Source: a virus (taxonomy: Duplodnaviria; Caudoviricetes). Taken from it: a DNA stretch of 58,329 nucleotides. This document shows, in pieces, positions 1-58,329 of the stretch. Where the stretch lies: IMG/VR virus record IMGVR_UViG_3300033997_000384, positions 1 through 58,329 of that record; one strand, written 5' to 3'. Below the pieces are notes generated by a model. The model made no database searches, was not told the DNA's origin, and saw nothing but the letters and a program-made list of their open reading frames with translations. A program made the translations under genes and the position numbers. Position 1 is the first letter of the stretch. Every line of letters begins with the position of its first letter.

Positions 1-1
1 G

Positions 2-1003
2 GCCGCCGACACCGGCTGCCCGGATGGCAAGGGCACGGCCGTGCGCGCCAGCCAGTTCGACGAGATGCGCACCTTTATCGAGGCCAAGGGCATCGCGCCG
101 GACCAGGTGCTGTTCATCGGCGGCGATTTCAACGTGATCCGCGACAGCGCCGAATACCGCGACCTGCTCGAACGCCTGCAGGTGAATGCCCCGGACAGCT
201 ACGCCGGCAGCGACACCACCTTCGACACGCGGCGCAACGGCATCGCCCACTACCAGTACCCGAACCACGCGCCCGAGTACCTGGACTACATCTTCGTCTC
301 GCGCAATCACGCCCAACCGCCGTTCTGGCACAACCAGGCGCTGGATACCCCCTCGCCACGCTGGAGTGTGAACCTGGCGGGCGCCACCTGGCAGTTCCAG
401 GACTACTCCGACCATTCGCCGGTGGCCGCCTTCACCCGCGCCGACGCCGCCACCCCGACCCGCGCGGCCAAGCCGACGGCCAACCGCTATGGCCAAGTCA
501 CCCTGCGCAGCCAGAGCAATGGCAAGACCCTGCGTACCAGCACCAGCAAGGCCAACGACTGGCTGCGCGTCACCGGCGACGGCAGTGAGCCGGAAAGCCT
601 GTTCAGCCTGCGCAACTGGCACTACCCGGTGAGCTTCTGCATCCGCAGTGGCGACTACCTGGAAATCGAGTCCGTGCGCCATCCTGGTCACTGGCTGAAC
701 TGGTGGCTGGGCGGTGGTGGCGGCAATTACGCCTACTACCCCAAGGCGGGCGACTCCTCCAACCAGCTGCGCATCGAGCTGCCGAACAAGCCCGAAGGCT
801 GCCTGGCCGACGGCGATCTGGTGCGCCTGCTGGATCGCGACACGGTGCGCGGCAGCGACTATTACCTGCTGCGCTGGCCCTCCGGCAGCTGGAAGGACCA
901 TCTCTACCTGTGGACCGGCAACCCCGCCGAGGCCGAGCAGTTCCGCGTGCAGCTGAAGCAACCGGCCGAATATGCGGACTGGAGCGGCCAGCTGCGCTAC
1001 TGA
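2..1003 (+). CDS. Host sphingomyelinase C-like phosphodiesterase (EEP superfamily) with C-terminal accessory beta domain; 5'-truncated by window
   Basis: Frame open from window edge; GGDFN, YLDYI and SDH motifs of DNase I/EEP-fold sphingomyelinases. Confidence 0.75.
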   Translation, partial: AADTGCPDGKGTAVRASQFDEMRTFIEAKGIAPDQVLFIGGDFNVIRDSAEYRDLLERLQVNAPDSYAGSDTTFDTRRNGIAHYQYPNHAPEYLDYIFVSRNHAQPPFWHNQALDTPSPRWSVNLAGATWQFQDYSDHSPVAAFTRADAATPTRAAKPTANRYGQVTLRSQSNGKTLRTSTSKANDWLRVTGDGSEPESLFSLRNWHYPVSFCIRSGDYLEIESVRHPGHWLNWWLGGGGGNYAYYPKAGDSSNQLRIELPNKPEGCLADGDLVRLLDRDTVRGSDYYLLRWPSGSWKDHLYLWTGNPAEAEQFRVQLKQPAEYADWSGQLRY

Positions 1004-1009
1004 GACACC

Positions 1010-1035
1010 CCGGCCGATCGGATACGATCGGCCGG
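1010..1035. terminator. Inverted repeat after host gene (terminator-like, no U-tract)
   Basis: CCGGCCGATCG-gata-CGATCGGCCGG, 11-bp perfect stem. Confidence 0.5.
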
Positions 1036-1130
1036 CCCGCCAACGGACGAATCACGGCTGCCTTGCCTGGCGGAAACCGCTACAATCGCGCCCTTTTGCG
1101 CGCAAGCGCCCGCCTTTCAGGAATTCCGCC

Positions 1131-1202
1131 GTGATCTCCACCGCCAACATCACCATGCAGTTTTCCATGGTGTTTCTTGGTGGCTCATGCGTGGATTTAT
1201 AA
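1131..1202 (+). pseudogene. Displaced native 5' end of the ABC-F gene at attL ([11 protein letters not shown] fused to 12 phage-encoded codons)
   Basis: First 11 codons encode the same peptide as 58017-58049; TACAAT -10-like box at 1081-1086. Confidence 0.85.
1149..1162 (+). repeat. attL core ATCACCATGCAGTT
   Basis: Identical to 58035-58048; extends to a 32-bp repeat (1131-1162 vs 58017-58048) with 4 mismatches. Confidence 0.9.
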
Positions 1203-1251
1203 GGCCTCCAGCCCCCTCGCCCCACCAGAAACACCCCGCAAAACGCAGCTT

Positions 1252-1279
1252 TGCCCCAAAAAATGCCCCAAGCTGCCCC
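1252..1279 (+). repeat. Putative integrase arm-type sites (three TGCCCC repeats)
   Basis: TGCCCCAAAAAATGCCCCAAGCTGCCCC ~90 bp inside attL; same motif near attR. Confidence 0.65.
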
Positions 1280-1316
1280 CACTTCTCGCCCGTTCTGGGC
1301 AGCCTCCCGCGACTCC

Positions 1317-1571
1317 CTATTGCTCGGCCTTCTTCTCCGGTACCGACGGCGCCCCAGGCAACACAGAGACAACAGCCTTAGACACCATCACCTGGCTTTG
1401 CAGGCGATTCTGCATCTCCCGCAAGCACTCGTCCGAGTAGCTCCTAACTCCCTCGCGAAGGCAATCACCTGCCACCTCCAGCGAGTCGACGTAAGCCTTA
1501 GCCATCGGAATGCCTACCGCGGCAGCAATCCCACCCATCACGATTCCGTAAAGCCATCCCATCGAGCTCAT
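1317..1571 (-). CDS. Small protein with N-terminal hydrophobic segment (moron)
   Basis: 84 aa, WLYGIVMGGIAAAVGIP, GGAG upstream of the start. Confidence 0.5.
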   Translation of the reverse strand: MSSMGWLYGIVMGGIAAAVGIPMAKAYVDSLEVAGDCLREGVRSYSDECLREMQNRLQSQVMVSKAVVSVLPGAPSVPEKKAEQ

Positions 1572-1732
1572 TACCGCTCCCGTTATCTGACGTGCCCCGA
1601 CGGCACAATGCCAGCATAACTCTTTTATTGGCGCTTTTTTGTTGACGCAGCGAGGCCGAGATACCTAGGGCCTGGCACTTGGCCATGACCGGCCCTATTC
1701 TCAGCAGCTCCACCACCAGCAAGGAGCACCCC

Positions 1733-2083
1733 ATGAAACGAATCATCGCCGGCCTGGCCCTCTGCCTCGCAACCGCCACGCCCGCCTTCGCCGCCTGTTA
1801 CGGCTCCGACAGTTTCAGCACCTGCACCGATAACGCCGGCAACACCTACAACGTCCAGCGCTACGGCAACACCACGAACGTGCAGGGGTACGGCGCCAAC
1901 GGCTCAACCTGGAACCAGACCAGCAACACCATCGGCAACACGACCTACCACAACGGGACCGCGGCCGACGGCGGGAGCTGGAACGGCACCAGCACCAACA
2001 TCGGCGGTACCACTTACAACAGCGGCACCGACTCGGATGGCAACGCCTACCAGTCGACGTGCAACCAATTCGGCTGCTACTGA
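1733..2083 (+). CDS. Secreted/periplasmic Asn-Gly-Thr-rich protein with terminal Cys pairs (moron)
   Basis: AAGGAG RBS, signal peptide MKRIIAGLALCLATATPAFA, GNT(T)Y-type repeats. Confidence 0.8.
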   Translation: MKRIIAGLALCLATATPAFAACYGSDSFSTCTDNAGNTYNVQRYGNTTNVQGYGANGSTWNQTSNTIGNTTYHNGTAADGGSWNGTSTNIGGTTYNSGTDSDGNAYQSTCNQFGCY

Positions 2084-2320
2084 ATGACCTTGATCGACTT
2101 CGGGGCCGGGGTAACCGGCCTCCTGTTTCTGGGCGGCCTGGTGATGACCCAGATGCCCAGACACTGGCAGACCACCCGCGGCTGGCTGCTGATCAGCCTG
2201 GCCGGCATCCCCCTCTTCTGCATGGCCATCGCCATCATGGTGAAGGTGCCTATGCTCCTGTTCGGCGTCATGGCCATGGCCTGCTTCCATGCAGGCCGCA
2301 GCAGCCGCTGGCGGCGCTGA
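2084..2320 (+). CDS. Small integral membrane protein
   Basis: 78 aa, 2-3 hydrophobic segments, starts immediately after upstream stop. Confidence 0.65.
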   Translation: MTLIDFGAGVTGLLFLGGLVMTQMPRHWQTTRGWLLISLAGIPLFCMAIAIMVKVPMLLFGVMAMACFHAGRSSRWRR

Positions 2321-5300
2321 TCAGTCGTCGGCGCGCACCGTCTCGATTCGCTTCCCTGCCATCTCCGTCAGCCGGTTCTTGATCACCTGCAGGCGGTCCA
2401 GCTCCCTCCGCTTCCGCTCTCCGTCCCAGGCACTGAGTCGCACGATGTCCATCCGGGCGTTGATCGCGCTCAGCTGTCGCTGCACCTGGCCCAGCGGCTT
2501 GCGCATGGCCAGGATGTCGCGCTTCTCGCCTACCAACTCCCTCGCTTCATCCATACGGCCCAGCTCCTGCAGACGTTTCACGTCGGCATAGACCCGGCCG
2601 GACTCCTTCAATCCCTCGTAGAACAGCGTGCTGTAGCGGTCATACGGCGCCGGCGCGCCCAGGTCCTTGTAGAAACGCCGGATCGGCTGGTACTCGTGCC
2701 AGCGCTTCGCCGGCTCGTCCTCGCCTTTGGCCGTGCGCCAGATGGTGTCGATGATGCCAGCACCCCAACCGCCGACCTGGCCCAGGTAGCCCTGGATCAG
2801 GTGGTCAGCCTGCAGTGGCGACAACGTGAAATCGTCGCCCAGCACCGAGGTAGCCTCGGAAATAAGGTGCGCAGGCGCAGTGGTGCTGGCCCGGGCGCGC
2901 AGCGTCGGGCTGACCTTCTCCATGCCGGCACTCTCGATGGGCCGACCGGTGAAGGCGTCCTTGTTCGCGTACACGTCGAGCGCCGGCTGGAAGGCCTGCG
3001 GCACCGGCGAGAATGCGAAGGTCTGGGTCACCATCGCCCAGAGGCGGTCGCGGAACAGCTTGCCGCTGGCCTTGTCGTCAATGGCCTGCTCGGCCAGGCG
3101 CTCGGCCAGGGTGCTGACGGCGCCCACCTCGAATGGCTTGGGCAGGTTGTATTGGCCGCCGTTGATGAAGAAGACCCAGTAGCTGTCCTTCTCCCAGTCC
3201 TCCAGCTTCCGGTACCTCTCGTCGTCGTGATTGGCCAGGTACAGCATGATGCTCGCGAGCGCCAGGGCGCCGGTTACCACGCCGAAACGGGCAGCAGCCT
3301 GGCGGTCGCTCGCAGTTCCCTGGCCGAATGCGACCAGAACTGATGGCTTCACACCCGAGCGGTAGAGCTTGTCGAGACCCTGCAAGCGCGCATTCAGGAA
3401 CGGCACCACGCGGATCAGGAAACGCACCGCCGGCCAGGCACCTTCCTGGCTGAAGTCCATCAGATCCCGCGCCTCGTAGGCTGCGCGCAGAAGCCCGTGC
3501 TCTTGGTTCTGTGCAAACACCGCAGCCCGGTTAGAGTTCTCTGCAGCGTTGGCGAAGGCGTTGTACGCATCCCAGCCTGCGGTGAGCAGCTGCGGCACCA
3601 GTTTCGGACCATCCACCAGCTTGGCTCCACGCAGTCCACGGCGCAGCCCCGCTTTCACCTCTTCAGGATCCGCGCCGTAGATGTGGCCGAAGCTGAAGGC
3701 TGCGCCGCTGGCCAGCATCCGGGCGCGCTCCTTCTTGTTGGCCCAAGTCATGCCGCCCTGGAACATGTTCACCGTGATGTTCTTGCTGACCGGTGACGTG
3801 GCAGCCGCCTGCATTGTGTCCCGCAGGTAGTTGGCCACGATGAACTGCAGGGTAATCGTGGTCATGTTCGTGAAGACCCGCTTGAACATGGCCATCGCGC
3901 GCACCGCGAAGTTGTTGAGGCCTGGGTCGGCCAGCGAGGTGAGCGCCTCGAAGACCAGGGCGTCGTCCACCTGGTAGAACACACGCTCGCCAGCCTTGAG
4001 CACGAAGGTCGATGACTTCGGGTCGCGCGCCGCCTCCGGCACCTGCTTGGCGATACCCAGCTGTTCGGCGTTGGCGATCGCCTGCTGGGCGGCCTGGTTC
4101 TTCAGGCTCGCGGTCAGCAGGTGATGGAAGTTCATCAGGGTGTTTTCCAGCAGATCGTTCAGATTCTGCTTGCCGCCCTTCAGCTTCTTGTACGCCTCCT
4201 GCCGGCTCAGGCCCTTGGCGGCGCGCGGGCCGGCTGCCTTGGCCTCCTCGTCCATCACCCGGTAGAACGGGACATAGAACTCGTCCCGCCACATGGCGCG
4301 GCTTTCCGGGCTGATGATGCCGGTCTGCTCGGCGATGGCCAGCACGTCGTCCCGGTACTGCTGGAACTCGCGGAACACCTCGTCGTAGACCTTGGAACGC
4401 ACGCGGCCGTCGGCGGTGGTACCGCGGTTGATGCCCTTCAGTGCGGCGATGTCCTTGGCGTCGAAAAGGTTTTCTCGGCCCTCGGCGGCCAGCTTGGCGG
4501 CTCGGTTACCCGCGATCCAGCCCATGAAGCGCTCGATCTCGGCGGCGTCGCCCAGGCGCGAGAACACCTCGCCAAGGCCCATGCTGCCGTCGTCGCGCAT
4601 GCCGATCACCTTCTGCTGCTGGTCCAGCACGATACGACCGTTGTGCATCATGGCGTTGAGCGCGCCCGCGGCGGCCGGCGCCATGCGGGCCAGTACCCAG
4701 GCGCTGGACGTGATCGAGGATTGCAGGAAGTCGGCGCCGTGCAGCTCCTCGTCCATCTCCTTGAGCGCCGCGTACTTGTCGACCAGGCCCCGGCGGAGCT
4801 TGGTCATCAGGCGGTCGGTGTGCTCGCGGTACCAGTCGATGGCGCGCTGGCGAACGGTGCGCGGCGCGATCTTGCGCAGTGCATCCTGCTCGTCGGCATT
4901 CAGGTCGGGGTGGGCATCAGCAACGTGCGGCCGGCGGGCACCGGCCAACGAGTAGAGATTCTCGTCGGGATCTAGATGTGCTTCAGTTCCGGATCGATCC
5001 GCAGCTGCTCCTTCATCCACTCGGAAGAGGCCTTCATCTCGCGCCGCAGCGATTCGATCTCGGAGTCGCTCAGGCGATAGCTGTCCCTTGTCGAACGTGA
5101 GGAGCGTTCGAGCTTCTGATTGGGTGAGGCCTTCGTAGCCGTAGCCGAAGGTGTCACGCCACCAAGGTTCAATGCTGCCGTATTTGCCACGGACTTCCGC
5201 CAGAGTGGATGGATCAAGCGATAGCTTGCGGGAGTAGTTCTTACCGGTCAAGGCGACCGCTCCGACTACCCGACCGCCGTTGTCCTCGATGTGGGTCTTC

Positions 5301-8300
5301 AGCTGGGCCAGGGTGCCGCCCTGGGTCAGGGTGTCATCCAGGATCAGGTAGTCGCCCGCCGCCACCTTGCCTGCGAAGGTCGGCTGGTTGGCGATTCGCT
5401 CCAGGGCGCTGGACTGGGTGCGGCCAACCTTCTCGGCCTGCACCGGCGCCGTATCGGTCTCCAGCCCGAGGCGCTGGGCGAGGACCTCGGCCGCCATCAG
5501 CGGGATTCGGTTCTTTCCTGCACCTTCGACGGCCAGCACCGGCACGATGCGGGGCTGGCTGCCGTCCGGAATCAACGCACGCACCTGCTCCACGAACTCC
5601 GGGGTCACGGCGTCGCGGGCCACGCGCAGCGCGGCGGCGTCGTCGCCGGCCTTAGCCGCCTCGTAGTCCGGGTGGTTGTTCAGGAAGCTGAGCGGGTGCG
5701 CCAGCACAGTATCCGGAAACTCCTTGGACCAGCCGCGGCGGGAGTACAGCACCGCCTGGTCGGCTCCCTGGTGGCCGTTCTGCCGGCGCAGCCAGGCACG
5801 CGACTGCTCGCCCAGGGCGAGGATGTCGGTATAGGTCCAGGGCACCTGGGGGAACAGCTGGCGCAGCAGCTCGCGAATCTTCGAGAGCACACGCTGCAGC
5901 ATGGTCGGGCGGTCGCCGTCCTCGAGGAGATGCGCGACCATCTCCTGCGCCACGAGCACGCGCTGCTGCTTGGCGTCGAGGCGCTCCAGCACAGAGGCAT
6001 AGGCGTCGCGAATCTGACCGATGCGCTGCCGGCCCTTGGCCGTGGCCTGCTGGCTGGAGTAGAGCCGCTCCATGACGGTATCTAGCTCCTCGCCGAGCAA
6101 ACCGCGAATGCCGCGGTGCCCCACCTCTTCATGCACCGCGGTGTAGATCGCATCGGCCAAGCTGCTGTGGTTGCCGGCGACGATGTAGGTTTTCCCAGAG
6201 CTGCGCACACCGCGCAGGTCCTGCGGGGCCACGCCATCACGCTTCGCGCGGGTGCGGGTCGATAGCGGCAGGTCCTCGAAGTCCTGCACCACCTCGACGC
6301 CGGCCAGCTCCGGCGAAGCCTTCAGCGCCTCGCGCAGCTGATCGGCCGACACCTGCACACCTTGCTCGGTGCCCTCCTGCTGTTCGCCGCCCTGGCGATA
6401 CAGCTGGACGCCGGCATCGGTCTCGCGGGTCTCGATGGCATCCACGAGCTTGTCGAAGGCCTGGTTGATTGCCTTGCGCTCTGCACCAGTCGGGAACGGG
6501 CGTTTCCAGCCCCAGGGTGTAGGGATGGCAGCCTGCTCGGGGCCGTAGTTCAGGAACGGGCTGCTGCCACCCTGCTCCGCAACCTTGTCCTCGACGTAGC
6601 CCTGGAAGGCGCGCGCCGCCATCTCGTGCGGCGTGGTCCAGTAGTCGGTACCGCGGCCCTGGTCCAGCTCCTTGGCGTCCATGGCAAATTGAGTCGGCAC
6701 GCGCCGGGTCTTCTGCTCGCCTTCCTGAGCCTCTGCCAGCATCTTCAGGCGAGACGAGTAGTGACCCATGACGCCGCGCAGGCGGTCCAGCTCGCCGTTG
6801 CTGTCGGCGCTGAAGCCACTGCGGCCACGCACGGCCTTGTAGATCGCACTGATCTGCTCCAGTGCGTCGTTGGTCCAGCGCATACCGCTGAAGGCATTAC
6901 GGCGCGACAGCTTCGCGTCCGGCTTCGTAGAGCGAAGCTCTGTCTCCAGCTGCACGCCGTCGAGGATCTGCTGGGCCACGGTATCGAACGCGGCCAGCTG
7001 TTCCGCAGTCGCCGGCTTGTTGTGGCGCTTCCAGTACTTCGGATCTTTCTGCTCGGCCAGGTCGGCGCGCAGGCGGTCCAGACGATCGGCTACCTCCTTG
7101 CGGGAACGGGCCACGAAATTGTCGGCACGGGCGGTGTCCTCCACGTACTGCTCGGCCTTGTGCTGCATGGTGTCCATCAGCTCCTGGTAGGCCAGGCGCA
7201 CCTCCGACCGAACACCGGAGCCGGTCCGCTTGAATCCCGAGCTGACCGCCTCGCGCTCGAAGTTTCCGGAGGTCTTGAGCGAGCGGGTACCGTCCTCGTC
7301 GATCACCCACTCGGCCGAGGCCTTCCCATCCTGACGACCGAAATAGTGGTCAAGGGCGTGGAACCACTCGTGCGCCAGGGAGCCGGCGCCGTTCATCTTG
7401 GTCAGGTTGATCGCCACCTTCCCCGGCTCATAGTGAGCGCGGGCGCCGCTCAGGCCGTGGCCACGAGCACCGAAGGCCAGGGCCAGCTCGCCGTTCAGGC
7501 TGATCGCCTTGGGCGGAATGTCCATTACCTCGGCCAGGTCGAGCAGGCCGTCGTAGGCGTCGTCGAGCAGTTGCTGCCGCTCTTCCTGGTTGTTCCAGTT
7601 GCCGAACTCGACCCCTCGGAAGCCGAAGGTCTCGATAAAGGCGCTGTCCTTGACCGGACCATCACGGCGCGCGGCGCCGATGCGCTGGGCATTCGCCGGC
7701 CGCGGTAGGTCCGCCTCGCCAAAGGTGGTGTTGGTCTCGATGATCTGCTGCGCGTTGAGGGCCATGTATTCCATAGCCGCCTCACGGCTCGGGAATACCT
7801 GGTCAACGACCTTCACGCGCTTGTAATCGCTGATGGTCCGCCAAATCTCGAAGCCATCACCATCGCCCTGACGCTGCGACACGACGCGATGCTTCAGAGC
7901 AACCGCGATCAGCGGGATGGCCTGCTCGGCCTCCTCGCGCGTGGCGTAGCTGCCGACCTTCTTGGGCTGCTTCTTCCAGTCCTTGAGCCGGCTATCGCGC
8001 ACTTCCCAGCGCCCGACATCGGCAGGGTTGGTGCTACTGATCACCTCGGAAATCTCGAACCGACGCGCCCACGCCGGTCGCGTGTCGCTTTCAGCTGTGC
8101 GACCAGTGCGGGGGCCGGTGGATACAGCACGATCCTTGCGCGCACCTCCGATCTTCTCGCCGAAGTCCTCGATCTTGGCCTTCGCCTCGCCACGGGTGCG
8201 CGGCGCGAACATATCGTTCTGCCCACGCGCCTCGGCCACGTCGGCTGGACGATCAGATCCGGTAAGGGTGAAGTCGGCGCGGTCGCGGTCTGCTTGCGCC

Positions 8301-11300
8301 TTTTGCTCGGCCTGGCGTTGTGCCTCGGCCTCTGCCTGCTCGGCCGCCCGCTGCTGGGCGGCCTGCTCCGTCAGGCTTCGCTCGGTCTGCTGTTCGAGTC
8401 CGAATGGTTCGCCTTTGCCAGCTTCTCGCGGGCCAGGTCGCGCAGACGCTCGCTGCTGGCGATCTTGTCCGCCATCAGCTTGCCGTAGGGGCTCTCCTGC
8501 CAAAGCTTCTCGGCCAGCTGCTCCTGCTCCGTACTCAAGGCTTTCGGCTCGGCTTTCTTCTCGCTCGTCATACTCGTCCTCGTAGCGCTGGGCCTCTGCC
8601 AGCAGCTGCTCGTCGTGGGCCTTAGCGGCCTCCAGGTGCTCGCGCACCCTGTTCGCTACATCGACACCATGCTCTTCTTCGACCTGAGCAATATAGGCTT
8701 CAAACCGCTGCTGCTCACGCTCAATCTCGTCAGCATAACGCTGTTGCAGTTCGCGCTCCATCTGCTCCTGCTGCGCCTTCGAGCCGGCAGCGAAATGCGT
8801 GGTGCCATTCAGCTCGTCACGCAGGGCCTGCTGCAACCACGGGACGCCGCCCAGGTTGTCCATCTCGCCGGCGGGAATGTAGCCGTGCTGGTCCAGCAGT
8901 GACGCCATGTCGTCGATACTGGTTCCGGTCTTGTCGCTCCAGAGTGCCCCCACCCCGGGCACATGCTTGTTGCCCTTGCTGTCGCCCGTAGTGTCCTCGC
9001 GCCACTCGGTCTTGAGGCCGCCCAGGCGGATGGTTGCCTGCAGCAGCGAATCGCGGTCCCGATCCACCTTGCGGCGCGGCCCCTTGCTCGCAGCCGGTTT
9101 GGCGCGGCCGGGCTCTTGCCGGGCAGGCGCGGCCGGCTTCGCCAGGTCGCCGCCCTTCAGCCACTGCTTGAACTCCGCCACCGGCATCGCCGAGACCTTG
9201 CCCATCTGCCAGTCGGCGTCGAAGTTGCTGCGGTACGCGGCCACGGCCGACTCCTCGTCGGGGAAGCCGATCATTACCTTGTGCTCGTCGAAACTGCCGT
9301 CCTGCTGGTTGAGCTGGTCGACGACGAACACCTGGCCGCTCTCCTCCTGCGGCCCCAGGTAGACATCCACCTGCTCGCCGTCGGCGCCAGTGGTGCGGCG
9401 GATGTAGCCGTAGTGGTCGCTCATTGTGTGGCGCCACTCGCTACCGTCCTGTCGCCGGCCACTGCGCTCGGAGCCCCGCGGGTTCTCAATGGAGAGTTCC
9501 AGGCCGTGCACCCGGACCTTCCCCTTCTTGTAGTTGCCGGCCTCGATCTGCGCCGCGGTCGGCGCCGCCAGATCGTTGGTCGGTGACGTGGCGGCCTCGT
9601 TGGCCTTCATGTCCAGAGGACGCATCTCGTGGCGCACAGCCTCCGGCTGCACCTGGATGGCATAGCCGCCCTGCACGCGAATAACGCGCGGCTCTCGGCC
9701 GGCAGCGCGGGCCTCACGGAATGCCTTGCTCGCCTCGGCACCCTTGGGCGCGTCGAACGGCTTGCCATTGGGCTTGCGCAGCAGCTCGCCCTGCGAGCGG
9801 TCACGCGGCTGGGCGGTCGGGGCCTGCTGGTCCATGCCGCGGCCACCCTGCACCTGCTCTGTCGGGACCTGCGGCGCTACCGGGCCGCGCTTGGCGTTGC
9901 CCTCGGCGTCCACAACGATGGTCTCAGGCGCCGGCAGCGCAGCGCGCTCCGGCTCGGCGTCGATGGTCACCGGATCGCGCTGCTGTTCTGCCTGCTGCTG
10001 GCGGGCACCGAGCTGCAGCTGGCCCTCCAGCGGGGCCTGTTCCCCGCGCGGGGTCTGCTGATCCATGCCCGGGCCGCCGCCCAGGTTGGCCGGGTCGTTC
10101 TGCGGGTTGACCCAGTTGCGGGCCTGCTGGGCCGGCTGCTGCTCGCCGTCCACGTTGCGCACCGGGCCGGTGTCCTGCACGTTGCCCTGGCTGTCGCCGT
10201 AGAACACCTGCTCCGGTGGCGGCAGGCCAGCCAGGCCTGGCGCTGGCAGCGCCGCCGGCTCGGGCGTGTTCTCGAAATCGGCATCTGCCTCGCCCTGTTG
10301 GCGAGTCGGCGCCTTGCCCTCGCCCATGGCTGCACCGAGGGAGGCATGGCCGGCACCGCCAAGGGCACCCAGTACGGCGTCGCCGAAGGTGTCTGCGGTC
10401 AAGCTGCGCTGCTCGCCGAGCGCTTCGTTGGTCGAAGCCCTGGCAGCCACCGTCTCGGCAACCTCCTGCAGGCCTTCAGCTGGAGCATCGAACACCAGGC
10501 CGGCAGCAAGGCGCTGGCCGACACCACCACCCACCATCTTCTGCAGCGGGCCCAGCGTGAACTGGGTGGCCAGGCCGCCGACGGCGCCGACCGGAGCAGC
10601 GCCGCCAAAGGCCCCGTCGCGGGCGATGATGGCCAGCTTCTGCCGCGCCTCCTCCTCGCTGGCACCTTGACGACGCATCTCCCGATACACCGACGAGTTT
10701 GCCAGCAGGTCAAGGTCAGAGGTTTCGGCGATACGCTGCTCAACCTCATTGGCAGCAGCGCCGCCGGCCTGGAGGCCTCCGGTTGCCATCATGGCGGTGG
10801 ACTGCGCCTGGCCCGACTTACCGCGGGTTGCGATCAGCACGCCGGCTTGTGGAGCAAACTGGCCCACCAGGCCGGCCATCTGCAGGCCGTAGCCCGCTGC
10901 GCTCGGGTCCTCGCCGAAATCCCAGGTTTCAGGGGCCAGAACGTCGCCGGTCGGCGTGCTCTGGGCAAGCGCGTCCTTGGCGGCCTGGCTCTTGCTGTCT
11001 GCGACAGCCTGGCCCTTCTCGTCCAGCCAGCCGCCGGCAGCACGCGCGGCCGGGTCTATGGCGTCGGCGGCCAGCTCACGCAAAGACTTGATCTTGGGCA
11101 GCTCGGTGCCGTCAGGCAGGGTATTCGACAGCCCCCGGTCCTCCGGTCGGACCATATCGCCGACGCCACTGACGATAGCCCCGGTGCCCTTCAGCAGGCC
11201 GGCACCGGCCTCCTTCACGAAGTCCATAGCCCCGACCTCGCCCCGATCGGCTGTCGGCTGCGAGAGAGTTCCGAGCGTGTCCTGGTCGTACAGCTCGCGG

Positions 11301-11452
11301 GCGCGAGTCTCCCGGCCAGCAGGAACGCGCGGCAGGACTACCTGCTCGAAGTAGAGTTGGCGGGCACGCTCTTGGCGCTCTGGGGCCAGCGCGCGGAATT
11401 GCTCGCTGGCTGCCACGTCCGCCCAAGGGCGGGGTTGGCCGTTGTTCTGCAT
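2321..11452 (-). CDS. Giant polyvalent internal virion/ejected protein (InPase, LPD5/LPD1-like with zincin HEWFH, second HExxGH motif, PRTase, LPD38-like)
   Basis: 3043 aa; GNYKKG..IENP..YGYI..GADG..DV..DEHK (InPase); KIEDFGEKIGGARKD; HEWFH; YWTTPHEMAARAF; HEEVGH; LILDDTLTQGGT; WEKDSYW..PKPFEVG. Confidence 0.9.
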   Translation of the reverse strand: MQNNGQPRPWADVAASEQFRALAPERQERARQLYFEQVVLPRVPAGRETRARELYDQDTLGTLSQPTADRGEVGAMDFVKEAGAGLLKGTGAIVSGVGDMVRPEDRGLSNTLPDGTELPKIKSLRELAADAIDPAARAAGGWLDEKGQAVADSKSQAAKDALAQSTPTGDVLAPETWDFGEDPSAAGYGLQMAGLVGQFAPQAGVLIATRGKSGQAQSTAMMATGGLQAGGAAANEVEQRIAETSDLDLLANSSVYREMRRQGASEEEARQKLAIIARDGAFGGAAPVGAVGGLATQFTLGPLQKMVGGGVGQRLAAGLVFDAPAEGLQEVAETVAARASTNEALGEQRSLTADTFGDAVLGALGGAGHASLGAAMGEGKAPTRQQGEADADFENTPEPAALPAPGLAGLPPPEQVFYGDSQGNVQDTGPVRNVDGEQQPAQQARNWVNPQNDPANLGGGPGMDQQTPRGEQAPLEGQLQLGARQQQAEQQRDPVTIDAEPERAALPAPETIVVDAEGNAKRGPVAPQVPTEQVQGGRGMDQQAPTAQPRDRSQGELLRKPNGKPFDAPKGAEASKAFREARAAGREPRVIRVQGGYAIQVQPEAVRHEMRPLDMKANEAATSPTNDLAAPTAAQIEAGNYKKGKVRVHGLELSIENPRGSERSGRRQDGSEWRHTMSDHYGYIRRTTGADGEQVDVYLGPQEESGQVFVVDQLNQQDGSFDEHKVMIGFPDEESAVAAYRSNFDADWQMGKVSAMPVAEFKQWLKGGDLAKPAAPARQEPGRAKPAASKGPRRKVDRDRDSLLQATIRLGGLKTEWREDTTGDSKGNKHVPGVGALWSDKTGTSIDDMASLLDQHGYIPAGEMDNLGGVPWLQQALRDELNGTTHFAAGSKAQQEQMERELQQRYADEIEREQQRFEAYIAQVEEEHGVDVANRVREHLEAAKAHDEQLLAEAQRYEDEYDEREESRAESLEYGAGAAGREALAGEPLRQADGGQDRQQRASARPGPREAGKGEPFGLEQQTERSLTEQAAQQRAAEQAEAEAQRQAEQKAQADRDRADFTLTGSDRPADVAEARGQNDMFAPRTRGEAKAKIEDFGEKIGGARKDRAVSTGPRTGRTAESDTRPAWARRFEISEVISSTNPADVGRWEVRDSRLKDWKKQPKKVGSYATREEAEQAIPLIAVALKHRVVSQRQGDGDGFEIWRTISDYKRVKVVDQVFPSREAAMEYMALNAQQIIETNTTFGEADLPRPANAQRIGAARRDGPVKDSAFIETFGFRGVEFGNWNNQEERQQLLDDAYDGLLDLAEVMDIPPKAISLNGELALAFGARGHGLSGARAHYEPGKVAINLTKMNGAGSLAHEWFHALDHYFGRQDGKASAEWVIDEDGTRSLKTSGNFEREAVSSGFKRTGSGVRSEVRLAYQELMDTMQHKAEQYVEDTARADNFVARSRKEVADRLDRLRADLAEQKDPKYWKRHNKPATAEQLAAFDTVAQQILDGVQLETELRSTKPDAKLSRRNAFSGMRWTNDALEQISAIYKAVRGRSGFSADSNGELDRLRGVMGHYSSRLKMLAEAQEGEQKTRRVPTQFAMDAKELDQGRGTDYWTTPHEMAARAFQGYVEDKVAEQGGSSPFLNYGPEQAAIPTPWGWKRPFPTGAERKAINQAFDKLVDAIETRETDAGVQLYRQGGEQQEGTEQGVQVSADQLREALKASPELAGVEVVQDFEDLPLSTRTRAKRDGVAPQDLRGVRSSGKTYIVAGNHSSLADAIYTAVHEEVGHRGIRGLLGEELDTVMERLYSSQQATAKGRQRIGQIRDAYASVLERLDAKQQRVLVAQEMVAHLLEDGDRPTMLQRVLSKIRELLRQLFPQVPWTYTDILALGEQSRAWLRRQNGHQGADQAVLYSRRGWSKEFPDTVLAHPLSFLNNHPDYEAAKAGDDAAALRVARDAVTPEFVEQVRALIPDGSQPRIVPVLAVEGAGKNRIPLMAAEVLAQRLGLETDTAPVQAEKVGRTQSSALERIANQPTFAGKVAAGDYLILDDTLTQGGTLAQLKTHIEDNGGRVVGAVALTGKNYSRKLSLDPSTLAEVRGKYGSIEPWWRDTFGYGYEGLTQSEARTLLTFDKGQLSPERLRDRIAAARDEGLFRVDEGAAADRSGTEAHLDPDENLYSLAGARRPHVADAHPDLNADEQDALRKIAPRTVRQRAIDWYREHTDRLMTKLRRGLVDKYAALKEMDEELHGADFLQSSITSSAWVLARMAPAAAGALNAMMHNGRIVLDQQQKVIGMRDDGSMGLGEVFSRLGDAAEIERFMGWIAGNRAAKLAAEGRENLFDAKDIAALKGINRGTTADGRVRSKVYDEVFREFQQYRDDVLAIAEQTGIISPESRAMWRDEFYVPFYRVMDEEAKAAGPRAAKGLSRQEAYKKLKGGKQNLNDLLENTLMNFHHLLTASLKNQAAQQAIANAEQLGIAKQVPEAARDPKSSTFVLKAGERVFYQVDDALVFEALTSLADPGLNNFAVRAMAMFKRVFTNMTTITLQFIVANYLRDTMQAAATSPVSKNITVNMFQGGMTWANKKERARMLASGAAFSFGHIYGADPEEVKAGLRRGLRGAKLVDGPKLVPQLLTAGWDAYNAFANAAENSNRAAVFAQNQEHGLLRAAYEARDLMDFSQEGAWPAVRFLIRVVPFLNARLQGLDKLYRSGVKPSVLVAFGQGTASDRQAAARFGVVTGALALASIMLYLANHDDERYRKLEDWEKDSYWVFFINGGQYNLPKPFEVGAVSTLAERLAEQAIDDKASGKLFRDRLWAMVTQTFAFSPVPQAFQPALDVYANKDAFTGRPIESAGMEKVSPTLRARASTTAPAHLISEATSVLGDDFTLSPLQADHLIQGYLGQVGGWGAGIIDTIWRTAKGEDEPAKRWHEYQPIRRFYKDLGAPAPYDRYSTLFYEGLKESGRVYADVKRLQELGRMDEARELVGEKRDILAMRKPLGQVQRQLSAINARMDIVRLSAWDGERKRRELDRLQVIKNRLTEMAGKRIETVRADD
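4972..5190 (-). CDS. Overprinted +1-frame small ORF at the end of the PRTase domain (start uncertain: GTG 5190 or TTG 5217)
   Basis: Last 35 codons 30/35 G/C-ending versus 12/35 in the main frame (hand count); charged helical sequence. Confidence 0.55.
   Translation of the reverse strand: MANTAALNLGGVTPSATATKASPNQKLERSSRSTRDSYRLSDSEIESLRREMKASSEWMKEQLRIDPELKHI
8371..8571 (-). CDS. Overprinted +1-frame 66-aa ORF inside the giant gene
   Basis: GAGGA RBS then ATG; 57/66 G/C-ending codons versus 29/66 in the main frame (hand count). Confidence 0.65.
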   Translation of the reverse strand: MTSEKKAEPKALSTEQEQLAEKLWQESPYGKLMADKIASSERLRDLAREKLAKANHSDSNSRPSEA

Positions 11453-11488
11453 CGATGCCTCCCGGCAGTGATGGGATTGTTTCAGCTC

Positions 11489-12730
11489 TTACCAGAGGCC
11501 CTGCAGGTCGCTGTCAGCGTTCTGCTGCTCCTCGCCCAAGGCATCATCGCTCTGCGGGCTGGGCGCTGCAGGCATCCCCTGCTGCTGGCCGCCGTTCAGG
11601 TTATCGTAAAGCTGCATGCCCTCCTGCATCAGGCTGGCCATGTTCACGGGATTCGTCATTTTCTCCGACTCGCCCATGCTTGCTACCTTGGTCTTCGCGT
11701 AATCCATAGCGAAGTCCTGACGACTCTTACTCCTCGCACCGTTCGCCATCGTCCATGCCTGTTCCGGGGTATCCGCAATGCCCGAGTCGTGCAGCCACTT
11801 GGCTGTCCTGACCGAAGCAGGCGCGTCCTTGTCGTCGAACTGATTGACGAAGCCAAGGCGCTGGCCGAGTGCCACGGCGCGCTCGCGCCCGCCGGACGAC
11901 TGCAGCACACCCTGCAGCGACTTGTACCCAGCCACGCGGTTGACCAGATCCTCGATCGGCACCTGCATAACCTCGTCGTCCTCGGCGGTACCGCGATTCT
12001 TGGTCATCGGTGCGTTGTAGGCCTTGCCGTCCTCGCCGACGACCTCCAGCTCGAAGGCCAGGGTGCCCGGCTTCTGGCCCGGGTAGACGCCAACGATGCG
12101 CTTCTTACCGCCGTCGCCGCGCTGGATGTTCGGGCCGAACATGTAGTTGATGGCCTCCAGCGACTGGGGGTCGTTGGCATCGGCCGGATTCTTCGGGTCC
12201 AGCACCTCGGCGGCGCGCTTCACCGCCGCATCCATGCGCGGATCGGCCACATGGTTGGGCGCCAGCCACGGGTAGCGCTTGAAGGTCTCGATCTCGTCGT
12301 CGCCCAGCTCCTGGCCTTCGGCGATCTTGCCGTAGCCGGCGCGCAGGATCTGCATGTCGCGCTCCTCGTCGCGCTCCTGCCGGCGCATGCCCAGCTCCTG
12401 CTGCTGCAGACTGAACCGGCGATCATCGGCGCGCATCTGCCGCTCGAACTGCTTGCTGGAAATATCCAGCTGCCGCTCGTCCAGCGCATGGCGCTGCTCG
12501 AACTGGTGCTGCTGCTGGCCAAACTGTTTCTCGTCCAGGCCGAAACGGCGCTCGGCCAGGTCCCGCTGCTGCACCATCTCGCGCTCGCGCATGTCCAGGC
12601 CGCGCTGCTGCATGGCGATCTGCTCGTCGGCATTCTGCTGGGCAGCCTGTCGCGCCTGGTAGTTGTCCATCAGCTGGAAGCCTTCGCGGAAGCCGTCCCA
12701 GGCGCCGCGCGTATCAAGTCCGCTCATCAT
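11489..12730 (-). CDS. Putative ejection/internal virion protein
   Basis: 413 aa, Gln/Arg-rich coiled-coil N-terminus, directly before the giant gene. Confidence 0.7.
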   Translation of the reverse strand: MMSGLDTRGAWDGFREGFQLMDNYQARQAAQQNADEQIAMQQRGLDMREREMVQQRDLAERRFGLDEKQFGQQQHQFEQRHALDERQLDISSKQFERQMRADDRRFSLQQQELGMRRQERDEERDMQILRAGYGKIAEGQELGDDEIETFKRYPWLAPNHVADPRMDAAVKRAAEVLDPKNPADANDPQSLEAINYMFGPNIQRGDGGKKRIVGVYPGQKPGTLAFELEVVGEDGKAYNAPMTKNRGTAEDDEVMQVPIEDLVNRVAGYKSLQGVLQSSGGRERAVALGQRLGFVNQFDDKDAPASVRTAKWLHDSGIADTPEQAWTMANGARSKSRQDFAMDYAKTKVASMGESEKMTNPVNMASLMQEGMQLYDNLNGGQQQGMPAAPSPQSDDALGEEQQNADSDLQGLW

Positions 12731-12736
12731 CCCCCC

Positions 12737-12988
12737 TTACATGAACGAGCCGGCCAGCAGGCCGACAGCGCCGCCGATGGCAGCGCCCCACGGGCCGCCG
12801 ACCTGGGCGCCCATCATCGCGCCGGTGGTGGCCATGCCGACCTGCGACTGCCGGCGCTGGGTCTTCTGCGCCTGCTGTTGCTGATCCTCGAAAGCCTTAT
12901 TTTGTTGCTGCTGCTGATTCAGCTCCTTCAGGCCTTGCAGCGCCTCGCCTTCCATCTGCTGCTTCAAGCCAAGTAGTCCGTAGGACAT
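12737..12988 (-). CDS. Small virion protein with glycine-zipper C-terminus
   Basis: GAMMGAQVGGPWGAAIGGAVG. Confidence 0.7.
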   Translation of the reverse strand: MSYGLLGLKQQMEGEALQGLKELNQQQQQNKAFEDQQQQAQKTQRRQSQVGMATTGAMMGAQVGGPWGAAIGGAVGLLAGSFM

Positions 12989-12991
12989 GCG

Positions 12992-13429
12992 TTACCCCTG
13001 CTGTACTTGCCCGGTGTTCGGGATGTTGGAGAGCCCCATGCCGCCGGCGAGGATCTTGTCCTGCAGGTCACGACCGGCGATGGATGCCTGGTTGTAGGCG
13101 GCGGCTGAGTCTGCCGCGCGGCCGAGCGAGAGCTTGCGCTGCTCGGCCTGCTGCTGCGCGGGCGTCAGGTTCAAGCCCAGGCCCTGCCGCTGCAGCTTCA
13201 GTGCTTCGCCGGTGTTGGCGTAGCTGGTGTTCACCGCTGCAGCAGCGACATTGCCCTGCTGCTGAGCGAACTCTGGCGACTGGGAGAGCTTGGCGAGCCG
13301 GTCGATGTACGGGCGGAACCGCACTTTCCAGTCGTCCCACTGGGCGCGGTATAGCTGGCCGAGCACGTCGGAGGCGCCCTGATCCCCCTTGAATGCCGCC
13401 TGCGGGTCGATGTAGATGCCTGCCATCAC
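12992..13429 (-). CDS. Putative internal virion protein
   Basis: 145 aa, coupled in the late operon. Confidence 0.65.
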   Translation of the reverse strand: MMAGIYIDPQAAFKGDQGASDVLGQLYRAQWDDWKVRFRPYIDRLAKLSQSPEFAQQQGNVAAAAVNTSYANTGEALKLQRQGLGLNLTPAQQQAEQRKLSLGRAADSAAAYNQASIAGRDLQDKILAGGMGLSNIPNTGQVQQG

Positions 13430-14088
13430 ATGTTCCTCACGTAGGCCGGGTTATTGGTCAGTGGCTGGGTCTGCCCCTGCAGGTTGAGTCCGGCCCCGCT
13501 GCTGCTCGGCGCGGTCAGCTTGCCCATGGCGAAGTTGGCGCCTGCGCCGGCGATGCCGCCGAGCAGCTGCAGGTTGGCCGAGCGCCGGTTAAACGAGGTC
13601 GCCGACTCCTGGCGCGCATCGGCTGCGGACTGCGAGGCGATGTCGCTGAGCCCGTTCTGCGCCTGGCCGGACTGGCCGGAGCCGATGGCCACGACGTTCT
13701 GCAGACCGCGGATCTTCTCGGTGGTCTGCTGGAACTGGGCGCGCCCCATGGTCTCACCACCCTGCTGGGCGCTTTCCCCGGCATAGTCGGCCATGGTGCC
13801 GTTCCAGCGGCCGCTGTTCGGGTTGATCCCACCCTGCCCCAGCTGGTCACCGACATCGGCCAGTCCCTTGCTGAGCTGAGCCTGCGACGCCTGGGTGGTC
13901 ACCCCGCGCAGGTAGCTCATGCGCCCCTTCGAGTCGAGGTCGTCGACTCGGGACATGTACTCGTCCTCAAGCGGCGCCAGCACCTGCTGGGCATAGTTCC
14001 ACTTCTCGGCCGCCACCTTCGCCGCGTAGCGCTGCTCCGGGGTGTCCTTGATCGTGTTGTCGGCCTCGTCGCCGCCGCCTCCGCTCAT
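13426..14088 (-). CDS. Putative DNA-transfer/ejection protein
   Basis: MSGGGG N-terminus and Ala/Gln/Gly-rich body typical of podovirus ejected proteins. Confidence 0.7.
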   Translation of the reverse strand: MSGGGGDEADNTIKDTPEQRYAAKVAAEKWNYAQQVLAPLEDEYMSRVDDLDSKGRMSYLRGVTTQASQAQLSKGLADVGDQLGQGGINPNSGRWNGTMADYAGESAQQGGETMGRAQFQQTTEKIRGLQNVVAIGSGQSGQAQNGLSDIASQSAADARQESATSFNRRSANLQLLGGIAGAGANFAMGKLTAPSSSGAGLNLQGQTQPLTNNPAYVRNM

Positions 14089-14555
14089 GCAGTGGCCCTC
14101 CCTTGGTCGAGATCATCGATGTAGCCCTGCAAGCTGTCCTCGTGGAAGTGCATGCGCACCGCCTCGGAAACCTGCTGCATCCAGGCCATGCCGCCCACCA
14201 GGTAAGCGCACTGCACCACCAGACTGGTCAGCTGGTCACGCAGCACGAACGCAAGGGTCCGGCCGTGGTAGTCGCCGCGCCGTTCCAGCTTCACGCTGTC
14301 GCGCCAGTCCTGCAGCGCGGCTGCCATCAGCGGGCGCAGATAGGGCTCGTGGGTTCGGTAGAAAGGATTCGCCGGCAGTTCGATCAGCGCCTGCCAGAAG
14401 GCGTCGTAGACCTTCTCGTCGGATACGAGACGGTCCTTGTCGATCAGATCGTCAAGGGTCTGAGAGATGCGAAACAGGGTCTCGCAAAAGAGGATTGGCG
14501 CGGACTGTCCCTGCAGCACCTGCTGCAGAAACTCGCGCTCGTTCGAGCGTGGCAT
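14085..14555 (-). CDS. Helical phage protein with DDxxD motif
   Basis: 156 aa, TLDDLIDKD, GGAG RBS. Confidence 0.7.
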   Translation of the reverse strand: MPRSNEREFLQQVLQGQSAPILFCETLFRISQTLDDLIDKDRLVSDEKVYDAFWQALIELPANPFYRTHEPYLRPLMAAALQDWRDSVKLERRGDYHGRTLAFVLRDQLTSLVVQCAYLVGGMAWMQQVSEAVRMHFHEDSLQGYIDDLDQGRATA

Positions 14556-14595
14556 CGTTGTCTCCCGACAATGAATGAGCCAAGGATAGCAAGGG

Positions 14596-15471
14596 TCAGG
14601 TCCGGCTGAAATCAGCCGTCATCAGCCCCCAGCCGTTGAGGGCCGGCGCGTTGGTTCCTGAGTGCTGGAGAACGCCGAGGCTGATACCGAGTCGCAGGTA
14701 TGCCCGGTCGCTGGTATGGAATCCCACGAAAGGCGCAACAGTCAGCTTGCCCCGGTTGCCAGACCAGCCCAGGTCCGCATCTACCTGCATCATGTTGAGC
14801 GCCGACAGCAGAATGCCCAGCTCGCCGTCACGCGCGCCCCAGGGGTGCCGATAGATGTGTGCGATTGCGTCCAGATCCTTCTGGGGGTTGGCTATCGAGT
14901 CGCCCATGTAACAGGCCATGGCCGGGTTCTTCAGCACGCTTTCCAGAGTCCAGCCGGTGAGCAGCTTCCGGAATGGTGTCAGCTTCCAGCCGGAGTCGAA
15001 CACCAGCCGGCCATCGGCCGCCCAGATACGCATCCCCCACTCGTCATTCGAGCGTGGGGCATCGAAGCCACATACGCGGTACTCCCACCCGGTGTGCACG
15101 CCGGCATAGAGGTAGTTATCGATGGCGCCGCCATCGCCGAGGTAGTTGAAACGCAGCGACGCAATGAACACCACCCGAAATCCAGTCCATAGCCCAGGGC
15201 CACCCACATGGCAGAACATGCCGATGCCGCCGCCTGGATTACCCGCAGCCGACGGCACAGCGAACACGAACGGTGGCGCCTGGGTGCGGATCGGTTGGGA
15301 GTACACCACGTTGCATACTGCCCAGTGCGGTCGGCTGTAGTAGCCGCCGTAGGTTTCAGGCACATGGTGGGTTACCCGGATATCGCCTCCCTGCAACTGC
15401 GACAGCACCGGGTTGGTGTCATCGATGACCAGGTTGCCCTGCTTTCCGCGGGCGAAGAATCCGTAGCTCAT
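14596..15471 (-). CDS. Tail tip-associated/receptor-binding-like protein
   Basis: MSYG...LVID and WGMRIW..DGRLVFDS motifs of genes that follow J-like fibres. Confidence 0.65.
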   Translation of the reverse strand: MSYGFFARGKQGNLVIDDTNPVLSQLQGGDIRVTHHVPETYGGYYSRPHWAVCNVVYSQPIRTQAPPFVFAVPSAAGNPGGGIGMFCHVGGPGLWTGFRVVFIASLRFNYLGDGGAIDNYLYAGVHTGWEYRVCGFDAPRSNDEWGMRIWAADGRLVFDSGWKLTPFRKLLTGWTLESVLKNPAMACYMGDSIANPQKDLDAIAHIYRHPWGARDGELGILLSALNMMQVDADLGWSGNRGKLTVAPFVGFHTSDRAYLRLGISLGVLQHSGTNAPALNGWGLMTADFSRT

Positions 15472-15887
15472 ATGGTCGCGAACAGGTAGACGGTCATGTT
15501 GCCGCTGAAGCGGGTATGTGGCATCGGTGGCGAGACCAGGATCGCGCCGTCCACAACCTGGAACTCCGGCATTCGCGCGATGCGGCCGGAGTTGTACTGC
15601 ATCTCCGAGTTGCTCACCCGCCGCGCCTCACAGAGCCCTGTGGCAAACACCTCACTCGGATAGTCCCCGTGCCAGTACTTCCAGGAGTTGGGCAGGTTCC
15701 AGACAGCGTGCGGGGTGGCGCACGCGAACATACCCGCCCTCGCCTTTGGCGCAGGCAGCGCGTAAGTGCTGGCTGAGTCCATCGCTGGCAGATAGAGGGT
15801 ATCGATCAGTCGCACCGTGAAGGTGTCGGGATCGAGGATGGTGCGCCCGTAGGCGTCCAGCACCAGCAGTCCGTACTGCTCACTCAT
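15468..15887 (-). CDS. Tail tip-associated protein
   Basis: YGLLVLDAYGRTILD motif, ATGA-coupled to the DUF1983-like gene. Confidence 0.65.
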   Translation of the reverse strand: MSEQYGLLVLDAYGRTILDPDTFTVRLIDTLYLPAMDSASTYALPAPKARAGMFACATPHAVWNLPNSWKYWHGDYPSEVFATGLCEARRVSNSEMQYNSGRIARMPEFQVVDGAILVSPPMPHTRFSGNMTVYLFATI

Positions 15888-17095
15888 GCGTTCAGGTTCC
15901 CGAGCTGCACCCGCTTAATGCCGTTCTGGTCGAATATCTTGATATGGGTGTCGCGGATCTCTTGGCGGCCAGAGGTGCCGGCGCTGTTCAGCTCCAGTCC
16001 GCCGTTCTTGTCCAACTGCCAACGCGGCCGCCCGTTGGCCCCCTTCTGCGAGGACTTCAGCACGCCAGCGATGTTGGCATCGGTGACCCGCAGCTGGTCG
16101 ACGTCGAGCATGTCGGCGCGCAGCAGGCCGGCCACGGTGGTGATTGGTTTGCCGGCGGCATCTATCAGCTTGCCGAAGGTGATGGGGCCCAACTGGCCCT
16201 CTTGGATCGAGGCGTCGCGAATAAACGCCGCATCGATGTAGACCTTCCCGTCCACCACCATGAACGGCTTCACCGCGGACTTTTCGGCACCAGGCCGGGC
16301 AATCCAGAAGCGGTCGGCGAGCACGGCGAAGTCGGCGGTCTTCCCGTCGTTGTATGCGCCGAAGCCGGAGACATAGCCGTTCACGTCCAGCTTGAGGGTG
16401 AACTGGGCAGACAGCCCCTGCACCACCTCGGCCTGCTGCTGGATACTCGTGCCGAAGCCGTCGAGGCGCGAGCGCAGGGCATCTTCCAGTTGCGACTCGC
16501 CGAGCTGGCCGGACAACTGCCCCAGCAGGTACTCCGCGTCGGGCAGCGGCCTGGCGAAAGTGCCGTTCGGCGAGTTCGGCGGGCCTTCGATATTGGACGT
16601 CGTGGTGAAGGTGGCCCAGTAGTAGAACCCGGGCATCTCCAGCGGATTCTCGACGCTGGCCGCGTCGTCGCGCACCTTGTCGCTGTAGAACATCCCCGCC
16701 TCGCGGCCGATCAGCTCGGCCTTGCCGAAGTCGTCGACCTCGGCGCGGTAAATGTTCGTGAAGGCGTGGTTGCCGTAGACCTCGTGGGCCGGATCCCAGC
16801 TCAGGTTCACCATGCCGAAGAAACTGCCCTCGGCAAGGAACCCGGACGGCGCGGGCGGCACCGTCATGTCAGGCGTCGGATAGCTCGGCAGCAGCCCGCC
16901 ATCGGGGTTGCCAGGTACACGCAGCTTGGCCACGCCGCCATCCAGCAGGTCGCTCAAGGTCAGCTTGCGGTCCAGCTTGTTGCCCCGCACGCCTTCGCCG
17001 GTCTCGATGATCTCCTTCATCGCCTGGAACAGCGGGCGCAGCTCAGCCGGCACGTTTGCCGGCAGCGCCGGCAGGGTCGTTCTCTTTGTCGTCAT
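15884..17095 (-). CDS. DUF1983/TipJ C-terminal-like tail fibre protein
   Basis: AQFTLKLDVNGYVSGFG..FAVLADRF..PFMVVDGKVYIDAAFIRDASI..RVQLGNL. Confidence 0.8.
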   Translation of the reverse strand: MTTKRTTLPALPANVPAELRPLFQAMKEIIETGEGVRGNKLDRKLTLSDLLDGGVAKLRVPGNPDGGLLPSYPTPDMTVPPAPSGFLAEGSFFGMVNLSWDPAHEVYGNHAFTNIYRAEVDDFGKAELIGREAGMFYSDKVRDDAASVENPLEMPGFYYWATFTTTSNIEGPPNSPNGTFARPLPDAEYLLGQLSGQLGESQLEDALRSRLDGFGTSIQQQAEVVQGLSAQFTLKLDVNGYVSGFGAYNDGKTADFAVLADRFWIARPGAEKSAVKPFMVVDGKVYIDAAFIRDASIQEGQLGPITFGKLIDAAGKPITTVAGLLRADMLDVDQLRVTDANIAGVLKSSQKGANGRPRWQLDKNGGLELNSAGTSGRQEIRDTHIKIFDQNGIKRVQLGNLNA

Positions 17096-17115
17096 CGGTG
17101 CCTCACGGCAAGCGG

Positions 17116-18741
17116 TTACACGATCTCGGCGGCCGAGGTTGCTACCTGGATCGACTGCACCTCGCGCGTGCCCTCGATCTCGATCTCCCAGTCGCGGGCA
17201 TCAGCATACCCGGACGGGAGACGCACCAGGTGCTTGTCCTCGACCTCCAGTTCAGCGGCGATCTCGCCGTCGGCCAGCAGCCGCAGGGTCACCGGATAGT
17301 CGCGGGCGATCACCTTGGCACACGAGAATGCCCCCGCGCCCGGTGGCAACTCATACACCTTGGAGCGCCAGCGCATTGGCATCGCCGCGCCCTTCCCCCA
17401 GCCGACGATGCTGTTCCCTTGGATCAGGCACAGCGTGTCCTTTTCCAAGTCGAAGTAGCCACCGCTGGCACTGACGTCGAAGAACTCGAAGCCATCGCTC
17501 GGCGAAAAGGAGAAGCACCCGCCCTGGTAGAACGCCAGGTAGCGGCCGTCGTAGCGGTATGCGTGGATGGTTGCCGGCTGCAGAGCCTGCCATTGCTCCT
17601 TGGAGATGGCCTGCTCGGTCAGCAGCTTAGCCTCACCGCCACCGACAGCGACCAGCCCGTTGGGCGACGCATACAGTGCGTAGTCGCCCATGTCGACCAG
17701 GGAGCGCCTGGCAACGCACGGCAGCAGCTCGTCCAGCAGCGAGTCGGCCATGCCGGCCGGCGAAGAGCCGGTGATCAGGTGCGGCCTGCCGTTGGTGGCC
17801 ACCACCAGCCCGCCGGCAACCGCGGCGATGCCGACTACCTTCTCGGGCATGGCGACCTGGTAGGACACCGGCCAGGCGTGTGGGCGGAAAGCCTCGCTGA
17901 AGCACACAGTGTTGTCGAAGAAACCAGCCATATAGCCGCCCGGCAGCGCGGTCAGACCGACCATACGCTCGTCCGGCATGTCCCACTCCAGAGACGGCAG
18001 CGAGACGCCCATCTGCTCGCTGAGCACGGCGTCGGTGTAGCTGCCGGTCGCCGCCGGCACAGTGGCGACTTCCTGGAACACGCCGGCGGACTCTGCGCGA
18101 TAGATGCGTTTGCTGATGATGTCGTGCGGCCCGCTCGGCACCGGCGGCAGGGCCACCACCAGGTTTCCACCGGCCGGCGCGCCGGACACCATGTCCCAGC
18201 GCAGCATCGCCGTGCTCGGCGGGCTGGGCGGCCCCTCCTCGCCGAAGCGAGTGATCAGGGTCACCACATAGACTGTCTGCACCGCAGTAATCGGCTGGTC
18301 CTTCACAGGCACCCGGTTGTCCGGCGCGGATACGACTGGCGAGCTGGCAGGCGCCGGCACACCCAAGCGGAAGCTACTGCTCGGATACGGCGGCGAACCA
18401 GCGGTGATCTGGGCGATGCCGCCCATCTTGGGATAGCCATCGCCGGTCCAGTAGACGCGGCTCCAGGCGTCGTCCGCCAAGAGCGACTTAACGACGTCGA
18501 CCAGCTTGCCGCCGCCCCAAACCATCCAGAAGCCTGCGCCGTTGTTGCCGTGCGGGTAGCGATAGAGGCTCGACGGAGAGAGCACGCTGGGCAGGCCGGT
18601 CAGCTGCGCAGGCGCGCGCTCCGGCTTCAGGGTGCCGCGGCGCAGGTAGACGTTTCGCGCGACCTGGGCGTTTTGCTCGGGCAGCAGGCGCTCGTCGACG
18701 ATGGGTAGCTCGCCGCGAAATGCGGCCAAGGCCAACTTCAT
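17116..18741 (-). CDS. Tail nozzle/packaged-DNA stabilization protein
   Basis: 541 aa beta-rich; FRGELP start, FSE..PHAWP and WRSK motifs; position. Confidence 0.7.
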   Translation of the reverse strand: MKLALAAFRGELPIVDERLLPEQNAQVARNVYLRRGTLKPERAPAQLTGLPSVLSPSSLYRYPHGNNGAGFWMVWGGGKLVDVVKSLLADDAWSRVYWTGDGYPKMGGIAQITAGSPPYPSSSFRLGVPAPASSPVVSAPDNRVPVKDQPITAVQTVYVVTLITRFGEEGPPSPPSTAMLRWDMVSGAPAGGNLVVALPPVPSGPHDIISKRIYRAESAGVFQEVATVPAATGSYTDAVLSEQMGVSLPSLEWDMPDERMVGLTALPGGYMAGFFDNTVCFSEAFRPHAWPVSYQVAMPEKVVGIAAVAGGLVVATNGRPHLITGSSPAGMADSLLDELLPCVARRSLVDMGDYALYASPNGLVAVGGGEAKLLTEQAISKEQWQALQPATIHAYRYDGRYLAFYQGGCFSFSPSDGFEFFDVSASGGYFDLEKDTLCLIQGNSIVGWGKGAAMPMRWRSKVYELPPGAGAFSCAKVIARDYPVTLRLLADGEIAAELEVEDKHLVRLPSGYADARDWEIEIEGTREVQSIQVATSAAEIV

Positions 18742-18896
18742 ACAGGGTCTCCTCGGTCCGCGATGCTGGCGTGCTGGTAGCGCAAGGTGAACGCCTTGTC
18801 AGCGTCGTCCGGGTCCTGCAGGTGGCCGGCGGCAAGCAGTGCAGAGAGCAGCAGCCACCGGCAGGCGGCGGTGATCAGCAGGCGGATCGGAATCAT
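18738..18896 (-). CDS. 52-aa ORF absent from the ORF track (MIPIRLLITAACRWLLLSALLAAG...)
   Basis: ATGA overlaps with both neighbours and fills the gap exactly. Confidence 0.55.
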   Translation of the reverse strand: MIPIRLLITAACRWLLLSALLAAGHLQDPDDADKAFTLRYQHASIADRGDPV

Positions 18897-20440
18897 GTGC
18901 GAGCCTCCAGCACGGCAATACGCGAATCGAGTTCATCTTGGCGCTGCGCCAGGCCGCGAGCCATGAACACGTTGAGTTCGTCGTAGCGCATCGAGTAGCG
19001 ATTTCCGGCCTCTCGCCCCGCAACCTTGATCGTCACGCCATCGTCTTCGAACACAGGAGGCACGGCCGCCCACTCGTCGAAGCAGACAAAGCCGTAGGCG
19101 AATGGATCGAGGCCATGCAGCTCCATGATGGCCATGATGCGCTGCACGGTCTGGCCAGGATGCAATCGGGCCGCACCCGCGCCCTTCTTCTCGACCGCCT
19201 CGAGCCACTGGTACACCCCGATCTCGGAGGCGATCTGCTTCGCGGCGGCCAACTCACTGCCGGAGAGGGGGCGAACCGGGGTCTTTTCACGGGCATCGGA
19301 GGTCTGGATGGCTCCAGTTACCGCCCATACGGATGACCATCGGGCGTACCCCCAGCCACACATGTGGTTGTTATCTCCGTTAGGGCCAAAGCCGACAAAG
19401 GTGCCCGGGGCGTGGATCACATGGACCCCGCCCCCATCCCAGTTGTTGATTCGGACAAAGCGGTTACCGCTGCCGTCAATCTCGTGGTAGAGCACCCCTC
19501 GTGCAAACTCCCCGAATCGGATAGCACCGCCCGCCTCGATCGACCTGTCGTTCCCGGCCCGTACTGCCCAGGCATTGCCAGTCGTGAGGAAGCCAATGTA
19601 TCCGTCGTTGCAGTGGAGTGAGCGATTCCCCCAGTTGGTGTCGGAGAGCCGCAGCGTTGGGGACGCCCCGGCCACCACTATTTCGTTGCCGTCGCAGTAG
19701 AAACCCTTACCGCCGTATGTACGCACATAGGTGGCATCGGTCATGTGGATGCCGCCACCATAGGTCTGGCTATACCAGCCTACGGCGCCATTGCTGCGGT
19801 ACCAGCCGTTGATAGCGGTGTCGGGCGGCCAGTAATCATGGGTGTGGACCGCAGCTGCTGCATCGGTGATTCCATAGCCCGCCAATGTCGTCGGCTTGCC
19901 TCCCAGATTCGCGAAGACAAACGCGCTTGTGTCGAGCTTGCCCGTACCCAGGTCGCTAATCTGCCGTTGCAGCTTGCCCAACGCACCCAGAAGCGTGTCA
20001 GCGGCAGTAATCGCGGTGCTGGTCGCGAAAACGATCCCGGTCAGCGCCAAAGCTCGAACCGTGTTGCCAAGGTCCCGCCACGTCTTGTCCCCTGCGTAGA
20101 ACTGCGAGGACTGGCCGGGCTCGATCAAATCCTGCTTCGCATCGAACTCGCCAGCCGTCAAGCACTGCACCACGTAGGCGCCGGCGGACCAGGCACGCGC
20201 CGTGGTGCCCTCCAAGCCGCGCGTTACTCCGCTTAGGGTGTATGGACCGCTTCCACTGCGCGCGGTGTAGCGGATGATCTCGTGGGCCTCGGGACCACCA
20301 AGCGAGTCTGTAATGGTGAGCAGGCCGCCATCAGCCGGCGGCAGGTTGAATGCAGCGCCCATCGCCTGGACGGACAGTGTGTTGGCCGCAGCAGCGACTC
20401 CAGCAGCGAGCTTGACCTGAACGAAGTTGGCGCGGCTCAT
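18893..20440 (-). CDS. Tail fibre with C-terminal peptidase S74 intramolecular chaperone
   Basis: KPTTLAGYGITDA, GWYSQTYGGGIHMTD (PilV/fibre-like), TSDAREKT..YSMRYDEL plus coiled coil. Confidence 0.85.
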   Translation of the reverse strand: MSRANFVQVKLAAGVAAAANTLSVQAMGAAFNLPPADGGLLTITDSLGGPEAHEIIRYTARSGSGPYTLSGVTRGLEGTTARAWSAGAYVVQCLTAGEFDAKQDLIEPGQSSQFYAGDKTWRDLGNTVRALALTGIVFATSTAITAADTLLGALGKLQRQISDLGTGKLDTSAFVFANLGGKPTTLAGYGITDAAAAVHTHDYWPPDTAINGWYRSNGAVGWYSQTYGGGIHMTDATYVRTYGGKGFYCDGNEIVVAGASPTLRLSDTNWGNRSLHCNDGYIGFLTTGNAWAVRAGNDRSIEAGGAIRFGEFARGVLYHEIDGSGNRFVRINNWDGGGVHVIHAPGTFVGFGPNGDNNHMCGWGYARWSSVWAVTGAIQTSDAREKTPVRPLSGSELAAAKQIASEIGVYQWLEAVEKKGAGAARLHPGQTVQRIMAIMELHGLDPFAYGFVCFDEWAAVPPVFEDDGVTIKVAGREAGNRYSMRYDELNVFMARGLAQRQDELDSRIAVLEART

Positions 20441-20757
20441 AGATCACGGACCTTCATGCGAAACTCCACTTCTTTCACGCGGTCCTGTTCGGTGAACACT
20501 TTGCAGGTCACCACGTAGTCCACGTAGACGGTGCCGCCGCCGAGCCAGAGCTTGAAGCTCTTCGGGTTCTCGCCGAGCAGCACGTATGGGGGGTGCGGAA
20601 CAGGGCCAGCCACCAGGGCAGGCACCTGCTCCGCGTCAGAGTTGATGGCAACCTCAACGCGCTCGATATCGTCGCCGGGCACCTGGGCGAACCAGTCGGA
20701 CATGTCCACGTCGTAGTCGAGGACATCTGCAGGTTGCTTGGTGAATGTCTGCGCCAT
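20437..20757 (-). CDS. Fibre-tail adaptor-like virion protein
   Basis: KQPADVLDYDVD..WLGGG..Y.VTC motif. Confidence 0.7.
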   Translation of the reverse strand: MAQTFTKQPADVLDYDVDMSDWFAQVPGDDIERVEVAINSDAEQVPALVAGPVPHPPYVLLGENPKSFKLWLGGGTVYVDYVVTCKVFTEQDRVKEVEFRMKVRDL

Positions 20758-20766
20758 GCAGGCTCC

Positions 20767-22023
20767 TTACGCGACCTGCACCAGCCGGGCCGAGGCCTCG
20801 ACCAGCAGGGTGCGATCATGTGAAAGCACAACCACCGTCCGGGACTCGGGAGCCCTGGTCAGGTCGTTGATCTGGTTGAAGCCGGTGGCGGTAGCGGTGA
20901 CCAATGCCGGGAAGCCTTGCCCGACGCAGCGTCGACTGGCCCAGCTGGTCGCCTTGGCAGTGGCAAGAGCCGAGCCGTAGAACAGGAAGCGCACACCATG
21001 CAGGTGCGCGGCCAGTCCGCTAGCCCTGGCCGTACCTTCGCCCTTCGCCACAAGCTTCGCCCGCGCGACAACTGCGCCACGCGCCACCAGCGCTGCGCCT
21101 CCCGCGTAGACATCCCGTCGAGCAGCACCAGACGCTGCCGCCGTGACGGTGGCAGGCTCGGCCGCAGCGGCGGTCTTGGTCTGCAGCGCTTCGCCGCTGG
21201 CAGTGGCTGAAGCCTTGGCAATACCTCGCCCTGCTCGGTTGTACGCTGCAGAGGCGGTGAGCTTCGCTGTCCCGCGCAGCACCTGGGCCTGGCTGATACG
21301 GAACGTCAGCAGCTCAGCGCGTGCCTCTGCCAGAACCTGGCCGAAGCACTCGAACAGCAGCACGCCATCCTTGCGAACCGCTGCGTCACCAGCGAGCGCG
21401 CCCGTTGCCGTGGCCTCTCCGTAGGCCGCCGCAAGCACCATAGCGCCAGCCTCTGCAGCTGCTGCAGCGACTGCGGTACCAGCACCACCCCGGAACATCT
21501 GCGGAGTAGCCACTGCTGAAGCAGTGCATACCGCCGGGCCTCTCCCGACGTAGTAGGTCGTGCCCAGTGCGTATGCCCGAGCGAGCGCCGGCTTGCCATA
21601 GGCGTAGGTGTACATGACCGATTCGGCCTCGCCGAAGGCCTGAGCCTTCGCCGGCGGCTGCATCCGCATCCGAACACGCCGGAATGCCTTGGCCCGGATA
21701 TCAGCGTGGCCCTCCGCATCGCCTGCACCACAGTAGAAGGCGGTGGCGGCCGCAGTCGCGGCAGCCAGAGCAGTAACCTGGCCGGCGCCCTTGTGGGACG
21801 CCTTCGGCTTGGCTTCTGCAACAGCAGTCGCGTCTGCGCGCCCAATGGGCAGCACAACACGAACCGCTTCAGCTTGAGCCTGAGCCCCGGCAAGCACTGT
21901 AGCGCTCGCCATATAGGTGACCTTGGCGTCGGCCTGAGCCGTCGCCGCGCAGACCGCAAGGCCTGCAGCGGAGACGATCCCCTTCTTGACCGCTCCGAAC
22001 GTCGCGCGCCCGAACATCAGCAT
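20767..22023 (-). CDS. Ala-rich virion fibre-like protein
   Basis: 418 aa, very Ala-rich, within the structural operon. Confidence 0.65.
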   Translation of the reverse strand: MLMFGRATFGAVKKGIVSAAGLAVCAATAQADAKVTYMASATVLAGAQAQAEAVRVVLPIGRADATAVAEAKPKASHKGAGQVTALAAATAAATAFYCGAGDAEGHADIRAKAFRRVRMRMQPPAKAQAFGEAESVMYTYAYGKPALARAYALGTTYYVGRGPAVCTASAVATPQMFRGGAGTAVAAAAAEAGAMVLAAAYGEATATGALAGDAAVRKDGVLLFECFGQVLAEARAELLTFRISQAQVLRGTAKLTASAAYNRAGRGIAKASATASGEALQTKTAAAAEPATVTAAASGAARRDVYAGGAALVARGAVVARAKLVAKGEGTARASGLAAHLHGVRFLFYGSALATAKATSWASRRCVGQGFPALVTATATGFNQINDLTRAPESRTVVVLSHDRTLLVEASARLVQVA

Positions 22024-22033
22024 TGGCTAACCC

Positions 22034-22438
22034 TTATGCGTGCTGGATCTGCAGGGAGCCGATGGGGAAGCTGATCACGTCCGTCGGGTCCAGCGTCTTC
22101 GGGTTCAGCAGCGCGGCGTGGTACAGCATGTTGCCGGCGGTCAACGAGTCGAAGATGGCCCAGTGAGTGACGGTCACCTGGGAGTCGATGATGGCCGGGA
22201 ACACGATGTTCTTGGCGTTGGTGCCGACGCCGTTGGCAGGAGCGGTGAAGCCGTCGCTCGGGGTCGCCGTGTGGGCGCGCTGGCGCGAATAGCCGGAGTC
22301 GGAGACCTCGCCCGGGCCCGCGGCGTCGGTAGGGTCGGAGGTGAACAGCGCGATGTATACGGCGCCGCCGGTGTAGGTGCCGCCGCGCAGCACCGCGCTG
22401 AACAGGGCATTTTCAAGGTAATCGGAGAATGCGGACAT
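22034..22438 (-). CDS. Virion structural (fibre/decoration-like) protein
   Basis: FSDYLENAL..YIALFTSDP..GEVS..YSRQ motif; GAGGAG RBS. Confidence 0.75.
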   Translation of the reverse strand: MSAFSDYLENALFSAVLRGGTYTGGAVYIALFTSDPTDAAGPGEVSDSGYSRQRAHTATPSDGFTAPANGVGTNAKNIVFPAIIDSQVTVTHWAIFDSLTAGNMLYHAALLNPKTLDPTDVISFPIGSLQIQHA

Positions 22439-22459
22439 GGGTGTCTCCTCGACAGGCCA

Positions 22460-23023
22460 TTAGATGAACGGCGGGACGTGCATACGCACGCTGCCCGCCT
22501 GGAAACCGACCCGCGCCTGCTGGCGCGCGTCGGCTTGTGCGGTGGCGAATAGCGCCAGGTGGTGCGCCGCCAAGTTCGGGTCACGCCAGGGCTGCGGCAG
22601 CATGAGCAGCTTTCCGCGCGCACCGTCCTTCAGTGCCTCCTCCCAACGAGAGAGCAGCACATCAGGCATATCGCGCCCAACTGCCGGCTTGCAGACGACC
22701 TTCCCGGGCACCGTGTTACCGGCTGGCGTGCGAGCAAATGCCACGCGCCCCTCGGCGTCCTGGGTGTAATCGACGCCCTCCACCAGGTCGCGCCCTTCGG
22801 CGTCGCGCAGGGTGAAGATGCGGACAACTTCCGCGCCATCCGGCGCATTCACCTCCGCGAACCGGGTGTTAGCGCCGACCACGGCCGGGCCGTCATCGAC
22901 GATCCAGGCATTGCCCTCGGCGCAGAACTCTCGCTGTGCCACGCGCAGGTAGTCGCGGAGCGTTGAGCGCGGACAGCCGGGAAACTCCGGCTGCAGCAGG
23001 TCGACAAGATCGTTGATGGTCAT
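22460..23023 (-). CDS. Head-tail adaptor-like protein
   Basis: PGCP..AQREFC..LLMLPQPW motif; position. Confidence 0.65.
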   Translation of the reverse strand: MTINDLVDLLQPEFPGCPRSTLRDYLRVAQREFCAEGNAWIVDDGPAVVGANTRFAEVNAPDGAEVVRIFTLRDAEGRDLVEGVDYTQDAEGRVAFARTPAGNTVPGKVVCKPAVGRDMPDVLLSRWEEALKDGARGKLLMLPQPWRDPNLAAHHLALFATAQADARQQARVGFQAGSVRMHVPPFI

Positions 23024-23691
23024 TGCGTAGCCTCAGCGTTGGGGCTGGCCGAGCCTTCGCCCTGGATCTTGAGCCCGAGCGCACCCTGGGCAGCCTGCAG
23101 GTGCGAGGTGGCGCGCGCCTGGTTGATGCCGCCCTCGGCGTCCTTGGTGAAGGCTCGCGCCAGCACCAGGTCCAGCAGGATCGGTCCGTAGGTGTCGGGC
23201 AGGCGGATTGCCTCGGTCGAGTCGGGAGTGGCTTGCAATTGGGCATGCGGAGCCGGCACAGCCGAGCAACTGACCAGCACCTTTGCGCCAGCGGCTGCGG
23301 GCGGGTACACGTAGAACACCCGCGGCTCGTCCTCCTCGAACACGTAGTGCTCGATGGCCTGGCTGGCAGGCTCGCCGTGCCAGCGGGGGCGCATGGCGTT
23401 CAACTCGGCACGCAGCATTGGCGTGACGATCAGACCCTTTGCCTGCGGAGCAGTGTTGTGCAGTACCGACAGCAGGCGCTCGCACTCGGCCGGGATGGTC
23501 TGCCGCGTCCCGGCGACACAAGCAACCTCGGCGGTCACAGTGTTCGCACCAGGGCGAATGCCGATCACCACGCCGTAGGCCTCATTCAGCCAGTCGAGCA
23601 ACTCCTTGTTGGTCCAGCGCGTACCGTCCTTGGTGCGCTCCTGCAGTATGGTTCGTGCGCGCCGCAGCACGTCGCCCACGGTGACAGCCAT
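23020..23691 (-). CDS. Head-tail adaptor (DUF6682-like)
   Basis: RWT..ELLDWLNEA..GTRQTIP..FYVYPP. Confidence 0.75.
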   Translation of the reverse strand: MAVTVGDVLRRARTILQERTKDGTRWTNKELLDWLNEAYGVVIGIRPGANTVTAEVACVAGTRQTIPAECERLLSVLHNTAPQAKGLIVTPMLRAELNAMRPRWHGEPASQAIEHYVFEEDEPRVFYVYPPAAAGAKVLVSCSAVPAPHAQLQATPDSTEAIRLPDTYGPILLDLVLARAFTKDAEGGINQARATSHLQAAQGALGLKIQGEGSASPNAEATQ

Positions 23692-23694
23692 CCC

Positions 23695-24258
23695 TTAGAC
23701 CTCTTCCATGTGGGCGAGCTGGGCCAGCTCCGGTGTCCAGACAAACTCCCGGCCGTTCTCGCGGTTGCGCAGCAGTCGGTTGGCCGGCGCCGGCTCCTCC
23801 AGCTCGCGCTCCTCGTTCTCCAGCTCGGGCAGCTCCAGGCCGGCCAGTGCCAGAGGATCGGCGGGCGGCAGCTCACCACCCAGGGCAGGCTCGACCGGCG
23901 GAGTGAGCTCGTCGATCGCCTGCTGTGCGACGGGCTCCTTGGGCGCGATTTCGCCCTGGCCATCCAGGTCGGTGGGCTGTTGCAGCGGCTCGCTGGTGTT
24001 GCCACCCTGCTCCTGCTGCTCCTGCTGCTCCTGCTCTTCGAGCTCTTCCTGTTCGCCGTCCTGGCCCTGCTCCTGCTTGGCGCCACCACCCTCCAGCGGC
24101 TGGCCATCCGGGCCAACGCCCAGGCCGGCCAGGATGTCCTTGCGCAGGGTTTCGAGGCCGCGGCGCTTGTCCAGCTCGATACCCAGCTCGTCGCGCACCA
24201 GTTTCTCCAGCTCGTCCTTGTCCTTGGCGGCCAGCACTGCAGCGATCAATTCGTTCAT
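23695..24258 (-). CDS. Acidic low-complexity phage protein
   Basis: 187 aa, E/Q-rich centre, GGAG RBS. Confidence 0.7.
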   Translation of the reverse strand: MNELIAAVLAAKDKDELEKLVRDELGIELDKRRGLETLRKDILAGLGVGPDGQPLEGGGAKQEQGQDGEQEELEEQEQQEQQEQGGNTSEPLQQPTDLDGQGEIAPKEPVAQQAIDELTPPVEPALGGELPPADPLALAGLELPELENEERELEEPAPANRLLRNRENGREFVWTPELAQLAHMEEV

Positions 24259-24312
24259 GGATGCTCTCCAGGTGAACGAGAGCCGCCCCGGGGAGCGGCT
24301 CCCGAGGCGGGC

Positions 24313-25257
24313 TTAGCCCTTGGTGGCGTAGAGGTGACCCAGTGCCTTCGGATCGATGCACTTAGAGCCGTAGACGTTCAGGCCGCGCACCAGCTTTCCG
24401 AAGTCGTTCGGGTTGGGCAGGGTCTCCATCTGGGTCATCTGGCTGGCGAAGGTCAGCGCCTTCTTGTGGCCGAACTGGATGTGGGTGCACTTCTTGTTGC
24501 CGGCGGCAACGTCGTTCACCACGGACAGGTTGTTGCTGTTGTAGACCGTGAAGCGGTCCAGCTGGCCCAGCTTGCCGTTGCGGATGACCGACTGAGCGTC
24601 GCCCATAATGCCCGCATCGCGCAGGTCGGACTTCTTCAGCATGCCGGACATCCAGGCCGGCAGGATGATCCAGCGGCCGGTCTCCGGCACGTTCTGCTCG
24701 TCCAGCACGGTGGCGCAGTCGACGATCAGGTCCAGCACGTTGGCCTTGGTCACGACCACCGGCACACCAGCCTTGCCGAGGTTGATGCCGCCGGACTTCG
24801 CGCCAGCGTTGTCGCCGGAGTTCTCGGCATGCGCATCGGCGTAGTGCTTGGCCAGCAAGCTGGTGTCGATGGCGATCTTCATCTGCTCGCCGCCGTCGTT
24901 GGAGAACTCGTCCATCAGCTTGATGTCGGCCTGGTAGGCGTCGACGTCGTTGACCTCGAAGGCGAAGTACTTCGCCTGGTCGATCTGCAGCGACACCTTG
25001 TCGGAGGTCGGCTTCTCATAGGTGAGGCCGCCACCGATCTGGTAGTCCTTGATGACGATGTTGGGCACCGTGCGGATCTCGACGGTATCGCCCTTTTGTT
25101 TGATCTCGCCCTCGTAGTCGGTGTTGGCGATCTCGCCGAACACGGTGGCGGCATACAGCTTCTCGACCAGCTTGCCGGACCAGATGGCCGGGATGAAGCC
25201 AGCGGAGCTGGTGGAACTTACGTTGGGGTGACCTGCAGCACGGGTAGGACCGGCCAT
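24313..25257 (-). CDS. Major capsid protein (HK97 fold)
   Basis: FIPAIWSGKL..NTDYEGEI..GDTV.I..RGLNVYG; AGGAG RBS; follows scaffold. Confidence 0.9.
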   Translation of the reverse strand: MAGPTRAAGHPNVSSTSSAGFIPAIWSGKLVEKLYAATVFGEIANTDYEGEIKQKGDTVEIRTVPNIVIKDYQIGGGLTYEKPTSDKVSLQIDQAKYFAFEVNDVDAYQADIKLMDEFSNDGGEQMKIAIDTSLLAKHYADAHAENSGDNAGAKSGGINLGKAGVPVVVTKANVLDLIVDCATVLDEQNVPETGRWIILPAWMSGMLKKSDLRDAGIMGDAQSVIRNGKLGQLDRFTVYNSNNLSVVNDVAAGNKKCTHIQFGHKKALTFASQMTQMETLPNPNDFGKLVRGLNVYGSKCIDPKALGHLYATKG

Positions 25258-25301
25258 GGTGTTTCTCCTGTGTTACGCCTCCCGGCGTTACTGGGTCGCG
25301 G

Positions 25302-26267
25302 TTACTGAGTGATGCGACCCTGGGCTTGGGCGGCGAAGATGTCGGCTTCGAGAGCCGCCGCGTCCGCCTCCGAGTACTTGCCCGCGGCCTTGTCCTTGTA
25401 GAACTGGCTGATGTCGGACGAATTCCAGATGCGCTGCTGCGAGGCGGGTAAGGCCTCGGAGCCAACGCGGCTGGCTGCCGGCTGAACCTGTTCCGGGGGA
25501 ATTTGGGGCGGTTGGGTACCGGCCGGCTTGGCGGCGGCTGGATTGGTTTGCGTGTAGGCCCTGAAGAGCGCTGCCACGCGGTGTGCACTCAGTTCCTTCT
25601 GGGCGCTGATCAGCAACTGCTGCCGCGGCACTCCACTGAACTGGTCGATCTCGCCGAGCCAGGCGTGGAACTGCTCGTCGCTGTTGATCTGCCGGTAGTT
25701 CGGGACTGCTTTCTCCAGGTCGGTCCAGAAGCGCGCGGTGGCGTCTTGCTGCCGCTCGTCTCGGAACTGGCCGACTTCCTGGCGCAGGGTCTCCAGCTCG
25801 GCGGCGTCGGCCGTGACGGCCGGGGCTACTGCCTTGCTGGCGATGCGCTGGATGACGGCGATCAGGTCGGGGCCGAACTGCTCCAGTTCTTCCTTGGTCA
25901 GGTCGGCGATGGCGTCTTGCGCACGCTGTGGAGCGCTTGCAGCAGGCGCTGCCTGCTTGGCCTCCTGCAGTTGGCGCGTCAGCTCATTGACCTGGCGCTG
26001 GAGCGTTGGCACTTCCGCGTCGTACTTGCCCTTCAACACGCTGAAGCGGTGCTGCCAGTAGGTGGCATCCCGGGTTTCAGTCGGCTGCTGGGCAGGGTCT
26101 TGCGGTGCCGGGGCTGCGGTGGGCTGCGCCGGATCAGCAGCGGCAGGCTCAACGGGAGCCGCGTCTGCGGGGTTCCCTTGCTGCTCGGGCTGAGTGAGTG
26201 CGGCGATGGCGGCGTCGGCGGCCTCGGCTTGGGCCTGGATGCTGCGGGGTAGCGTGTTGCTGTTCAT
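25302..26267 (-). CDS. Capsid scaffolding protein
   Basis: Ala/Pro/Gln-rich, WQHRFSVLKGKYDAEVP, ends AQAQGRI; GGAG RBS before ATG 26267. Confidence 0.75.
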   Translation of the reverse strand: MNSNTLPRSIQAQAEAADAAIAALTQPEQQGNPADAAPVEPAAADPAQPTAAPAPQDPAQQPTETRDATYWQHRFSVLKGKYDAEVPTLQRQVNELTRQLQEAKQAAPAASAPQRAQDAIADLTKEELEQFGPDLIAVIQRIASKAVAPAVTADAAELETLRQEVGQFRDERQQDATARFWTDLEKAVPNYRQINSDEQFHAWLGEIDQFSGVPRQQLLISAQKELSAHRVAALFRAYTQTNPAAAKPAGTQPPQIPPEQVQPAASRVGSEALPASQQRIWNSSDISQFYKDKAAGKYSEADAAALEADIFAAQAQGRITQ

Positions 26268-26365
26268 GCGTTTCTCCGTGGTGGTGAGCCGGCACTTGCC
26301 GGGGTTCACAGGTCGTGGGGTGTTGCGGGTTCTCCAGCCATGGCCAAGGCCGGGAGCGCGCCCAC

Positions 26366-26398
26366 AAAAAAGCCCCCGGGACGAATCCAAGGGGCTTT
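26366..26398 (-). terminator. Intrinsic terminator-like hairpin
   Basis: AAAGCCCC..GGGGCTTTTTT on minus strand. Confidence 0.6.
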
Positions 26399-26416
26399 GT
26401 TGTGAGGGCTGATAGA

Positions 26417-26650
26417 TCAGGCGAAGCGCAGGGCGTTCTCGCGGGCTTGCTCGATGTCCTGCAGCAGCTCGGCGTAGGCCTGCGCCCGGCCCTGGAGCCG
26501 AGCGATGCCTTCAACGCCGGCAGCGACCTCAAGGTCCGAACGTGCCGACTCCCTGCGATCTCGCATCAGCTGGAGGAACGTCTGCCAATCCGGAGTGGAA
26601 TCCGACTGCAGGCGCGCCAGCGCCTTGGTCTGTTGCTCGGTCAACTGCAT
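26417..26650 (-). CDS. Small protein between portal and scaffold
   Basis: 77 aa, RLQGRAQA motif, GAGGA RBS. Confidence 0.75.
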   Translation of the reverse strand: MQLTEQQTKALARLQSDSTPDWQTFLQLMRDRRESARSDLEVAAGVEGIARLQGRAQAYAELLQDIEQARENALRFA

Positions 26651-28706
26651 TGGTTGGTCCTCTCAGGAGCGAGGCCTGCGCGCCCAGCTCGAACAGAATT
26701 TCCTTGGTCTCCGCGCGGGTCTTCTCGGCTTCGGCCTGGGTGTTGTCGACGTCTGCGGCGACACGCTGCTGCTCCAACTTGGCCGCCTGCTCCATCTGCT
26801 GGCCCTGTTGGGCGTTCTCCTGGGCGATGCGGGCGCTGATCTCCTCGTCGCTCGGCACGAGCCCTGGCATGTCGAGAATCTCGGCCACGGCGCGCAGCAG
26901 CTTCGCCCTGCCCTCCACGCCGAGGATCTGCATGTCCGTGGGGTTGGCTGTTCCCTGCAGGAACTGCTGCCGCAGCATTTGCGTCTGCTCGCGCTGCAGC
27001 ATGGCGCTGGAGCCGCGCGCCACCACCCGGCAATCGCCCTTGATGGCCTGGTTGTTCGAGTAGCGCATGTTGAACAGCCAGAGCGCGTGGATGACCCGGC
27101 GTACCAGGCCGCGGTCGATGTGGCGGATCGCGTCCTTAATGCCCTTGTTGGCCGACTCCATCAGCATCGACAGGCCGCTGGCGGTGTTGCCAGCGCCGCC
27201 GACCTTCTCGCTGCCGTAGATGTAGCGCGGGATGTTGGTGGCGTCGTCCGCACGGCGCTCCCACTCGCTGTAAACGCCCATCAGCTCGCCGGCCATGCTC
27301 GCCGGCTGGAAGAAACGGATAGCCGGCGACGGCGTGGTCTGGCCAACGGTGGACTTGGTACGCCAGCGCTTGAGCGGGAACATGACGTTCGGGTTCTCGC
27401 CGGGCATCAGGCGCGTCTCGTCAATCTCGACCTGCGGCCCCGACGAGAACGCCATGTTGTTGGCTTGGGCCCGGGCGACCGCGCAGCACATGTCCTGCAC
27501 GTCGTTCATCAGCTCGGGGATGCCCATGCCCCAGAACGACCCTGGCACCGCCTGGAAGCTGGCGATGTTGTATGGCCTGGCGCCCAGTGGGTTGCGGTTG
27601 ATCACGCAGCGGATGACGTGCTGGCCAATCAGGATGGCGTCGATCTCGTACTCGGCCAGCGGGTCCGGGATCTGCTCGGCAGGCATACCCCACTGCAGCA
27701 GCATCAGCCCCTGGGCACTGCCCCAGTAGATCAAGCCCTCAATGGTCTCGCCGTGGTTGTTGAGCCAGTCGCCGCTGCGGTCCTCGATTGCCGCGCGCTG
27801 ACCATCCACGGCCAGCCAGTTCCGCAGACCGCCGCGCCCGTGCTCCAGCAGCACCTGCCGGATTGCCTCGTCGGAGTAACCCGGCACGCCGCGGAGCTTG
27901 TTCAGACCGCGCCGGGTGAAGCGTTCGCGCTCGATCAGGTAAGCGCCATCGTCGACGTCGGCGGAGTCAGCCGACGGGTAGATGTCGTAGGGGCTGACTC
28001 GCTTGAAGTGAGACTTGATGGTCTCGGTTTCGATCAGCTGCCAGCCCTGCCCCCACGCCAGGTCCGGCGTGTTCTGCAGAAATGGCCCCTTGAGAATGGC
28101 CGTCGGGTAGGTCGCGAAATCGTCGATGAACATCTCGAGCGCTTCGTCCCATCCACCTTCGGCGAGCTGGTCGGCGATCAGGTCCTCATGGGCGTCGGCA
28201 GCGGCGCGAGCGCGCTTGTCGATCTCCTCCAGCAGCATCTGCTCCAGGGTTTCGCGGGTCAGCGACTGGGCTGCCTGCGGGTCCTGCTGTAGGCGTCCCA
28301 TCAGCGTTTGCTTGAACGCCTGCAGCACCTCCGGTGGGATGTCGGACACCGGCGTCGGGTCCAGCCCCCAGGGCCGGCCAGTGGTTGGCATCAGGATGTC
28401 GCGAATCCACGCGGCTGCAGCTCGGCATTTGGTGGTGGTCAGCTTCGGATACAGCTCGCTGCCGCCCTGGGCGCGAATCGCCGCCAGCTTGTCGGCCGGG
28501 TAGATGCCCTTCTGCCGCTGCGCGCAGTCGATCAGGCGGCGCTCGATCTCCTGCTTCGCGGTCTTGGCCGCCTCAAAGCAGCGGCGAATGTGGCTGGCCA
28601 GCGAGCTTTCGAGGGCCGCGCGCTGACGCTGTGCATCCTGGCGCGCCTGCTCCTGGGCAATCAGCGTGCTGGCCGGTGTGAAGCCCAGCAGTCCCATATC
28701 ACGCAT
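26529..28706 (-). CDS. Portal protein
   Basis: 725 aa after terminase; SFWGMGIPELM, TASGLSMLM, Gln-rich C-terminus. Confidence 0.85.
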   Translation of the reverse strand: MRDMGLLGFTPASTLIAQEQARQDAQRQRAALESSLASHIRRCFEAAKTAKQEIERRLIDCAQRQKGIYPADKLAAIRAQGGSELYPKLTTTKCRAAAAWIRDILMPTTGRPWGLDPTPVSDIPPEVLQAFKQTLMGRLQQDPQAAQSLTRETLEQMLLEEIDKRARAAADAHEDLIADQLAEGGWDEALEMFIDDFATYPTAILKGPFLQNTPDLAWGQGWQLIETETIKSHFKRVSPYDIYPSADSADVDDGAYLIERERFTRRGLNKLRGVPGYSDEAIRQVLLEHGRGGLRNWLAVDGQRAAIEDRSGDWLNNHGETIEGLIYWGSAQGLMLLQWGMPAEQIPDPLAEYEIDAILIGQHVIRCVINRNPLGARPYNIASFQAVPGSFWGMGIPELMNDVQDMCCAVARAQANNMAFSSGPQVEIDETRLMPGENPNVMFPLKRWRTKSTVGQTTPSPAIRFFQPASMAGELMGVYSEWERRADDATNIPRYIYGSEKVGGAGNTASGLSMLMESANKGIKDAIRHIDRGLVRRVIHALWLFNMRYSNNQAIKGDCRVVARGSSAMLQREQTQMLRQQFLQGTANPTDMQILGVEGRAKLLRAVAEILDMPGLVPSDEEISARIAQENAQQGQQMEQAAKLEQQRVAADVDNTQAEAEKTRAETKEILFELGAQASLLRGPTNAVDRATDQGAGAPAVGFHSGLADVPPADARSQGVGTFGP

Positions 28707-29052
28707 GCTGCATGGCCTCGTAGACGGCGGCGACTTCGGCCTGGCGGCCCTGGCGGCGCATCCATGCCGCGTGACAGATGCCCTGCAGGTTGTCGAACAG
28801 GTCGGCCATGTAGCCTGCCGGGCTAGCAGCGAACTCGCGCAGCTTCACCAGCAGCTCCACGCCGAAGGCCTCCGGCATGTCGAAGGACAGACGCACGGCC
28901 GGCTCCTGGCCGGTGACCTCGCGTACCAGCACCTTGTCGATCTGCACCGCGCCGACGTCAGCGCGCAGGCGTGCCGAGGGCACGGCGAAGCCGGAGACCT
29001 TGGTGGCGATGAAGGCGGCGACCTGGTTGGCGTCGACGTATATCTGGCTCAT
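28699..29052 (-). CDS. Hypothetical protein between terL and portal
   Basis: ATG overlaps terL stop (MSQIYVDANQ...). Confidence 0.65.
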   Translation of the reverse strand: MSQIYVDANQVAAFIATKVSGFAVPSARLRADVGAVQIDKVLVREVTGQEPAVRLSFDMPEAFGVELLVKLREFAASPAGYMADLFDNLQGICHAAWMRRQGRQAEVAAVYEAMQHA

Positions 29053-30719
29053 GTGTATGCGCTCCAGTTGCCCTGGCCCTGGTGTGTGGTTGGGATGCTG
29101 CTGCTCGGCAGCGGTGTGCCGGCGATGCCGACCAGCTCGAACGCGCCGCAGCGCGCCATCGTCTCGAAGGCCTTGGCGCCGTGGCTGGCCCAGTCGTGTC
29201 GGGGGTAGTCCTTGTGGCAGCCGAGCTTGGCGTCCCACTCCTTGCGGTAGTTGTCGAGGCAGTCGATAAGCCGGTCCACACCGGTGCTCGCAGCATCGTC
29301 CGGCGCGCCGTCGTTCAGCGTGGTCTCGGCGAACCAGCAGAACGGCAGGAACGAGCGGACGGCCTGGATGCCTTCGGCGTGGCTGCTGATGCGCGGTATC
29401 GGGTCCTCGAAACGGATGCCGTGCTGTGCGGCGACCTCGTAGCGCGACTTGCCGGTACCGATCTCGCGAACAGCCAGGTCATGCGGGCCGAAGTGCTTGC
29501 CGTAGCTGTAGCCCTTCTTCTTGAGCTCGCCGGCGTAGTACTCGATACCCTCGCCGCTGTCCTCCAGGTAGTCGATGACGTGGACCTCGCGGCCGATGAC
29601 CTGGAAGAAGACGATCGACATCGCGTCGTTCATGCCCAGGTCCCAGGCGGTGTGCACTGGCAGCGCCGGGGTGTGCTTGCACTTCGTGGTGATCCGGCCG
29701 TTCTTCCGCAGCCAGATCATCTGCTGCATGTAGTAGGCGCCCTCGACGCTCTGCGCGAAGGCCTCGGCCGGCGTCGACGGGTACTCCCGCTTCATGTCGT
29801 CGTGCAGCGTCTCGGCCTTCTTCGCGTACCAGGCCTGCTGGGCGGGCGATGTGCGGATGCCGTGCTTGGTTTCCAGCTCGGTGAAGTACACGCGCAGCCA
29901 TTGCGGGACCGCTATGTCGGTCGGGTCCAGCTCGTACTCTGGAGCCTGCCACCACGGGAAAAAGTGGAACTGCCAGTCCATCAGCGTCGGGAACTTGCCG
30001 CTGGCCAGCAGGCGCTGGGCTACCTGGCAGTAGTCGTAAAAATATCCTTCCCGGCCCTCTGCCGTGCTTTCCAGGGTCAGCTGGTTACCGATGCCGACAG
30101 CCTCGAAGGCGCCGGTGACGATCTCCTTGGCCTTGTCCGGGTACTTGCGGCAAATCTTGCCGAACTCGGACACGTGCAGGCGCTGCAGCGTGCCGCCGCG
30201 GTAGCTGGTCGACACCTGGATGCTCGACCCATTGTCAAAAATGTAGCCCTGGTCCTTGTCGCTCTTCGGCTTCGGCAGGCGCAGCCCGAGCAGCTTGAAG
30301 ATGGCCTGCCAGGCTGTGTCCTGGGCCAGCTTCTCGTAGGCATACCGGATCTTGTTGCGGTAGATGTCCTTCGCGTTCGGCAGCGTGTCGGCGATGCAGC
30401 CAGCGCTGTAGTCGACGGTGAACAGGCAGCTGTCCAGCGAGTCGATCATCTCGAACGTGGTGAAGCCCAACTGCCTGGCCTTTAGGATGATGTCCCGGCA
30501 ATGGCCATCGAGGAATCGCTGCCGCTGCTGCGCGTTCGGCCGGAACCGGCGCACCTTCCCGTCCTTGTCCTTGATCTGGTACAGCGCGTTGAGCCGATAC
30601 CACTTGTTGGCCAAGGCGCTGAGCAGCAGGGCTTTTCCCTTCAGCGTGCCGGCACGGTGCATCTCCAGCAGCCCGTCGCCCTTGCGGACAAGCTCTACCC
30701 GCTCCTCGCGGGTCATCAT
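29049..30719 (-). CDS. terL: Terminase large subunit
   Basis: ILKARQLGFTT Walker A, LHVSE Walker B, ESTA coupling motif, AWDLG nuclease. Confidence 0.92.
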   Translation of the reverse strand: MMTREERVELVRKGDGLLEMHRAGTLKGKALLLSALANKWYRLNALYQIKDKDGKVRRFRPNAQQRQRFLDGHCRDIILKARQLGFTTFEMIDSLDSCLFTVDYSAGCIADTLPNAKDIYRNKIRYAYEKLAQDTAWQAIFKLLGLRLPKPKSDKDQGYIFDNGSSIQVSTSYRGGTLQRLHVSEFGKICRKYPDKAKEIVTGAFEAVGIGNQLTLESTAEGREGYFYDYCQVAQRLLASGKFPTLMDWQFHFFPWWQAPEYELDPTDIAVPQWLRVYFTELETKHGIRTSPAQQAWYAKKAETLHDDMKREYPSTPAEAFAQSVEGAYYMQQMIWLRKNGRITTKCKHTPALPVHTAWDLGMNDAMSIVFFQVIGREVHVIDYLEDSGEGIEYYAGELKKKGYSYGKHFGPHDLAVREIGTGKSRYEVAAQHGIRFEDPIPRISSHAEGIQAVRSFLPFCWFAETTLNDGAPDDAASTGVDRLIDCLDNYRKEWDAKLGCHKDYPRHDWASHGAKAFETMARCGAFELVGIAGTPLPSSSIPTTHQGQGNWSAYT

Positions 30720-31282
30720 TCCGGCACCACCTCGGCCAGCAGCTCGTCCAGCGACTTGCCGGGGTCCTTGCTGCCCTCTTCATCCAGCCCGTAGGCCTGG
30801 CGCTCCAGGCGAATAGCGCGATCCATAGAGGTGGTGGCGTTGCCGAGCGTCTTGCCCACATAGTCCAGCGGCAGATCGATCTCGACCACGCCGCCGCCGG
30901 CCACCTTCACCTTGATCTTGCCGGCAGTCATCTGACCTTCGAGCAAGTCCAGAAGCTTCTCGGTCAGGTCCTTGGCGCGCCGGATCAGGCGCTGGTGGCT
31001 CTTCACCACAGCGGCGCCGACCTCTGCAGCGTTCTCGACGATCTCGGCATCGGTGATCGACTGAACTATCTCGGCCGCGGCGGCGCGGTTCGTCTTCTCG
31101 CGGACGCGCTGGCGGATCTGCTCCGACAGGTCGCGCGCCCAGTTGCCGTCGGCGGCGCGCTTGCGGATGGCTGCCTCGGAGGGGCCATGCGTGCGGCTCA
31201 GCTCGCGGTTGCTGTACGCACCGGTGCGGTAGTCGCGCTCGACCGCGGCCCAGTCGTAGCGCTGGCGGTCGTTGTTGGCCAT
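30716..31282 (-). CDS. terS: Terminase small subunit
   Basis: DWAAVERDYRTG..SEAAIRKRA..W HTH and LERQAYGL; coupled to terL. Confidence 0.8.
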   Translation of the reverse strand: MANNDRQRYDWAAVERDYRTGAYSNRELSRTHGPSEAAIRKRAADGNWARDLSEQIRQRVREKTNRAAAAEIVQSITDAEIVENAAEVGAAVVKSHQRLIRRAKDLTEKLLDLLEGQMTAGKIKVKVAGGGVVEIDLPLDYVGKTLGNATTSMDRAIRLERQAYGLDEEGSKDPGKSLDELLAEVVPE

Positions 31283-31404
31283 GGAATACCTCGGGGACGC
31301 CTCCCGGCGTTCCGCTAACTCGTCCCGATCAGGGACGTAAATCAATGAAAACTCGCTTTGCAGTGCTGGGAAAATTGTGCTCTCAACAACCCAGGAGCTT
31401 CACC

Positions 31405-31545
31405 ATGCACAACAAACTCACTCTCGCTGCCTGTCTGGCGCTGATCCTCGTCACTGCGAGCGGCGGCTTTCCGTGGCTGCTGGAGATGGCAATGCAGCTT
31501 TTCACTGGCTGCCCGAACTACCTGCTGCTCTGCGACGCCCCGTAA
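31405..31545 (+). CDS. 46-aa hydrophobic peptide antisense to the late operon
   Basis: AGGAG RBS, MHNKLTLAACLALILVTASGG. Confidence 0.5.
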   Translation: MHNKLTLAACLALILVTASGGFPWLLEMAMQLFTGCPNYLLLCDAP

Positions 31546-31777
31546 CAGCCTCGACCAGGCCGTCGTGCCGCCGCTGGCACTCTAAGTACATGCCAGCGGT
31601 AACGACGTCCGCCAGGGTCAGCTCGGCCGGATCGCCGGTGCCGTCTTCAGCGACTGCCACCTGCTGCAGGTCCGGACAGCGCTCCAGCAGGCTCTGGTCG
31701 TAGCTCTCCGGCACGGGCGGCATTGACTTGGTGCATCCAGCTAGCAGGAATGCGGCAATCAGGGTCCATCGGTTCAC
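31502..31777 (-). CDS. o-spanin (Rz1-like lipoprotein)
   Basis: Lipobox LLAGC, Cys residues, overlaps i-spanin. Confidence 0.8.
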   Translation of the reverse strand: MNRWTLIAAFLLAGCTKSMPPVPESYDQSLLERCPDLQQVAVAEDGTGDPAELTLADVVTAGMYLECQRRHDGLVEAVTGRRRAAGSSGSQ

Positions 31778-32024
31778 GGATGATCTCCTGGCGGGTGCGC
31801 TGGTAGATGGTGGTGTTGGTGACCTTGATGCCGGCGATTGCCTCGACGGTCTTCTCGGCCACCTGGGCGACCAGCTCGCGCGCCAGCTTCTCCTGCGCCT
31901 GGTCGGCCTTCAGCTGTGCAGCTTCGTCGTAGCCCACCTTCCAGGCGTGCATCTGCCAGCCGAACGCACTGGAGACCGCGGCCAGGCCAATCAGCACCAG
32001 AGCGCGCAGCAGCTCGATGCTCAT
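31647..32024 (-). CDS. i-spanin (Rz-like)
   Basis: N-terminal TM, coiled coil, C-terminal Cys; follows endolysin. Confidence 0.8.
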   Translation of the reverse strand: MSIELLRALVLIGLAAVSSAFGWQMHAWKVGYDEAAQLKADQAQEKLARELVAQVAEKTVEAIAGIKVTNTTIYQRTRQEIIREPMDPDCRIPASWMHQVNAARAGELRPEPAGALSGPAAGGSR

Positions 32025-32443
32025 GGGTAGGCCTTCCGGTCCAGTTCAAAGTGGGGGCCGTCCTTGAAGCTGGTCCAGTCGCCACCCCACACAATGGGCA
32101 CCTTCAGCTTGAAGGCCGCCGTCTTCATCGCATCGGCGAGCTTGTGATAGAGCGGCCAATCCCAGCGCACTTCGGCGCCGACCATGGCGGCCAGGTCTAC
32201 GGCATGCGACACGGGGCCCAGCTCGGGCCGGGCAGCAGGCTTCTTGGGAATGTGGCGGCTATTCGTGGTCGTGCTGGCCCCCTTCGCGACCAGCTCACGC
32301 TGGCGCTCGGCGGTGCGGGCACCCTCGGTGACGCAGAAGTCGACCTCGGTCAGGGCGATGGCCAGGCGAACGACGTTTTGCAGATCGGGGTGCACGCCCA
32401 CCAAGCGCTGCTCACTGCGCTTGCTCAGCTGGAACTGGCTCAT
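32021..32443 (-). CDS. Endolysin, peptidase M15 family
   Basis: LVGVHPDL, EGART..RQ, SRH..AVD, WGGDW..DGPHFEL. Confidence 0.9.
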   Translation of the reverse strand: MSQFQLSKRSEQRLVGVHPDLQNVVRLAIALTEVDFCVTEGARTAERQRELVAKGASTTTNSRHIPKKPAARPELGPVSHAVDLAAMVGAEVRWDWPLYHKLADAMKTAAFKLKVPIVWGGDWTSFKDGPHFELDRKAYP

Positions 32444-32829
32444 AGCCCGGCGCTCTCCTTGATCTCGCGCACGATGTCCGGCAGCGATGCCTCGCGGCGT
32501 TTCTCGGCGAAGACGAACCACGCGCGAACCAGGACCCAGCCTGGCAGACCACACACGAACGCCAAGCCCAGCAGCGCGATCAGTCCGAAAAGGTCATTCG
32601 CCCATGCCATCAGCTCGAACCAGCGGACCACGAAAGCGCCGCCGCCCAGGCTGAACATCAGCGTGCTGATCAGCGCTACAGCGAACTCGCGGGCCGTTCG
32701 AGGCACAGTCATGGCCATAACGACAATCGCGGTGATCAGGGCGCCGAACAGGCCGAGCAGGCCCAGCTTGTACAGGGCGATGCCGCCGGCTGCAGTCGAG
32801 GCGGGCTCGGTCATGGTGGTGAACCTCAT
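32440..32829 (-). CDS. Holin (3 predicted TM; alternative start 32814)
   Basis: Hydrophobic helices, charged C-terminus, directly upstream of endolysin. Confidence 0.8.
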   Translation of the reverse strand: MRFTTMTEPASTAAGGIALYKLGLLGLFGALITAIVVMAMTVPRTAREFAVALISTLMFSLGGGAFVVRWFELMAWANDLFGLIALLGLAFVCGLPGWVLVRAWFVFAEKRREASLPDIVREIKESAGL

Positions 32830-33039
32830 AGGGGCATCTCCTGGGCCTGCTAGGCCCTGGTGATGAACCCGCGCGGGGCGGGTTTCAGGGAAAGGATGCC
32901 GGCCGAAGCCGGCGGGGTTGGCAACGTCTCTCGACGTGACCGCGGCATCGCCTCCCGGCGGGACCGCAACCTGGTGGTATGCACCTGCTGCCCATTCTTT
33001 ACGTAGAGAATGGGGTCGGGGTGGATACCGGAATCTGAT

Positions 33040-33250
33040 GCTGTCTTTCCAGCTGTCCGCCAAAGAACCTTTCGGCGCCGACACCCAACTGCATCGGTCT
33101 CGCCTTCCGGCTCTCGCGCCCGGCCCGGAGTATCCGAGGTGCCGGCCTGCGCGGGCTGCCAGTGTTTTTGCTGAGCGCCCCACGGCGCGCTCGCGCACGC
33201 TTAGCTGGCTGGGAGCGTCCAGGCCTCCCCCGAAGGGCCGCCCTGGCTAC
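33040..33250 (-). ncRNA. Candidate structured non-coding RNA in the late leader
   Basis: No credible ORF, many helices, UUCG loop, ends GGACAGCTGGAAAGACAGC (module shared with 43084-43102). Confidence 0.5.
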
Positions 33251-33270
33251 GGGTACCAAAAACTGGACAT

Positions 33271-33294
33271 AAAAAACCCGGCGCTTGGCCGGGT
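33271..33294 (-). terminator. Intrinsic terminator (copy 1)
   Basis: ACCCGGCCAAGCGCCGGGTTTTTT. Confidence 0.8.
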
Positions 33295-33298
33295 CGAT

Positions 33299-33538
33299 TT
33301 ATGGTTGGGGATCATCATCAAAGACATATCGAGACTTGAGTTTAGGCTTGGGCTTCAGGGCCTCAAGCTCCTTCATCTCTTCCTCTACCAGTCTGGCGAC
33401 AGCTGTGTTGATCGCCTCCGGCGAGGTACAAAAAATCGGTGCGTCTGGATTTCGGAAAACAACTACGACCATCTCCTCATCTTGAAGATCTTCAGGGACG
33501 TGCTTTCCAGACAATACGTTGATCACTACCGACATCAC
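33299..33538 (-). CDS. Hypothetical moron protein between duplicated terminators
   Basis: 79 aa, lower GC, GGAG RBS, TATCAT -10-like box at 33565-33570. Confidence 0.6.
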   Translation of the reverse strand: MMSVVINVLSGKHVPEDLQDEEMVVVVFRNPDAPIFCTSPEAINTAVARLVEEEMKELEALKPKPKLKSRYVFDDDPQP

Positions 33539-33586
33539 CTACTCCATCTCGGGGGAAGCGGCGAATGATACTAGGACGGCGGCCAC

Positions 33587-33611
33587 AAAAAACCCGGCGC
33601 AGTGGCCGGGT
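33587..33611 (-). terminator. Intrinsic terminator (copy 2, tR'-like)
   Basis: ACCCGGCCACTGCGCCGGGTTTTTT. Confidence 0.8.
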
Positions 33612-33652
33612 CTCAAGAGGGGCGGTGTGCAGTCGCAACTTCACACCTTGGC

Positions 33653-33685
33653 AATATCGTGCCGAAAGTGGCACACAGTCGTCAA
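33653..33685 (-). promoter_or_regulatory. Putative late promoter pR'
   Basis: TTGACG -35, CACGAT/GATATT -10 region, GTGCC..GGCAC dyad in between, short leader then terminator. Confidence 0.5.
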
Positions 33686-34236
33686 GCGTTGCGGTTGTCC
33701 GGGTGGATCCTGGCGTTTAGCAGCTCGGCGAACTCCTCAATGCTGGGGCGGAACTCGTAGCTGGTGCCGATGATGCGGTCGTAAACCTCCAGCATTCGGC
33801 GATAGCCATCACTCGACTGGACGTGAGAATTGGTGTCGCGCCCAGCGAAGTGCTGCCAGCGCTTCAGATCGTCAACCAAGATGTGCACGATGCTGCGCAA
33901 TTCAGCCTCGTTGTTGCCATCAAACCCGCGGAATGAAGGCTCGCGACCAAACACAGGTGACAGCTGCTCCAACTGTTCGCGCTCGTCGCCGTCCAAGCCG
34001 AGATAGCGGTACTCGATGGCTTCCCACATCGTCAGCACCTGGACAACGAACTCTACCTCGGGCGGGTTCTGCACACCCTCGAAAAGCCCGTCATAAGCCC
34101 ACTTCAGTGCCCAGTCATCGCCGCCTTGGACCATGCGCTGCACGAAAATTGGGTCAACGCTGTTCTTAATACCAAGCGCTGCGTGGATATCAGTCAGCAG
34201 AGTGATTATCAGCTTCTGCTCGTTCGAGAACGCCAT
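33682..34236 (-). CDS. yfbU: YfbU family protein (moron)
   Basis: WAL.W.Y, VLTMW, FRGFDGNNE, NSH..YRRML motifs; GAGG RBS before ATG 34236. Confidence 0.75.
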   Translation of the reverse strand: MAFSNEQKLIITLLTDIHAALGIKNSVDPIFVQRMVQGGDDWALKWAYDGLFEGVQNPPEVEFVVQVLTMWEAIEYRYLGLDGDEREQLEQLSPVFGREPSFRGFDGNNEAELRSIVHILVDDLKRWQHFAGRDTNSHVQSSDGYRRMLEVYDRIIGTSYEFRPSIEEFAELLNARIHPDNRNA

Positions 34237-34471
34237 AACTACCTCGTCATCCGTTGAAGGGAGACACTGGTATACGCCAACAGATTGCTGCTCGCCACTC
34301 GTCACGTCCAACGGGCTGTCATGCGCATGGTTTCGCCGACAAATGCAATGCGAGGCTGTCGACAGTAGAGCAGACCCTGCGTATGCCTGGGCCGCCCCCA
34401 ATTCCCCTTTGGCTAGCAACCCATTGTCGAAATGTTAGGATCGGCCTAACGCAACTCAGGGGAAAGCAGGA

Positions 34472-35476
34472 ATGCAGCCTGATCGATTCGAACTGGATGG
34501 ATACAGCTTGGTCGCCGCCGGAAGCTATGGATCAGGTAAAAAAGTGGGAATTGGGGCTAAAGACAACTGTCGATTCTGCGGAAGAAGCTCGCCAGACACC
34601 TCATTTAAAAACGAAGCTCACGCAATCCCTGAGTTCCTCGGAAATCATCAGCTAATAATTCTCTCAGAGTGCGATTACTGCAATAAGCACTTCAGCAAAA
34701 CATTAGAGCATGATCTTGACAAGTACACCGCCCCCTTCAGATCAACAGGCGGCGTAACTAACAAAAGCAGAAAGACACCGAAACACAAAGACCGAAACAT
34801 CAAAAGCCTGCACTTCGACAGACACACGAACAATCTCGCCATCTCGATGAATAGCGAAGACGCAGCGAGGCATGACTGGGTCAACAAGCACGCGACCTGG
34901 ATCATCGAGCGTCGACCATTCATCCCACGTAACGTGCACAAAGCGCTCTGCAAAATTGCATTATCGGTAATCGAGAATCCCAGTCTGCTACCGATTTTTC
35001 AACCCACACTGCAGTGGATAAACCCATTCAATACCGAAGAGCTACGCCTAGAGCCCGCACTCGTAGTTGAAACTATAGTTCCCGGCACAAGATCGGAAAG
35101 CTGTAATTACATGCTACACGTTAGAAGTAACGGTGTATTTCCGCACGCATTGTTCTGGATAGAGTTTGGCAACCACACCCTCCAAACCATTGTGCCAACA
35201 ATTTACGACTTCCAACCCAATTGCATTATGACCTCCAGCATTCCCTTAGTTGAGGATGCACGAACTCCAGAGCAAGTAGCGCGGTTTGGTCCGCTTGGAC
35301 ATGTCGAACGTGACTTCTCAAGCAGCGAGCCGCTGATTCTCCCTCATGAACTTCACATGCGATTCGAGTCAGTCGAGGAGATACCTGGGCCTATGCAGCA
35401 CGCTGAGGAAGCTCCTCACGCAGCACAACCGCAAGAGGCTCCAAAGCCCGGCGATCCAACCCGTCGCAAGCCCTGA
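34472..35476 (+). CDS. HNH endonuclease-domain protein with large C-terminal domain (low-GC moron)
   Basis: CRFC..AHAIPEFLGN..ECDYCN..FS; opposite strand to the operon; AT-rich. Confidence 0.8.
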   Translation: MQPDRFELDGYSLVAAGSYGSGKKVGIGAKDNCRFCGRSSPDTSFKNEAHAIPEFLGNHQLIILSECDYCNKHFSKTLEHDLDKYTAPFRSTGGVTNKSRKTPKHKDRNIKSLHFDRHTNNLAISMNSEDAARHDWVNKHATWIIERRPFIPRNVHKALCKIALSVIENPSLLPIFQPTLQWINPFNTEELRLEPALVVETIVPGTRSESCNYMLHVRSNGVFPHALFWIEFGNHTLQTIVPTIYDFQPNCIMTSSIPLVEDARTPEQVARFGPLGHVERDFSSSEPLILPHELHMRFESVEEIPGPMQHAEEAPHAAQPQEAPKPGDPTRRKP

Positions 35477-35990
35477 ACAGCTCCTGCACGATCCAGCCCC
35501 ACTCCCGAGACCAGTTGCGCCGGTCGAGGATCACGCCGTGCCGATCACGCAGCCAGCCGCGGAACAGGCGCGGCTCCTCCAACGGATCGGGATTGCCCAT
35601 ACCGCCCTGCACCATGAAGCGGTAGCGGTGCAGCACGCCGGCAGCCACCCAGTAAGCCTGGCGCTGCTTCTCCTCGGCCAGCTCGGTGTGCTTCGGCCAC
35701 GACTGCCAGAGCAGCGCGTGCGCCACTTCAAGCCAGTGGTTGGACTGAGGCGTGCTCAACTCCGGCGCGTAGAGGTTGTGCCCGAAGCACTGCAGCTCCA
35801 GCGGCAGGCTGGCGATGGCGTGCTGGAACCGGCCGGCCAGCGCCTGGTGCGCGATGCAGTGCAGGCTATTGTCGATCTCGCTGAACTGCACCTGCCCCCA
35901 GACCGAGCGGTCCACCAGGTTCTCCAGCATGGTCGACCCGCCCTGGTACATGCAGTCGTGCCAAGCCTGACGCGCACTGATCAATCTCAT
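35391..35990 (-). CDS. Putative late antiterminator (Q-like)
   Basis: MRLISARQAWHDC N-terminus; position between RusA and the lysis region. Confidence 0.6.
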   Translation of the reverse strand: MRLISARQAWHDCMYQGGSTMLENLVDRSVWGQVQFSEIDNSLHCIAHQALAGRFQHAIASLPLELQCFGHNLYAPELSTPQSNHWLEVAHALLWQSWPKHTELAEEKQRQAYWVAAGVLHRYRFMVQGGMGNPDPLEEPRLFRGWLRDRHGVILDRRNWSREWGWIVQELFRACDGLDRRALEPLAVVLREELPQRAA

Positions 35991-36113
35991 TCATCCCCCA
36001 AACCGCGCGCAATTCGCGCAGTAACTGAAATTCGGTACTCCCGCGCCCGCTTACTCCTTCGCCTATTTGCCGGCGTTCGCGGGGGCGCACCGCGTTGTTG
36101 CGCACTGTGCGCA

Positions 36114-36554
36114 CTAGCCCCCGTCGTAAAGCGGCACGATGCGGACCTTCACGCCTGGCGTTTCCGAGTAGCGGCGGCGGTAGGCACCGTCGGTGTTCTG
36201 CACGTCGTCGCGCCACACCACGCCGTTGCAGCCGTCGCAGATGGCCTTGAGCACGTTGTCGGTGTCGGGCTTCTTCATTGGCTTGATCTCGCCAGCCAGG
36301 GCGAGCGCCTTCTTCTTTTTCGACATGGATTGAGGCACCCCGTGCAGGATCTCCAGCTCGATCAGCACAGGGCCTGTGATCAGCTCGCGACCTGCCATAG
36401 CCTCCTGCGCAGCGAACGCTACGAGGCCCTCGTAGGCCACTGTCTTGGCCGGGGTGAACATGCGGGCGTGCTGTCCAACGCGACCGATGCGAGGGCGCCC
36501 TTTGCCCTGGGGCTCTCCTGGTACGGTGAACTCGACGGGACGATGATCAGGCAT
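36114..36554 (-). CDS. rusA: RusA Holliday junction resolvase
   Basis: PGEPQGKGRPR..KPDTDNVLKAICDG..WRDD.Q. Confidence 0.9.
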   Translation of the reverse strand: MPDHRPVEFTVPGEPQGKGRPRIGRVGQHARMFTPAKTVAYEGLVAFAAQEAMAGRELITGPVLIELEILHGVPQSMSKKKKALALAGEIKPMKKPDTDNVLKAICDGCNGVVWRDDVQNTDGAYRRRYSETPGVKVRIVPLYDGG

Positions 36555-36759
36555 GCAGCACCCCTTGGCGCAGAGCAGCCATCTGTTCCTGAACGCGACA
36601 GGCCTCATCAAGCAGGCGGTTTGCATCCTCAATGCGAACACGGGCCCTTTCCCGATGAACATCCGACAGCTCCAGTTCGTGCCGGGCCTCTCCATAGAGT
36701 GCGGCTGCGTCACGGTTTAAGCGTTCGAGATGTTCGGTCAGCGGCTGAAGATCAAGCAT
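36547..36759 (-). CDS. Small coiled-coil hypothetical protein
   Basis: MLDLQPLTEHL..., overlaps both neighbours. Confidence 0.55.
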   Translation of the reverse strand: MLDLQPLTEHLERLNRDAAALYGEARHELELSDVHRERARVRIEDANRLLDEACRVQEQMAALRQGVLHA

Positions 36760-37540
36760 GCGTCGCCCCCCGCTTGATGCCCAGCGAAGCGAGCAGATGC
36801 TGGCGAGCATCTGCGCCACCTGGGATGCCCTGCTGCAGCATGCGCTCCTGCAGGCGCTGCTCCTGGGTGGCGTCGACGGCTGCAACCTCGGCGCACATGC
36901 CACCGCCATTCCCCGTCAGCAGCTTCGGTGCTGCCGGGAAATGCTCACCGGCGAGGACAGCCTTCATCGCGCGCTTGTAGGCGCTGGCAAAGCTCTTCTC
37001 GTGTCGATCAGCCGGCAGCTTCCGCCAGATGGAGTGGTTGAGCTGGCGCCATGCCCAGTAGGTAGCCGGGTGCATCACCGACAGGTCGCGCAGATCAGCC
37101 GGTGCTGTCTCGTAGCGCAGCACCTGGGCATAGGCCTCGTCCAGGGACGGGGCGCCTATGGCCTCTGGTTCGGGGTCACGGCACAAGGCGAGAAACTCGG
37201 ACGGCGCTGCCGGGTACTTCATGGTGGCGCGCAGACGATCCAGGCCATAGCGGAACTGCGCATCGGTGAGCTGGCGAAACTCGCGGATTGCCAGGTACTG
37301 AGCCTTGGCTGCCTCCTGGCGCTCCTTGGTCGGCCAGCTGCTGCGGAACATCAGCGGCTTGATCAGCTGCATCTCCGCGAACAGCACGTTGACGCGCTGG
37401 GCGAGCGCCTGCTTGCGCTCTTCAGCCTGCGGGGAGCTGGATGCGTTCCGCCCAGCTGGTGTCGTGGAGTTCATCTGCGAGGCTACCTGGCCCGCTACTC
37501 GGCCCGCCCTGGCCAGTCCTTCCTCGGTTCGATTCTGCAT
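36752..37540 (-). CDS. Replication protein P-like
   Basis: PSEFLALC, EAY, HPATYWA motifs; follows the initiator. Confidence 0.7.
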   Translation of the reverse strand: MQNRTEEGLARAGRVAGQVASQMNSTTPAGRNASSSPQAEERKQALAQRVNVLFAEMQLIKPLMFRSSWPTKERQEAAKAQYLAIREFRQLTDAQFRYGLDRLRATMKYPAAPSEFLALCRDPEPEAIGAPSLDEAYAQVLRYETAPADLRDLSVMHPATYWAWRQLNHSIWRKLPADRHEKSFASAYKRAMKAVLAGEHFPAAPKLLTGNGGGMCAEVAAVDATQEQRLQERMLQQGIPGGADARQHLLASLGIKRGATHA

Positions 37541-38234
37541 GGCGCACCTGTCGCTTGATGGATTGGGCCAGTTCGTGTTCCCACTGGCCTTGGGATTGGT
37601 GTTTTCCGGGCTGGTTGATCCAGAAGCTGCGGAACTCCCGCATTCGGTCATCCGTCAGCTCCTCTGGCTTCAGCGCATTGCGCAGGCAGGTTGCTGGCCA
37701 GCCTCGAGCCGAAGGCACCCAGTCGTCGTGCATCGGGAATCGCGTAGAAGAAGAAGTAGGAAGATCGGATACCGGAGGTGTGCCCACTTTTCCGGTTTTG
37801 CCCCCTCCCAGTTGTCCGCCCTCTTCTTCATGCAAAGCCCCGTAGTTGCTGGCTCCAGCACTGCCCGCTTCTCTGCCCTCTTCATCTGCCCACTTACTGC
37901 CCACTTTTTTCGAGACGGATTTATCCCGCGTCGCCAGCAGCAGCTCGAAAACCAGGCGTCGATCGGCCTGGTTGGGGCCTACTAGGCCCTCCTTCTGCAG
38001 CCAGGCGAGCGCCCGGCGTAGCTCCTTCTCGGTGGGCTCTCCGCCCTTGATGCCCTGGTGCGGCTCGACGTAGAGCTCCTCGGCGATGCTCTTCCAGGAG
38101 ATCCCGCGCTTCACGCCGACCACGCCGCTGGCGTAGTCCATGAACGGGCGCAGGCCGAAGACGTAGATTTCCCGCGCCAGCATGGGCAGGCCGCGGAGTG
38201 CCTCGCGCTCGTCCTCGTTGATCTGAAACGGCAT
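37422..38234 (-). CDS. Replication initiator (O-like) with C-terminal DnaT-like domain
   Basis: LRPFMDY..ISWKSIAEELY wHTH; FPMHDDW.P..EFRSFW..QWEHEL. Confidence 0.75.
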   Translation of the reverse strand: MPFQINEDEREALRGLPMLAREIYVFGLRPFMDYASGVVGVKRGISWKSIAEELYVEPHQGIKGGEPTEKELRRALAWLQKEGLVGPNQADRRLVFELLLATRDKSVSKKVGSKWADEEGREAGSAGASNYGALHEEEGGQLGGGKTGKVGTPPVSDLPTSSSTRFPMHDDWVPSARGWPATCLRNALKPEELTDDRMREFRSFWINQPGKHQSQGQWEHELAQSIKRQVRHAESNRGRTGQGGPSSGPGSLADELHDTSWAERIQLPAG

Positions 38235-38459
38235 GCGTCACCACCCCAGGTCCGGGCCGATAGCCCCGGCCGGCTGGTAGCGGATCAGTGCGTTGTCGAT
38301 GTGGTCCATGAATCCCCCGGAAACAAGTCGTTTCCTTGTAAGTGGGTAGCCAAAGCCCCCGATCCGCGGAAAGAAGCTTCCGCATGGAGAAAATTCTTTA
38401 TCGCGCGCTGGCGGGAAGTCGTTTTGCCTGGGCAAAAAGACAAACCCGCCGTAGCTGTG

Positions 38460-38657
38460 CTAGTGCCCTTTCACCAGCTCCAGCCGGCGCCCACCCTGGG
38501 CAAGCGCATACAGCTGCTGCTGCAGGTTCTCCAGCGCTACCGCCGCCAGAGCCTGCTGTACGGTGCAGCCACGTCGTGCGGCCTCCCGCTGCAGCTCCTG
38601 CCGCTCGCCTGGGCTGAGCTGGGCCAGGGCCGCGTCACATACCTGAGTCGGGAACAT
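38460..38657 (-). CDS. Small hypothetical protein
   Basis: AGGAGG RBS, 65 aa. Confidence 0.65.
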   Translation of the reverse strand: MFPTQVCDAALAQLSPGERQELQREAARRGCTVQQALAAVALENLQQQLYALAQGGRRLELVKGH

Positions 38658-38685
38658 CTCTGTCCGCCTCCTTCGCTAGGGCCTG

Positions 38686-39039
38686 TTAGGCCGTTTTCTG
38701 ATCGTCGACACTGCTGGCCAGGGCTTGCTGCGCCAGTCCTGCCAGTACGTCGCTGAGTTGATCGGGCGTCAGCTGCTCGCCGCGGAACAGCGCGGTCAGC
38801 ATCTGCGCGCGCTGTTGGAGCAACGCAGCAGCAAGCGCCTGAGCGTGCTGGCCGCCCTGCAGCAGCCGGTGGCCGATGAACATGCAGTCGCGGGCGTAGC
38901 CCGTCAGGTTGTCCGCATGGCTGAGTCTCGCGGCCTGGATCAGCTCGTCGCGGTCTGCCTCGCACACCCGGACCTTGATCGGCTCGGTGACGTGGGTGCC
39001 CGGCGCCTTTCGCCGGCGGTCTTCTTGCAGTTTCGCCAT
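38686..39039 (-). CDS. Putative ribbon-helix-helix DNA-binding protein (cII position)
   Basis: PIKVRV..DELIQAA..LTGYARD pattern; GAGGA RBS. Confidence 0.6.
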   Translation of the reverse strand: MAKLQEDRRRKAPGTHVTEPIKVRVCEADRDELIQAARLSHADNLTGYARDCMFIGHRLLQGGQHAQALAAALLQQRAQMLTALFRGEQLTPDQLSDVLAGLAQQALASSVDDQKTA

Positions 39040-39144
39040 GGGGATTCCTCGGGGGGGGGGGTTGGGAAATGTGCAAATTGGTGCCGGGCGCGGCGTGGTA
39101 ACGTCGTTGCTCTCACACAACCGACGGCCACGGAGGCCCGACAT

Positions 39145-39552
39145 ATGGAACAAAGCTACGAATTTGTGATGGGGAACCTGGCCAAAGAAGCTGCTGATGC
39201 CATCGAGGCCGCTGGGACTGCACGAAATAGCCGAGAGCGGGATATGCAGGCAGTCACACTCGCAGTGGGCCGACTCAAGTTTGAGTGCCTCTGTCGTACA
39301 GTCCGAGCGCAGCACGCAACGCCTTGGAATCGCCTCGAAGGTATTGAGGCGGCTAGGTTTCGAGCGCTTCAAAGATTCAGCTGGACCCCGGACTACGTGC
39401 GCACGCTGAGTCGTGACGACCTGATGTTCGCCCTTCAAGACGAGCTCAGAGAGCTTCAACTGCCAGCAGAAGCCGTCCACGCAGCTACCAGCTGGGTCAA
39501 TACCTATGGCCTCGCTATTGAGTTCAAGGGGCATCTGGAGCGACCCGATTGA
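39145..39552 (+). CDS. Hypothetical protein antisense to the cro operon
   Basis: GGAGG RBS, 135 aa. Confidence 0.6.
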   Translation: MEQSYEFVMGNLAKEAADAIEAAGTARNSRERDMQAVTLAVGRLKFECLCRTVRAQHATPWNRLEGIEAARFRALQRFSWTPDYVRTLSRDDLMFALQDELRELQLPAEAVHAATSWVNTYGLAIEFKGHLERPD

Positions 39553-39772
39553 GAAAACGCCGCATTTCCTGGGCGCGGAGTGACATCGAAGCCGCCTGCC
39601 CCTCGTGCCAGGCGGCCATCTCCTCTGCACTCATGCCCTCAGGCCAAACCACAAATGGCGGCTGCTCACCTCGCAGGATGGCCTCGGCCTCCAGCACCTT
39701 CTTGGCATGTGCTGCCGGATCGGTACTGCGACCTGCCGCCTCCAGGGCAATCTCTTTTTCACGCGGCGTCAT
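39524..39772 (-). CDS. Hypothetical protein
   Basis: GAGGT RBS, 82 aa. Confidence 0.6.
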   Translation of the reverse strand: MTPREKEIALEAAGRSTDPAAHAKKVLEAEAILRGEQPPFVVWPEGMSAEEMAAWHEGQAASMSLRAQEMRRFLNRVAPDAP

Positions 39773-39823
39773 TTACTACCTCGGGGGTTTGGGATGGGGA
39801 ATGCAGCAGCACCAGGCGCGCGG

Positions 39824-40084
39824 TTAGCTCGCCTGGCGAATTGGGGGATGCTGTTCTTCGGTGCCAGCCAGCTCCGGCCAGATCGACTTCCAGTCGTCTG
39901 GGCGCAGCTCCTTGCGCGTGGCTGCGCCCATCTGTTCAAGGGCTACCGCTGTCTGCGGAGTGGCAACTTTGTTGCCATACGCAATCTGCCGGAGGTAGCC
40001 GCGGGTAGTACCTGCTCGGGCTACGCATTCGTCGCTAGCTGTTTTCAGCCACTCCAGCAGGCCTGTGAGCTTCTTCGTTTGCAT
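39824..40084 (-). CDS. cro: Cro-like HTH repressor
   Basis: AGTTRGYLRQIAYG..ELRPDDW..IWPEL; divergent from cI. Confidence 0.85.
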   Translation of the reverse strand: MQTKKLTGLLEWLKTASDECVARAGTTRGYLRQIAYGNKVATPQTAVALEQMGAATRKELRPDDWKSIWPELAGTEEQHPPIRQAS

Positions 40085-40113
40085 GTTGGGATCTCCTGCT
40101 ATCCGCAACATGA

Positions 40114-40167
40114 TTACCCACAGGTAAGCCATTTAGCAATACCCGCAGACCATTTACCCACAAGTAA
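40114..40167. promoter_or_regulatory. OR operators (TTACCCnnAGGTAW family)
   Basis: TTACCCACAGGTAA 40114-40127, TTACCCACAAGTAA 40154-40167, degenerate copy 40139-40152. Confidence 0.8.
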
Positions 40168-40187
40168 CGAATGGCGAATATTGACTA

Positions 40188-40886
40188 ATGGATAAGAACG
40201 AAATTCGCCGCCTCAACCTTCAAACCCTCATGGATCGGGAGTACGGCGTCGGCCAGCGCGGTGCAAAGGCGAAACTCGCCAAGCGCCTGGGCAAGCAGGC
40301 CGACTACATCTCCCGATGCCTCTACCCGCCAGGCAAGGACGGCCGAAAGAACATCGGCGAAGACTTTGCTCGGGAGATTGAGGCGTCGTTCAAGCTGGGC
40401 AGCTATGCGCTAGATTCGATCCTCCCCTCCGGCAATGAGCCCAGCAACATCGCGCCTGCCCTGCAGCCGTCCAGAGGAGCGCGCGAATACCCCCTGATCA
40501 GTTGGGTGGCTGCTGGCGATCGCGCATTGTCGGCTGACATCTTCGCTCCAGGCGTCGCAGAGGACTGGCTGCCGTCGACCGAGAATGCCGGTCCTCACGG
40601 CTACTGGCTGATTGTTCGGGGGCCTTCCATGACCTCCTCGACCCCCCCCAGCTTCCCTGATGGCACTCCGATCCTGGTTCAGCCAGAAGGGTTTGACTTG
40701 GTGAGCGGCAAGTTCTATATCGCCCGCCACCGAGATGGCGAAACCACGTTCAAGCAGTACATCTACGACAGCGGCCGCGAGTACCTGGTCCCGCTCAACA
40801 AGGAGTTCAAGCAGGTGGAAATGGACGACGAATGGGATGTGATTGGGCGGGTAGTCGACGTGAAAGCACCGCGGGGCGTGCTGTGA
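40188..40886 (+). CDS. cI: CI repressor, HTH plus S24 autopeptidase
   Basis: Ala-Gly site in SWVAAG, catalytic GPSM and TFK. Confidence 0.92.
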   Translation: MDKNEIRRLNLQTLMDREYGVGQRGAKAKLAKRLGKQADYISRCLYPPGKDGRKNIGEDFAREIEASFKLGSYALDSILPSGNEPSNIAPALQPSRGAREYPLISWVAAGDRALSADIFAPGVAEDWLPSTENAGPHGYWLIVRGPSMTSSTPPSFPDGTPILVQPEGFDLVSGKFYIARHRDGETTFKQYIYDSGREYLVPLNKEFKQVEMDDEWDVIGRVVDVKAPRGVL

Positions 40887-41104
40887 CACTTAACGCGACG
40901 ACCAAGGAGCGCCACGCGATCACTCTTGCCGTCGGCGTTGCACTAGGGGTGCTCCTGATGATTGTCTGGCAGGCAAAGGTCGAGCGGAAGACTTGGGAGG
41001 AGTGCGTGGTCGAGCAGATGGAGGACGCTCACACCAACAGCGCTGTACAGCTCCTCGCGCGGGTCTGCCAACGAAAGTATCCGAGCCCGAAAGCCCCGCA
41101 TTAG
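40883..41104 (+). CDS. Small membrane-anchored protein co-transcribed with cI
   Basis: GTG overlaps cI stop, one TM, two Cys. Confidence 0.55.
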   Translation: MTLNATTKERHAITLAVGVALGVLLMIVWQAKVERKTWEECVVEQMEDAHTNSAVQLLARVCQRKYPSPKAPH

Positions 41105-41183
41105 AGCCTCTGGGGCGCTATCGCCCCACGTAGCTCTCAGCCATTATCTGACTTGCGTCACATTCCTTTCCGAATGGATAATA

Positions 41184-41199
41184 CTGTCTATCCATACAG
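41184..41199. promoter_or_regulatory. LexA (SOS) box
   Basis: CTGTCTATCCATACAG (CTG-N10-CAG) just after a TTGCGT/GATAAT promoter. Confidence 0.8.
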
Positions 41200-41213
41200 C
41201 AAAGGAGCGCCGC

Positions 41214-41462
41214 ATGGCCAGAAAGGCAGTAGTACCGCGTCAACCGTCCAGCTTTGAGCTGCTGGCGCGCCGGGTACAGCAGATCATCTGCTCCCCCCGC
41301 GCCCAGGTTGAGCGGCAGGCCAACATCACAAGACTCGATGACGAATCCGAAGACGATTGGCGCACCCTCCTCGACCAGATCAGCGAGGAAGAGAACGTGC
41401 GAATGACCCTCCGGAGTGACGGCTCTGTGCACCTCGCCTGGCTTGGCCACCGGTCATACTGA
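41214..41462 (+). CDS. DUF1654-like protein
   Basis: SSFELLARRVQQII.SP.AQ..DESEDDW..DGSV...W; AAGGAG RBS. Confidence 0.75.
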   Translation: MARKAVVPRQPSSFELLARRVQQIICSPRAQVERQANITRLDDESEDDWRTLLDQISEEENVRMTLRSDGSVHLAWLGHRSY

Positions 41463-41479
41463 TTCACCGGATTCCCCCG

Positions 41480-41502
41480 AAGCCCGCAACTGCGGGCTTT
41501 TT
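41480..41502 (+). terminator. Intrinsic terminator
   Basis: AAGCCCGCA-AC-TGCGGGCTTTTT. Confidence 0.85.
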
Positions 41503-41522
41503 CATGCCCGCGCGAAATTTAT

Positions 41523-41565
41523 TTACCCGCAGGTATTGACCATAAAAGTTACCCCTAGGTATTGT
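41523..41565 (+). promoter_or_regulatory. pL promoter with two OL operators
   Basis: TTACCCGCAGGTAT 41523-41536 and TTACCCCTAGGTAT 41549-41562 overlapping TTGACC/TATTGT. Confidence 0.8.
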
Positions 41566-41895
41566 TTGCGCCATCGAACGGTTACCCGGTCGATGCGCTC
41601 TTTAACAACACCAGACCCCACAGCAGTCCCGACAGGCGCCGCGCAAGCGGCGTGCTGAGCGACGTGGTTAAACGACTGCTGATCGCTGGGTGAGCCCCAG
41701 CCCATGCCCGGCTCTGGTTACCGGCCAGCTCGACGCTTCGAGTCACGCGCTCCCTCTCCGAAAGCGCGCCACGGATCGCCAGCTGCTTCGCTCCCCCTTG
41801 GACTAGCAGGGCCTCAGACCGGCCGCTACTGCAGACCAGGGGGCGCGTTGAGAAGACATCGCCAAGCCCACCGTGGCGAGTAACGGAGGCCTGGA

Positions 41896-41936
41896 GCATC
41901 ACTGATGCCCGTTGGTGACAGCGGGCATTGGGATGT
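41896..41936 (+). repeat. 41-nt covarying GNRA hairpin, copy 1
   Basis: GCATCACTG-ATGCCCG-TTGGTGACAG-CGGGCAT-TGGGATGT. Confidence 0.75.
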
Positions 41937-41961
41937 ACCCACCCCCAATGAGGAAATGCCC

Positions 41962-42399
41962 ATGTTTGGAATCAAGAAAAAGCTGTTCGGCGCCAAGGTT
42001 GCCGCCAAGAAGATGGAAAACCGCGACCTGATGCAGGCTGTTGTCGGCGTCTGCCTGCTGGTCACCGCCGCGGACGGCTCGATCAGCAAGGCGGAAGCCC
42101 ACCAGACCGACAAGCAGCTGCGCGCCAACAAGAACCTCGAGCACTTCGGCTCCGAGATCACCGCCCAGATCAACCTCTACACCGAGCAGCTGGAGGCCTC
42201 CTTCCGCATCGGACGCATGAACATCCTGCGCGAGATCAAGGAAGTAGCGGCCAACCCGCTGGACGCCGAAGAGGTGTTCGTCAACGCCATCGCCGCGGCT
42301 GAGGCCGAGGGCGGCATCGACGACAAAGAGCTGCAGGTCCTGGTGGAGGTCGGCAACCTGCTTGGCCTGCGCCTGAAGGACTTCGGCATCGAGGCCTGA
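41962..42399 (+). CDS. terB: TerB family protein
   Basis: NRDLMQAVV..AADGSISKAE..AEGGIDDKE..LGL. Confidence 0.85.
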   Translation: MFGIKKKLFGAKVAAKKMENRDLMQAVVGVCLLVTAADGSISKAEAHQTDKQLRANKNLEHFGSEITAQINLYTEQLEASFRIGRMNILREIKEVAANPLDAEEVFVNAIAAAEAEGGIDDKELQVLVEVGNLLGLRLKDFGIEA

Positions 42400-42401
42400 T
42401 C

Positions 42402-42632
42402 GTGCTCGGCTTCACCCGGAAAAAGCCGGGTACAGGCCTGGGCATCGGACTGGCGGCTCTGTTGTTCGCCATCGCGGTGATCAAGGCCGTCGAGGTCGCC
42501 GTCAACTGGGGCGGCTGTGCCTACTACGGCTTCCAGACCGACCGCGACACCCGCTACGCCGCCTTCGTGGGCTGCATGGTGAAGGTGAACGACGACTGGA
42601 TACCCCGCAACGAGCTGCGAGTCTTGCAGTAG
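42402..42632 (+). CDS. Small membrane protein after terB
   Basis: One TM plus C-x-GCMV; GAGG RBS. Confidence 0.7.
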   Translation: MLGFTRKKPGTGLGIGLAALLFAIAVIKAVEVAVNWGGCAYYGFQTDRDTRYAAFVGCMVKVNDDWIPRNELRVLQ

Positions 42633-42633
42633 C

Positions 42634-42674
42634 GCATCACTGGAGCACCTTGGCGACAGGGTGCTCTGGGATGT
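42634..42674 (+). repeat. 41-nt covarying GNRA hairpin, copy 2
   Basis: GCATCACTG-GAGCACC-TTGGCGACAG-GGTGCTC-TGGGATGT. Confidence 0.75.
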
Positions 42675-42741
42675 AAACCCCTGCTATACCTACCTGCGCC
42701 GCGCAACGCGGCCAGGACTTCATTAGAAAAGGAGATTCACC

Positions 42742-42927
42742 ATGCTGATCCTCACACGCCGTATTTCCGAGACCCTGATCATTGGCGAAGGCGACGACGC
42801 CATCCGCGTCCAGATCCTGGGCGTGAAAGGCAACCAGGTCCGTGTCGGTGTCGATGCGCCCAAGCACATAGCTGTGCATCGCGAAGAGGTCTACGACCGC
42901 ATCCAGGCCGAGAAGAAATCGGCCTGA
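42742..42927 (+). CDS. csrA: Phage-encoded CsrA/RsmA RNA-binding regulator
   Basis: [33 protein letters not shown]. Confidence 0.95.
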
Positions 42928-42929
42928 TC

Positions 42930-43102
42930 GGAACCCCGCCTAGTCGGTTCGGGGTCGCCGCCCGGGCAGCTGGAGCCGCCCGGCCTGCAAGGGGTTGGCC
43001 ACCCCGGCGATTCGGCCGCTGAACATGGGGTAATAGCCTGCGAGGGCCGAATCAGCCCCATCAGCGCCACCAGCTCAAGCGTGGGACAGCCGGAGAGACG
43101 GC
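42930..43102 (+). ncRNA. Candidate pseudoknotted non-coding RNA
   Basis: Nested hairpins, two crossing pairings, terminal GGACAGCCGGAGAGACGGC module. Confidence 0.55.
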
Positions 43103-43268
43103 CCGATAGACCTGGCAAATCGTGCAGCTGCGGCGCCAGGCCGTATCGGAGAGCGGCCAGGCTGGCGGTGCGGCATGGGTGTCCAGCCGCTGGCCAGGCC
43201 GTTCTCCGATGCGTTCCCCGCATCGACTCCTTCATCAGCACTTGCCCCGCTCACACCGGGGCCTTTTT

Positions 43269-43344
43269 GCCGGCATAGCTCAGTTGGCAGAGCGCCTGAC
43301 TTGTAATCAGGAGGCCGCGGGTTCGATCCCTGCTGCCGGCACCA
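43269..43344 (+). tRNA. tRNA-Thr(UGU)
   Basis: 76-nt cloverleaf, GCCGGCA/TGCCGGC acceptor, CCTGA-CTTGTAA-TCAGG anticodon arm, GTTCGAT T-loop, encoded CCA. Confidence 0.95.
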
Positions 43345-43366
43345 CCCTACCCCTCAACGTAGGCCT

Positions 43367-43570
43367 ATCGGAAAGTGATCTGAGGCGTGGAAGCTGGACC
43401 AGGGCGCCCTGGCCCTGGAACACGCGGGAAGCGCGGAAACAAGCGCGCATGTGGGCGGCCCTGGCCGCTGAAGTTCCGGGCATCGGCACAATCACCGCGA
43501 ACGCGGCAATTACCCGAGAAGCGCACCGATGCCACAGCCAGAGTCGCGCCTGGCCAGATCACTCCCCGAT
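43367..43570 (+). ncRNA. Candidate multibranched RNA closed by a long stem
   Basis: ATCGGAAAGTGATCTG pairs with CAGATCACTCCCCGAT (14/16); internal helices. Confidence 0.4.
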
Positions 43571-43606
43571 GTGCCTCCCCGCGCATCACTTGCTTGCTAT
43601 GCCTTC

Positions 43607-43628
43607 GCCCCGGTTCGCCGGGGCTTTT
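43607..43628 (+). terminator. Intrinsic terminator
   Basis: GCCCCGG-TTCG-CCGGGGC-TTTT. Confidence 0.8.
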
Positions 43629-43731
43629 CCTTCCCCAGCCTTCATACGTCGCGTACTTGCTGCCCCACCTTGCGGAAGAGCTGGGGGCGGCAGGTGCGCG
43701 ACCTATGCACGCGCACCGCGAGGACATCGCC

Positions 43732-44040
43732 ATGAAGACCCTGCACGAAATCGAGCAGCTGGTACACGCCGCGCTCGACAACAAAGACCCGGAGACGCTG
43801 GAGCAGTACGCCGATCACGCCGCCGACAACATGGACCATGACCACCTGCGCGACCTCGCCCTGGCCATGATCGAGGGTGACGACGCCAGCAAGGCACTGG
43901 CCCTGGCCAAGATCGAGGGCCGCATCGACCGCCAGCGTGCCGAGTTCATGGAGCTGGAAGCCATGCGCCGGTCGCGGCTTGCAGATGAAGACAAGGCCTC
44001 CCGCGCCGAACTCGACGCATCGTTCCGAGGTGCTGCATGA
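43732..44040 (+). CDS. Hypothetical early protein
   Basis: GAGGA RBS, 102 aa, helical and acidic. Confidence 0.7.
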   Translation: MKTLHEIEQLVHAALDNKDPETLEQYADHAADNMDHDHLRDLALAMIEGDDASKALALAKIEGRIDRQRAEFMELEAMRRSRLADEDKASRAELDASFRGAA

Positions 44041-44153
44041 GCAACCTGAACGAGCTGTACGCCCGTATCCAGCGCCTGGCAGCCCTGGGTATCCACACCA
44101 ACCGCGAACTGCTGGCGCACCTGGAGCGCGCCAAGGAGGCGGCAGCATGCTGA
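44037..44153 (+). CDS. 38-aa early peptide
   Basis: ATGA-coupled, GC3-rich codons. Confidence 0.55.
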   Translation: MSNLNELYARIQRLAALGIHTNRELLAHLERAKEAAAC

Positions 44154-44254
44154 CCACCACCGACGTCGCGATCCTCTCCCTATTCCTCCTCGCCCTGTCG
44201 TTGCTCGACGGCGACCCGACTCCTGCAGCCGCATTCGCGGGGTGCAGGCCATGA
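44147..44254 (+). CDS. 35-aa hydrophobic early peptide
   Basis: AAGGAGG RBS, VAILSLFLLALSLL. Confidence 0.5.
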   Translation: MLTTTDVAILSLFLLALSLLDGDPTPAAAFAGCRP

Positions 44255-44394
44255 CCCGCGCCCAGCACCGCCGTCGCTGCATCTGGATCGGTTCCGCCCT
44301 TGGTGGATTGATCTGGCTGGCAGCCCTGATCGTTCCGGCGGCCATCGCCGGGCACATCACCGCCGAGCAGCCGGCCATCACGATCGATAGGTAA
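44251..44394 (+). CDS. 47-aa membrane peptide
   Basis: ATGA-coupled, MTRAQHRRR then a TM segment. Confidence 0.55.
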   Translation: MTRAQHRRRCIWIGSALGGLIWLAALIVPAAIAGHITAEQPAITIDR

Positions 44395-44397
44395 CCG

Positions 44398-45207
44398 ATG
44401 AACACGATCACTACGGTGCGGGCCTCCTCGTGGGGCTCGCTGTTCGACTGCGCCTATCGCTGGGAAGGCGTGCACCTGCTGGGTATCAAGTCGCCGAGCA
44501 GCCCGCGCGCTCTACTGGGAACAGCCATCCACGCCGGTACCGCCGTTTTCGACTCGGCGCGCATCGCCGGCCAGGACGTGTCGCCGGATGACGCAGCCGA
44601 CGTGCTGGTCCAGACCCTGCGGCATCCCGACTTCGACGTCGACTGGCGCGGCGCCGACATCAGCCTGCGCGAGGCCGAGGCCACCGGCCTGGCCCTGCAC
44701 ATCCGCTACTGCACCGAGATCAGCCCCCGCTATCAGTTCGTGGCGGTGGAGATGGAGACGGCGCCGCTGGAGATCAACTGCGGCGGCGGCCAGATAGTGC
44801 GCCTGACCGGCACACTCGACCGGGCGCGCATTCGGCGCTACGGCGAAGGCGTCGGCATCGCCGACGTGAAGACCGGTACCGCAGCTGTCACCACCGAGGG
44901 CGTCGCCAAGACCAAGGGCCACAAGCCGCAGATTGGCACCTACGAGCTGCTCTACGAGCACACCACCGGTCAGCGCTGCACGGCGCCGGCCGAGATCATC
45001 GGGCTGAAGACCAAGGGCAAGGCCGAGGCCGCCACCGGCGAAATTATCGGTGCCCGCGAGCTGATGGTCGGCAGCGAGGACTTCCCCGGCCTGATCCAGT
45101 TTGCCGCGGACATGTTCCGCAGCGGCCACTTCCCCCCGAACGCGCAGAGCACGCTCTGCAGCGCCAGGTACTGCCCACGTTGGGCGACCTGCCCCTATCA
45201 CGACTGA
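44398..45207 (+). CDS. PD-(D/E)XK RecB/Cas4-like exonuclease
   Basis: GTAIH, GTLD..ADVKT, QIGTY, terminal C..YC..W..C plus N-terminal Cys. Confidence 0.85.
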   Translation: MNTITTVRASSWGSLFDCAYRWEGVHLLGIKSPSSPRALLGTAIHAGTAVFDSARIAGQDVSPDDAADVLVQTLRHPDFDVDWRGADISLREAEATGLALHIRYCTEISPRYQFVAVEMETAPLEINCGGGQIVRLTGTLDRARIRRYGEGVGIADVKTGTAAVTTEGVAKTKGHKPQIGTYELLYEHTTGQRCTAPAEIIGLKTKGKAEAATGEIIGARELMVGSEDFPGLIQFAADMFRSGHFPPNAQSTLCSARYCPRWATCPYHD

Positions 45208-45225
45208 CCCCACCAGGAGACGCCA

Positions 45226-46038
45226 ATGTCCCAAGCCCAAACGCTGCAGCAGCTGCAGCAAACACCCGCCGCCGCGCAACAGAGCGCTGTTGCTGTGAGC
45301 ATGACCAACCTGCAGGGCTTCGAGCTGGCGCAGCGCGCCGCCAAGCTGCTGGCCGCCTCGACCCTGGTGCCGAAGGAGTACCAGGGCAACATGCCCAACT
45401 GCGTCATCGCGCTGAACATGTCGCAGCGCATCGGCGCGGACCCGCTGATGGTGATGCAGAACCTGGTCATCGTGCACGGTCGGCCCACCTGGTCGAGCCA
45501 GTTCCTGATCGCCACCGTGAACACCTGCGGGCGCTTCACCGCGCTGCGCTTCGAGTTCTTCGGCGAACAAGGCACCGATACCTGGGGCTGCCGAGCCTGG
45601 GCCATCGAGAAGGCCACCGGCGAGAAGCTGGTCGGCGCCGACATCACCATCGCCATCGCCAAGTCCGAGGGCTGGTACAGCAAGAACGGCAGCAAGTGGA
45701 AAACCATGCCACAGCAGATGCTCATGTATCGCGCTGGCAGCTGGTGGACCCGCGCCTTTGCGCCGGAGCTGTCGATGGGCCTTCACACCGCCGAGGAAGT
45801 GGGCGACGTGTACGACGCCAGGTCCGATGGCAGCGGCGGCTACAGCGTCGATCTGGAATCGCTGCAGCCCCAGGCGCCGGCCAACGTGAACGCCGAAACC
45901 GGCGAGATCATCGACGTGGAGCCGGAAGCCAGCCCGCAGCCGCAGACCGAGCAGCAGCAAGATCCCGCGCCGGCCACCGGCCAGCAGCAGGCCGAGCCGC
46001 AGCAGCCCAACGAAACCGACGAGCTGGACATGGGCTAA
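45226..46038 (+). CDS. RecT-like single-strand annealing protein
   Basis: VPKEYQG..NC, VMQNL..VHGRP.W, W.TMP.QML.YRA, acidic tail; follows exonuclease. Confidence 0.75.
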   Translation: MSQAQTLQQLQQTPAAAQQSAVAVSMTNLQGFELAQRAAKLLAASTLVPKEYQGNMPNCVIALNMSQRIGADPLMVMQNLVIVHGRPTWSSQFLIATVNTCGRFTALRFEFFGEQGTDTWGCRAWAIEKATGEKLVGADITIAIAKSEGWYSKNGSKWKTMPQQMLMYRAGSWWTRAFAPELSMGLHTAEEVGDVYDARSDGSGGYSVDLESLQPQAPANVNAETGEIIDVEPEASPQPQTEQQQDPAPATGQQQAEPQQPNETDELDMG

Positions 46039-46044
46039 CCGCCC

Positions 46045-46245
46045 ATGGCCTCGCGCACCGTCGCCGAGCAGTTCGACCGCCTGGACGAGTTCACCTCGCT
46101 CCTGGCGGCGGCCGAGCTCAACGCCTCCAACGACTGGGAAATCAAGTTCACCGCCGACGTCAGCGCCAACTACCAGCGCTGGCGCGGCGACATGTACCTG
46201 AGCGAGTCCCAGCTGGAAAACCTCGAACGCATCGCCAACCAGTGA
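46045..46245 (+). CDS. Small hypothetical protein
   Basis: WE.KF..LSESQ..LERIA motif, 66 aa. Confidence 0.7.
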   Translation: MASRTVAEQFDRLDEFTSLLAAAELNASNDWEIKFTADVSANYQRWRGDMYLSESQLENLERIANQ

Positions 46246-46254
46246 GACCTACCG

Positions 46255-47307
46255 ATGACACAAGCAGCAGCTGCAGTACAAACCGCGCCCCAGGCCGCCC
46301 AGGAGATCGCCGAGCAGGTAGTCGAGTCCCTCGCCGACTCCGCTGAAATCGTCGAGCTTCCCAAGCCTTCCCCGATTGAGCTGGCCAGCGAGACGCTGGG
46401 CCACGACCTGCTGCAGGTTCTCCTGCAGGAAGTACGCGCCCTGCCCGACGTCTGGCCGAAGCTGAACGAGAAGAAGCAGGCGGCCGTGATCGAACGCTTC
46501 ACCTCCGTGGTTACGCGCGCCACGACCCACGCCGTGAAGCTGATCGCCGCCGGCGGCAACCCCACCATCAGCGGCATTCTTGAATCCGTCGCCATCAAGG
46601 AGGGCATCAAGGCCACCTTCAAGGTCAGCCAGTTCGATCCGATGCGCCACGAGCTGATCGACAGCCAGGGCAAGGTCTGCTTGCTGGTGGTGGCCAACGC
46701 CGCCGACCACCTGGGCGGCATGGACCAGGTGAAACCTGATCCCGACCAGGGCGAGCTGCTCGAGGACGGCGGCAACTTCGAGGACGACGTGGCGAACGCC
46801 GAAGCCGAGACCGGCCCCGGTAACCAGGACCCGCTCTACACCGAGGCCGTCCAGTACGTGGTGCGCACCCGCCGGCCAGCAATCTCCGCCATCCAGCGCG
46901 AGCTGAAGGTCGGCTACAACCGCGCCGCCCGCATGCTGGAAGCGATGGAGGCTGACCGCGTTGTCGGTCCGGCCGACGAGCACGGCATGCGCCAGGTGCT
47001 GGCCGCCGCCGCGCCGAGCAGCGACGGCGAGCAGGCCGCCCCACTCGACCCGGTGAACAACCCCCCGGCGAAGTACGGCACTTACAGCTACAGCGACGTG
47101 CAGGCTCTGCTGGCCAAGGCTGAGCCCGAAGTCACCCAGGCCTACCTGCAGCACCGCCTGGCCATCGACCAGGCCACGTCTCAGGGCCTACTAATCCGCC
47201 TGCTCGACGACAAAACCATCGTCCTGCAGAGCGAGGCCGAGGTCCCCACCAACAACACCTACCGGGTCGCCGTCTCCCTGGATGACCTGGAACTCAAAAT
47301 GGAGTGA
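46255..47307 (+). CDS. Protein with FtsK gamma winged-helix domain
   Basis: DPLYTEAV..ISAIQRELKVGYNRAARMLEAME..VVG..RQVL. Confidence 0.85.
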   Translation: MTQAAAAVQTAPQAAQEIAEQVVESLADSAEIVELPKPSPIELASETLGHDLLQVLLQEVRALPDVWPKLNEKKQAAVIERFTSVVTRATTHAVKLIAAGGNPTISGILESVAIKEGIKATFKVSQFDPMRHELIDSQGKVCLLVVANAADHLGGMDQVKPDPDQGELLEDGGNFEDDVANAEAETGPGNQDPLYTEAVQYVVRTRRPAISAIQRELKVGYNRAARMLEAMEADRVVGPADEHGMRQVLAAAAPSSDGEQAAPLDPVNNPPAKYGTYSYSDVQALLAKAEPEVTQAYLQHRLAIDQATSQGLLIRLLDDKTIVLQSEAEVPTNNTYRVAVSLDDLELKME

Positions 47308-47312
47308 TCGCC

Positions 47313-49052
47313 ATGCGCGTCGCATCTATCACCGCTTCCAACTTCCAAGGGCTGCGTCACGCGGCCCTTGTTGTTTCTGAGCCTGTGCTGCTGGTCTCCG
47401 GCGACAACGGCGCCGGCAAGTCCTCTCTGCTGGACGCCATCGCCATGGCCTTCACCGGCGAGCCACGCCGCGTCGCCCTGAAGAAGGAAATCGGGCAGCT
47501 CGTCACCGAGGGCCAGACCAAGGGCGAGGCCCATGTGGTCTGGCTCGACCAGGAAGGCGAAGAGCAGACCTCGTGGGTAATGCTGCCGAAAGGCAAGACA
47601 GCCCCGCTGCTCGACGAACCCTACCTGCCCTACGTGCTGGATGCGTCGCGCTTCACCAGCATCGACAGCAAGGAGCGCCGCCGGGTCCTGTTCGACCTGG
47701 CCGGCGCCAGCGCCAGCCCCAACGAGGTTGCCAAGCGCCTGCTCGCCCGCGGAGCTGACGCGACCCTCGTGGAGAAGATCAAGCCCATGATGCGCGCCGG
47801 CTTCCCGGCCGCAGTCGACCAGGCCAAGGAGTACGCGAGCGAAGAGCGCGGCGCCTGGAAGACCATCACCGGCGAGACCTACGGCAGCGAGAAGGCCGAG
47901 AACTGGGAGCCGGAAGCCCTGCAGGCCGAGGTTACCCAGGCCCAGGTCGACGAGGCAAAGGCGCGCGCCGATACCCTGCAGGCCGATCTGGACGAGGCCA
48001 ACCAGGTGCTCGGCGGCCACAAGGCAGCCGCACAAGCTGCTGACCAGCGGCAGCAGACCCTGGCCAACTTGCGAGGCATCGCCGACCTGCTGCAACGCCG
48101 CCGCGACAAGCTGGCCGCGGACCAATCCCGCGTCGACGAGTGGGCGCCGAAGGTGGCCGAGGCCCAACGCGCCGCTTCCGGCGAGCCAGCGCACGATCCG
48201 CTGGAATGCCCGCATTGCGCCGGCCTGCTGCAGCTGAACGGCACCGAGCTGGTTGCATACGTGCAGCCGGAACTGGTCGCCGACCCGGAAGCAGGCAAGC
48301 GCCTGATCGAGTACAGCGGCTATCTGGAGAGCGCGCAGCGCGCTGTAGCGAACAGCCAGCGAGACGTCGCCGAATCGGAGCAGGCCGTTGCGCGCGTCGC
48401 CGAGATGGAAGCGGAAGCCGCCGCCATCCCGTCGCCCGAGGCTATCGCCAACGCCGAGACCACCATCGCCAGCATCCGCCAGGACCGCGACCGGGCCAGC
48501 GCTGCCCACCAGGCCCTGCAGGACGCTCTGGCCCTGAGCACTGGCCGCGAGGAGCTGATCAAGAAAGCCGCCGCGCACCACGCCGCGGTTAAGGCCTGGT
48601 CGGTGATCGCCGCGGCCCTGGCCCCGGATGGCATCCCCGGCGAGATCCTCGCGGAGGCGCTAACGCCGATCAACACCATGCTCGCCAGCATGGCGGCGGC
48701 AGCGAAGTGGCAGGAGGTGAAGGTCACCGACGACGGCGAGATCACCTATGGCGGGCGCCTGTATGGCCTGCTGAGCGAGTCCGAGCAGTGGCGCTGCGAC
48801 GCCCTGCTGGCAGTGGCAATCGCTCGCCTGTCAGGCCTGCGTCTGGTGACGCTGGATCGCTTCGACGTACTGCAGCCTTCGGCACGCCCGCAGATCCTTT
48901 CCCTGCTGCGCACCCTGACCCAGGGCGGCGAGCTGGAAACCGCCATCCTGGCCGGGACCATGAAAGAGGCTCTGCCGAAGGTGCCCAGCGGTATCCAGCA
49001 GGTTTGGATCGCCGGCGGCCAGATCGCGGCGCCCATCAGTGCAGCAGCGTGA
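47313..49052 (+). CDS. SbcC/Rad50-like ABC ATPase
   Basis: GDNGAGKS, coiled coil with CPHC hook, LSESE signature, TLDRFD. Confidence 0.85.
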   Translation: MRVASITASNFQGLRHAALVVSEPVLLVSGDNGAGKSSLLDAIAMAFTGEPRRVALKKEIGQLVTEGQTKGEAHVVWLDQEGEEQTSWVMLPKGKTAPLLDEPYLPYVLDASRFTSIDSKERRRVLFDLAGASASPNEVAKRLLARGADATLVEKIKPMMRAGFPAAVDQAKEYASEERGAWKTITGETYGSEKAENWEPEALQAEVTQAQVDEAKARADTLQADLDEANQVLGGHKAAAQAADQRQQTLANLRGIADLLQRRRDKLAADQSRVDEWAPKVAEAQRAASGEPAHDPLECPHCAGLLQLNGTELVAYVQPELVADPEAGKRLIEYSGYLESAQRAVANSQRDVAESEQAVARVAEMEAEAAAIPSPEAIANAETTIASIRQDRDRASAAHQALQDALALSTGREELIKKAAAHHAAVKAWSVIAAALAPDGIPGEILAEALTPINTMLASMAAAAKWQEVKVTDDGEITYGGRLYGLLSESEQWRCDALLAVAIARLSGLRLVTLDRFDVLQPSARPQILSLLRTLTQGGELETAILAGTMKEALPKVPSGIQQVWIAGGQIAAPISAAA

Positions 49053-49059
49053 GGTGACG

Positions 49060-49428
49060 ATGGAGCACCTGACGACCCTGAACCTGCCCGGCGTACACAA
49101 CCGAGAGGCGGAGCGCCAGAGCTTGGCGGCGCTCACCGCCCACTACCTCGTCGGTGGTGGAGCGGTCGAGCAGCTGAAGATCACCGACCGCAAGCCCGAG
49201 CCGAAAGGCAGTCTCCGCGACCGCCCCGTCATCGTCCGCACAGGCACCACCACCAGGCGCGAGCTGGAGCTACGCGACCAGGAGCTGGCGAAGCGAGCGC
49301 AGGCACTGGCCAACGCTCGCATTCCCGGCGACCGCATCCGCAAAAAGCTGGGCCTCGGCCCGGTGGCATTCGAGCAATTCATCGCGCGGCACGGCATTCG
49401 CCTGCCGGCACAAAGGAGCAAGACATGA
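49060..49428 (+). CDS. Hypothetical protein with C-terminal HTH-like segment
   Basis: GAGGTG RBS, 122 aa. Confidence 0.65.
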   Translation: MEHLTTLNLPGVHNREAERQSLAALTAHYLVGGGAVEQLKITDRKPEPKGSLRDRPVIVRTGTTTRRELELRDQELAKRAQALANARIPGDRIRKKLGLGPVAFEQFIARHGIRLPAQRSKT

Positions 49429-50039
49429 GCCATCCCCACCTGAACATCTTCGACACCGAGACCACCGGTTTTCCCCTCTGGAAGGAGCCGAGCGACGACC
49501 CACGCCAGCCCCACCTGGTGGACATCGCCGCCCTACTCTACAGCCCGACCGGCGAGCTGATCGACAGCTTCGAGACCATCATCCGCCCCGACGGCTGGGT
49601 GATCCCCGACGAGGTGGCCGCCATTCACGGCATCACGACCGAGATGGCGATGGACCTGGGCATTCCCGAGGCAGACGCACTGGAGGGCTTCCTGGCCATC
49701 CACGAGCGCGCGGGCATGCGTGTCGCCCACAACTGCAGCTTCGACGACCGCATCCTGCGCATCGCCCTGATGCGCTACCGCGGAGTGGAAGCGGCAGACG
49801 CCTTCCGGGCGGGCGCCAGCTACTGCACCGCAATCAACTCGAAGCCGATCTGCCAGCTACCGCCGACCGAAGCCATGCTGCGCTCGCGCTTCCGCAACCA
49901 GTTCAAGACCCCGACCCTGGCAGAGGCCCACCAGCACCTGCTCGGCGAGGAGCTGGTCGGCGCCCACCGTGCCCGCACCGACACCGAAGGCTGTGCCCGC
50001 GTCTACTTCGCTCTGCAAGAACGCCTCGCCGCCGCGTAA
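49425..50039 (+). CDS. DEDDh 3'-5' exonuclease (DnaQ-like)
   Basis: FDTETTG, AHN.SFD, AHRA..D. Confidence 0.9.
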   Translation: MSHPHLNIFDTETTGFPLWKEPSDDPRQPHLVDIAALLYSPTGELIDSFETIIRPDGWVIPDEVAAIHGITTEMAMDLGIPEADALEGFLAIHERAGMRVAHNCSFDDRILRIALMRYRGVEAADAFRAGASYCTAINSKPICQLPPTEAMLRSRFRNQFKTPTLAEAHQHLLGEELVGAHRARTDTEGCARVYFALQERLAAA

Positions 50040-50087
50040 CACCCGCCGCCTATGGGCGGCCACTATTCCCCCCGCCTGGACCACACC

Positions 50088-50915
50088 ATGACCGCCGCAG
50101 CCAAGCTGCTGCCCGGCCAAGACCCGGGCGCGCACCGCAAAAACCTAATCAAGCTGCTGGAGCAGGCCAGCCGGCGCCATCACCTCTGGGAGGTGTTCGG
50201 CGACTTCATCGAGATGTCCGCCCTGGCCATGGCCAACAGCGTCGACCTGGCCCAGCGCGACGAGCGCGAGGCCCGCTACATGCGGCTGATTCAGCGCTAC
50301 GAGCCGGACGAGGTGAAGCTGTTCCCCATGATGCTCGGCGAGCTGGTCTGCGCCCTGGAGTACGGGCCCGACGACGTGCTCGGCAAGGTGTTCGGCGAGC
50401 TTGAGCTGGGCAACAGCGCCCGCGGCCAGTTCTTCACGCCCTACTCCGTGAGCGCGGCCATGGCCCGCCTGCTGGTCGGCGACGGCGCCGAGTTGCGCGA
50501 GCGCATCGAGCAGCGCGGCTTCATCCGCCTGAACGAGCCAGCAGCCGGCGCAGGCGCCATGGTCATCGCCATGGCCGAGGCCATGCAGGACCAGCAGATC
50601 AACTACCAGCAGCACCTGCACGTCGTTGCCCAAGACGTGGACTCCCGCGCAGTGCACATGGCCTACCTGCAGTTCAGCCTGCTGCACATCCCCGCCGTGG
50701 TGATTCTCGGCAACACCCTCGCCTTGGAAGAGCGCGAGCACTGGTACACCCCGGCCCACATCCTCGGCCTCTGGGGCACCAAGCTGCGCCGCGGCTATGC
50801 CCTGGGCAGCGCCATGGACGGGCGCCCGGCCGAAGCGCCACCGGCGCCGGCCCCCACCCCGATCTACATCCCCACGCTGTCGGCCGCCCTGGGCGAGCAG
50901 ATGGCCCTGTTCTGA
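50088..50915 (+). CDS. N6-adenine methyltransferase-like SAM-binding protein lacking motif IV
   Basis: GQFFTP, EPAAGAG, QDVD, GNTL; no NPPY/DPPY afterwards. Confidence 0.75.
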   Translation: MTAAAKLLPGQDPGAHRKNLIKLLEQASRRHHLWEVFGDFIEMSALAMANSVDLAQRDEREARYMRLIQRYEPDEVKLFPMMLGELVCALEYGPDDVLGKVFGELELGNSARGQFFTPYSVSAAMARLLVGDGAELRERIEQRGFIRLNEPAAGAGAMVIAMAEAMQDQQINYQQHLHVVAQDVDSRAVHMAYLQFSLLHIPAVVILGNTLALEEREHWYTPAHILGLWGTKLRRGYALGSAMDGRPAEAPPAPAPTPIYIPTLSAALGEQMALF

Positions 50916-50922
50916 GGTACGC

Positions 50923-51168
50923 ATGAACATCTATCGGCACACCTTCGCCGCCACCTGCCCGAACGATGGCGAGCTGATCATCTACAGGCTGGAGATCAAG
51001 ACGAACGAGATGATCTTCGTCGAGCATCTCAAGGCCGAAACGGCACTGATCAAAACCGGCATTCAGGAGCGGATAGCGGATCGGCTGCAGCAGCGCTTCG
51101 GTGGCGAGCAGACGATGGTTGCAACCCACCAGGGCATCGAGATTGAGACCCAGCGGAAGCCGGTGTGA
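50923..51168 (+). CDS. 81-aa QueF-like T-fold protein
   Basis: F..TCP..G..Y.L.I..VE.L..QE.IA..L..GI.I resembles the unimodular QueF pattern; GAGGT RBS. Confidence 0.55.
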   Translation: MNIYRHTFAATCPNDGELIIYRLEIKTNEMIFVEHLKAETALIKTGIQERIADRLQQRFGGEQTMVATHQGIEIETQRKPV

Positions 51169-51896
51169 TGATCCACTACCACGGCACGCCAATCGGCGGC
51201 ACACGCCAAGACGCAGCGCGCCTACTGGCTGGTCGTCATGCCCTGGTGCCATTTCCGCGGCAGGACGACATGGGCATCGTTGCCGAGGCCTGCCAGTCCT
51301 TCGTGTTCGATAACGGCGCGTTCACGGTATGGCGCAAAGGCGGCCAGCTCGACGTCGGCGGTTACCTTCGCTGGGTCGATGACTGGCACCGACACCCCGG
51401 CTTCGACTGGGCGCTCATTCCTGACGTGATCGACGGGGACGAAGACGCCAACGACCTCCTGCTGGAGCAGTGGCCGGCGCACCTGCCAGGCGTGCCTGTC
51501 TGGCACCTGCATGAGTCGCTGGAACGCCTGCAGCGGCTGGCCAGCACATGGCGCACGGTGGCCTTTGGCAGCTCCGGCCAATGGTCCTCTCCTGGCACCA
51601 CGCCCTGGTGGGCGCGCATGAGCGCAGCGATGGAGGCGATCTGCGACGACCATGGCCGCCCGCGCTGCCGGCTGCACGGCCTTCGCATGCTCGACCCAGA
51701 CATTTTCTCCCGTCTTCCATTCGCCAGTGCAGACAGCACCAACGCAGCAGTCAACGGCGGCAGCACCGGCCGCTTTGGCATGTACGTGCCGCCGACTGCT
51801 GGCCAGCGCGCGCAGGTCATTGCTGACCGTATCGAATCTCACAACTCAGCACCGGCCTGGGTCCGCAGCGGCCAGGCCGAACTCGCATTCCTCTAG
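51165..51896 (+). CDS. TGT/DpdA-like transglycosylase-fold protein
   Basis: FDNGAF, PDVIDGD, PVWH, VAFG, LHGL, SADST in TGT-family order. Confidence 0.7.
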   Translation: MMIHYHGTPIGGTRQDAARLLAGRHALVPFPRQDDMGIVAEACQSFVFDNGAFTVWRKGGQLDVGGYLRWVDDWHRHPGFDWALIPDVIDGDEDANDLLLEQWPAHLPGVPVWHLHESLERLQRLASTWRTVAFGSSGQWSSPGTTPWWARMSAAMEAICDDHGRPRCRLHGLRMLDPDIFSRLPFASADSTNAAVNGGSTGRFGMYVPPTAGQRAQVIADRIESHNSAPAWVRSGQAELAFL

Positions 51897-51905
51897 GACC
51901 TCTGC

Positions 51906-53582
51906 ATGATCATCAAGCGCACCCTCAAACACTTTCACATGTGCTGCGGCCTCGGCGGCGGCGCCAAGGGCTTCAACCGCGCCAAGCCCGTCGTCGGCAA
52001 CATGCAGGCCGAATGGCTGTGCGTCGGTGGCATCGACGTCGACCCGGCCGGGCTGCGCGATTTCCAGCGCCTGGCCGGCGTGCCTGGCACCCTGATGGAT
52101 CTGTTCACCCGTGAGCAGTACACCGCCTTCCACGGGAAGGAGCCGCCCGCCGGCTGGCGGGAGGCCACTGCAGAGGATGTCCGCCGCGCCGCGAACTACC
52201 AGGACCCCGACGCCGTGTTCATCAGCAGCCCGTGCAAAGGCGCCAGCGGCCTGCTGTCCGAATCAATGAGCCTGACCCCGAAGTATCAGGCCCTGAACGA
52301 GCTGACCCTGCGCTGCGTCTGGCTCATGTGCGAGGCCTGGAAGCACAACCCGGTCAGCCTGATCGTGTTCGAGAATGTCCCGCGCCTGGCCACCCGCGGC
52401 CGGCACCTGCTGGACCAGATCGGCAAGATCCTGGAGTTCTACGGCTACGCCGTCGCAGAGACCACCCACGACTGCGGCGTGATCGGCGGTCTGGCTCAAT
52501 CCCGCAAGCGCTTCCTGCTGGTGGCGCGCCACATCGAGAAGGTTCCGCCCTTCCTGTACGAGCCCGAGAAAAAGAACCTGCGCGCCGTGGGCGACGTGCT
52601 CGGCCGCATGCCCCTGGCTGGGGACATCGAGGCCGCTGGCCCGATGCACCGTGTGCCGGCCTTGCAGTGGAAAACCTGGGTGCGCCTGGCCCTGGTCGAA
52701 GCGGGCAAGGACTGGCGTTCGCTGAACAACCTGGCCATTGAGGACGGCTACCTGCGCGATCTGATCATCGTGCCGGAAATGCGCAATGGAGTGCTCGGCG
52801 TGCGCGACTGGCACGGTGCCGTCGGCACCGTTGCAGGCGAATCGCTCCCAACCAATGGCGCTTTCTCGGTCGCCGATCCTCGCGCACCGGCTGAGGCCCT
52901 GCAGTACCAGCAGTACGGCGTGCGGCAGTGGAACGAAACCAGCGGCGCCATCATCGGCGTCAAGTCGCCAGGGCAAGGCACCTTCAGCGTTGCTGACCCA
53001 CGGCCGAACTGGAATCGCCACAGTGGCAACTACCGGGTAGTCCCGTTCGATCGGCCGGCCGGCACCATCATCGCCGGGGGCAAGGGCGTGCAGGGCGGAC
53101 AACTGTCGATCGCCGACCCGCGCGTGCTCAACCGTGGCAAGGGCGATGCCTACCTGACAGGAGGCCACTACGGGGTTGTCGACTGGAACGGCCAGGCCGG
53201 CGCGGTATCCGCCAGCGCGCGGCAGGACAACGGCCGATGGTCTGTCGCTGATCCACGTATGCCGGCGGCGAATGATCGCCTCACCTGCATCATCACCAGC
53301 CTGGACAACACCTGGCACCGCCCCTTCACCACCCTGGAGCTGGCAGCGCTGCAGAGCCTGGTAGACCCCGAGGAGCAGCTGGAGCTGGACGGGCTCAGCG
53401 ACCAGGCCTGGCGCGAACGCATCGGTAACGCGGTACCGCCGTCGGCAGCCGAGGCCATCGCGCATGTCATGGGCACCACCCTGCTGCTGGCCGGCGCCGG
53501 CGAGACCTTCATGCTTAGCAATATGCCGATCTGGGTGCGCCCGGTGGCGGTGGGCTTGAGCGTGGCGGAGCGTGCGCAATAA
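51906..53582 (+). CDS. C5-cytosine DNA methyltransferase with four internal SxADPR repeats
   Basis: CGLGG, SPC, ENV, QSRKR, IGNAV motifs. Confidence 0.9.
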   Translation: MIIKRTLKHFHMCCGLGGGAKGFNRAKPVVGNMQAEWLCVGGIDVDPAGLRDFQRLAGVPGTLMDLFTREQYTAFHGKEPPAGWREATAEDVRRAANYQDPDAVFISSPCKGASGLLSESMSLTPKYQALNELTLRCVWLMCEAWKHNPVSLIVFENVPRLATRGRHLLDQIGKILEFYGYAVAETTHDCGVIGGLAQSRKRFLLVARHIEKVPPFLYEPEKKNLRAVGDVLGRMPLAGDIEAAGPMHRVPALQWKTWVRLALVEAGKDWRSLNNLAIEDGYLRDLIIVPEMRNGVLGVRDWHGAVGTVAGESLPTNGAFSVADPRAPAEALQYQQYGVRQWNETSGAIIGVKSPGQGTFSVADPRPNWNRHSGNYRVVPFDRPAGTIIAGGKGVQGGQLSIADPRVLNRGKGDAYLTGGHYGVVDWNGQAGAVSASARQDNGRWSVADPRMPAANDRLTCIITSLDNTWHRPFTTLELAALQSLVDPEEQLELDGLSDQAWRERIGNAVPPSAAEAIAHVMGTTLLLAGAGETFMLSNMPIWVRPVAVGLSVAERAQ

Positions 53583-53657
53583 AAGCTGCTCGACTCGCAG
53601 AAAATGGCGACTCGACGGGGGCTATTACCTACAACCCATCAACCGTAGGAGGTAGCT

Positions 53658-53714
53658 ATGCACCCCGCAGCCATTGTGATTGTGATCTGCATCGTGCTGA
53701 TCGCGCTGCTGTAG
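53658..53714 (+). CDS. 18-aa hydrophobic peptide MHPAAIVIVICIVLIALL (type I toxin-like)
   Basis: AGGAGG RBS at 53647-53652; ATG 53658 to TAG 53714. Confidence 0.6.
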   Translation: MHPAAIVIVICIVLIALL

Positions 53715-53865
53715 CACTGAGCCACCCTGCCCGGCCGTCATCCTTGCCCGATGCGCGGCCGGCGGGCGTGGTCCGGAGTATAGGGCGGGGCCACGACCTG
53801 ACCAGGGACATGACGCCGCAGGCGACGGGCGAGACTCGACGGGCGCGATACAGGCTGCAAAAATA

Positions 53866-53881
53866 CTGTACGCATAAACAG
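53866..53881. promoter_or_regulatory. LexA (SOS) box
   Basis: taCTGTACGCATAAACAGta, near consensus. Confidence 0.85.
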
Positions 53882-53893
53882 TATTCAGCCGCC

Positions 53894-54250
53894 ATGCACT
53901 TCAAGATCAGACAGCTCTACCACCACGGTAAGAAGCGATCTCAGTACGACCTGGACAGAGACCCGCGCATTCTCGGCGACGTGCAAATCCACATGGAGCA
54001 GCGAACCCCGATGGGCTGGCCGTCCCTGTGCGCCTACCTGTTCAAGTCATCACCACACCAGCCAGACGCGCTGCCCAGGCTCTACGACGTGCGCCTGGAA
54101 GGCATGGCCACCCTCGGCCTGGTGATCGTGGGTGTGGAAGTGATCGACGGGCAGCAGTACCAGCAGGCCTGGCACTGCGCTCCGCCGGATGGCGCGGTGG
54201 TTATTCCGTGGACCTTGTGCCCACGCGGGCCCTTAGATGAACTGATCTAG
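53894..54250 (+). CDS. SOS-box-preceded hypothetical protein
   Basis: LPRLYDVRL..GVEVIDG..Y.QAWHC; ATG 12 bp after the LexA box. Confidence 0.7.
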   Translation: MHFKIRQLYHHGKKRSQYDLDRDPRILGDVQIHMEQRTPMGWPSLCAYLFKSSPHQPDALPRLYDVRLEGMATLGLVIVGVEVIDGQQYQQAWHCAPPDGAVVIPWTLCPRGPLDELI

Positions 54251-54279
54251 GGCCCTTAGATCACTTTCAGCCCGCGCTT

Positions 54280-54462
54280 TCAGCGCTCTTTCGGCGGCGA
54301 CGGAACATTGGCCGGACTGTCACCATGGCTCGTCGGCTGGTACCCCGCACCGGGCTCAGGGCGGCTTACCGGTACGCTTTGAACAGGCTGATACCCCCTC
54401 CGCTCAAGCCCTGGCTGCCATCCATCGAAAGTTGGTACAGACCTATCTTTATCTTTGCTCAT
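54280..54462 (-). CDS. 60-aa Pro-rich peptide with three G(W/Y)QP repeats
   Basis: GAGGA RBS; starts 9 bp after upstream stop. Confidence 0.7.
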   Translation of the reverse strand: MSKDKDRSVPTFDGWQPGLERRGYQPVQSVPVSRPEPGAGYQPTSHGDSPANVPSPPKER

Positions 54463-54471
54463 TGCTATTCC

Positions 54472-55062
54472 TCAGCCGTAGTAATTTAAGAACTCAACGC
54501 GGGAAATTTCAGATGCAACAACAAGTACACCTGCGCTCTCCTTAACTGCTCGCTGTAGAACTCCGTTTTCTACCAACCATACTTCTTCCAAATAAATCTG
54601 TTCTTCTGCAGGCGCACTTGAGGCAAAGGATTTAGAACTAAATTTCCCCCCAATCTGCTCGCCATTTTTCAAATATACGATTACCCAATACTGCTTTCGC
54701 TGTTGGAAAACGAAGTCCCATGGCTTAGCTACAGGGTGCGGCGCATTCTTTTGGAATATTTCCCATGTGCGCATCCAGCTCCAAAGCAAAACCCAGCCTA
54801 TTGGGGCAACAAACAGAACAAAAATATAAAAGAGGAAATAGAGACCGGGATGCACATCGTGAAGACGCCCATCCTCAACAGCCAGTATTAGCCAGAGAAG
54901 CAACGCATAGTTGATGCAACTATATGCAACAGCATCAACAAGCTGATCAGCAGCATTGCGCAGCACCCCAGGGTAAAGCAGCTGATAGAACTTCAAACTT
55001 ATGAAGCCCGGAATAACAAACGCTATAAAAAGAACCAGCTTATCTGCTTCCCAGATGTCCAT
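54472..55062 (-). CDS. DUF6338-like membrane protein (low-GC moron)
   Basis: Three TM N-half with PGF, PWD.VF, WV.V.LKNG..IGG, FAS..IYLEE. Confidence 0.75.
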   Translation of the reverse strand: MDIWEADKLVLFIAFVIPGFISLKFYQLLYPGVLRNAADQLVDAVAYSCINYALLLWLILAVEDGRLHDVHPGLYFLFYIFVLFVAPIGWVLLWSWMRTWEIFQKNAPHPVAKPWDFVFQQRKQYWVIVYLKNGEQIGGKFSSKSFASSAPAEEQIYLEEVWLVENGVLQRAVKESAGVLVVASEISRVEFLNYYG

Positions 55063-55164
55063 ATCTTCCCCTAAGCAAATGGCACGACATCAGTCTGCCA
55101 CCACATCCTTTTAAGCGCCATCACCCGACTAGCCGCCGGCGCCGCCCGGCGGTAAGGATTCCCT

Positions 55165-55851
55165 ATGTCCGATAATCCGCAAATCCACGTATGCCCCGAC
55201 TGCTTCTACGGCTGGAGCCATGGCCAGGACGGCAGCCATAGCTGCGTGCAGCGCCTGAAGGCCCGTATCTCGCTGCTGGCCGCCGCCCTTCGGGAGAACC
55301 ACGAGTGGCACCAGCAGCACGACGAGCACGGCGGCTATCCCGACTCGGCGCTGGAGGTCGCCAATACCAATGCCTTGATCGGCGCAGCCGCGGAGTGGCG
55401 CCTGCCCTGCGCTGTGCGCTTGCCTGGCGGTATGACTATCGGCAAGGGCTGCAGCCTCAACACCCTGCTGCTGGCATTGCGCCGGCGCGAAGGTGGCCAG
55501 CCGTGGCAGGTCAGCTTCGACGAGCCGATCCCGGCTGACCCGAGCCTGCACGAAGTGCTGGCAAACCTGCTGCCGCTGCCCCAAGCCCGACACTGGAACG
55601 GCATGGGCAAGCTCCCACCGGCCGGCTCCTGCTGCGAAGCGCTGCTGCCCCACCACACCGCGACTGGCCGCCAGATGATCTGGAGCGAGGTGCAGGTAAT
55701 CGCCCACGACGAGCACCAGGGCGAGACGCACAGTTGGGTAAGGGAAGCCGGCACCAGCGGCGGCTACTACGCCCCGATGCCGCTGCAGTTCCGCGTGATC
55801 GAGAAGCAGCAGCCCCTGGGCGTCGACAGCGAGGGTGGCAGCCATGACTGA
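55165..55851 (+). CDS. Hypothetical mosaic early protein
   Basis: 228 aa; LPCAVRLPGGMTIGKGC.L.TLL and W.G..LPP.G motifs common in phage early genes. Confidence 0.65.
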   Translation: MSDNPQIHVCPDCFYGWSHGQDGSHSCVQRLKARISLLAAALRENHEWHQQHDEHGGYPDSALEVANTNALIGAAAEWRLPCAVRLPGGMTIGKGCSLNTLLLALRRREGGQPWQVSFDEPIPADPSLHEVLANLLPLPQARHWNGMGKLPPAGSCCEALLPHHTATGRQMIWSEVQVIAHDEHQGETHSWVREAGTSGGYYAPMPLQFRVIEKQQPLGVDSEGGSHD

Positions 55852-56455
55852 GCGCCCCATCCTGTTCAGCGGCGCCATGGTGCGCGCCATCCTCGAAGGC
55901 CGGAAGACGGTGACCCGGAGGCCGGTGAAAGCGACCAAGGCACATGCCGACGGCTTCATCATGCTGGACCACGGCCAGGGCTGGAGGCCATACAACGCCT
56001 TCGGCGACTTCACCTCCGACAGCGAGGGGATGGAGTACCCGATCGCCTGTCCCTACGGGCAGCAAGGCGACCGACTGTGGGTGCGCGAGGCCTGGGCAGA
56101 GACCTATGTGGCCCAGGCCCCTGGGGAGAAGTGGGTCGTGTACCGCGAGTGCGACAACCGCACCGACTACGGCGGCCCATGGAAGCCAAGCATCCACATG
56201 CGCCGACGCGACAGCCGCATCCTGCTGGAGATCACCGCCGTGCGCGTCGAGCGCCTGCAGGACATCACGCGCAGCGACATTCGCGCCGAAGGCCTGGTGT
56301 GCCCTCCAGAGCTGCGCAGCGACGATGTCTCACCGAACTACCGCGACTGGTATCCGGCGGCATGGCGAGAACTTTGGGAGTCGATCAACGGCGCCGAGTC
56401 CTGGACAGCCAACCCATGGGTCTGGGTGGTCGAGTTCAAGCGGGTGACGCCATGA
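55844..56455 (+). CDS. ASCH/PUA-like phage protein
   Basis: MVRAILEGRKTVTRR, CPYG..GDRLWVRE, W.PSIHM, NPWVWVVEF. Confidence 0.8.
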   Translation: MTERPILFSGAMVRAILEGRKTVTRRPVKATKAHADGFIMLDHGQGWRPYNAFGDFTSDSEGMEYPIACPYGQQGDRLWVREAWAETYVAQAPGEKWVVYRECDNRTDYGGPWKPSIHMRRRDSRILLEITAVRVERLQDITRSDIRAEGLVCPPELRSDDVSPNYRDWYPAAWRELWESINGAESWTANPWVWVVEFKRVTP

Positions 56456-56556
56456 ACGCCCCGACATACTGCCGCACGACCGGCGACCGAATCGGGCGCT
56501 GCACCTGCCTTCGGTGCAATCCGCCCGCTCCACCTGAGCCACCAGCTGGGCCCTAA
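56452..56556 (+). CDS. 34-aa Cys-rich peptide
   Basis: ATGA-coupled; YCRTTG..IGRCTCLRC. Confidence 0.5.
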   Translation: MNAPTYCRTTGDRIGRCTCLRCNPPAPPEPPAGP

Positions 56557-56624
56557 CCGGGCCTCGCAGTCCACCTTCCCCACCGCCAACATTCACTGCC
56601 GGCCGAGCCGGCGGAGGTGCCCTT

Positions 56625-56960
56625 ATGTCTGCAGTAGAGACCGTGCAACCTCTGGACAAACTGTCCGAGAAGCAAATGGCCGAGCGCCTCGGCACGACCG
56701 CCCGAGCCCTCGAAGCCCGCCGCTCCCGGGGCCAAATACCCGAAGGGGTCTGGCGAAAGATCGGCAGCCGCATTTGGTACAGCGTCAGGAGATACGACGA
56801 TTGGCAAGAAAGCCTATGGGCCTCCCCCGAGGCGTTGAATTACGGGGCGACACCCTGCGTATCCGTTTCAACTGGAACGGCAAGCGCTGCTCAGAAACCC
56901 TCGTCTACCCCGCGACGCAAACGGGCATCGCAAACGCCGCCCGTCTACGCGATCAGGTAG
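56625..56960 (+). CDS. xis: Excisionase-like HTH protein overlapping int
   Basis: SEKQMAERLG..ALE.RR.RGQIPEGVW..RIWYS; GGAGG RBS. Confidence 0.7.
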   Translation: MSAVETVQPLDKLSEKQMAERLGTTARALEARRSRGQIPEGVWRKIGSRIWYSVRRYDDWQESLWASPEALNYGATPCVSVSTGTASAAQKPSSTPRRKRASQTPPVYAIR

Positions 56961-57988
56961 TCCAGATGATCAAGCTCGGGGTCTTCAACGAACTGAAGTA
57001 CTCCGAGCTGTTCCCCAATTCCCCCAACGCAATATCGAGCGTCTCCCGCGGGTTTGGTCAGTATGCCCAGGTCTGGCTCGACAGCCGATCCATCTCCGAG
57101 GGTACCCGCGACAACTATGTCTCCGTGCTCAACGTCTGGTGGATGCCCTACCTGGCGACGACGCCGCTTCAGAGCATGACGCAGGCCTTCATGCGCGAGC
57201 TGGTCGTCCAGATTCCCTGGACGTCGGACGGCGTGAAGGCCAATGCGATGTCGAAGCTGAGCACCATCCTGGACTCGGCGCTCGCAGACGGCCTGATCAC
57301 AGCGAACCCCATGGAGGGCCTGGACATTCCGGAGCGCACAGAGGCCAAGGTCGACCCGTTCACCCAGGCCGAAGCCGACCAGATCATCGCCAAGCTGTAC
57401 ACCACCGAGCACTGGCCGAGCCAGATATACGCCGCGTTCTTCGAGTTCGCTTTCTACTCAGGCATGCGCCTCGGTGAAATAGCGGCGCTGCGCTGGGAAG
57501 AGGTCAATTTCGAGAAACGGATGGTGCACGTCTGTCGGACTGTCGCGAAGAAGCAGGTTATGGAGCGCACCAAGACCAAGAAGAATCGATACGTGCTGCT
57601 AAATGACCGTGCACTGCACGCGCTGCAGGTCGCCAAGGCCTATGTAGAGCGGCGCGCCAGGGGAAAAGGCAGAGTGACCGAGTTCCCCTACTGCTTCCCC
57701 CCGAGCAAGGGTGCGGCGTTCATCCAGCAGACGAGTGACCTGCACCATCAGTGGCGACCGACCCTCAAGGCGCTGGGTATTCGCTACCGACCCCCGTACA
57801 ATGCGCGCCACACCTACGCAACCATGTGTCTGATGGCTGGCATGATGCCCGCATTCATCGCCAAGCAGCTCGGCCATTCGATTCAGATTCTGCTGACTCG
57901 ATACGCGCGCTGGCTGGATGGAGCAAGCGACTGGGCAGAGATGGAAAAACTAACTTTTGCCCCAAAAGTGCCCCAGACCGAAACGTAA
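56801..57988 (+). CDS. int: Tyrosine integrase with N-terminal arm-binding domain (start TTG 56801 or ATG 56816)
   Basis: GMRLGE, TKT, YNARHT, LGHS, RYARW catalytic motifs; next to attR. Confidence 0.95.
   Translation: MARKPMGLPRGVELRGDTLRIRFNWNGKRCSETLVYPATQTGIANAARLRDQVVQMIKLGVFNELKYSELFPNSPNAISSVSRGFGQYAQVWLDSRSISEGTRDNYVSVLNVWWMPYLATTPLQSMTQAFMRELVVQIPWTSDGVKANAMSKLSTILDSALADGLITANPMEGLDIPERTEAKVDPFTQAEADQIIAKLYTTEHWPSQIYAAFFEFAFYSGMRLGEIAALRWEEVNFEKRMVHVCRTVAKKQVMERTKTKKNRYVLLNDRALHALQVAKAYVERRARGKGRVTEFPYCFPPSKGAAFIQQTSDLHHQWRPTLKALGIRYRPPYNARHTYATMCLMAGMMPAFIAKQLGHSIQILLTRYARWLDGASDWAEMEKLTFAPKVPQTET
57958..57976 (+). repeat. Putative integrase arm-type sites (two TGCCCCA repeats)
   Basis: TGCCCCAAAAGTGCCCCAG in the int 3' end; matches 1252-1279. 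Confidence 0.65.
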
Positions 57989-58016
57989 ACCTTTGAAACC
58001 CGCGAGATAGAGCCTC

Positions 58017-58329
58017 TTGATTTCCACCGCTAATATCACCATGCAGTTCGGTGCCAAGCCGCTGTTCGAGAATGTTTCCGTCAAATTCAACAACGGCAAC
58101 CGCTATGGCCTGATCGGCGCCAACGGCTGCGGCAAGTCGACCTTCATGAAAATCCTCGGCGGCGATCTGGAGCCTTCCGGCGGCCAGGTGATGCTGGAGC
58201 CGAACGTGCGCCTGGGCAAGCTGCGCCAGGACCAGTTCGCCTATGAAGAATTCACCGTGATCGACACCGTGATCATGGGCCACGAGGAGCTGTACAAGGT
58301 CAAGGCCGAGCGCGACCGCATCTACTCGC
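58017..58329 (+). CDS. ybiT: Host ABC-F family ATPase (YbiT-like), 5' end supplied by phage; 3'-truncated by window
   Basis: [47 protein letters not shown]. Confidence 0.9.
58035..58048 (+). repeat. attR core ATCACCATGCAGTT
   Basis: Identical to 1149-1162. Confidence 0.9.

What the first reader, a model, noticed from the sequence alone, without database searches (positions are those of the whole stretch)
4972..5190. Hidden +1-frame gene overprinted on the end of the PRTase domain
Seen: after the PRTase motif the main frame switches to rare codons (repeated CGA, GGA, CTA; 12/35 G/C-ending). The +1 frame reads YRLSDSEIESLRREMKASSEWMKEQLRIDPELKHI* with 30/35 G/C-ending codons (hand counts). Inference: a real small helical protein, plausibly a cognate inhibitor made during assembly but not injected, so the PRTase is active only in the next cell. 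Alternative: a fossil of a partner gene captured with the domain.
Basis: partly seen in the sequence, partly recalled or inferred. Interest (0 to 1): 0.8.

Follow-up and report, generated by a model that had tools for sequence, protein, structure and literature searches.

The report
Hidden small gene inside PRTase domain
A short helical protein is encoded in a second reading frame across the end of the phosphoribosyltransferase domain of a giant phage protein, and the same hidden gene accompanies this enzyme wherever it occurs in phages and plasmids, which suggests an unrecognised partner of the enzyme.

Summary
On the minus strand, a +1-frame ORF (window 5217-4972; conserved part 5082-4975, stop TAG 4974-4972) lies inside the 3043-aa polyvalent protein gene (11452-2321), across the last helix of its PRTase domain and the linker after it. 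Frame 0 uses rare codons there: GC3 of 13/37 or lower arose in 0 of 100,000 synonymous randomisations.

The +1 motif (Y)RLTxSEIESLR... is present and open in 82 of 82 distinct PRTase-tail segments (34 sequence clusters, GC 43-68%). These include stand-alone PRTase genes, where the ORF runs past the PRTase stop, and KfrC of IncP/IncU plasmids. Substitutions follow the +1 frame. Free-standing homologous small genes exist in conjugative elements.

So this is a selected overlapping gene, not a fossil. The window's lineage has no ATG; a clade-invariant GTG at 5190 is the best start candidate. Whether the peptide inhibits the PRTase could not be tested. I found no earlier description in the searches run, and the four plasmid records whose gene tables I read show no gene for it.

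The parts
2321..11452 (-). Host gene (frame 0): 3043-aa large polyvalent protein carrying InPase, LPD1, PRTase and LPD38 domains
   Evidence: ORF. Pfam: InPase residues 634-766 (1.8e-56), LPD1 1596-1676 (2.7e-20), LPD38 2744-2922 (4e-43), Pribosyltran 1987-2077 (E 0.0046, below cut-off). 472 homologues. It lies in a virion gene block with an internal virion protein and tail fibres.
5030..5746 (-). PRTase module in frame 0 (residues about 1903-2141). It includes the PRPP motif YLILDDTLTQGGT and the C-terminal helix LSPERLRDRIAAARDEG
   Evidence: Aligns over its full length with 23 shorter PRTases (mostly stand-alone genes of 234-280 aa) at 41-63% identity; R229 and R231 (the R-D-R arginines) are nearly invariant. 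Stand-alone PRTases end in frame 0 just after this helix. tblastn finds 169 plasmid records annotated as phosphoribosyltransferase or KfrC.
4972..5217 (-). The whole +1 ORF as listed by the ORF listing, from its first in-frame start codon (TTG 5217-5215) to the stop; 81 codons plus stop
5188..5190 (-). GTG, the best candidate start of the +1 ORF in this lineage; it would give a 72-aa product
   Evidence: It arises from the frame-0 codons V-R-G (GTC CGT GGC). The synonymous T of CGT is invariant in 24 of 24 aligned relatives. Every distinct sequence printed that lacks an ATG three codons downstream has CGT here, whereas ATG-bearing lineages use mixed Arg codons. No ATG lies in the window's +1 ORF upstream of the motif. 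The upstream SD-like sequence is weak (read).
4975..5082 (-). Conserved +1 peptide domain SYRLSDSEIESLRREMKASSEWMKEQLRIDPELKHI (36 aa), predicted to be helical
   Evidence: Alignment A1 of 14 lineages: L4, E8 and S11 invariant. Profile search: 144 proteins at E<=1e-3. AF2: helix at residues 43-66 of the 73-aa query, pLDDT about 95.
5054..5062 (-). Dual-coded core: frame-0 CGA GAT CGA (R-D-R of the PRTase helix) reads as +1 (C)C GAG ATC GA(A), that is S-E-I-E
   Evidence: The first Arg codon is CGA or AGA in 82 of 82 segments, against 50 of 286 Arg codons upstream. The Asp/Asn codon ends in AT in 77 of 82, against 63 of 314.
4972..4974 (-). TAG stop of the +1 ORF; it coincides with the frame-0 module boundary
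   Evidence: Frame-0 homologues with different downstream domains align up to ...GDRSGxEAP and diverge after it. The +1 stop sits there, or 5 codons later, in all 30 loci.

Best explanation
The stretch holds a real overlapping (overprinted) gene. A small protein is read in the +1 frame from the mRNA of the polyvalent protein gene. Its conserved C-terminal 36 residues form a helix with the motif (Y)RL[TS]xSEIESLRxE..S..W...L. Its N-terminal part, if translation starts at the GTG at 5190, is a disordered Ser/Thr/Pro/Ala-rich stretch dictated by the PRTase frame.

The first dozen or so codons of the conserved part are truly dual-coding. Frame 0 encodes the last helix of the PRTase domain (..LRDRIAAAR..) and +1 encodes ..SEIESLRRE... 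After that, frame 0 is only a linker and the +1 frame dominates selection.

The gene is an ancient companion of the mobile-element PRTase family. In stand-alone PRTase genes it starts inside the 3' end and runs 10-17 codons past the PRTase stop. When the PRTase was built into longer proteins (phage polyvalent proteins; KfrC of IncP-1/IncU plasmids), it became wholly embedded and moved with the domain.

Inferred, not shown:
- It is translated by internal initiation. That would be at an ATG in most lineages and at GTG 5190 here.
- It acts together with the PRTase, most likely restraining it in the cell that makes the polyvalent protein.

My odds:
- Real selected coding ORF: about 0.9.
- Own initiation rather than frameshifting: about 0.65 against 0.12.
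- PRTase modulator or antidote: about 0.35.
For: (1) Conservation. The +1 frame is open and conserved in the window and 30 of 30 first loci. It carries the motif in 82 of 82 distinct segments forming 34 clusters at >85% nt identity, with GC from 0.43 to 0.68. 79 of the 82 were found through frame-0 searches only.

(2) Codon choice. The first Arg of the frame-0 R-D-R is CGA/AGA in 82 of 82, against a background of 50 of 286. The window's frame-0 GC3 was reached in 0 of 100,000 randomisations.

(3) Substitution pattern. In the PRTase body, variability by frame-0 position is 0.105/0.043/0.296 (Pseudomonas clade) and 0.032/0.016/0.145 (Stenotrophomonas clade). In the 35-codon overlap it is 0.286/0.151/0.095 and 0.113/0.039/0.042, which is +1 periodicity. 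Within clusters, variants that are frame-0 non-synonymous but +1 synonymous number 65, against 31 for the reverse. Upstream the counts are 34 against 132 (Fisher p 3.5e-14).

(4) Frame 0 is also genuine. Stand-alone PRTases end with ..DADxIRDRIAAAE* in frame 0, and both arginines are nearly invariant.

(5) Protein homologues outside any overlap. L039 is a 58-aa gene overlapping a KfrA_N gene by ATGA, beside a T4 coupling protein. L040 is a 53-aa gene between an MmeI-like gene and a TrbL gene. BLASTP against the window peptide gives 1e-6 and 1e-7. In L038 the PRTase frame is broken but the +1 ORF is intact.

(6) Start codons. An ATG directly precedes LTxSEIESL in 19 of 34 clusters (frame-0 GAT GCT GAC). 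33 of 34 clusters have an ATG or GTG at one of three recurrent positions.

(7) Helix prediction.

(8) Published work on RA3 KfrC (passages read, PMC8124265). Its PRT domain slows growth when overproduced unless DDT is changed to AAA, and kfrC1-249 could not be cloned stably. The RA3-like homologue carries the embedded ORF.
Against: - No expression data of any kind were available.
- The window's own lineage has no ATG in the +1 ORF upstream of the motif, only GTG and TTG. The sequence upstream of GTG 5190 is a poor Shine-Dalgarno match and is not conserved.
- Having some start codon in about 50 open codons is expected by chance in roughly 9 of 10 cases, so '33 of 34' is weak evidence.
- Frame-0 synonymous variability does not drop sharply at the proposed GTG.
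- The partner/antidote role is not tested. Free-standing homologues occur in two genomes where the PRTase was not found with my query (G272, G356). The motif also occurs in tandem in small proteins and, in one database protein, fused in frame to a KfrC C-domain. These points suggest a role not tied to the PRTase.
- Full-length RA3 KfrC, which contains the ORF, still slows growth when overproduced.
- The 34 clusters are not phylogenetically independent.
Confidence: 0.6

Rival explanations
1. Programmed +1 ribosomal frameshift. Some ribosomes reading the polyvalent gene shift into the +1 frame after the PRTase core. They make a truncated product (N-terminal domains plus PRTase) that ends in the helix instead of continuing to LPD38.
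For: - The window's lineage has no ATG in the +1 ORF upstream of the motif.
- Rare CGA, CTA and GGA codons cluster at the frame switch.
- A G-rich AAGGGA-like element lies just upstream in several clades.
- The +1 stop coincides with a module boundary.
- Database proteins exist in which the PRTase frame runs directly into the helix (P0233, P0241, P0157).
Against: - No slippery site is shared between clades in the 10 codons before the conserved +1 domain.
- The rare codons are explained by the +1 amino acids they encode (CGA GAT CGA gives E-I-E; CTA gives Tyr).
- Stand-alone PRTases carry the same ORF with an ATG exactly at its conserved start.
- Free-standing homologues have their own starts and unrelated N-termini.
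- The three in-frame database proteins join the frames at three different places, as random indels would.
Confidence: 0.12
2. The small protein is real but is not a PRTase partner. It is an independent adaptor or effector helix that binds something else, such as KfrA-type coiled-coil proteins, the conjugation or partition machinery, or a host factor. On this view it merely hitch-hikes on the PRTase gene.
For: - A free-standing copy is translationally coupled to a kfrA-type gene beside a T4 coupling protein. Another sits by trbL.
- The PRTase was not found with my query in two genomes that hold free-standing or remnant copies.
- Small proteins with two tandem copies of the motif exist. One database protein has the motif fused in frame to a KfrC C-domain.
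- KfrC of RA3 is reported to interact with KfrA, VirD4 and VirB4 (passages).
Against: - The ORF is kept on 82 of 82 PRTase tails, including phage contexts that lack kfrA.
- Domain shuffling kept the ORF whole together with the PRTase.
- Orphan copies are also what effector-antidote systems show (established knowledge, not a call).
Confidence: 0.22
3. No second protein is made. The pattern is a by-product of frame-0 constraint, a nucleic-acid signal (RNA structure, or the GATC-containing site in CGAGATCGA), or a decaying relic of an old gene.
For: - In this one high-GC sequence, +1 openness (57% of randomisations) and +1 GC3 (72%) are expected by chance.
- The frame-0 R-D-R is itself conserved.
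- No family in Pfam, NCBIfam or the PDB matches the peptide.
Against: - Variation concentrates at the +1 wobble position over about 25-35 codons, not at a short site.
- The ORF stays open 29-35 codons past the motif's first Leu (the L of LTxSEIESL) even in the five loci with GC 0.43-0.47.
- It extends past the PRTase stop in stand-alone genes.
- Non-overlapping genes encode homologous peptides from different DNA.
- It survives where the PRTase frame is broken (L038).
Confidence: 0.05

Closest known systems
Embedded out-of-frame phage genes such as Rz1 inside Rz of phage lambda and the overlapping genes of phiX174 (recalled from general knowledge; no call)
   Same: A small protein is read in the +1 frame wholly inside a longer gene of a phage. 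Both frames are under selection.
   Different: Here the embedded gene is tied to one protein domain. It follows that domain through stand-alone genes, plasmid KfrC and multi-domain virion proteins, over 34 sequence clusters and 43-68% GC. Its product has non-overlapping homologues elsewhere. Its function and partner are unknown. No membrane or lipoprotein signal is evident.
KfrC of IncU plasmid RA3 and IncP-1alpha plasmids (PMC8124265, passages read; plasmid records)
   Same: It has the same PRTase family as its N-terminal domain (45-51% identity by tblastn). The same +1 ORF is embedded at the same place: an RA3-like record reads MESNNSPKAKPDTSEKHYQLTPSEIESLRQEMRQAGEWAKAELKRLNAQESKS*, and an IncP-1 record reads MASTDSPK...LTQSEIASLRLEMKQSIEWGQAELRRRREQGNSSPRQ*.
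   Different: The downstream frame-0 domain is the KfrC C-domain, not LPD38. The context is plasmid partition and conjugation, not a virion. The papers read (passages of PMC8124265 and PMC7414963) do not mention an internal ORF. It is absent from the gene tables of the 4 plasmid records read; PLSDB tables are incomplete.
PRTase domains of polyvalent proteins and solo PRTases of phages and plasmids (Iyer et al. 2017, PMC5512222, passages read)
   Same: The window protein is a phage-type polyvalent protein with InPase, LPD1, PRTase and LPD38 domains. The paper notes solo and embedded PRTases forming one distinct group.
   Different: The paper's text holds 0 occurrences of 'frameshift' or 'overlapping'. 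The second reading frame is not described there. Its supplementary alignments could not be seen.
Programmed frameshift genes that yield a shorter product (dnaX gamma, prfB; recalled)
   Same: The alternative frame ends at a nearby stop, which would give a truncated form of a long protein.
   Different: No conserved slippery site was found. The shifted frame encodes a conserved domain of about 36 aa with independent homologues, and it often has its own ATG.
Toxin-antitoxin or effector-immunity gene pairs (recalled)
   Same: A small gene is tightly linked to, and overlaps, a gene whose product is growth-inhibitory when overproduced (the RA3 PRT domain). Orphan copies exist elsewhere.
   Different: The overlap is 15-70 codons out of frame rather than a few bases. 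Binding and neutralisation are not shown. The PRTase's target is unknown.

Membership tests
Overprinted (embedded, out-of-frame) protein-coding gene | An ORF lies inside another gene in a different frame and is kept open in relatives | tested here: met
   Window 4972-5217 (-) lies inside 2321-11452 (-). The ORF is open, with the motif, in 82 of 82 distinct segments.
Overprinted (embedded, out-of-frame) protein-coding gene | Purifying selection acts in the alternative frame | tested here: met
   +1 periodicity of variability. Variant classes 65 vs 31 in the overlap against 34 vs 132 upstream, p 3.5e-14. xGA Arg codon in 82 of 82.
Overprinted (embedded, out-of-frame) protein-coding gene | Own start codon with a ribosome-binding site | tested here: inconclusive
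   An ATG directly before the motif in 19 of 34 clusters; 33 of 34 have an ATG or GTG at recurrent positions. Some lineages have good SD-like spacing (AAGGAG-N9-ATG in L043, GGAG-N7-ATG in L049; read). The window has only GTG 5190, invariant in its clade, with a weak upstream sequence.
Overprinted (embedded, out-of-frame) protein-coding gene | The product is detected | not testable with these tools
   No Ribo-seq or proteomics was available.
Programmed +1 ribosomal frameshift | A conserved slippery or shift site upstream of the shifted coding region | tested here: not met
   The codons before the conserved +1 domain differ between clades (AAG GGA CAG CTA, CGA GGG GGT CTA, AAG GAT GCT, GAA CCG GCT and others).
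Programmed +1 ribosomal frameshift | A stimulator (slow codon, stop or SD-like element) at a fixed distance | tested here: inconclusive
   Rare codons and an AAGGGA-like run are present in some clades. They are also explained by the +1 amino acids.
Mobile-element PRTase family (frame 0; solo PRTases, KfrC N-domain) | PRPP-binding acidic motif (DD[T]) in a PRT type I core | tested here: met
   YLILDDTLTQGGT in P0001. D137, D138, G143, G144 and T145 are invariant in alignment A3.
Mobile-element PRTase family (frame 0; solo PRTases, KfrC N-domain) | Passes the Pfam PF00156 gathering score | tested here: not met
   16.7 bits against a cut-off of 26.3. The family is divergent. Membership rests on full-length similarity to proteins named phosphoribosyltransferase or KfrC.
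Mobile-element PRTase family (frame 0; solo PRTases, KfrC N-domain) | Catalytic activity | not testable with these tools
   The only evidence is the published DDT-dependent growth inhibition for RA3 KfrC.
Toxin-antidote (effector-immunity) pair | The small protein binds and neutralises the enzyme | not testable with these tools
Toxin-antidote (effector-immunity) pair | Strict genetic linkage of the two genes | tested here: met
   82 of 82 PRTase tails carry the ORF. The module boundary keeps it whole.

The most novel reading that the evidence does not exclude
The hidden peptide is the cognate antidote of an injected PRTase effector. It is made from the same mRNA in the producer cell and holds the PRTase domain of the polyvalent protein (and of plasmid KfrC) inactive until the protein is delivered without it. 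Overprinting the antidote on the enzyme's last helix makes the pair inseparable during domain shuffling. The free-standing copies in conjugative elements would be orphan antidotes that protect against incoming PRTases. A second embedded +1 ORF in the same gene (window 8371-8571) hints that polyvalent protein genes carry several such hidden partners.
Probability: 0.3. Interest if true: 0.9.

Novelty: new variant of a known kind. Interest (0 to 1): 0.78.

Why it matters
Polyvalent proteins and KfrC are read today as single polypeptides. If a second protein is encoded on the PRTase tail, several things follow.

- A gene has been missed in well-studied plasmids (RK2- and RA3-type kfrC) and in many prophages.
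- Past kfrC truncations and deletions also altered this ORF. The RA3 1-249 fragment ends about 10 codons before the stop of the ORF in the RA3-like record.
- The 'enigmatic' role of mobile-element PRTases (Iyer et al. 2017, passages) gains a testable handle: a 30-70-aa partner.
- It would be an unusually clear case of an overlapping gene kept across 43-68% GC. It shows that a hidden gene can travel with a protein domain through domain shuffling.
- It is directly testable in laboratory plasmids with frame-0-silent mutations.

Tried and rejected
- Near or distant DNA search of the region against GenBank phages: no match. A protein search there gave only 3 weak records.
- The peptide has no family in Pfam or NCBIfam and no PDB relative (best E 0.24).
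- The Atlas search with a stored homologue returned only unnamed clusters at scores below 0.9.
- Cluster look-up gave no names other than 'hypothetical protein'.
- Frameshift model: I looked for a shared slippery site in the DNA alignments and found none.
- Sequencing error or recent indel: rejected, because the frame-0/+1 arrangement is the same in all relatives.
- +1 GC3 as evidence: rejected as uninformative. 72% of synonymous randomisations reach it, because it is fixed by the frame-0 amino acids.
- Presence of 'some' start codon as evidence: weak by chance expectation.
- KfrB as a relative of the peptide: its sequence shows no motif.
- P0247 (helix in frame with the KfrC C-domain). In the two complete plasmids whose annotated region I fetched (L127, L128), tblastn matches P0247 in two pieces within a single PRTase-KfrC CDS. 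P0247 is therefore a single frame variant, not the rule.
- P0233, P0241 and P0157 (PRTase frame running into the helix): they join at three different points, so I treat them as indel variants.
- Complex prediction gave no result (see below). No verdict on binding exists.
- Supplements of Iyer et al. 2017 and of the RA3 papers could not be seen. They might hold alignments or constructs that bear on the ORF.
Full report
**What is there**

The finding lies on the minus strand inside one very long ORF, window 11452-2321, 3043 aa. Pfam finds InPase (634-766), LPD1 (1596-1676) and LPD38 (2744-2922). It also gives a sub-threshold PRTase hit at 1987-2077, 16.7 bits against a cut-off of 26.3. This is a phage-type 'large polyvalent protein' in the sense of Iyer et al. 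2017 (PMC5512222; passages read). Upstream genes on the same strand match an internal virion protein and tail fibres.

The +1 frame is open from 5217 to 4972 and ends ...DSYRLSDSEIESLRREMKASSEWMKEQLRIDPELKHI*.

**Check of the observation**

In 35-codon windows, frame-0 GC3 falls to 11-13. Frame-0 position 1, which is the +1 wobble, is 30-31. The ORF-wide means are 28.9 and 25.0.

I ran 100,000 synonymous randomisations of frame 0 using the ORF's own codon usage:
- Frame-0 GC3 <= 13/37 never occurred.
- The +1 frame stayed open in 57% of randomisations.
- The +1 frame reached the observed GC3 in 72%.

The real anomaly is therefore the rare-codon choice in frame 0 (CGA, GGA, CTA, GAT, GCT). The '30/35 G/C-ending' count in +1 follows largely from the frame-0 amino acids. 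The single sequence does not prove a second gene. The relatives do.

**Relatives**

A search with residues 1930-2260 gave 472 long homologues. Frame 0 aligns through ...LSPExLRDRIAAxR...GDRSGxEAP. It then diverges according to whichever domain follows. That divergence point is where the +1 frame stops.

I fetched DNA for 5 genomic and 25 viral loci. In all 30, the +1 frame is open and reads the same kind of peptide:
- Pseudomonas type: YRL[ST]xSEI[ED]SLRREM...DPELKHL*
- Stenotrophomonas type: SMLTPSEIESLQAEYRASGQWAKEQLAKDPELKHLGPAGG*
- More distant types: RDLTPSEIESLQREFAASAAWMDEMIRTGEINRL*

**Which frame is under selection**

In the PRTase body, mean pairwise difference by frame-0 codon position is 0.105/0.043/0.296 within the Pseudomonas clade. 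It is 0.032/0.016/0.145 within the Stenotrophomonas clade, the ordinary pattern. In the 35 overlapped codons it is 0.286/0.151/0.095 and 0.113/0.039/0.042. The most variable position there is the +1 wobble.

I then counted variant sites within sequence clusters.

| Region | Frame-0 non-syn, +1 syn | Frame-0 syn, +1 non-syn |
|---|---|---|
| 25 codons from the motif's first Leu (L of LTxSEIESL) | 65 | 31 |
| 45 upstream codons | 34 | 132 |

Fisher's test gives an odds ratio of 8.1 and p 3.5e-14.

**Frame 0 is genuine too**

A search for shorter homologues found many stand-alone PRTases of 235-270 aa. They end in frame 0 with ...LTESEARYLxxxxDADxIRDRIAAAE* or ...IRNRIIAERQKGFF*. In an alignment of the window's module with 23 shorter PRTases, mostly stand-alone genes of 234-280 aa, the two arginines of R-D-R are nearly invariant. 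The first dozen or so codons are therefore truly dual-coding: the last PRTase helix in frame 0 and ..SEIESLR.. in +1.

**Family-wide test**

With an alignment of 20 stand-alone PRTases I fetched 80 more viral loci. Pooling all loci and selecting by the frame-0 motif only gave 82 distinct segments in 34 clusters at >85% identity. GC ranged from 0.43 to 0.68. 79 of the 82 were ascertained through frame 0. The other three (L035, L036, L037) came from the peptide search. Results:
- All 82 carry the +1 motif, open for 25-50 codons from the motif's first Leu.
- The first Arg codon of R-D-R is CGA or AGA in 82 of 82, against 50 of 286 Arg codons in the 50 upstream codons.
- The Asp/Asn codon ends in AT in 77 of 82, against 63 of 314.
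- In the ten distinct stand-alone genes, the +1 ORF runs 10-17 codons beyond the PRTase stop.
- In L038 the PRTase frame is broken by stops but the +1 ORF is whole.
- In L048 the dual-coded unit is tandemly repeated in both frames.

**Is the peptide a real protein type?**

A profile of 14 +1 peptides found 144 proteins at E <= 1e-3 in 1.84 billion representatives, almost all 33-260 aa.
- Many are gene calls of this same overlapped ORF. Their N-termini read ..SPSPKPATSS.., which is the +1 reading of GLTESEAR.
- Others have unrelated N-termini or two tandem motifs.

In 401 genomes of the Pseudomonas family, 7 had a match. Three of the loci are free-standing genes.
- L039 is a 58-aa ORF whose ATG overlaps the stop of a KfrA_N gene (ATGA). 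It sits beside a type IV coupling protein.
- L040 is a 53-aa ORF between an MmeI-like gene and trbL.
- L041 sits after a KfrA-like ORF (read by eye, not checked by a family search).

BLASTP of the window peptide against L040 and L039 gives 1e-7 and 1e-6. A single-sequence AlphaFold2 model was run on window:4975-5193:- (73 aa, one codon more than the GTG ORF). It gives disorder for residues 1-34 and a helix at 43-66 with pLDDT about 95.

**Link to plasmids**

tblastn of the window's PRTase module hits 169 plasmid records. They are annotated 'phosphoribosyltransferase' or, in IncP-1 plasmids, 'KfrC'.

In an IncP-1 record (L123) and an RA3-like IncU record (L124), the same +1 ORF is embedded. It has an ATG and encodes 56 and 53 codons respectively. 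It is not in the gene tables of the four plasmid records I read. PLSDB tables are incomplete.

Passages of PMC8124265 report the following for RA3 KfrC:
- It has an N-terminal PRT type I domain.
- Overproduction slows growth.
- A DDT-to-AAA change removes that effect.
- kfrC1-249 could not be cloned stably.

In the RA3-like record the +1 ORF ends about 10 codons beyond residue 249. That fragment would therefore clip the ORF. This is suggestive only, since loss of the C-domain could explain the result equally well.

Neither RA3 paper (passages) nor Iyer et al. mentions an internal ORF. Three further full-text searches found no description.

**How it is expressed**

An ATG sits directly before LTxSEIESL in 19 of 34 clusters. 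It is formed by the frame-0 codons GAT GCT GAC (D-A-D), and GAT is kept even at 66-68% GC. Two further recurrent start positions exist upstream:
- Frame-0 K-H-G or Y-G gives ..CAT/TAT Gxx, hence an ATG.
- Frame-0 V-R-G/E/D gives CGT Gxx, hence a GTG.

All distinct sequences printed that lack the ATG have CGT at that Arg. Sequences with the ATG use mixed Arg codons. In the window's wider clade the T is invariant in 24 of 24. 33 of 34 clusters have at least one of these starts, but chance alone would often give one.

The window has only GTG 5190 (72 aa), plus a second GTG 11 codons downstream and two in-frame TTGs, with a weak upstream sequence.

I found no shared slippery site for a +1 frameshift. 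I therefore favour internal initiation (about 0.65) over frameshifting (about 0.12). This remains an inference.

**What it does**

This is not shown.

Other observations fit an independent adaptor helix equally well:
- Free-standing copies beside kfrA and T4SS genes.
- Two genomes where the PRTase was not found with my query (G272, G356).
- Small proteins with two tandem motifs.

**Verdict**

This is a conserved, selected, previously unannotated overlapping gene. It accompanies the mobile-element PRTase family from stand-alone genes to plasmid KfrC and phage polyvalent proteins.
- The 'fossil' reading is rejected.
- The inhibitor reading stays open.
- A second +1 ORF with the same signature lies at 8371-8571 in the same gene.

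Noticed in passing
window 8371-8571 (-), inside the same 3043-aa ORF (codons about 960-1027): A second embedded +1 ORF of 66 codons with an ATG: MTSEKKAEPKALSTEQEQLAEKLWQESPYGKLMADKIASSERLRDLAREKLAKANHSDSNSRPSEA*. It lies where frame 0 reads a low-complexity linker with a GC3 dip. In the one relative fetched (L122) the +1 peptide is conserved, and frame-0 third positions show 0 changes in codons 100-120 of the compared stretch, against 4 and 4 at positions 1 and 2. It has no Pfam family.
   Followed up: partly
L123 (IncP-1 plasmid record) 2492-3838 and L124 (IncU plasmid record) 2393-3532: Plasmid KfrC proteins are PRTase fusions of the same family as the window's domain. They carry the same unannotated +1 ORF (56 and 53 codons from an ATG).
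   Followed up: yes
L048 (viral contig), downstream of the PRTase core: The dual-coded unit is tandemly repeated. Frame 0 reads PDALRTQILAAG / PDASRDRG / PDTVRDRILAAG, while +1 reads successive ..LT[PS]xE[IL]..L motifs. It matches the database protein P0213.
   Followed up: no
The small gene appears to have outlived its host gene.
   Followed up: partly
P0247 (235-aa database protein): The helix motif sits at the N-terminus, in frame with an IncP KfrC C-domain (NF042916, 3e-50). In the two complete plasmids whose regions I fetched, the two parts lie in different frames of one gene.
   Followed up: partly
database proteins P0337, P0343-P0344, P0351-P0352, P0358-P0359 and others: The same PRTase family also occurs fused to Csb2, the type I-U CRISPR-associated protein (Pfam PF09609), in proteins of about 770-800 aa. 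I did not check whether the +1 ORF is present there.
   Followed up: no
window 15884-20440 (-): The polyvalent gene lies downstream of tail-fibre-like genes and a 541-aa internal virion protein (phrog_511, 3.9e-142). This fits a virion-packaged, ejected protein.
   Followed up: partly

What the first reader, a model, noticed from the sequence alone, without database searches (positions are those of the whole stretch)
8371..8571. Second overprinted +1-frame gene (66 aa) with its own RBS inside the giant gene
Seen: GAGGA-cgagt-ATG opens MTSEKKAEPK...LWQESPYGKLMADK...*, with 57/66 G/C-ending codons. The overlapping main frame has only 29/66 and encodes a featureless linker. It directly follows a compact domain (DSLLQATIRLGG..SIDDMASLL..GY). 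Inference: two such ORFs, same frame, each just after a domain, suggest a domain-plus-nested-inhibitor architecture, like toxin-immunity pairs folded into one virion gene. Standard gene callers would miss this; it is the best candidate here for an undescribed system.
Basis: partly seen in the sequence, partly recalled or inferred. Interest (0 to 1): 0.82.

Follow-up and report, generated by a model that had tools for sequence, protein, structure and literature searches.

The report
Small gene hidden inside giant gene
A 66-codon gene lies hidden in a second reading frame inside a phage's 3043-codon virion-protein gene and is kept in distant relatives, so routine annotation is missing a small protein that probably works with the giant one.

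Summary
Confirmed. The 66-codon ORF at 8371-8571 (-) lies in the +1 frame of the 3043-codon InPase/LPD1/LPD38 polyvalent gene.

It is not an accident of GC-rich DNA:
- The same +1 ORF is kept in 18 records (9 lineages) from genomes of 36-68% GC.
- Each has an ATG 26-31 codons before a conserved [YF]G and a stop at about the same place.
- An SD-like run precedes the ATG in 9 of 9 lineages (16% background).
- Main-frame codons at the core are held as rare xTA-CGG-xxA-GCT-GAT.
- Main-frame third-position change is depressed.
- +1-frame conservation exceeds all 1000 synonymous-codon redraws.
- The main frame there is a predicted disordered linker.

Best reading: a real nested gene for a ~7 kDa helical protein, made by internal initiation on the late mRNA.

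Relatives carry two further, unrelated +1 genes in linkers. I found no known family and no paper. It is a new variant of a known kind (embedded phage genes).

The parts
2321..11452 (-). Host gene: 3043-codon polyvalent virion-type protein (main frame, f0)
   Evidence: ORF list. Pfam InPase 634-766, LPD1 1596-1676 and LPD38 2744-2922 above cut-off, PRTase weak. It lies among internal-virion-protein and tail-fibre genes.
8371..8571 (-). Nested +1-frame gene, 66 codons plus TGA ('type A' small protein)
   Evidence: Conserved in 18 records / 9 lineages. The AF2 model has helices 14-26 and 28-58, mean pLDDT 80.9.
8577..8581 (-). Shine-Dalgarno-like GAGGA, 5 nt before the nested ATG
   Evidence: An SD-like 4-mer lies within -17..-4 of the start in 9 of 9 lineages, against 1518/9513 (16%) of all positions and 13/142 (9%) of other ATG triplets.
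8473..8487 (-). Conserved core: +1 frame reads Y-G-K-L-M, while the main frame reads L-R-Q-A-D with rare codons CTA CGG CAA GCT GAT
   Evidence: Single match in the window, none in 100 shuffles. Invariant in the window, L001 and L004. Codon table across 16 loci.
8393..8530 (-). Main-frame stretch over the nested gene that is predicted disordered (gene residues ~975-1020)
   Evidence: In the AF2 model of the 300-residue module, pLDDT is below 50 for segment residues 175-220.
8798..9052 (-). Upstream 'DSLLQ...GTSIDDMA...GY' domain of the same module (gene residues ~801-885); no known family
   Evidence: Conserved block in alignments A2/A3. No Pfam or PDB sequence match of note.
8207..8275 (-). 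Downstream conserved main-frame motif DFTLTGSDRPADV..GQNDMF that closes the module
   Evidence: Invariant columns D260-F282 of A2. Kept in all 9 lineages.
4972..5217 (-). The other +1-frame ORF named in the finding (after the PRTase-like domain); its last ~38 codons are conserved, and its start is unclear
   Evidence: Main-frame GC3 dips to 0.30 where +1 GC3 is 0.87. +1 identity exceeds main-frame identity in 6 of 6 pairs. The first common start codon after the upstream +1-frame stop is a TTG, and no ATG precedes the conserved core.

Best explanation
This is a genuine protein-coding gene nested in the +1 frame of the giant polyvalent virion-protein gene. It sits in the part of that gene that encodes a disordered linker between the DSLLQ domain and the DFTLTGSDRPADV..GQNDMF motif. 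It is most likely translated from the same late mRNA by internal initiation at its own SD and ATG. No sigma-70-like promoter was found nearby. The product is a soluble, cysteine-free protein of about 7.4 kDa. It has a polar Lys/Ser/Thr/Pro-rich N-terminal arm of about 25 residues, then a long amphipathic helix that begins at the conserved [ST]-x-[YF]-G-x-L-M-x-x-K motif, then a Ser-rich tail. Shown here: dual coding, conservation of start, frame and core, and selection on the +1 frame. Inferred: because the small gene always travels with this module, its product probably acts with the polyvalent protein while it is made and packed, as an assembly chaperone or as a neutralising partner. That functional step is a guess, at about 25%. 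The codon-usage asymmetry suggests that the small gene is the older layer and the giant gene's linker is written over it.
For: (1) Composition. The ORF is the gene-wide extreme of low main-frame GC3 and high +1 GC3. In relatives, main-frame GC3 over the ORF moves to about 0.33-0.47 whether the local baseline is ~0.85 (65-68% GC), ~0.65 (56% GC) or ~0.15 (36.5% GC). That is how a codon second position behaves.
(2) Conservation of the gene's anatomy. 18 records collapse to 9 lineages with 33-84% main-frame identity (most pairs 33-65%). All keep a +1 ORF of 54-69 codons with an ATG 26-31 codons before the [YF]G. In L087 and L088 a +1 stop lies within 6 codons upstream of an ATG. An SD-like run is present in 9 of 9 lineages against a 16% background.
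(3) Codons. At the core the main frame is always xTA CGG xxA/G GCT GAT. The main-frame residue varies (L/V/I, Q/G/A/E) while the +1 residues stay Y/F, G, L, M, and the Gly codon varies only at its own third base.
(4) Synonymous constraint. Codon identity given the same main-frame residue peaks at 0.78-0.88 over the core, against 0.40-0.55 elsewhere.
(5) Third-position change. Main-frame third-position differences in the ORF against the flanks are 6/53 vs 90/224 for window-L001 (p=4e-5), 21/43 vs 174/212 for L086-L088 (p=1.5e-5), and p=7e-4 summed over 4 separate pairs. Main-frame first-position change is raised (p=5e-4).
(6) Null model. Keeping every main-frame protein and redrawing synonymous codons gives core +1 identity 0.195 (max 0.254) and BLOSUM62 0.17 (max 0.68). 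Observed values are 0.355 and 1.70, reached by 0 of 1000 replicates.
(7) AT-rich relative. In the 36.5% GC relative both frames are open over 58 codons, where +1 stops occur at 7.3% per codon (P~0.012 at a given place).
(8) Gene calls. Gene callers have called three such proteins with the same kind of start (P0122 55 aa, P0123 69 aa, P0124 58 aa).
(9) Main-frame product. The main frame is predicted disordered over the overlap.
(10) RNA. There is no RNA-structure signal (z=+0.33; 126 of 200 shuffles fold as well) and no Rfam match.
Against: There is no expression evidence of any kind: no peptide, no ribosome footprints and no mapped start. The N-terminal 25 codons are not conserved in sequence between deep pairs (+1 identity 0.20, main frame 0.24); only their composition and the ATG/SD are kept. 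Of the 4 separate pairs, L078-L095 shows no drop in main-frame third-position change (22/37 vs 136/224, p=1) and L087-L093 only p=0.055. Over the whole ORF, close pairs show about as many changes silent in the main frame as silent in the +1 frame (window-L001 10 vs 10; L087-L093 15 vs 10), so the arm and tail are weakly constrained. The deep pairs used share ancestry, so their counts are not independent, and the linker alignment has gaps. No free-standing homologue was found. The position of the start varies by 5 codons. Part of the C-terminal similarity is a shadow of the conserved main-frame LEQQTE motif. Nothing supports any particular function.
Confidence: 0.75

Rival explanations
1. The +1 frame is translated, but not as a separate gene. 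A programmed +1 ribosomal frameshift sends some ribosomes from the main frame into it, which gives a truncated ~1000-residue isoform that ends in this peptide, in the manner of dnaX gamma or lambda G/GT.
For: Selection on the +1 frame fits this as well. The second nested ORF at 4972-5217 has no ATG before its conserved core, so a non-initiation route is conceivable there. An internal SD-like run can stimulate +1 shifting in prfB (recalled).
Against: An ATG with an SD-like run at the 5' end of the open stretch is kept in 9 of 9 lineages. In L087 and L088 a +1 stop lies within 6 codons upstream of an ATG, and in the type B locus L071 the stop is 6 codons upstream, which leaves almost no room for a shift site. 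Reading the aligned DNA, I saw no conserved slippery run before the ATG, but I ran no formal scan.
Confidence: 0.08
2. The +1 frame is a relic. An ancestral stretch was read in that frame, a pair of compensating frameshifts moved it, and the codon signature has not yet decayed. Nothing is translated in +1 today.
For: This was my first guess: the main frame looks like out-of-frame text and the +1 frame looks like real protein.
Against: The signature persists between lineages with only 33-45% main-frame identity and across 36-68% GC, where free third positions would long since have drifted to the genomic bias. The +1 frame keeps its own ATG, SD and stop. Main-frame homologues never read the peptide in frame: phmmer of the 66 aa against 1.84 billion proteins found only one unrelated repeat protein.
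Confidence: 0.05
3. The conserved stretch is a nucleic-acid signal (an RNA structure or a protein-binding site) and the open +1 frame is incidental.
For: A 15-nt run is invariant between loci that are otherwise 44% identical at protein level.
Against: Variation follows +1 codon structure: GGC/GGG is silent, Y goes to F, and the variable codon takes K/E/R/Q/N. The fold energy is no better than shuffles (z=+0.33) and there is no Rfam hit. No promoter-like site was found. A signal would not explain the ATG, the SD and both frames being open in AT-rich DNA.
Confidence: 0.04
4. It is a chance ORF of GC-rich DNA with no function.
For: At 65% GC, +1 stretches of 100-229 codons occur in the same genes.
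Against: All the conservation tests argue against this, as does the gene-wide composition extreme.
Confidence: 0.02

Closest known systems
Lambda Rz/Rz1 spanin genes (Rz1 embedded in the +1 frame of Rz)
   Same: A small gene lies wholly inside a larger phage gene, in the +1 frame and with its own start, and the two products work together. This is recalled; for PMC5295617 I saw only the search listing and the start of the abstract.
   Different: Rz1 is a secreted lipoprotein with a signal sequence and a lipobox Cys (recalled). The 66-aa protein here has no Cys and no hydrophobic segment (GRAVY -1.16). The host gene is a virion polyvalent protein next to tail and internal-virion genes, not a lysis gene. 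No sequence relation was found.
Overprinted genes of small viruses (phiX174-type; reviewed in PMC8227390, search listing and start of abstract only)
   Same: One DNA stretch codes in two frames, synonymous change in one frame is depressed, and one of the two products is disordered.
   Different: This is a 58-kb dsDNA phage with no obvious pressure on genome size. The frame with genome-like codon usage is the small one, and the disordered product is the giant gene's linker. The arrangement recurs with unrelated small genes at the same and other linkers.
Programmed-frameshift isoforms (dnaX tau/gamma, lambda G/GT; recalled)
   Same: A second frame inside a long gene is translated and ends at an early stop.
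   Different: Here the second frame has its own conserved ATG and SD directly after a +1 stop in several lineages.
Effector-immunity or effector-chaperone gene pairs of conflict systems (polyvalent proteins: PMC5512222, passages read)
   Same: A small partner gene is genetically tied to a domain of a large, delivered multi-domain protein.
   Different: The partner is nested rather than adjacent. No toxic activity is known for the neighbouring domain, there is no homology to any immunity or defence family, and no binding evidence. The paper's text has no occurrence of 'overlapping', 'frameshift' or 'linker'.
Pfam LTXXQ family PF07813 (which I recall as including Spy and CpxP)
   Same: The unrelated 'type B' +1 protein at the same place in relatives matches it: 2 of 3 members, best 25.1 bits against a cut-off of 24.3. 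This hints at a helical chaperone-like protein.
   Different: The window's type A protein does not match (0 of 13 members). Types A and B are not detectably related (hhalign probability 2%). I saw no signal-peptide-like hydrophobic stretch when reading the sequence.

Membership tests
Functional overlapping (dual-coding) gene | The alternative frame is open in homologues beyond chance | tested here: met
   Open in all 18 type A records. In the 36.5% GC loci it is a 58-codon stretch where +1 stops run at 7.3% per codon, P~0.012. In codon redraws a mean of 4.27 of 9 lineages were open, against 7 observed; 36 of 1000 redraws reached 7.
Functional overlapping (dual-coding) gene | Own start codon and ribosome-binding site are conserved | tested here: met
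   ATG 26-31 codons before [YF]G in 9 of 9 lineages. SD-like 4-mer in 9 of 9, against 16% of all positions and 9% of other ATGs.
Functional overlapping (dual-coding) gene | Depressed synonymous change in the host frame over the overlap | tested here: met
   Codon-identity peak of 0.78-0.88 against 0.40-0.55. Third-position change 69/177 in the ORF against 466/878 in the flanks, p=7e-4. Two of the 4 pairs are individually significant, one is p=0.055 and one is not.
Functional overlapping (dual-coding) gene | Protein-level selection on the alternative frame beyond what host-frame conservation gives | tested here: met
   0 of 1000 synonymous redraws reach the observed +1 identity or BLOSUM score in the core. 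This is met for the core only, not for the N-terminal arm.
Functional overlapping (dual-coding) gene | The product is detected (peptide, footprints) | not testable with these tools
   No proteomic or ribosome-profiling data were available, and I did not search sequencing runs.
   The DSLLQ domain matches no Pfam or PDB family, and its AF2 model is partly low-confidence.
   No hit in Pfam, PHROGs (best E 0.0065, unknown function), PADLOC or NCBIfam for the 13 members. No usable ESM Atlas hit.
Embedded o-spanin (Rz1-like) | Signal sequence with a lipobox Cys; sits in the lysis cassette | tested here: not met
   The 66 residues have no Cys and a GRAVY of -1.16. The host gene is among virion genes.
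Pfam LTXXQ (PF07813) | Profile match above the gathering score | tested here: not met
   0 of 13 type A members match. The match holds only for 2 of 3 members of the unrelated type B.

The most novel reading that the evidence does not exclude
Giant polyvalent phage genes may be built by reading through small resident genes. In that case the disordered 'linkers' between domains are a second layer written over functional small genes in the +1 frame, and each mobile module carries its own hidden partner protein (a chaperone or neutraliser). At least four unrelated +1 genes point this way: type A here; type B at the same place in L079/L070/L071; the PRTase-end ORF at 4972-5217; and a 119-131-codon gene in L088/L091/L007. 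Polyvalent genes would then be compact operons in disguise, and a whole class of phage small proteins would be invisible to current annotation.
Probability: 0.35. Interest if true: 0.85.

Novelty: new variant of a known kind. Interest (0 to 1): 0.75.

Why it matters
Polyvalent proteins are thought to enter the host cell with the phage DNA and to counter host defences (PMC5512222, passages read). How such 3000-residue multi-enzyme proteins are made, kept harmless and packed is not known. A conserved hidden partner gene inside the linker gives a concrete handle, because it can be knocked out without touching the giant protein. It also shows that gene callers, which forbid long same-strand overlaps, systematically miss small phage proteins. 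The simple signature used here, main-frame GC3 drifting to second-position values whatever the genomic GC, can find more of them. If the small frame is the older one, the case also documents how giant fusion genes grow by reading through neighbouring genes.

Tried and rejected
Compensated frameshift or sequencing error. This was my first reading. I dropped it when the same two-frame arrangement appeared in isolate genomes, MAGs and viromes of 36-68% GC.

Free-standing homologues.
- phmmer of the 66 aa against 1.84 billion representatives gave one hit, P0001. It is a 492-aa protein with five ECPYGKK-type repeats and is probably a chance match.
- The A4 profile against 5.8 billion clusters gave only three small proteins with the same architecture. 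I could not see their context.
- The A5 profile (type B) gave none.

Annotated phage collection. tblastn of the peptide and of the 300-aa module found nothing. blastn found only a 57-nt match in a Dolichospermum phage.

Binding test. One complex-prediction job paired the DSLLQ domain (residues 1-95 of A3) with the small protein (A4). The result was 'no answer', score 0.00 in two runs, and the controls were not folded. It says nothing either way.

Relation between types A and B. hhalign gave a probability of 2%, so I treat them as unrelated.

Other negative results.
- Promoter scan of 8200-9100: none found.
- RNA fold and Rfam: nothing.
I redid this through handles: 7 of 401 genomes of that family sample had the module.

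Things not done.
- Fold search was not used, because a single long helix and a half-confident domain model would give meaningless matches.
- The look-up of sequencing runs and read laying were not used, because RNA coverage cannot show translation.
- No paper supplements were asked for. Supplementary tables of PMC5512222 may list this module under a name I did not see.

Literature. Three searches and passage searches in two papers found no mention of nested or overlapping genes in polyvalent proteins. The library does not cover most subscription journals.
Full report
WHAT IS THERE.
The window is a 58-kb virus record of 64.6% GC. The minus strand carries a 3043-codon gene at 2321-11452. It has Pfam InPase (residues 634-766), LPD1 (1596-1676) and LPD38 (2744-2922) domains above cut-off and a weak PRTase match. 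It lies among genes for an internal virion protein and tail fibres. [quoted passage not shown]

The finding's ORF runs from 8571 to 8371 on the same strand and starts at gene nt 2881, which is the +1 frame. It has 66 codons and is preceded by GAGGA-CGAGT-ATG. This is the extreme of the whole gene. Of 2977 sliding windows the minimum falls at nt 2877, and the largest frame difference falls at nt 2880.

IS IT MORE THAN A GC-RICH ACCIDENT?
Openness alone is worthless here, because +1 stretches of 100-229 codons occur in these genes. My first guess was a compensated frameshift. Relatives decide the matter.

Using the main-frame module as query, I collected loci from several sources:
- viral contigs;
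- metagenome contigs;
- species-representative genomes;
- a 401-genome sample of one family, in which 7 genomes had the module.

Eighteen records carry a recognisably homologous +1 ORF. They collapse to nine lineages whose main-frame identity is 33-84% pairwise, mostly 33-65%, and whose loci range from 36.5% to 68% GC.

In every lineage the +1 frame has the same anatomy:
- an ATG 26-31 codons before a conserved [ST]-x-[YF]-G-x-L-M-x-x-K motif;
- a polar Lys/Ser/Thr/Pro-rich stretch between the ATG and that motif;
- a helix-like stretch after it;
- a stop close to the main-frame LEQQTE motif.

An SD-like 4-mer lies 4-17 nt before the ATG in 9 of 9 lineages. The background is 16% of all positions and 9% of other ATG triplets in the same segments. 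In the L087 and L088 groups a +1 stop lies within 6 codons upstream of an ATG.

WHICH FRAME IS SELECTED?
At the core the main-frame codons are always xTA CGG xxA/G GCT GAT. These are rare codons in GC-rich genomes, and CGG is rare in the AT-rich one. The main-frame residues vary (L/V/I; Q/G/A/E; A/G/Y) while the +1 frame keeps Y/F, G, L and M. The Gly codon varies only at its own third base.

Main-frame GC3 over the ORF converges on about 0.33-0.47 whether the local baseline is ~0.85, ~0.65 or ~0.15. This is what is expected if that position serves as the second position of a codon in another frame.

Codon identity given an identical main-frame residue peaks at 0.78-0.88 over the core, against 0.40-0.55 elsewhere.

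Main-frame third-position change, ORF against flanks:

| Pair | ORF | Flanks | p |
|---|---|---|---|
| window-L001 | 6/53 | 90/224 | 4e-5 |
| L086-L088 | 21/43 | 174/212 | 1.5e-5 |
| L087-L093 | 20/44 | 66/218 | 0.055 |
| L078-L095 | 22/37 | 136/224 | 1 |
| Sum of the four | 69/177 | 466/878 | 7e-4 |

Main-frame first-position change, which is the +1 third position, is raised (p=5e-4).

Over 34 deep pairs, the +1 translation of the core is as conserved as the main frame (identity 0.36 and 0.36; BLOSUM62 1.70 and 1.67). In the two flanking linker stretches the +1 score is only 0.19 and 0.52, against main-frame scores of 1.75 and 2.20.

As a null model I kept all nine main-frame proteins and redrew synonymous codons from each locus's own usage. 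This gives a core +1 identity of 0.195 (max 0.254) and a BLOSUM62 of 0.17 (max 0.68). None of 1000 replicates reaches the observed values.

In the AT-rich loci both frames are open over 58 codons, although +1 stops run at 7.3% per codon.

The pairs share ancestry, so these numbers are not independent probabilities. They all point the same way, and the flanks of the same gene serve as the control.

WEAK POINTS.
- The N-terminal arm is conserved in composition and start but not in sequence.
- Over the whole ORF, close pairs show as many main-frame-silent changes as +1-silent changes.
- Part of the C-terminal similarity is a shadow of the main-frame LEQQTE motif.
- No free-standing homologue turned up.
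- There is no expression evidence.

THE PRODUCT AND THE HOST FRAME.
The 66-aa protein is 7.4 kDa, pI 6.6, GRAVY -1.16 and has no Cys. AlphaFold2 on the 13-row alignment gives helices 14-26 and 28-58, with mean pLDDT 80.9 and above 90 through the middle.

It matches no family in Pfam, PHROGs, PADLOC or NCBIfam and gives no usable ESM Atlas hit. Gene callers have nevertheless called three members elsewhere, with the same kind of start.

The main frame over the overlap is predicted disordered (pLDDT below 50 for gene residues ~975-1020). It sits between a long helix and a second helix. The DSLLQ domain upstream has no known family.

There is no promoter-like site, no RNA structure and no Rfam match.

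HOW IT MOST LIKELY WORKS.
Shown: this stretch codes in two frames, and the +1 frame is under protein-level selection with a conserved start.

Inferred: the small protein is made by internal initiation on the giant late mRNA. It is therefore produced when and where the polyvalent protein is made. Because the ORF always travels with the DSLLQ-linker-GQNDMF module, which sits at very different positions in different polyvalent proteins, its job is probably tied to that module. A chaperone for folding or packing, or a neutralising partner, are the obvious candidates, and I give them about 25% together.

The +1 frame has genome-like codon usage and the main frame does not. By the usual criterion, which I recall from the overprinting literature, the small gene is then the older layer and the linker is written over it.

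A +1 frameshift isoform is the main rival (8%). The ATG/SD directly after +1 stops argues against it.

THE WIDER PATTERN.
Its +1 peptide YRL[ST]xSEI[ED]SL...W..EQLxIDPELKH[IL] is kept in L104-L106 and, in a duplicated form, in L107. +1 identity is 25-28/38 against main-frame identity of 18-24/38 in all 6 pairs, and most changes fall at the main-frame first position in 5 of 6 pairs. Its start is unclear, because no ATG precedes the core.
- In a second subfamily (L079, L070, L071) the same linker holds a different +1 ORF of 52-62 codons with its own SD and ATG. It is 52-55% identical in +1, while the main-frame linker is visibly less alike (by eye about 35%). It is unrelated to type A, and 2 of 3 members match Pfam LTXXQ.
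- In AT-rich L088/L091 and in L007 a 119-131-codon +1 gene with SD and ATG lies in another disordered linker. It is 80% identical in +1 against 65% in the main frame between L088 and L091, and the third frame has 7-19 stops over the same span.
- Single-sequence candidates sit at the same place in L073, L090 and L009.

WHAT IS KNOWN.
Embedded +1 genes are known in phages (lambda Rz1 in Rz) and overprinting is well studied in small viruses. I found no paper that links polyvalent proteins with nested or overlapping genes. The founding paper's text does not contain 'overlapping', 'frameshift' or 'linker'.

VERDICT.
- Observation: confirmed.
- Nested gene: supported at about 0.75.
- Inhibitor function: untested.
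- Novelty: a new variant of a known kind.
- Interest: 0.75.

Noticed in passing
window 4972-5217 (-); L104-L107: The other +1 ORF, after the PRTase-like domain, is conserved more strongly in +1 than in the main frame (25-28/38 against 18-24/38 in 6 of 6 pairs). L107 carries a duplicated form. No ATG precedes the conserved core, so how it is initiated is open.
   Followed up: partly
L079:2979-3143, L071:3479-3634, L070:3479-3664: A different 52-62-codon +1 ORF ('type B') sits at the same place after the DSLLQ domain. It has its own SD-like run and ATG and is unrelated to type A by hhalign. 2 of 3 members match Pfam LTXXQ (PF07813) just above cut-off.
   Followed up: partly
L088:531-923 (-), L091:612-1004 (-), L007:3926-4273 (+): A 119-131-codon +1 gene is nested in another disordered linker of giant genes in 37-47% GC genomes, with an ATG and an SD-like run. 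Between L088 and L091 it is 80% identical in +1 against 65% in the main frame. The third frame has 7-19 stops over the same span. It matches no family.
   Followed up: partly
L073, L090, L009 (codons ~100-230 after the start of the DSLLQ domain): Single-sequence +1 open stretches of 50-76 codons lie at the equivalent place. There +1 GC3 is 0.62-0.83 and main-frame GC3 is 0.38-0.49. One starts with Met directly after a stop. I did not test their conservation.
   Followed up: no
L086/L099, at the +1 stop: The +1 stop falls at the same place in most lineages but is made in different ways. It is TGA from a main-frame CTG followed by A, or TAG (as I read it, from a rare main-frame Leu codon CTA followed by G) in L086. 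This could reflect selection for termination there.
   Followed up: no
L091 (second copy in genome G035): The DSLLQ domain of this copy matches in three different frames (-3, -2, -1), so the copy may be frameshifted at its 5' part. It still keeps both nested ORFs.
   Followed up: no
P0001: The only phmmer hit of the 66-aa protein is a 492-aa protein with five repeats of an ECPYGKK/CPYG motif. The resemblance to ESPYGKLM is probably chance.
   Followed up: partly

Follow-up and report, generated by a model that had tools for sequence, protein, structure and literature searches.

Separable RNA modules, and probably not a double pseudoknot, downstream of a phage csrA gene: part of an apparently undescribed structured RNA family of Pseudomonas temperate phages

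The untranslated RNA studied here follows a csrA-like gene in a viral window that spans an entire IMG/VR virus record (58,329 bp). With a probability of roughly 85%, the stretch at 42930-43102 is part of a module belonging to an RNA family of Pseudomonas temperate phages, and is not the double pseudoknot that an earlier, sequence-only reading had drawn there. The stretch would hold three things: simple hairpins proximal to csrA, a 58-nt segment with two states, and the elements P0 and P1. The two-state segment was found only in the phage of the window and in one near-identical prophage. The last hairpin of the stretch, P1, is the first helix of a unit that reaches 130 nt past 43102 (unit A, 43083-43232; Table 1), and since unit A is complete at its own coordinates, 42930-43102 consists of unrelated spacer followed by the initial 36 nt of this unit. 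The P1-P2-P3 units appear to constitute a structured RNA family with good covariation that has not been described before: there is no match in Rfam 15 at permissive thresholds, and no description was found in full-text searches of the literature outside subscription journals and supplements. The best overall explanation, favoured somewhat beyond even odds, is one of separable RNA modules in an early-left operon, with a presumed role in RNA processing.

Table 1. Features of the csrA-like gene, the spacer that follows it and the putative promoter region of the operon. Positions are those of the window.
Feature	Position	Strand	Basis
Operator-like TTACCCGCAGGTAT with promoter-like site	41523-41565	+	Third palindrome copy (family D4), adjoining a promoter-like site
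csrA-like gene (61 aa)	42742-42927	+	ORF; PHROG 9500 CsrA-like regulator, E 1.4e-28
Three local hairpins forming the spacer after csrA	42933-43005	+	Helix listing; 97% identity in L037
Segment with two exclusive hairpins	43009-43066	+	9-bp stem, or 43017-22 + 43025-30 / 43056-66; z = -1.63
P0, CCACCAGCT-nnn-AGCGTGGGAC, directly 5' of P1	43067-43087	+	Conserved sequence
P1 hairpin, GCCG-GAGAGA-CGGC	43089-43102	+	In MFE and centroid structures; ends in GGC of GGCCCGA
Linker CCGATAGA; with the next CC, CCGAnnACC motif	43103-43110	+	Motif in search pattern
P2 hairpin, CCTGGC...GCCAGG, abutting P3	43111-43140	+	Fold
P3 long stem, 17 + 10 + 4 pairs, base CGTATCGGAGAG / TTCTCCGATGCG	43142-43213	+	Fold; no cargo
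P4 small hairpin, CGATGC-GTTCCCC-GCATCG	43207-43225	+	Read from sequence; seen in centroid
Intrinsic terminator, GCCCCG-CTCACAC-CGGGGC + CTTTTT, abutting tRNA	43244-43268 (hairpin 43244-62)	+	GC-rich hairpin and T run
tRNA-Thr (anticodon TGT)	43269-43344	+	ARAGORN; Rfam RF00005, 73.8 bits
Unit B	43346-43590	+	Inverted repeat I3, 22 nt, 82% complementary
Second intrinsic terminator, after unit B	43607-43634 (hairpin 43607-24)	+	GC-rich hairpin, then TTTTCCTT

The structural genes of the window lie on the minus strand. After a cI-like repressor gene (40188-40886), the plus strand carries a TerB-like gene, a small gene of unassigned role, csrA, a spacer of about 800 nt, and then an exonuclease gene, RecT and early genes. 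The spacer (42928-43731) is an untranslated stretch without a credible ORF; the ORFs that overlap it have no Pfam match and failed the GC3 filter, showing no coding-like GC3. A 14-bp palindrome is present in two copies upstream of the cI-like gene and in a third copy at 41523, next to the sole promoter-like site found in 39500-44500. On the basis of this third copy and its promoter-like site, csrA and the spacer are placed in the equivalent of a lambdoid early-left operon, and the site is the probable early-left promoter for csrA and the RNA units. A layout of cro/cI, accessory genes, the element and early-left genes is also seen in phages Haboob, MD8 and Ab31, in which the element is on the same strand as the early-left genes.

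Unit A folds as P1-P2-P3 (z = -3.99). For P0 no stable fold is predicted; it is found as 21-22 nt beside a P1-type hairpin at several other loci (L149, L183, L289, L290, L291/L302, L295, L296, L298 and L304), with variation confined to the central 2-3 nt. A metagenome scan for P0 returned 17 stretches, of which about five are genuine (L295, L296, L298, L302 and L304), the rest lying in coding sequence. The hairpin P1 had been noticed previously as a terminal module, consisting of GGACA (43084-88), GCCG (43089-92), GAGAGA (43093-98) and CGGC (43099-102), and it is indeed conserved in other phages, but it belongs to the longer unit and not to a knot. Relatives carry P1 stems such as GCCCG/CGGGC, GCCGG/CCGGC, GCCAG/CTGGC, GCTGG/CCGGC and GCCTGC/GCAGGC, with at least six distinct stem sequences across the family. 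The linker motif CCGAnnACC also occurs in matches outside the pattern selection (L037, the second unit of L296, L310 and L312). The P3 base of unit A agrees with the family form ..ATCGGAGAG / CTCYCCGAT.., and six of seven distal pairs form in the anchored test given below. P4 shares nucleotides with the 3' strand of P3 and thus represents an alternative to the P3 base; unit B has GATGTGC/GCGCATC as its equivalent of P4, and L149, L200 and L296 have GATGC/GCATC. The 3' strand at the P3 base recurs in the linker as CCGAT, and the 5' strand recurs in the 3' half of P4, so the P3 base could swap partners on both sides. This reading of the sequence, together with one centroid structure, hints that partner swapping at the P3 base may act as a switch.

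Relatives were collected with a search pattern for the linker, P2 and the start of P3 (GGCCCGA-N2-3-ACC-N8-38-ATCGGARA), which matched at least 118 viral stretches. Among the matches listed and parsed, 79 have a 3' strand that pairs at 14 or more of 18 positions, and among the matches listed there are 51 non-redundant members after removal of eight false loci in coding sequence. Thirty-four INPHARED records contain a match to a P. aeruginosa copy. All are Pseudomonas phages (including Haboob, Shamal, Itty13, TC7, JBD88b, YMC11/02/R656, Ab31, MD8, phi1 and phi2), and not one annotates the element as RNA. Among the matches listed there are 23 distinct P2 sequences, every one of which folds into a hairpin anchored at its ends; at positions 3-6, base pairs are exchanged (TA/CG or GC/CG). 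For P3, the strands were placed by the conserved proximal motifs only and seven distal positions were then scored; at least six of the seven pair in 39 of 58 non-redundant rows among the matches listed, against 2.6% for random 7-mers. The 19 rows with fewer than six pairs consist of the eight false pattern hits and of others in which the 3' anchor is wrong or a single nucleotide bulges out. Thirty distinct P3 stems were listed, and at least 10 complementary ones come from true members. In alignment A5 (52 distinct rows), which was fitted to the model and thus leans towards it, and in which some long-cargo rows are mis-registered, 90.6% of cells pair, compared to 82.4% in shuffles and 29-39% after sliding of the 3' partners; both sides change in 21 of 33 pairs, and none of 500 shuffles reaches any of the five measures. 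Compensatory changes are present in P1, P2 and P3, alongside the conservation, strand and operon position of the modules, and G-U pairs of the family are on the sense strand.

The pattern search fixed three motifs as invariant, so their conservation, gauged only via matches outside the pattern, has been tested only in part. In such matches (Ab31, the second unit of L296, the genome match L310, and L037), the architecture is kept and the 'invariant' motifs are changed; the P3 base, for example, is ATCGG-CAAC/GTTG-ACCGAT in L296 and fully Watson-Crick in Ab31. A covariance model, R2, made from L197, L224, L267 and L279 only, without the window or its close relatives, found 43083-43222 with 36.0 bits and an E-value of about 9e-8, which is rough because the calibration was short; no other match in the 58 kb fell below E 0.1. 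With model R1 and strict filters, the family was detected in 2 of 151 Pseudomonadaceae genomes, i.e., it is rare per species. Locus L149 lacks both csrA and a tRNA; its elements are otherwise arranged as in the window: P0 is followed by P1 with an identical GCCG-GAGAGA-CGGC, the CCGAnnACC linker, a short P2 hairpin, P3, P4 and a terminator. Its P3 begins with G[T/C]ATCGGAGAG and 7-8 variable nt, the exact complement of which stands 112 nt downstream, followed by CTCCCCGATGC. Units occur in tandem in L170, L296 and the window. RNA-library contigs from four studies span the L190 element, and those stretches of L190 that they leave uncovered are differing flanks; such contigs give no ends and could hold DNA, and are weak evidence of transcription.

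Beyond the first terminator of the window lie tRNA-Thr and unit B, and for the latter the tRNA occupies the place that P0, P1 and the linker have in unit A. Directly after the tRNA, unit B has a P2-like hairpin (CCTAC/GTAGG, 43346-63), then P3 arms (43361-82 and 43555-76) that enclose a branched cargo of about 172 nt, and P4 (43568-87). It has the exact anchors TATCGGAAAG and CTCCCCGATG, and L149 and L296 have a distal stem identical to its own, GTGATCTG/CAGATCAC; covariance models R1 and R2 did not detect unit B. True tRNAs are found downstream of the unit both in the window and in L261.

The sequence enclosed by P3 varies in length from about 30 to 173 nt across relatives and is variable in content; many P. 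aeruginosa copies enclose one with the shape of a tRNA. Against the tRNA model (RF00005; cut-off 29), the cargo of L190 reaches 44.4 bits, and it has canonical acceptor, D and T arms, with the acceptor stem continuous with P3. ARAGORN made no call on a similar tRNA-shaped cargo in L170. Many P. aeruginosa cargos share these three arms with tRNAs, and the unit of the window has a true tRNA-Thr beside it, but the cargos differ from tRNAs by a 37-nt insert in the anticodon arm, seen in L190, and by the lack of CCA, and unit A is cargo-free. YrlA, a bacterial Y-RNA-like tRNA mimic, is joined to its scaffold through the anticodon arm, whereas here the cargo is joined via the acceptor stem. In other cargos the first hairpin begins 2 nt after the stem and the last ends directly before the returning strand, which by reading gives a cloverleaf-like layout.

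The best guess for the function of the unit is that of a cassette for RNA processing and stability within the early-left operon, a mechanism put forward tentatively and with less than even odds. The unit would be transcribed as part of the early operon, and the 20-30 bp leader/trailer duplex of P3 would serve as a processing site for a double-strand-specific (RNase III-type) enzyme, with RNase P acting next where the cargo is tRNA-like. Through such processing the cargo would be set free and the polycistronic RNA divided, and P1 and P2 would remain as a protective 3' end on the upstream message, here that of csrA. Stems cut by RNase III are known from the leader-trailer duplexes around rRNAs, from the intercistronic sites of T7 early RNA, and from the lambda N-leader and sib. 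They resemble the unit in being long, near-perfect duplexes that surround a stable RNA or lie between cistrons of a polycistronic phage early transcript; the unit differs in having two conserved upstream hairpins and a linker, and its cleavage is presumed. Against processing, no cleavage site, RNA end or nuclease dependence has been seen, the RNA contigs being uninformative as to ends, the sequence conservation of P1, linker and P2 is far above the need of a protective 3' hairpin, and P3 of unit A has no cargo to release.

It is also possible, although unlikely, that the unit and its terminator make a stable, trans-acting small RNA, either derived from the 3' UTR or cut from the operon RNA, in which the cargo or a single-stranded tail sets the target, and which would act in immunity, exclusion or counter-defence, for example as a tRNA-shaped decoy. 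Units A and B and that of L149 all end in a U-tailed terminator preceded by an unpaired stretch, a hypervariable cargo sits on a constant scaffold, and the tandem arrangement of several units would also suit such a role. However, there is no promoter-like site ahead of the units, only 3 of 26 cargos are complementary to the 200 nt downstream (p <= 0.05, about 1.3 expected), and no partner protein is shared: with crude ORF calling, the commonest neighbouring family is present at only 16 of 50 loci, and the top cluster is a spurious reading of the element itself. A comparable system is the C4 antisense RNA of phages P1 and P7 and the CI RNA of P4 (the C4 family of Rfam). Like them, the unit would be a phage RNA cut from the transcript of an immunity-region operon, with an end-to-end stem and tRNA-like recognition; unlike them, it matches no Rfam family at permissive thresholds and its cargos show the low downstream complementarity just given. 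Equally speculative is that the cargos are interchangeable and fast-evolving, are carried on a constant P1-linker-P2-P3 scaffold and are released to act in trans, in which case the window would hold an empty and a loaded cassette around tRNA-Thr. Released cargos could then be decoys or substitutes against tRNA-targeting host defences, or immunity determinants.

Somewhat less probable still, and argued from the position of the units ahead of terminators, is that the unit is a cis-acting antiterminator that would carry RNA polymerase past both terminators (43244-62 and 43607-24) and across the untranslated RNA genes as far as the exonuclease and recT genes. The put RNA of phage HK022 is a cis-acting antiterminator, and similarly consists of hairpins in the early operon of a seemingly N-less lambdoid phage, ahead of terminators; the unit differs from it in being present on one operon side only, far from the promoter, and in having a third, long stem with cargo. 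In the window and in L149, an intrinsic terminator closely follows each unit; further on come the exonuclease and RecT genes, for which no other promoter-like site was detected, and the strong conservation of P1, linker and P2 would suit contact with a host machine. A related P. aeruginosa phage is reported to have no N homologue (PMC7326022). On the other side, copies are seen only on the early-left side and not in the other early operon, the unit is 0.75-1.5 kb from the promoter-like region and behind genes, P. aeruginosa copies have no terminator after the unit (an ORF starts 25-35 nt past P3), and an antiterminator would give no role to the variable cargo.

Three further explanations are each very improbable, the first being that 42930-43102 forms a compact, double-pseudoknotted ribozyme, decoy or antitoxin RNA. 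The placement directly after csrA was correct, as csrA ends at 42927 and three hairpins from 42933 form the spacer, and all of the complementarities that had been listed were found in the sequence where they had been placed. They include a perfect 9-bp stem (GATTCGGCC at 43009-17 with GGCCGAATC at 43045-53), the segments GCTG (43018-21) and ATGGGG (43025-30), which complement CCCCAT (43056-61) and CAGC (43062-65), and AGCTGG (42968-73), in the loop of the hairpin CCGGGC/GCCCGG (42962-67/42978-83), which complements CCAGCT (43070-75). There are two more hairpins, ACCCCG/CGGGGT (42933-38/42950-55) and GGGGT/ACCCC (42991-95/43001-05). This stretch of spacer has a G+C content of 71%, and its pairing is not in excess of that in shuffles. 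RNAfold of 42928-43102 gave z = -0.49, with 61 of 200 shuffles folding equally well or better; a perfect stem of at least 9 bp occurs in 118 of 1000 dinucleotide shuffles (11.8%); helices of at least 6 bp number nine, compared to 5.9 +/- 2.3 in shuffles (P=0.14); and seven crossing helix pairs compare to 4.0 +/- 4.2 (P=0.21), so that crossing pairs are not enriched. The central helices also compete. RNAfold chooses the hairpin formed by the supposed pseudoknot strands (GCTG..ATGGGG/CCCCAT..CAGC) and not the 9-bp stem; the best structures with the stem and with the hairpin have energies of -25.7 and -26.1 kcal/mol and ensemble weights of about 16% and 84%, respectively. The two are thus predicted to be nested, mutually exclusive alternatives that are nearly isoenergetic. 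By reasoning from geometry, a knot with both helices would have connectors of 0 and 2 nt, and these would leave no room for a classical coaxial H-type fold.

Relatives of the spacer likewise give the crossing pairs no support. Of the 80 viral loci that encode a related CsrA, L037 is the only one with the spacer; the CsrA proteins are 67% identical, and both spacer ends and tRNA-Thr are 96-97% identical at the DNA level. About 11 nt stand in L037 in place of approximately 43012-43134, the missing part including the partner of the 9-bp stem, both crossing helices and the terminal module. Both substitutions of L037 within 42933-43005 are in loops; no compensatory change is available there. A prophage in Aquipseudomonas alcaligenes NBRC 14159 (L111/L148) matches 716 nt around 42930-43102 with 97% identity, and 43009-43066 is near-identical in it. 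This near-unchanged segment would speak for the knot, yet the 99%-identical prophage copy has two differences in the spacer, one of which, G43018A, is the sole substitution inside the claimed pairings and turns a claimed G-C pair into A.C. The motif AGCTGG is found upstream of the CCACCAGCT module in only two of the first six contexts that carry the module (the window and L149). Of two exact 17-nt patterns, taken from the central segment and the long hairpin, one gave 0 matches in viral contigs and the other 11, only L037 being genuine, and a 19-mer from hairpin B gave 55 genome matches with one genuine (L111). Across 401 Pseudomonadaceae genomes, BLAST with the spacer as query found a single full match (G001), one partial match to the P0-P1 part (G077, locus L149, spanning only 43055-43112) and short, chance-like matches in 18 other genomes. 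No further relatives of the central segment were found in the viral contigs, the one-genome-per-species set or the 401 Pseudomonadaceae genomes, and hence no compensatory change favours the crossing pairings. As far as these sequences go, the gap in L037 and G43018A both argue against such pairings, and only the terminal hairpin has independent support, from its conservation in other phages.

The catalytic and regulatory roles that had been suggested for the knot fare no better. In a search of Rfam 15 at E-values up to 10, no family other than tRNA matches the spacer, neither a ribozyme nor any other, which bears out the earlier impression of an RNA of no recognised family. The families that pass their cut-off in the window are tRNA and Proteo-phage-1, the latter located elsewhere, and in a scan of 42600-43400 the best other match inside 42930-43102 was DUF3085 RNA (20.2 bits, cut-off 40.6, E 0.57). 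An uncatalogued structured RNA does exist here, as had been proposed, but its extent and fold differ from those drawn, and the pairings read by eye in a GC-rich spacer are most likely an artefact of chance.

It is just as improbable that the spacer is a CsrA-binding sponge, or an autoregulatory 3' UTR, for the phage CsrA in the manner of RsmY/RsmZ. As with RsmY, RsmZ and CsrB, a non-coding RNA is genetically linked to a CsrA-family protein, directly after its gene in this case; one GGA is in a 10-nt hairpin loop (42972), and P1 includes GGAGAGA. Unlike those sponges, there is no enrichment of GGA, which disfavours an RsmY/RsmZ-like sponge along with the absence of ANGGA: 42930-43102 has four GGA motifs (3.86 +/- 1.45 in shuffles) and no ANGGA, and the whole spacer has five (5.68 +/- 1.75). 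The chance level of GGA lends no support to a decoy either. There is also no RsmY, RsmZ or CsrB-type match in Rfam, and in many phages the conserved unit stands behind unrelated genes, without csrA. Phage-borne csrA in Pseudomonas and the csrA-tRNA neighbourhood on chromosomes are both already in print (PMC7366521).

Conservation at the level of DNA, as a module-exchange boundary in mosaic phages or as protein-bound inverted repeats, is similarly improbable. Near-identical units have different genes on both flanks, L037 combines a csrA of 67% identity with a spacer of 97% identity, and the inverted P3 arms could in principle act in DNA; against this, the hairpin loops of 4-10 nt, the base-pair exchanges in P1 and P2 and the sense-strand G-U pairs point to a single-stranded fold, and the orientation of the unit is always that of the surrounding genes.

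In many temperate phages of P. aeruginosa, among them the studied phages Ab31, MD8 and JBD88b, the family has a constant position within the early operon, and it is repeatedly tied to tRNAs and tRNA-shaped inserts. If the unit proves to be a cassette that carries interchangeable cargos on a constant scaffold, it would provide a handle on how early RNA is organised and processed in apparently N-less lambdoid phages, on the delivery of small RNAs and tRNA mimics by phages, and on the near-identical short sequences at the module boundaries of mosaic phage genomes.

The P1-P2-P3 unit of the window (unit A), which carries hairpins P1 and P2 and a long stem P3 that is empty here and in relatives encloses variable cargo RNA, contains a duplication at the base of that stem: the linker strand CCGAT and the strand GCATCG of the small hairpin P4 repeat both strands found there. 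Because of this duplication, the P3 base could be replaced by an alternative fold in which the linker pairs with the P3 5' strand and P4 also forms, and this arrangement is seen in a predicted centroid structure.

Features of the window and of the compared loci
Feature	Location	Strand	Remarks
Strands duplicated at the P3 base, unit A	window 43103-43107, 43145-43149, 43207-43212, 43220-43225		
Palindrome TTACCCACAGGTAA, three copies	window 40114-40127, 40154-40167, 41523-41536		
Interval from cI to the terB-like gene, ~1 kb	window 40886-41905	+	without ORF of coding-like GC3
42-nt motif, two copies	window 41896-41937, 42634-42675	+	repeat
Proteo-phage-1 RNA (Rfam family)	window 33154-33252	-	56.9 bits, cut-off 42
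Non-coding array, 1.4 kb	L170 300-1700		between divergent promoter region and terminase small-subunit gene
tRNA-shaped cargo	L190 1296-1393		
Equivalents of the L190 cargo	L185, L191, L202, L206, L226, L234, L251, L258, L264, L276, L284		
RNA-directed DNA polymerase (annotated gene)	L287 (phage Haboob) 6081-7190		1.85 kb downstream of unit

Two copies of the palindrome lie upstream of the cI-like gene and the third is 1.4 kb downstream, at a promoter-like site; they look like right and left operators. Within the stretch separating cI from the terB-like gene lie the putative left operator and promoter and a leader of ~330 nt. The 42-nt motif occurs once 5' of the terB-like gene and once 5' of csrA, with the layout GCATCACTG, stem, TTGGYGACA, stem, GGGATGTA, and its stems show compensatory changes between the copies (GATGCCCG/CGGGCATT versus GGAGCACC/GGTGCTCT). 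Its exact pattern matched only in the window and in the near-identical Aquipseudomonas alcaligenes prophage, and a variant form is present in the viral relative L037.

The Proteo-phage-1 RNA of the window is located on the phage's other early or late side, and this RNA is also present (75.7 bits) in L169, a locus with a P1-P2-P3 unit. Haboob is the sole phage in which an RNA-directed DNA polymerase gene was seen downstream of the unit.

Many P. aeruginosa prophages share a conserved cargo of tRNA shape, typified by that of L190; it has an enlarged anticodon arm with a CAU triplet and a 37-nt insert, and CCA is not encoded. The array of L170 comprises at least two full P1-P2-P3 units, with a tRNA-shaped insert within one P3, and further tRNA-like pieces, none of which was called by ARAGORN. 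In L291/L302 and L298, cargo-type sequence (GAATGCGCAGGCTGATGCGC ... GCCGGAGATCAGC.CCGGCC) is found upstream of P0, the conserved sequence 5' of P1, without a surrounding P1-P3 scaffold; it has its own short closing stem and is followed by P0-P1 and then an ORF start. These scaffold-free copies suggest that cargo modules are independently mobile.
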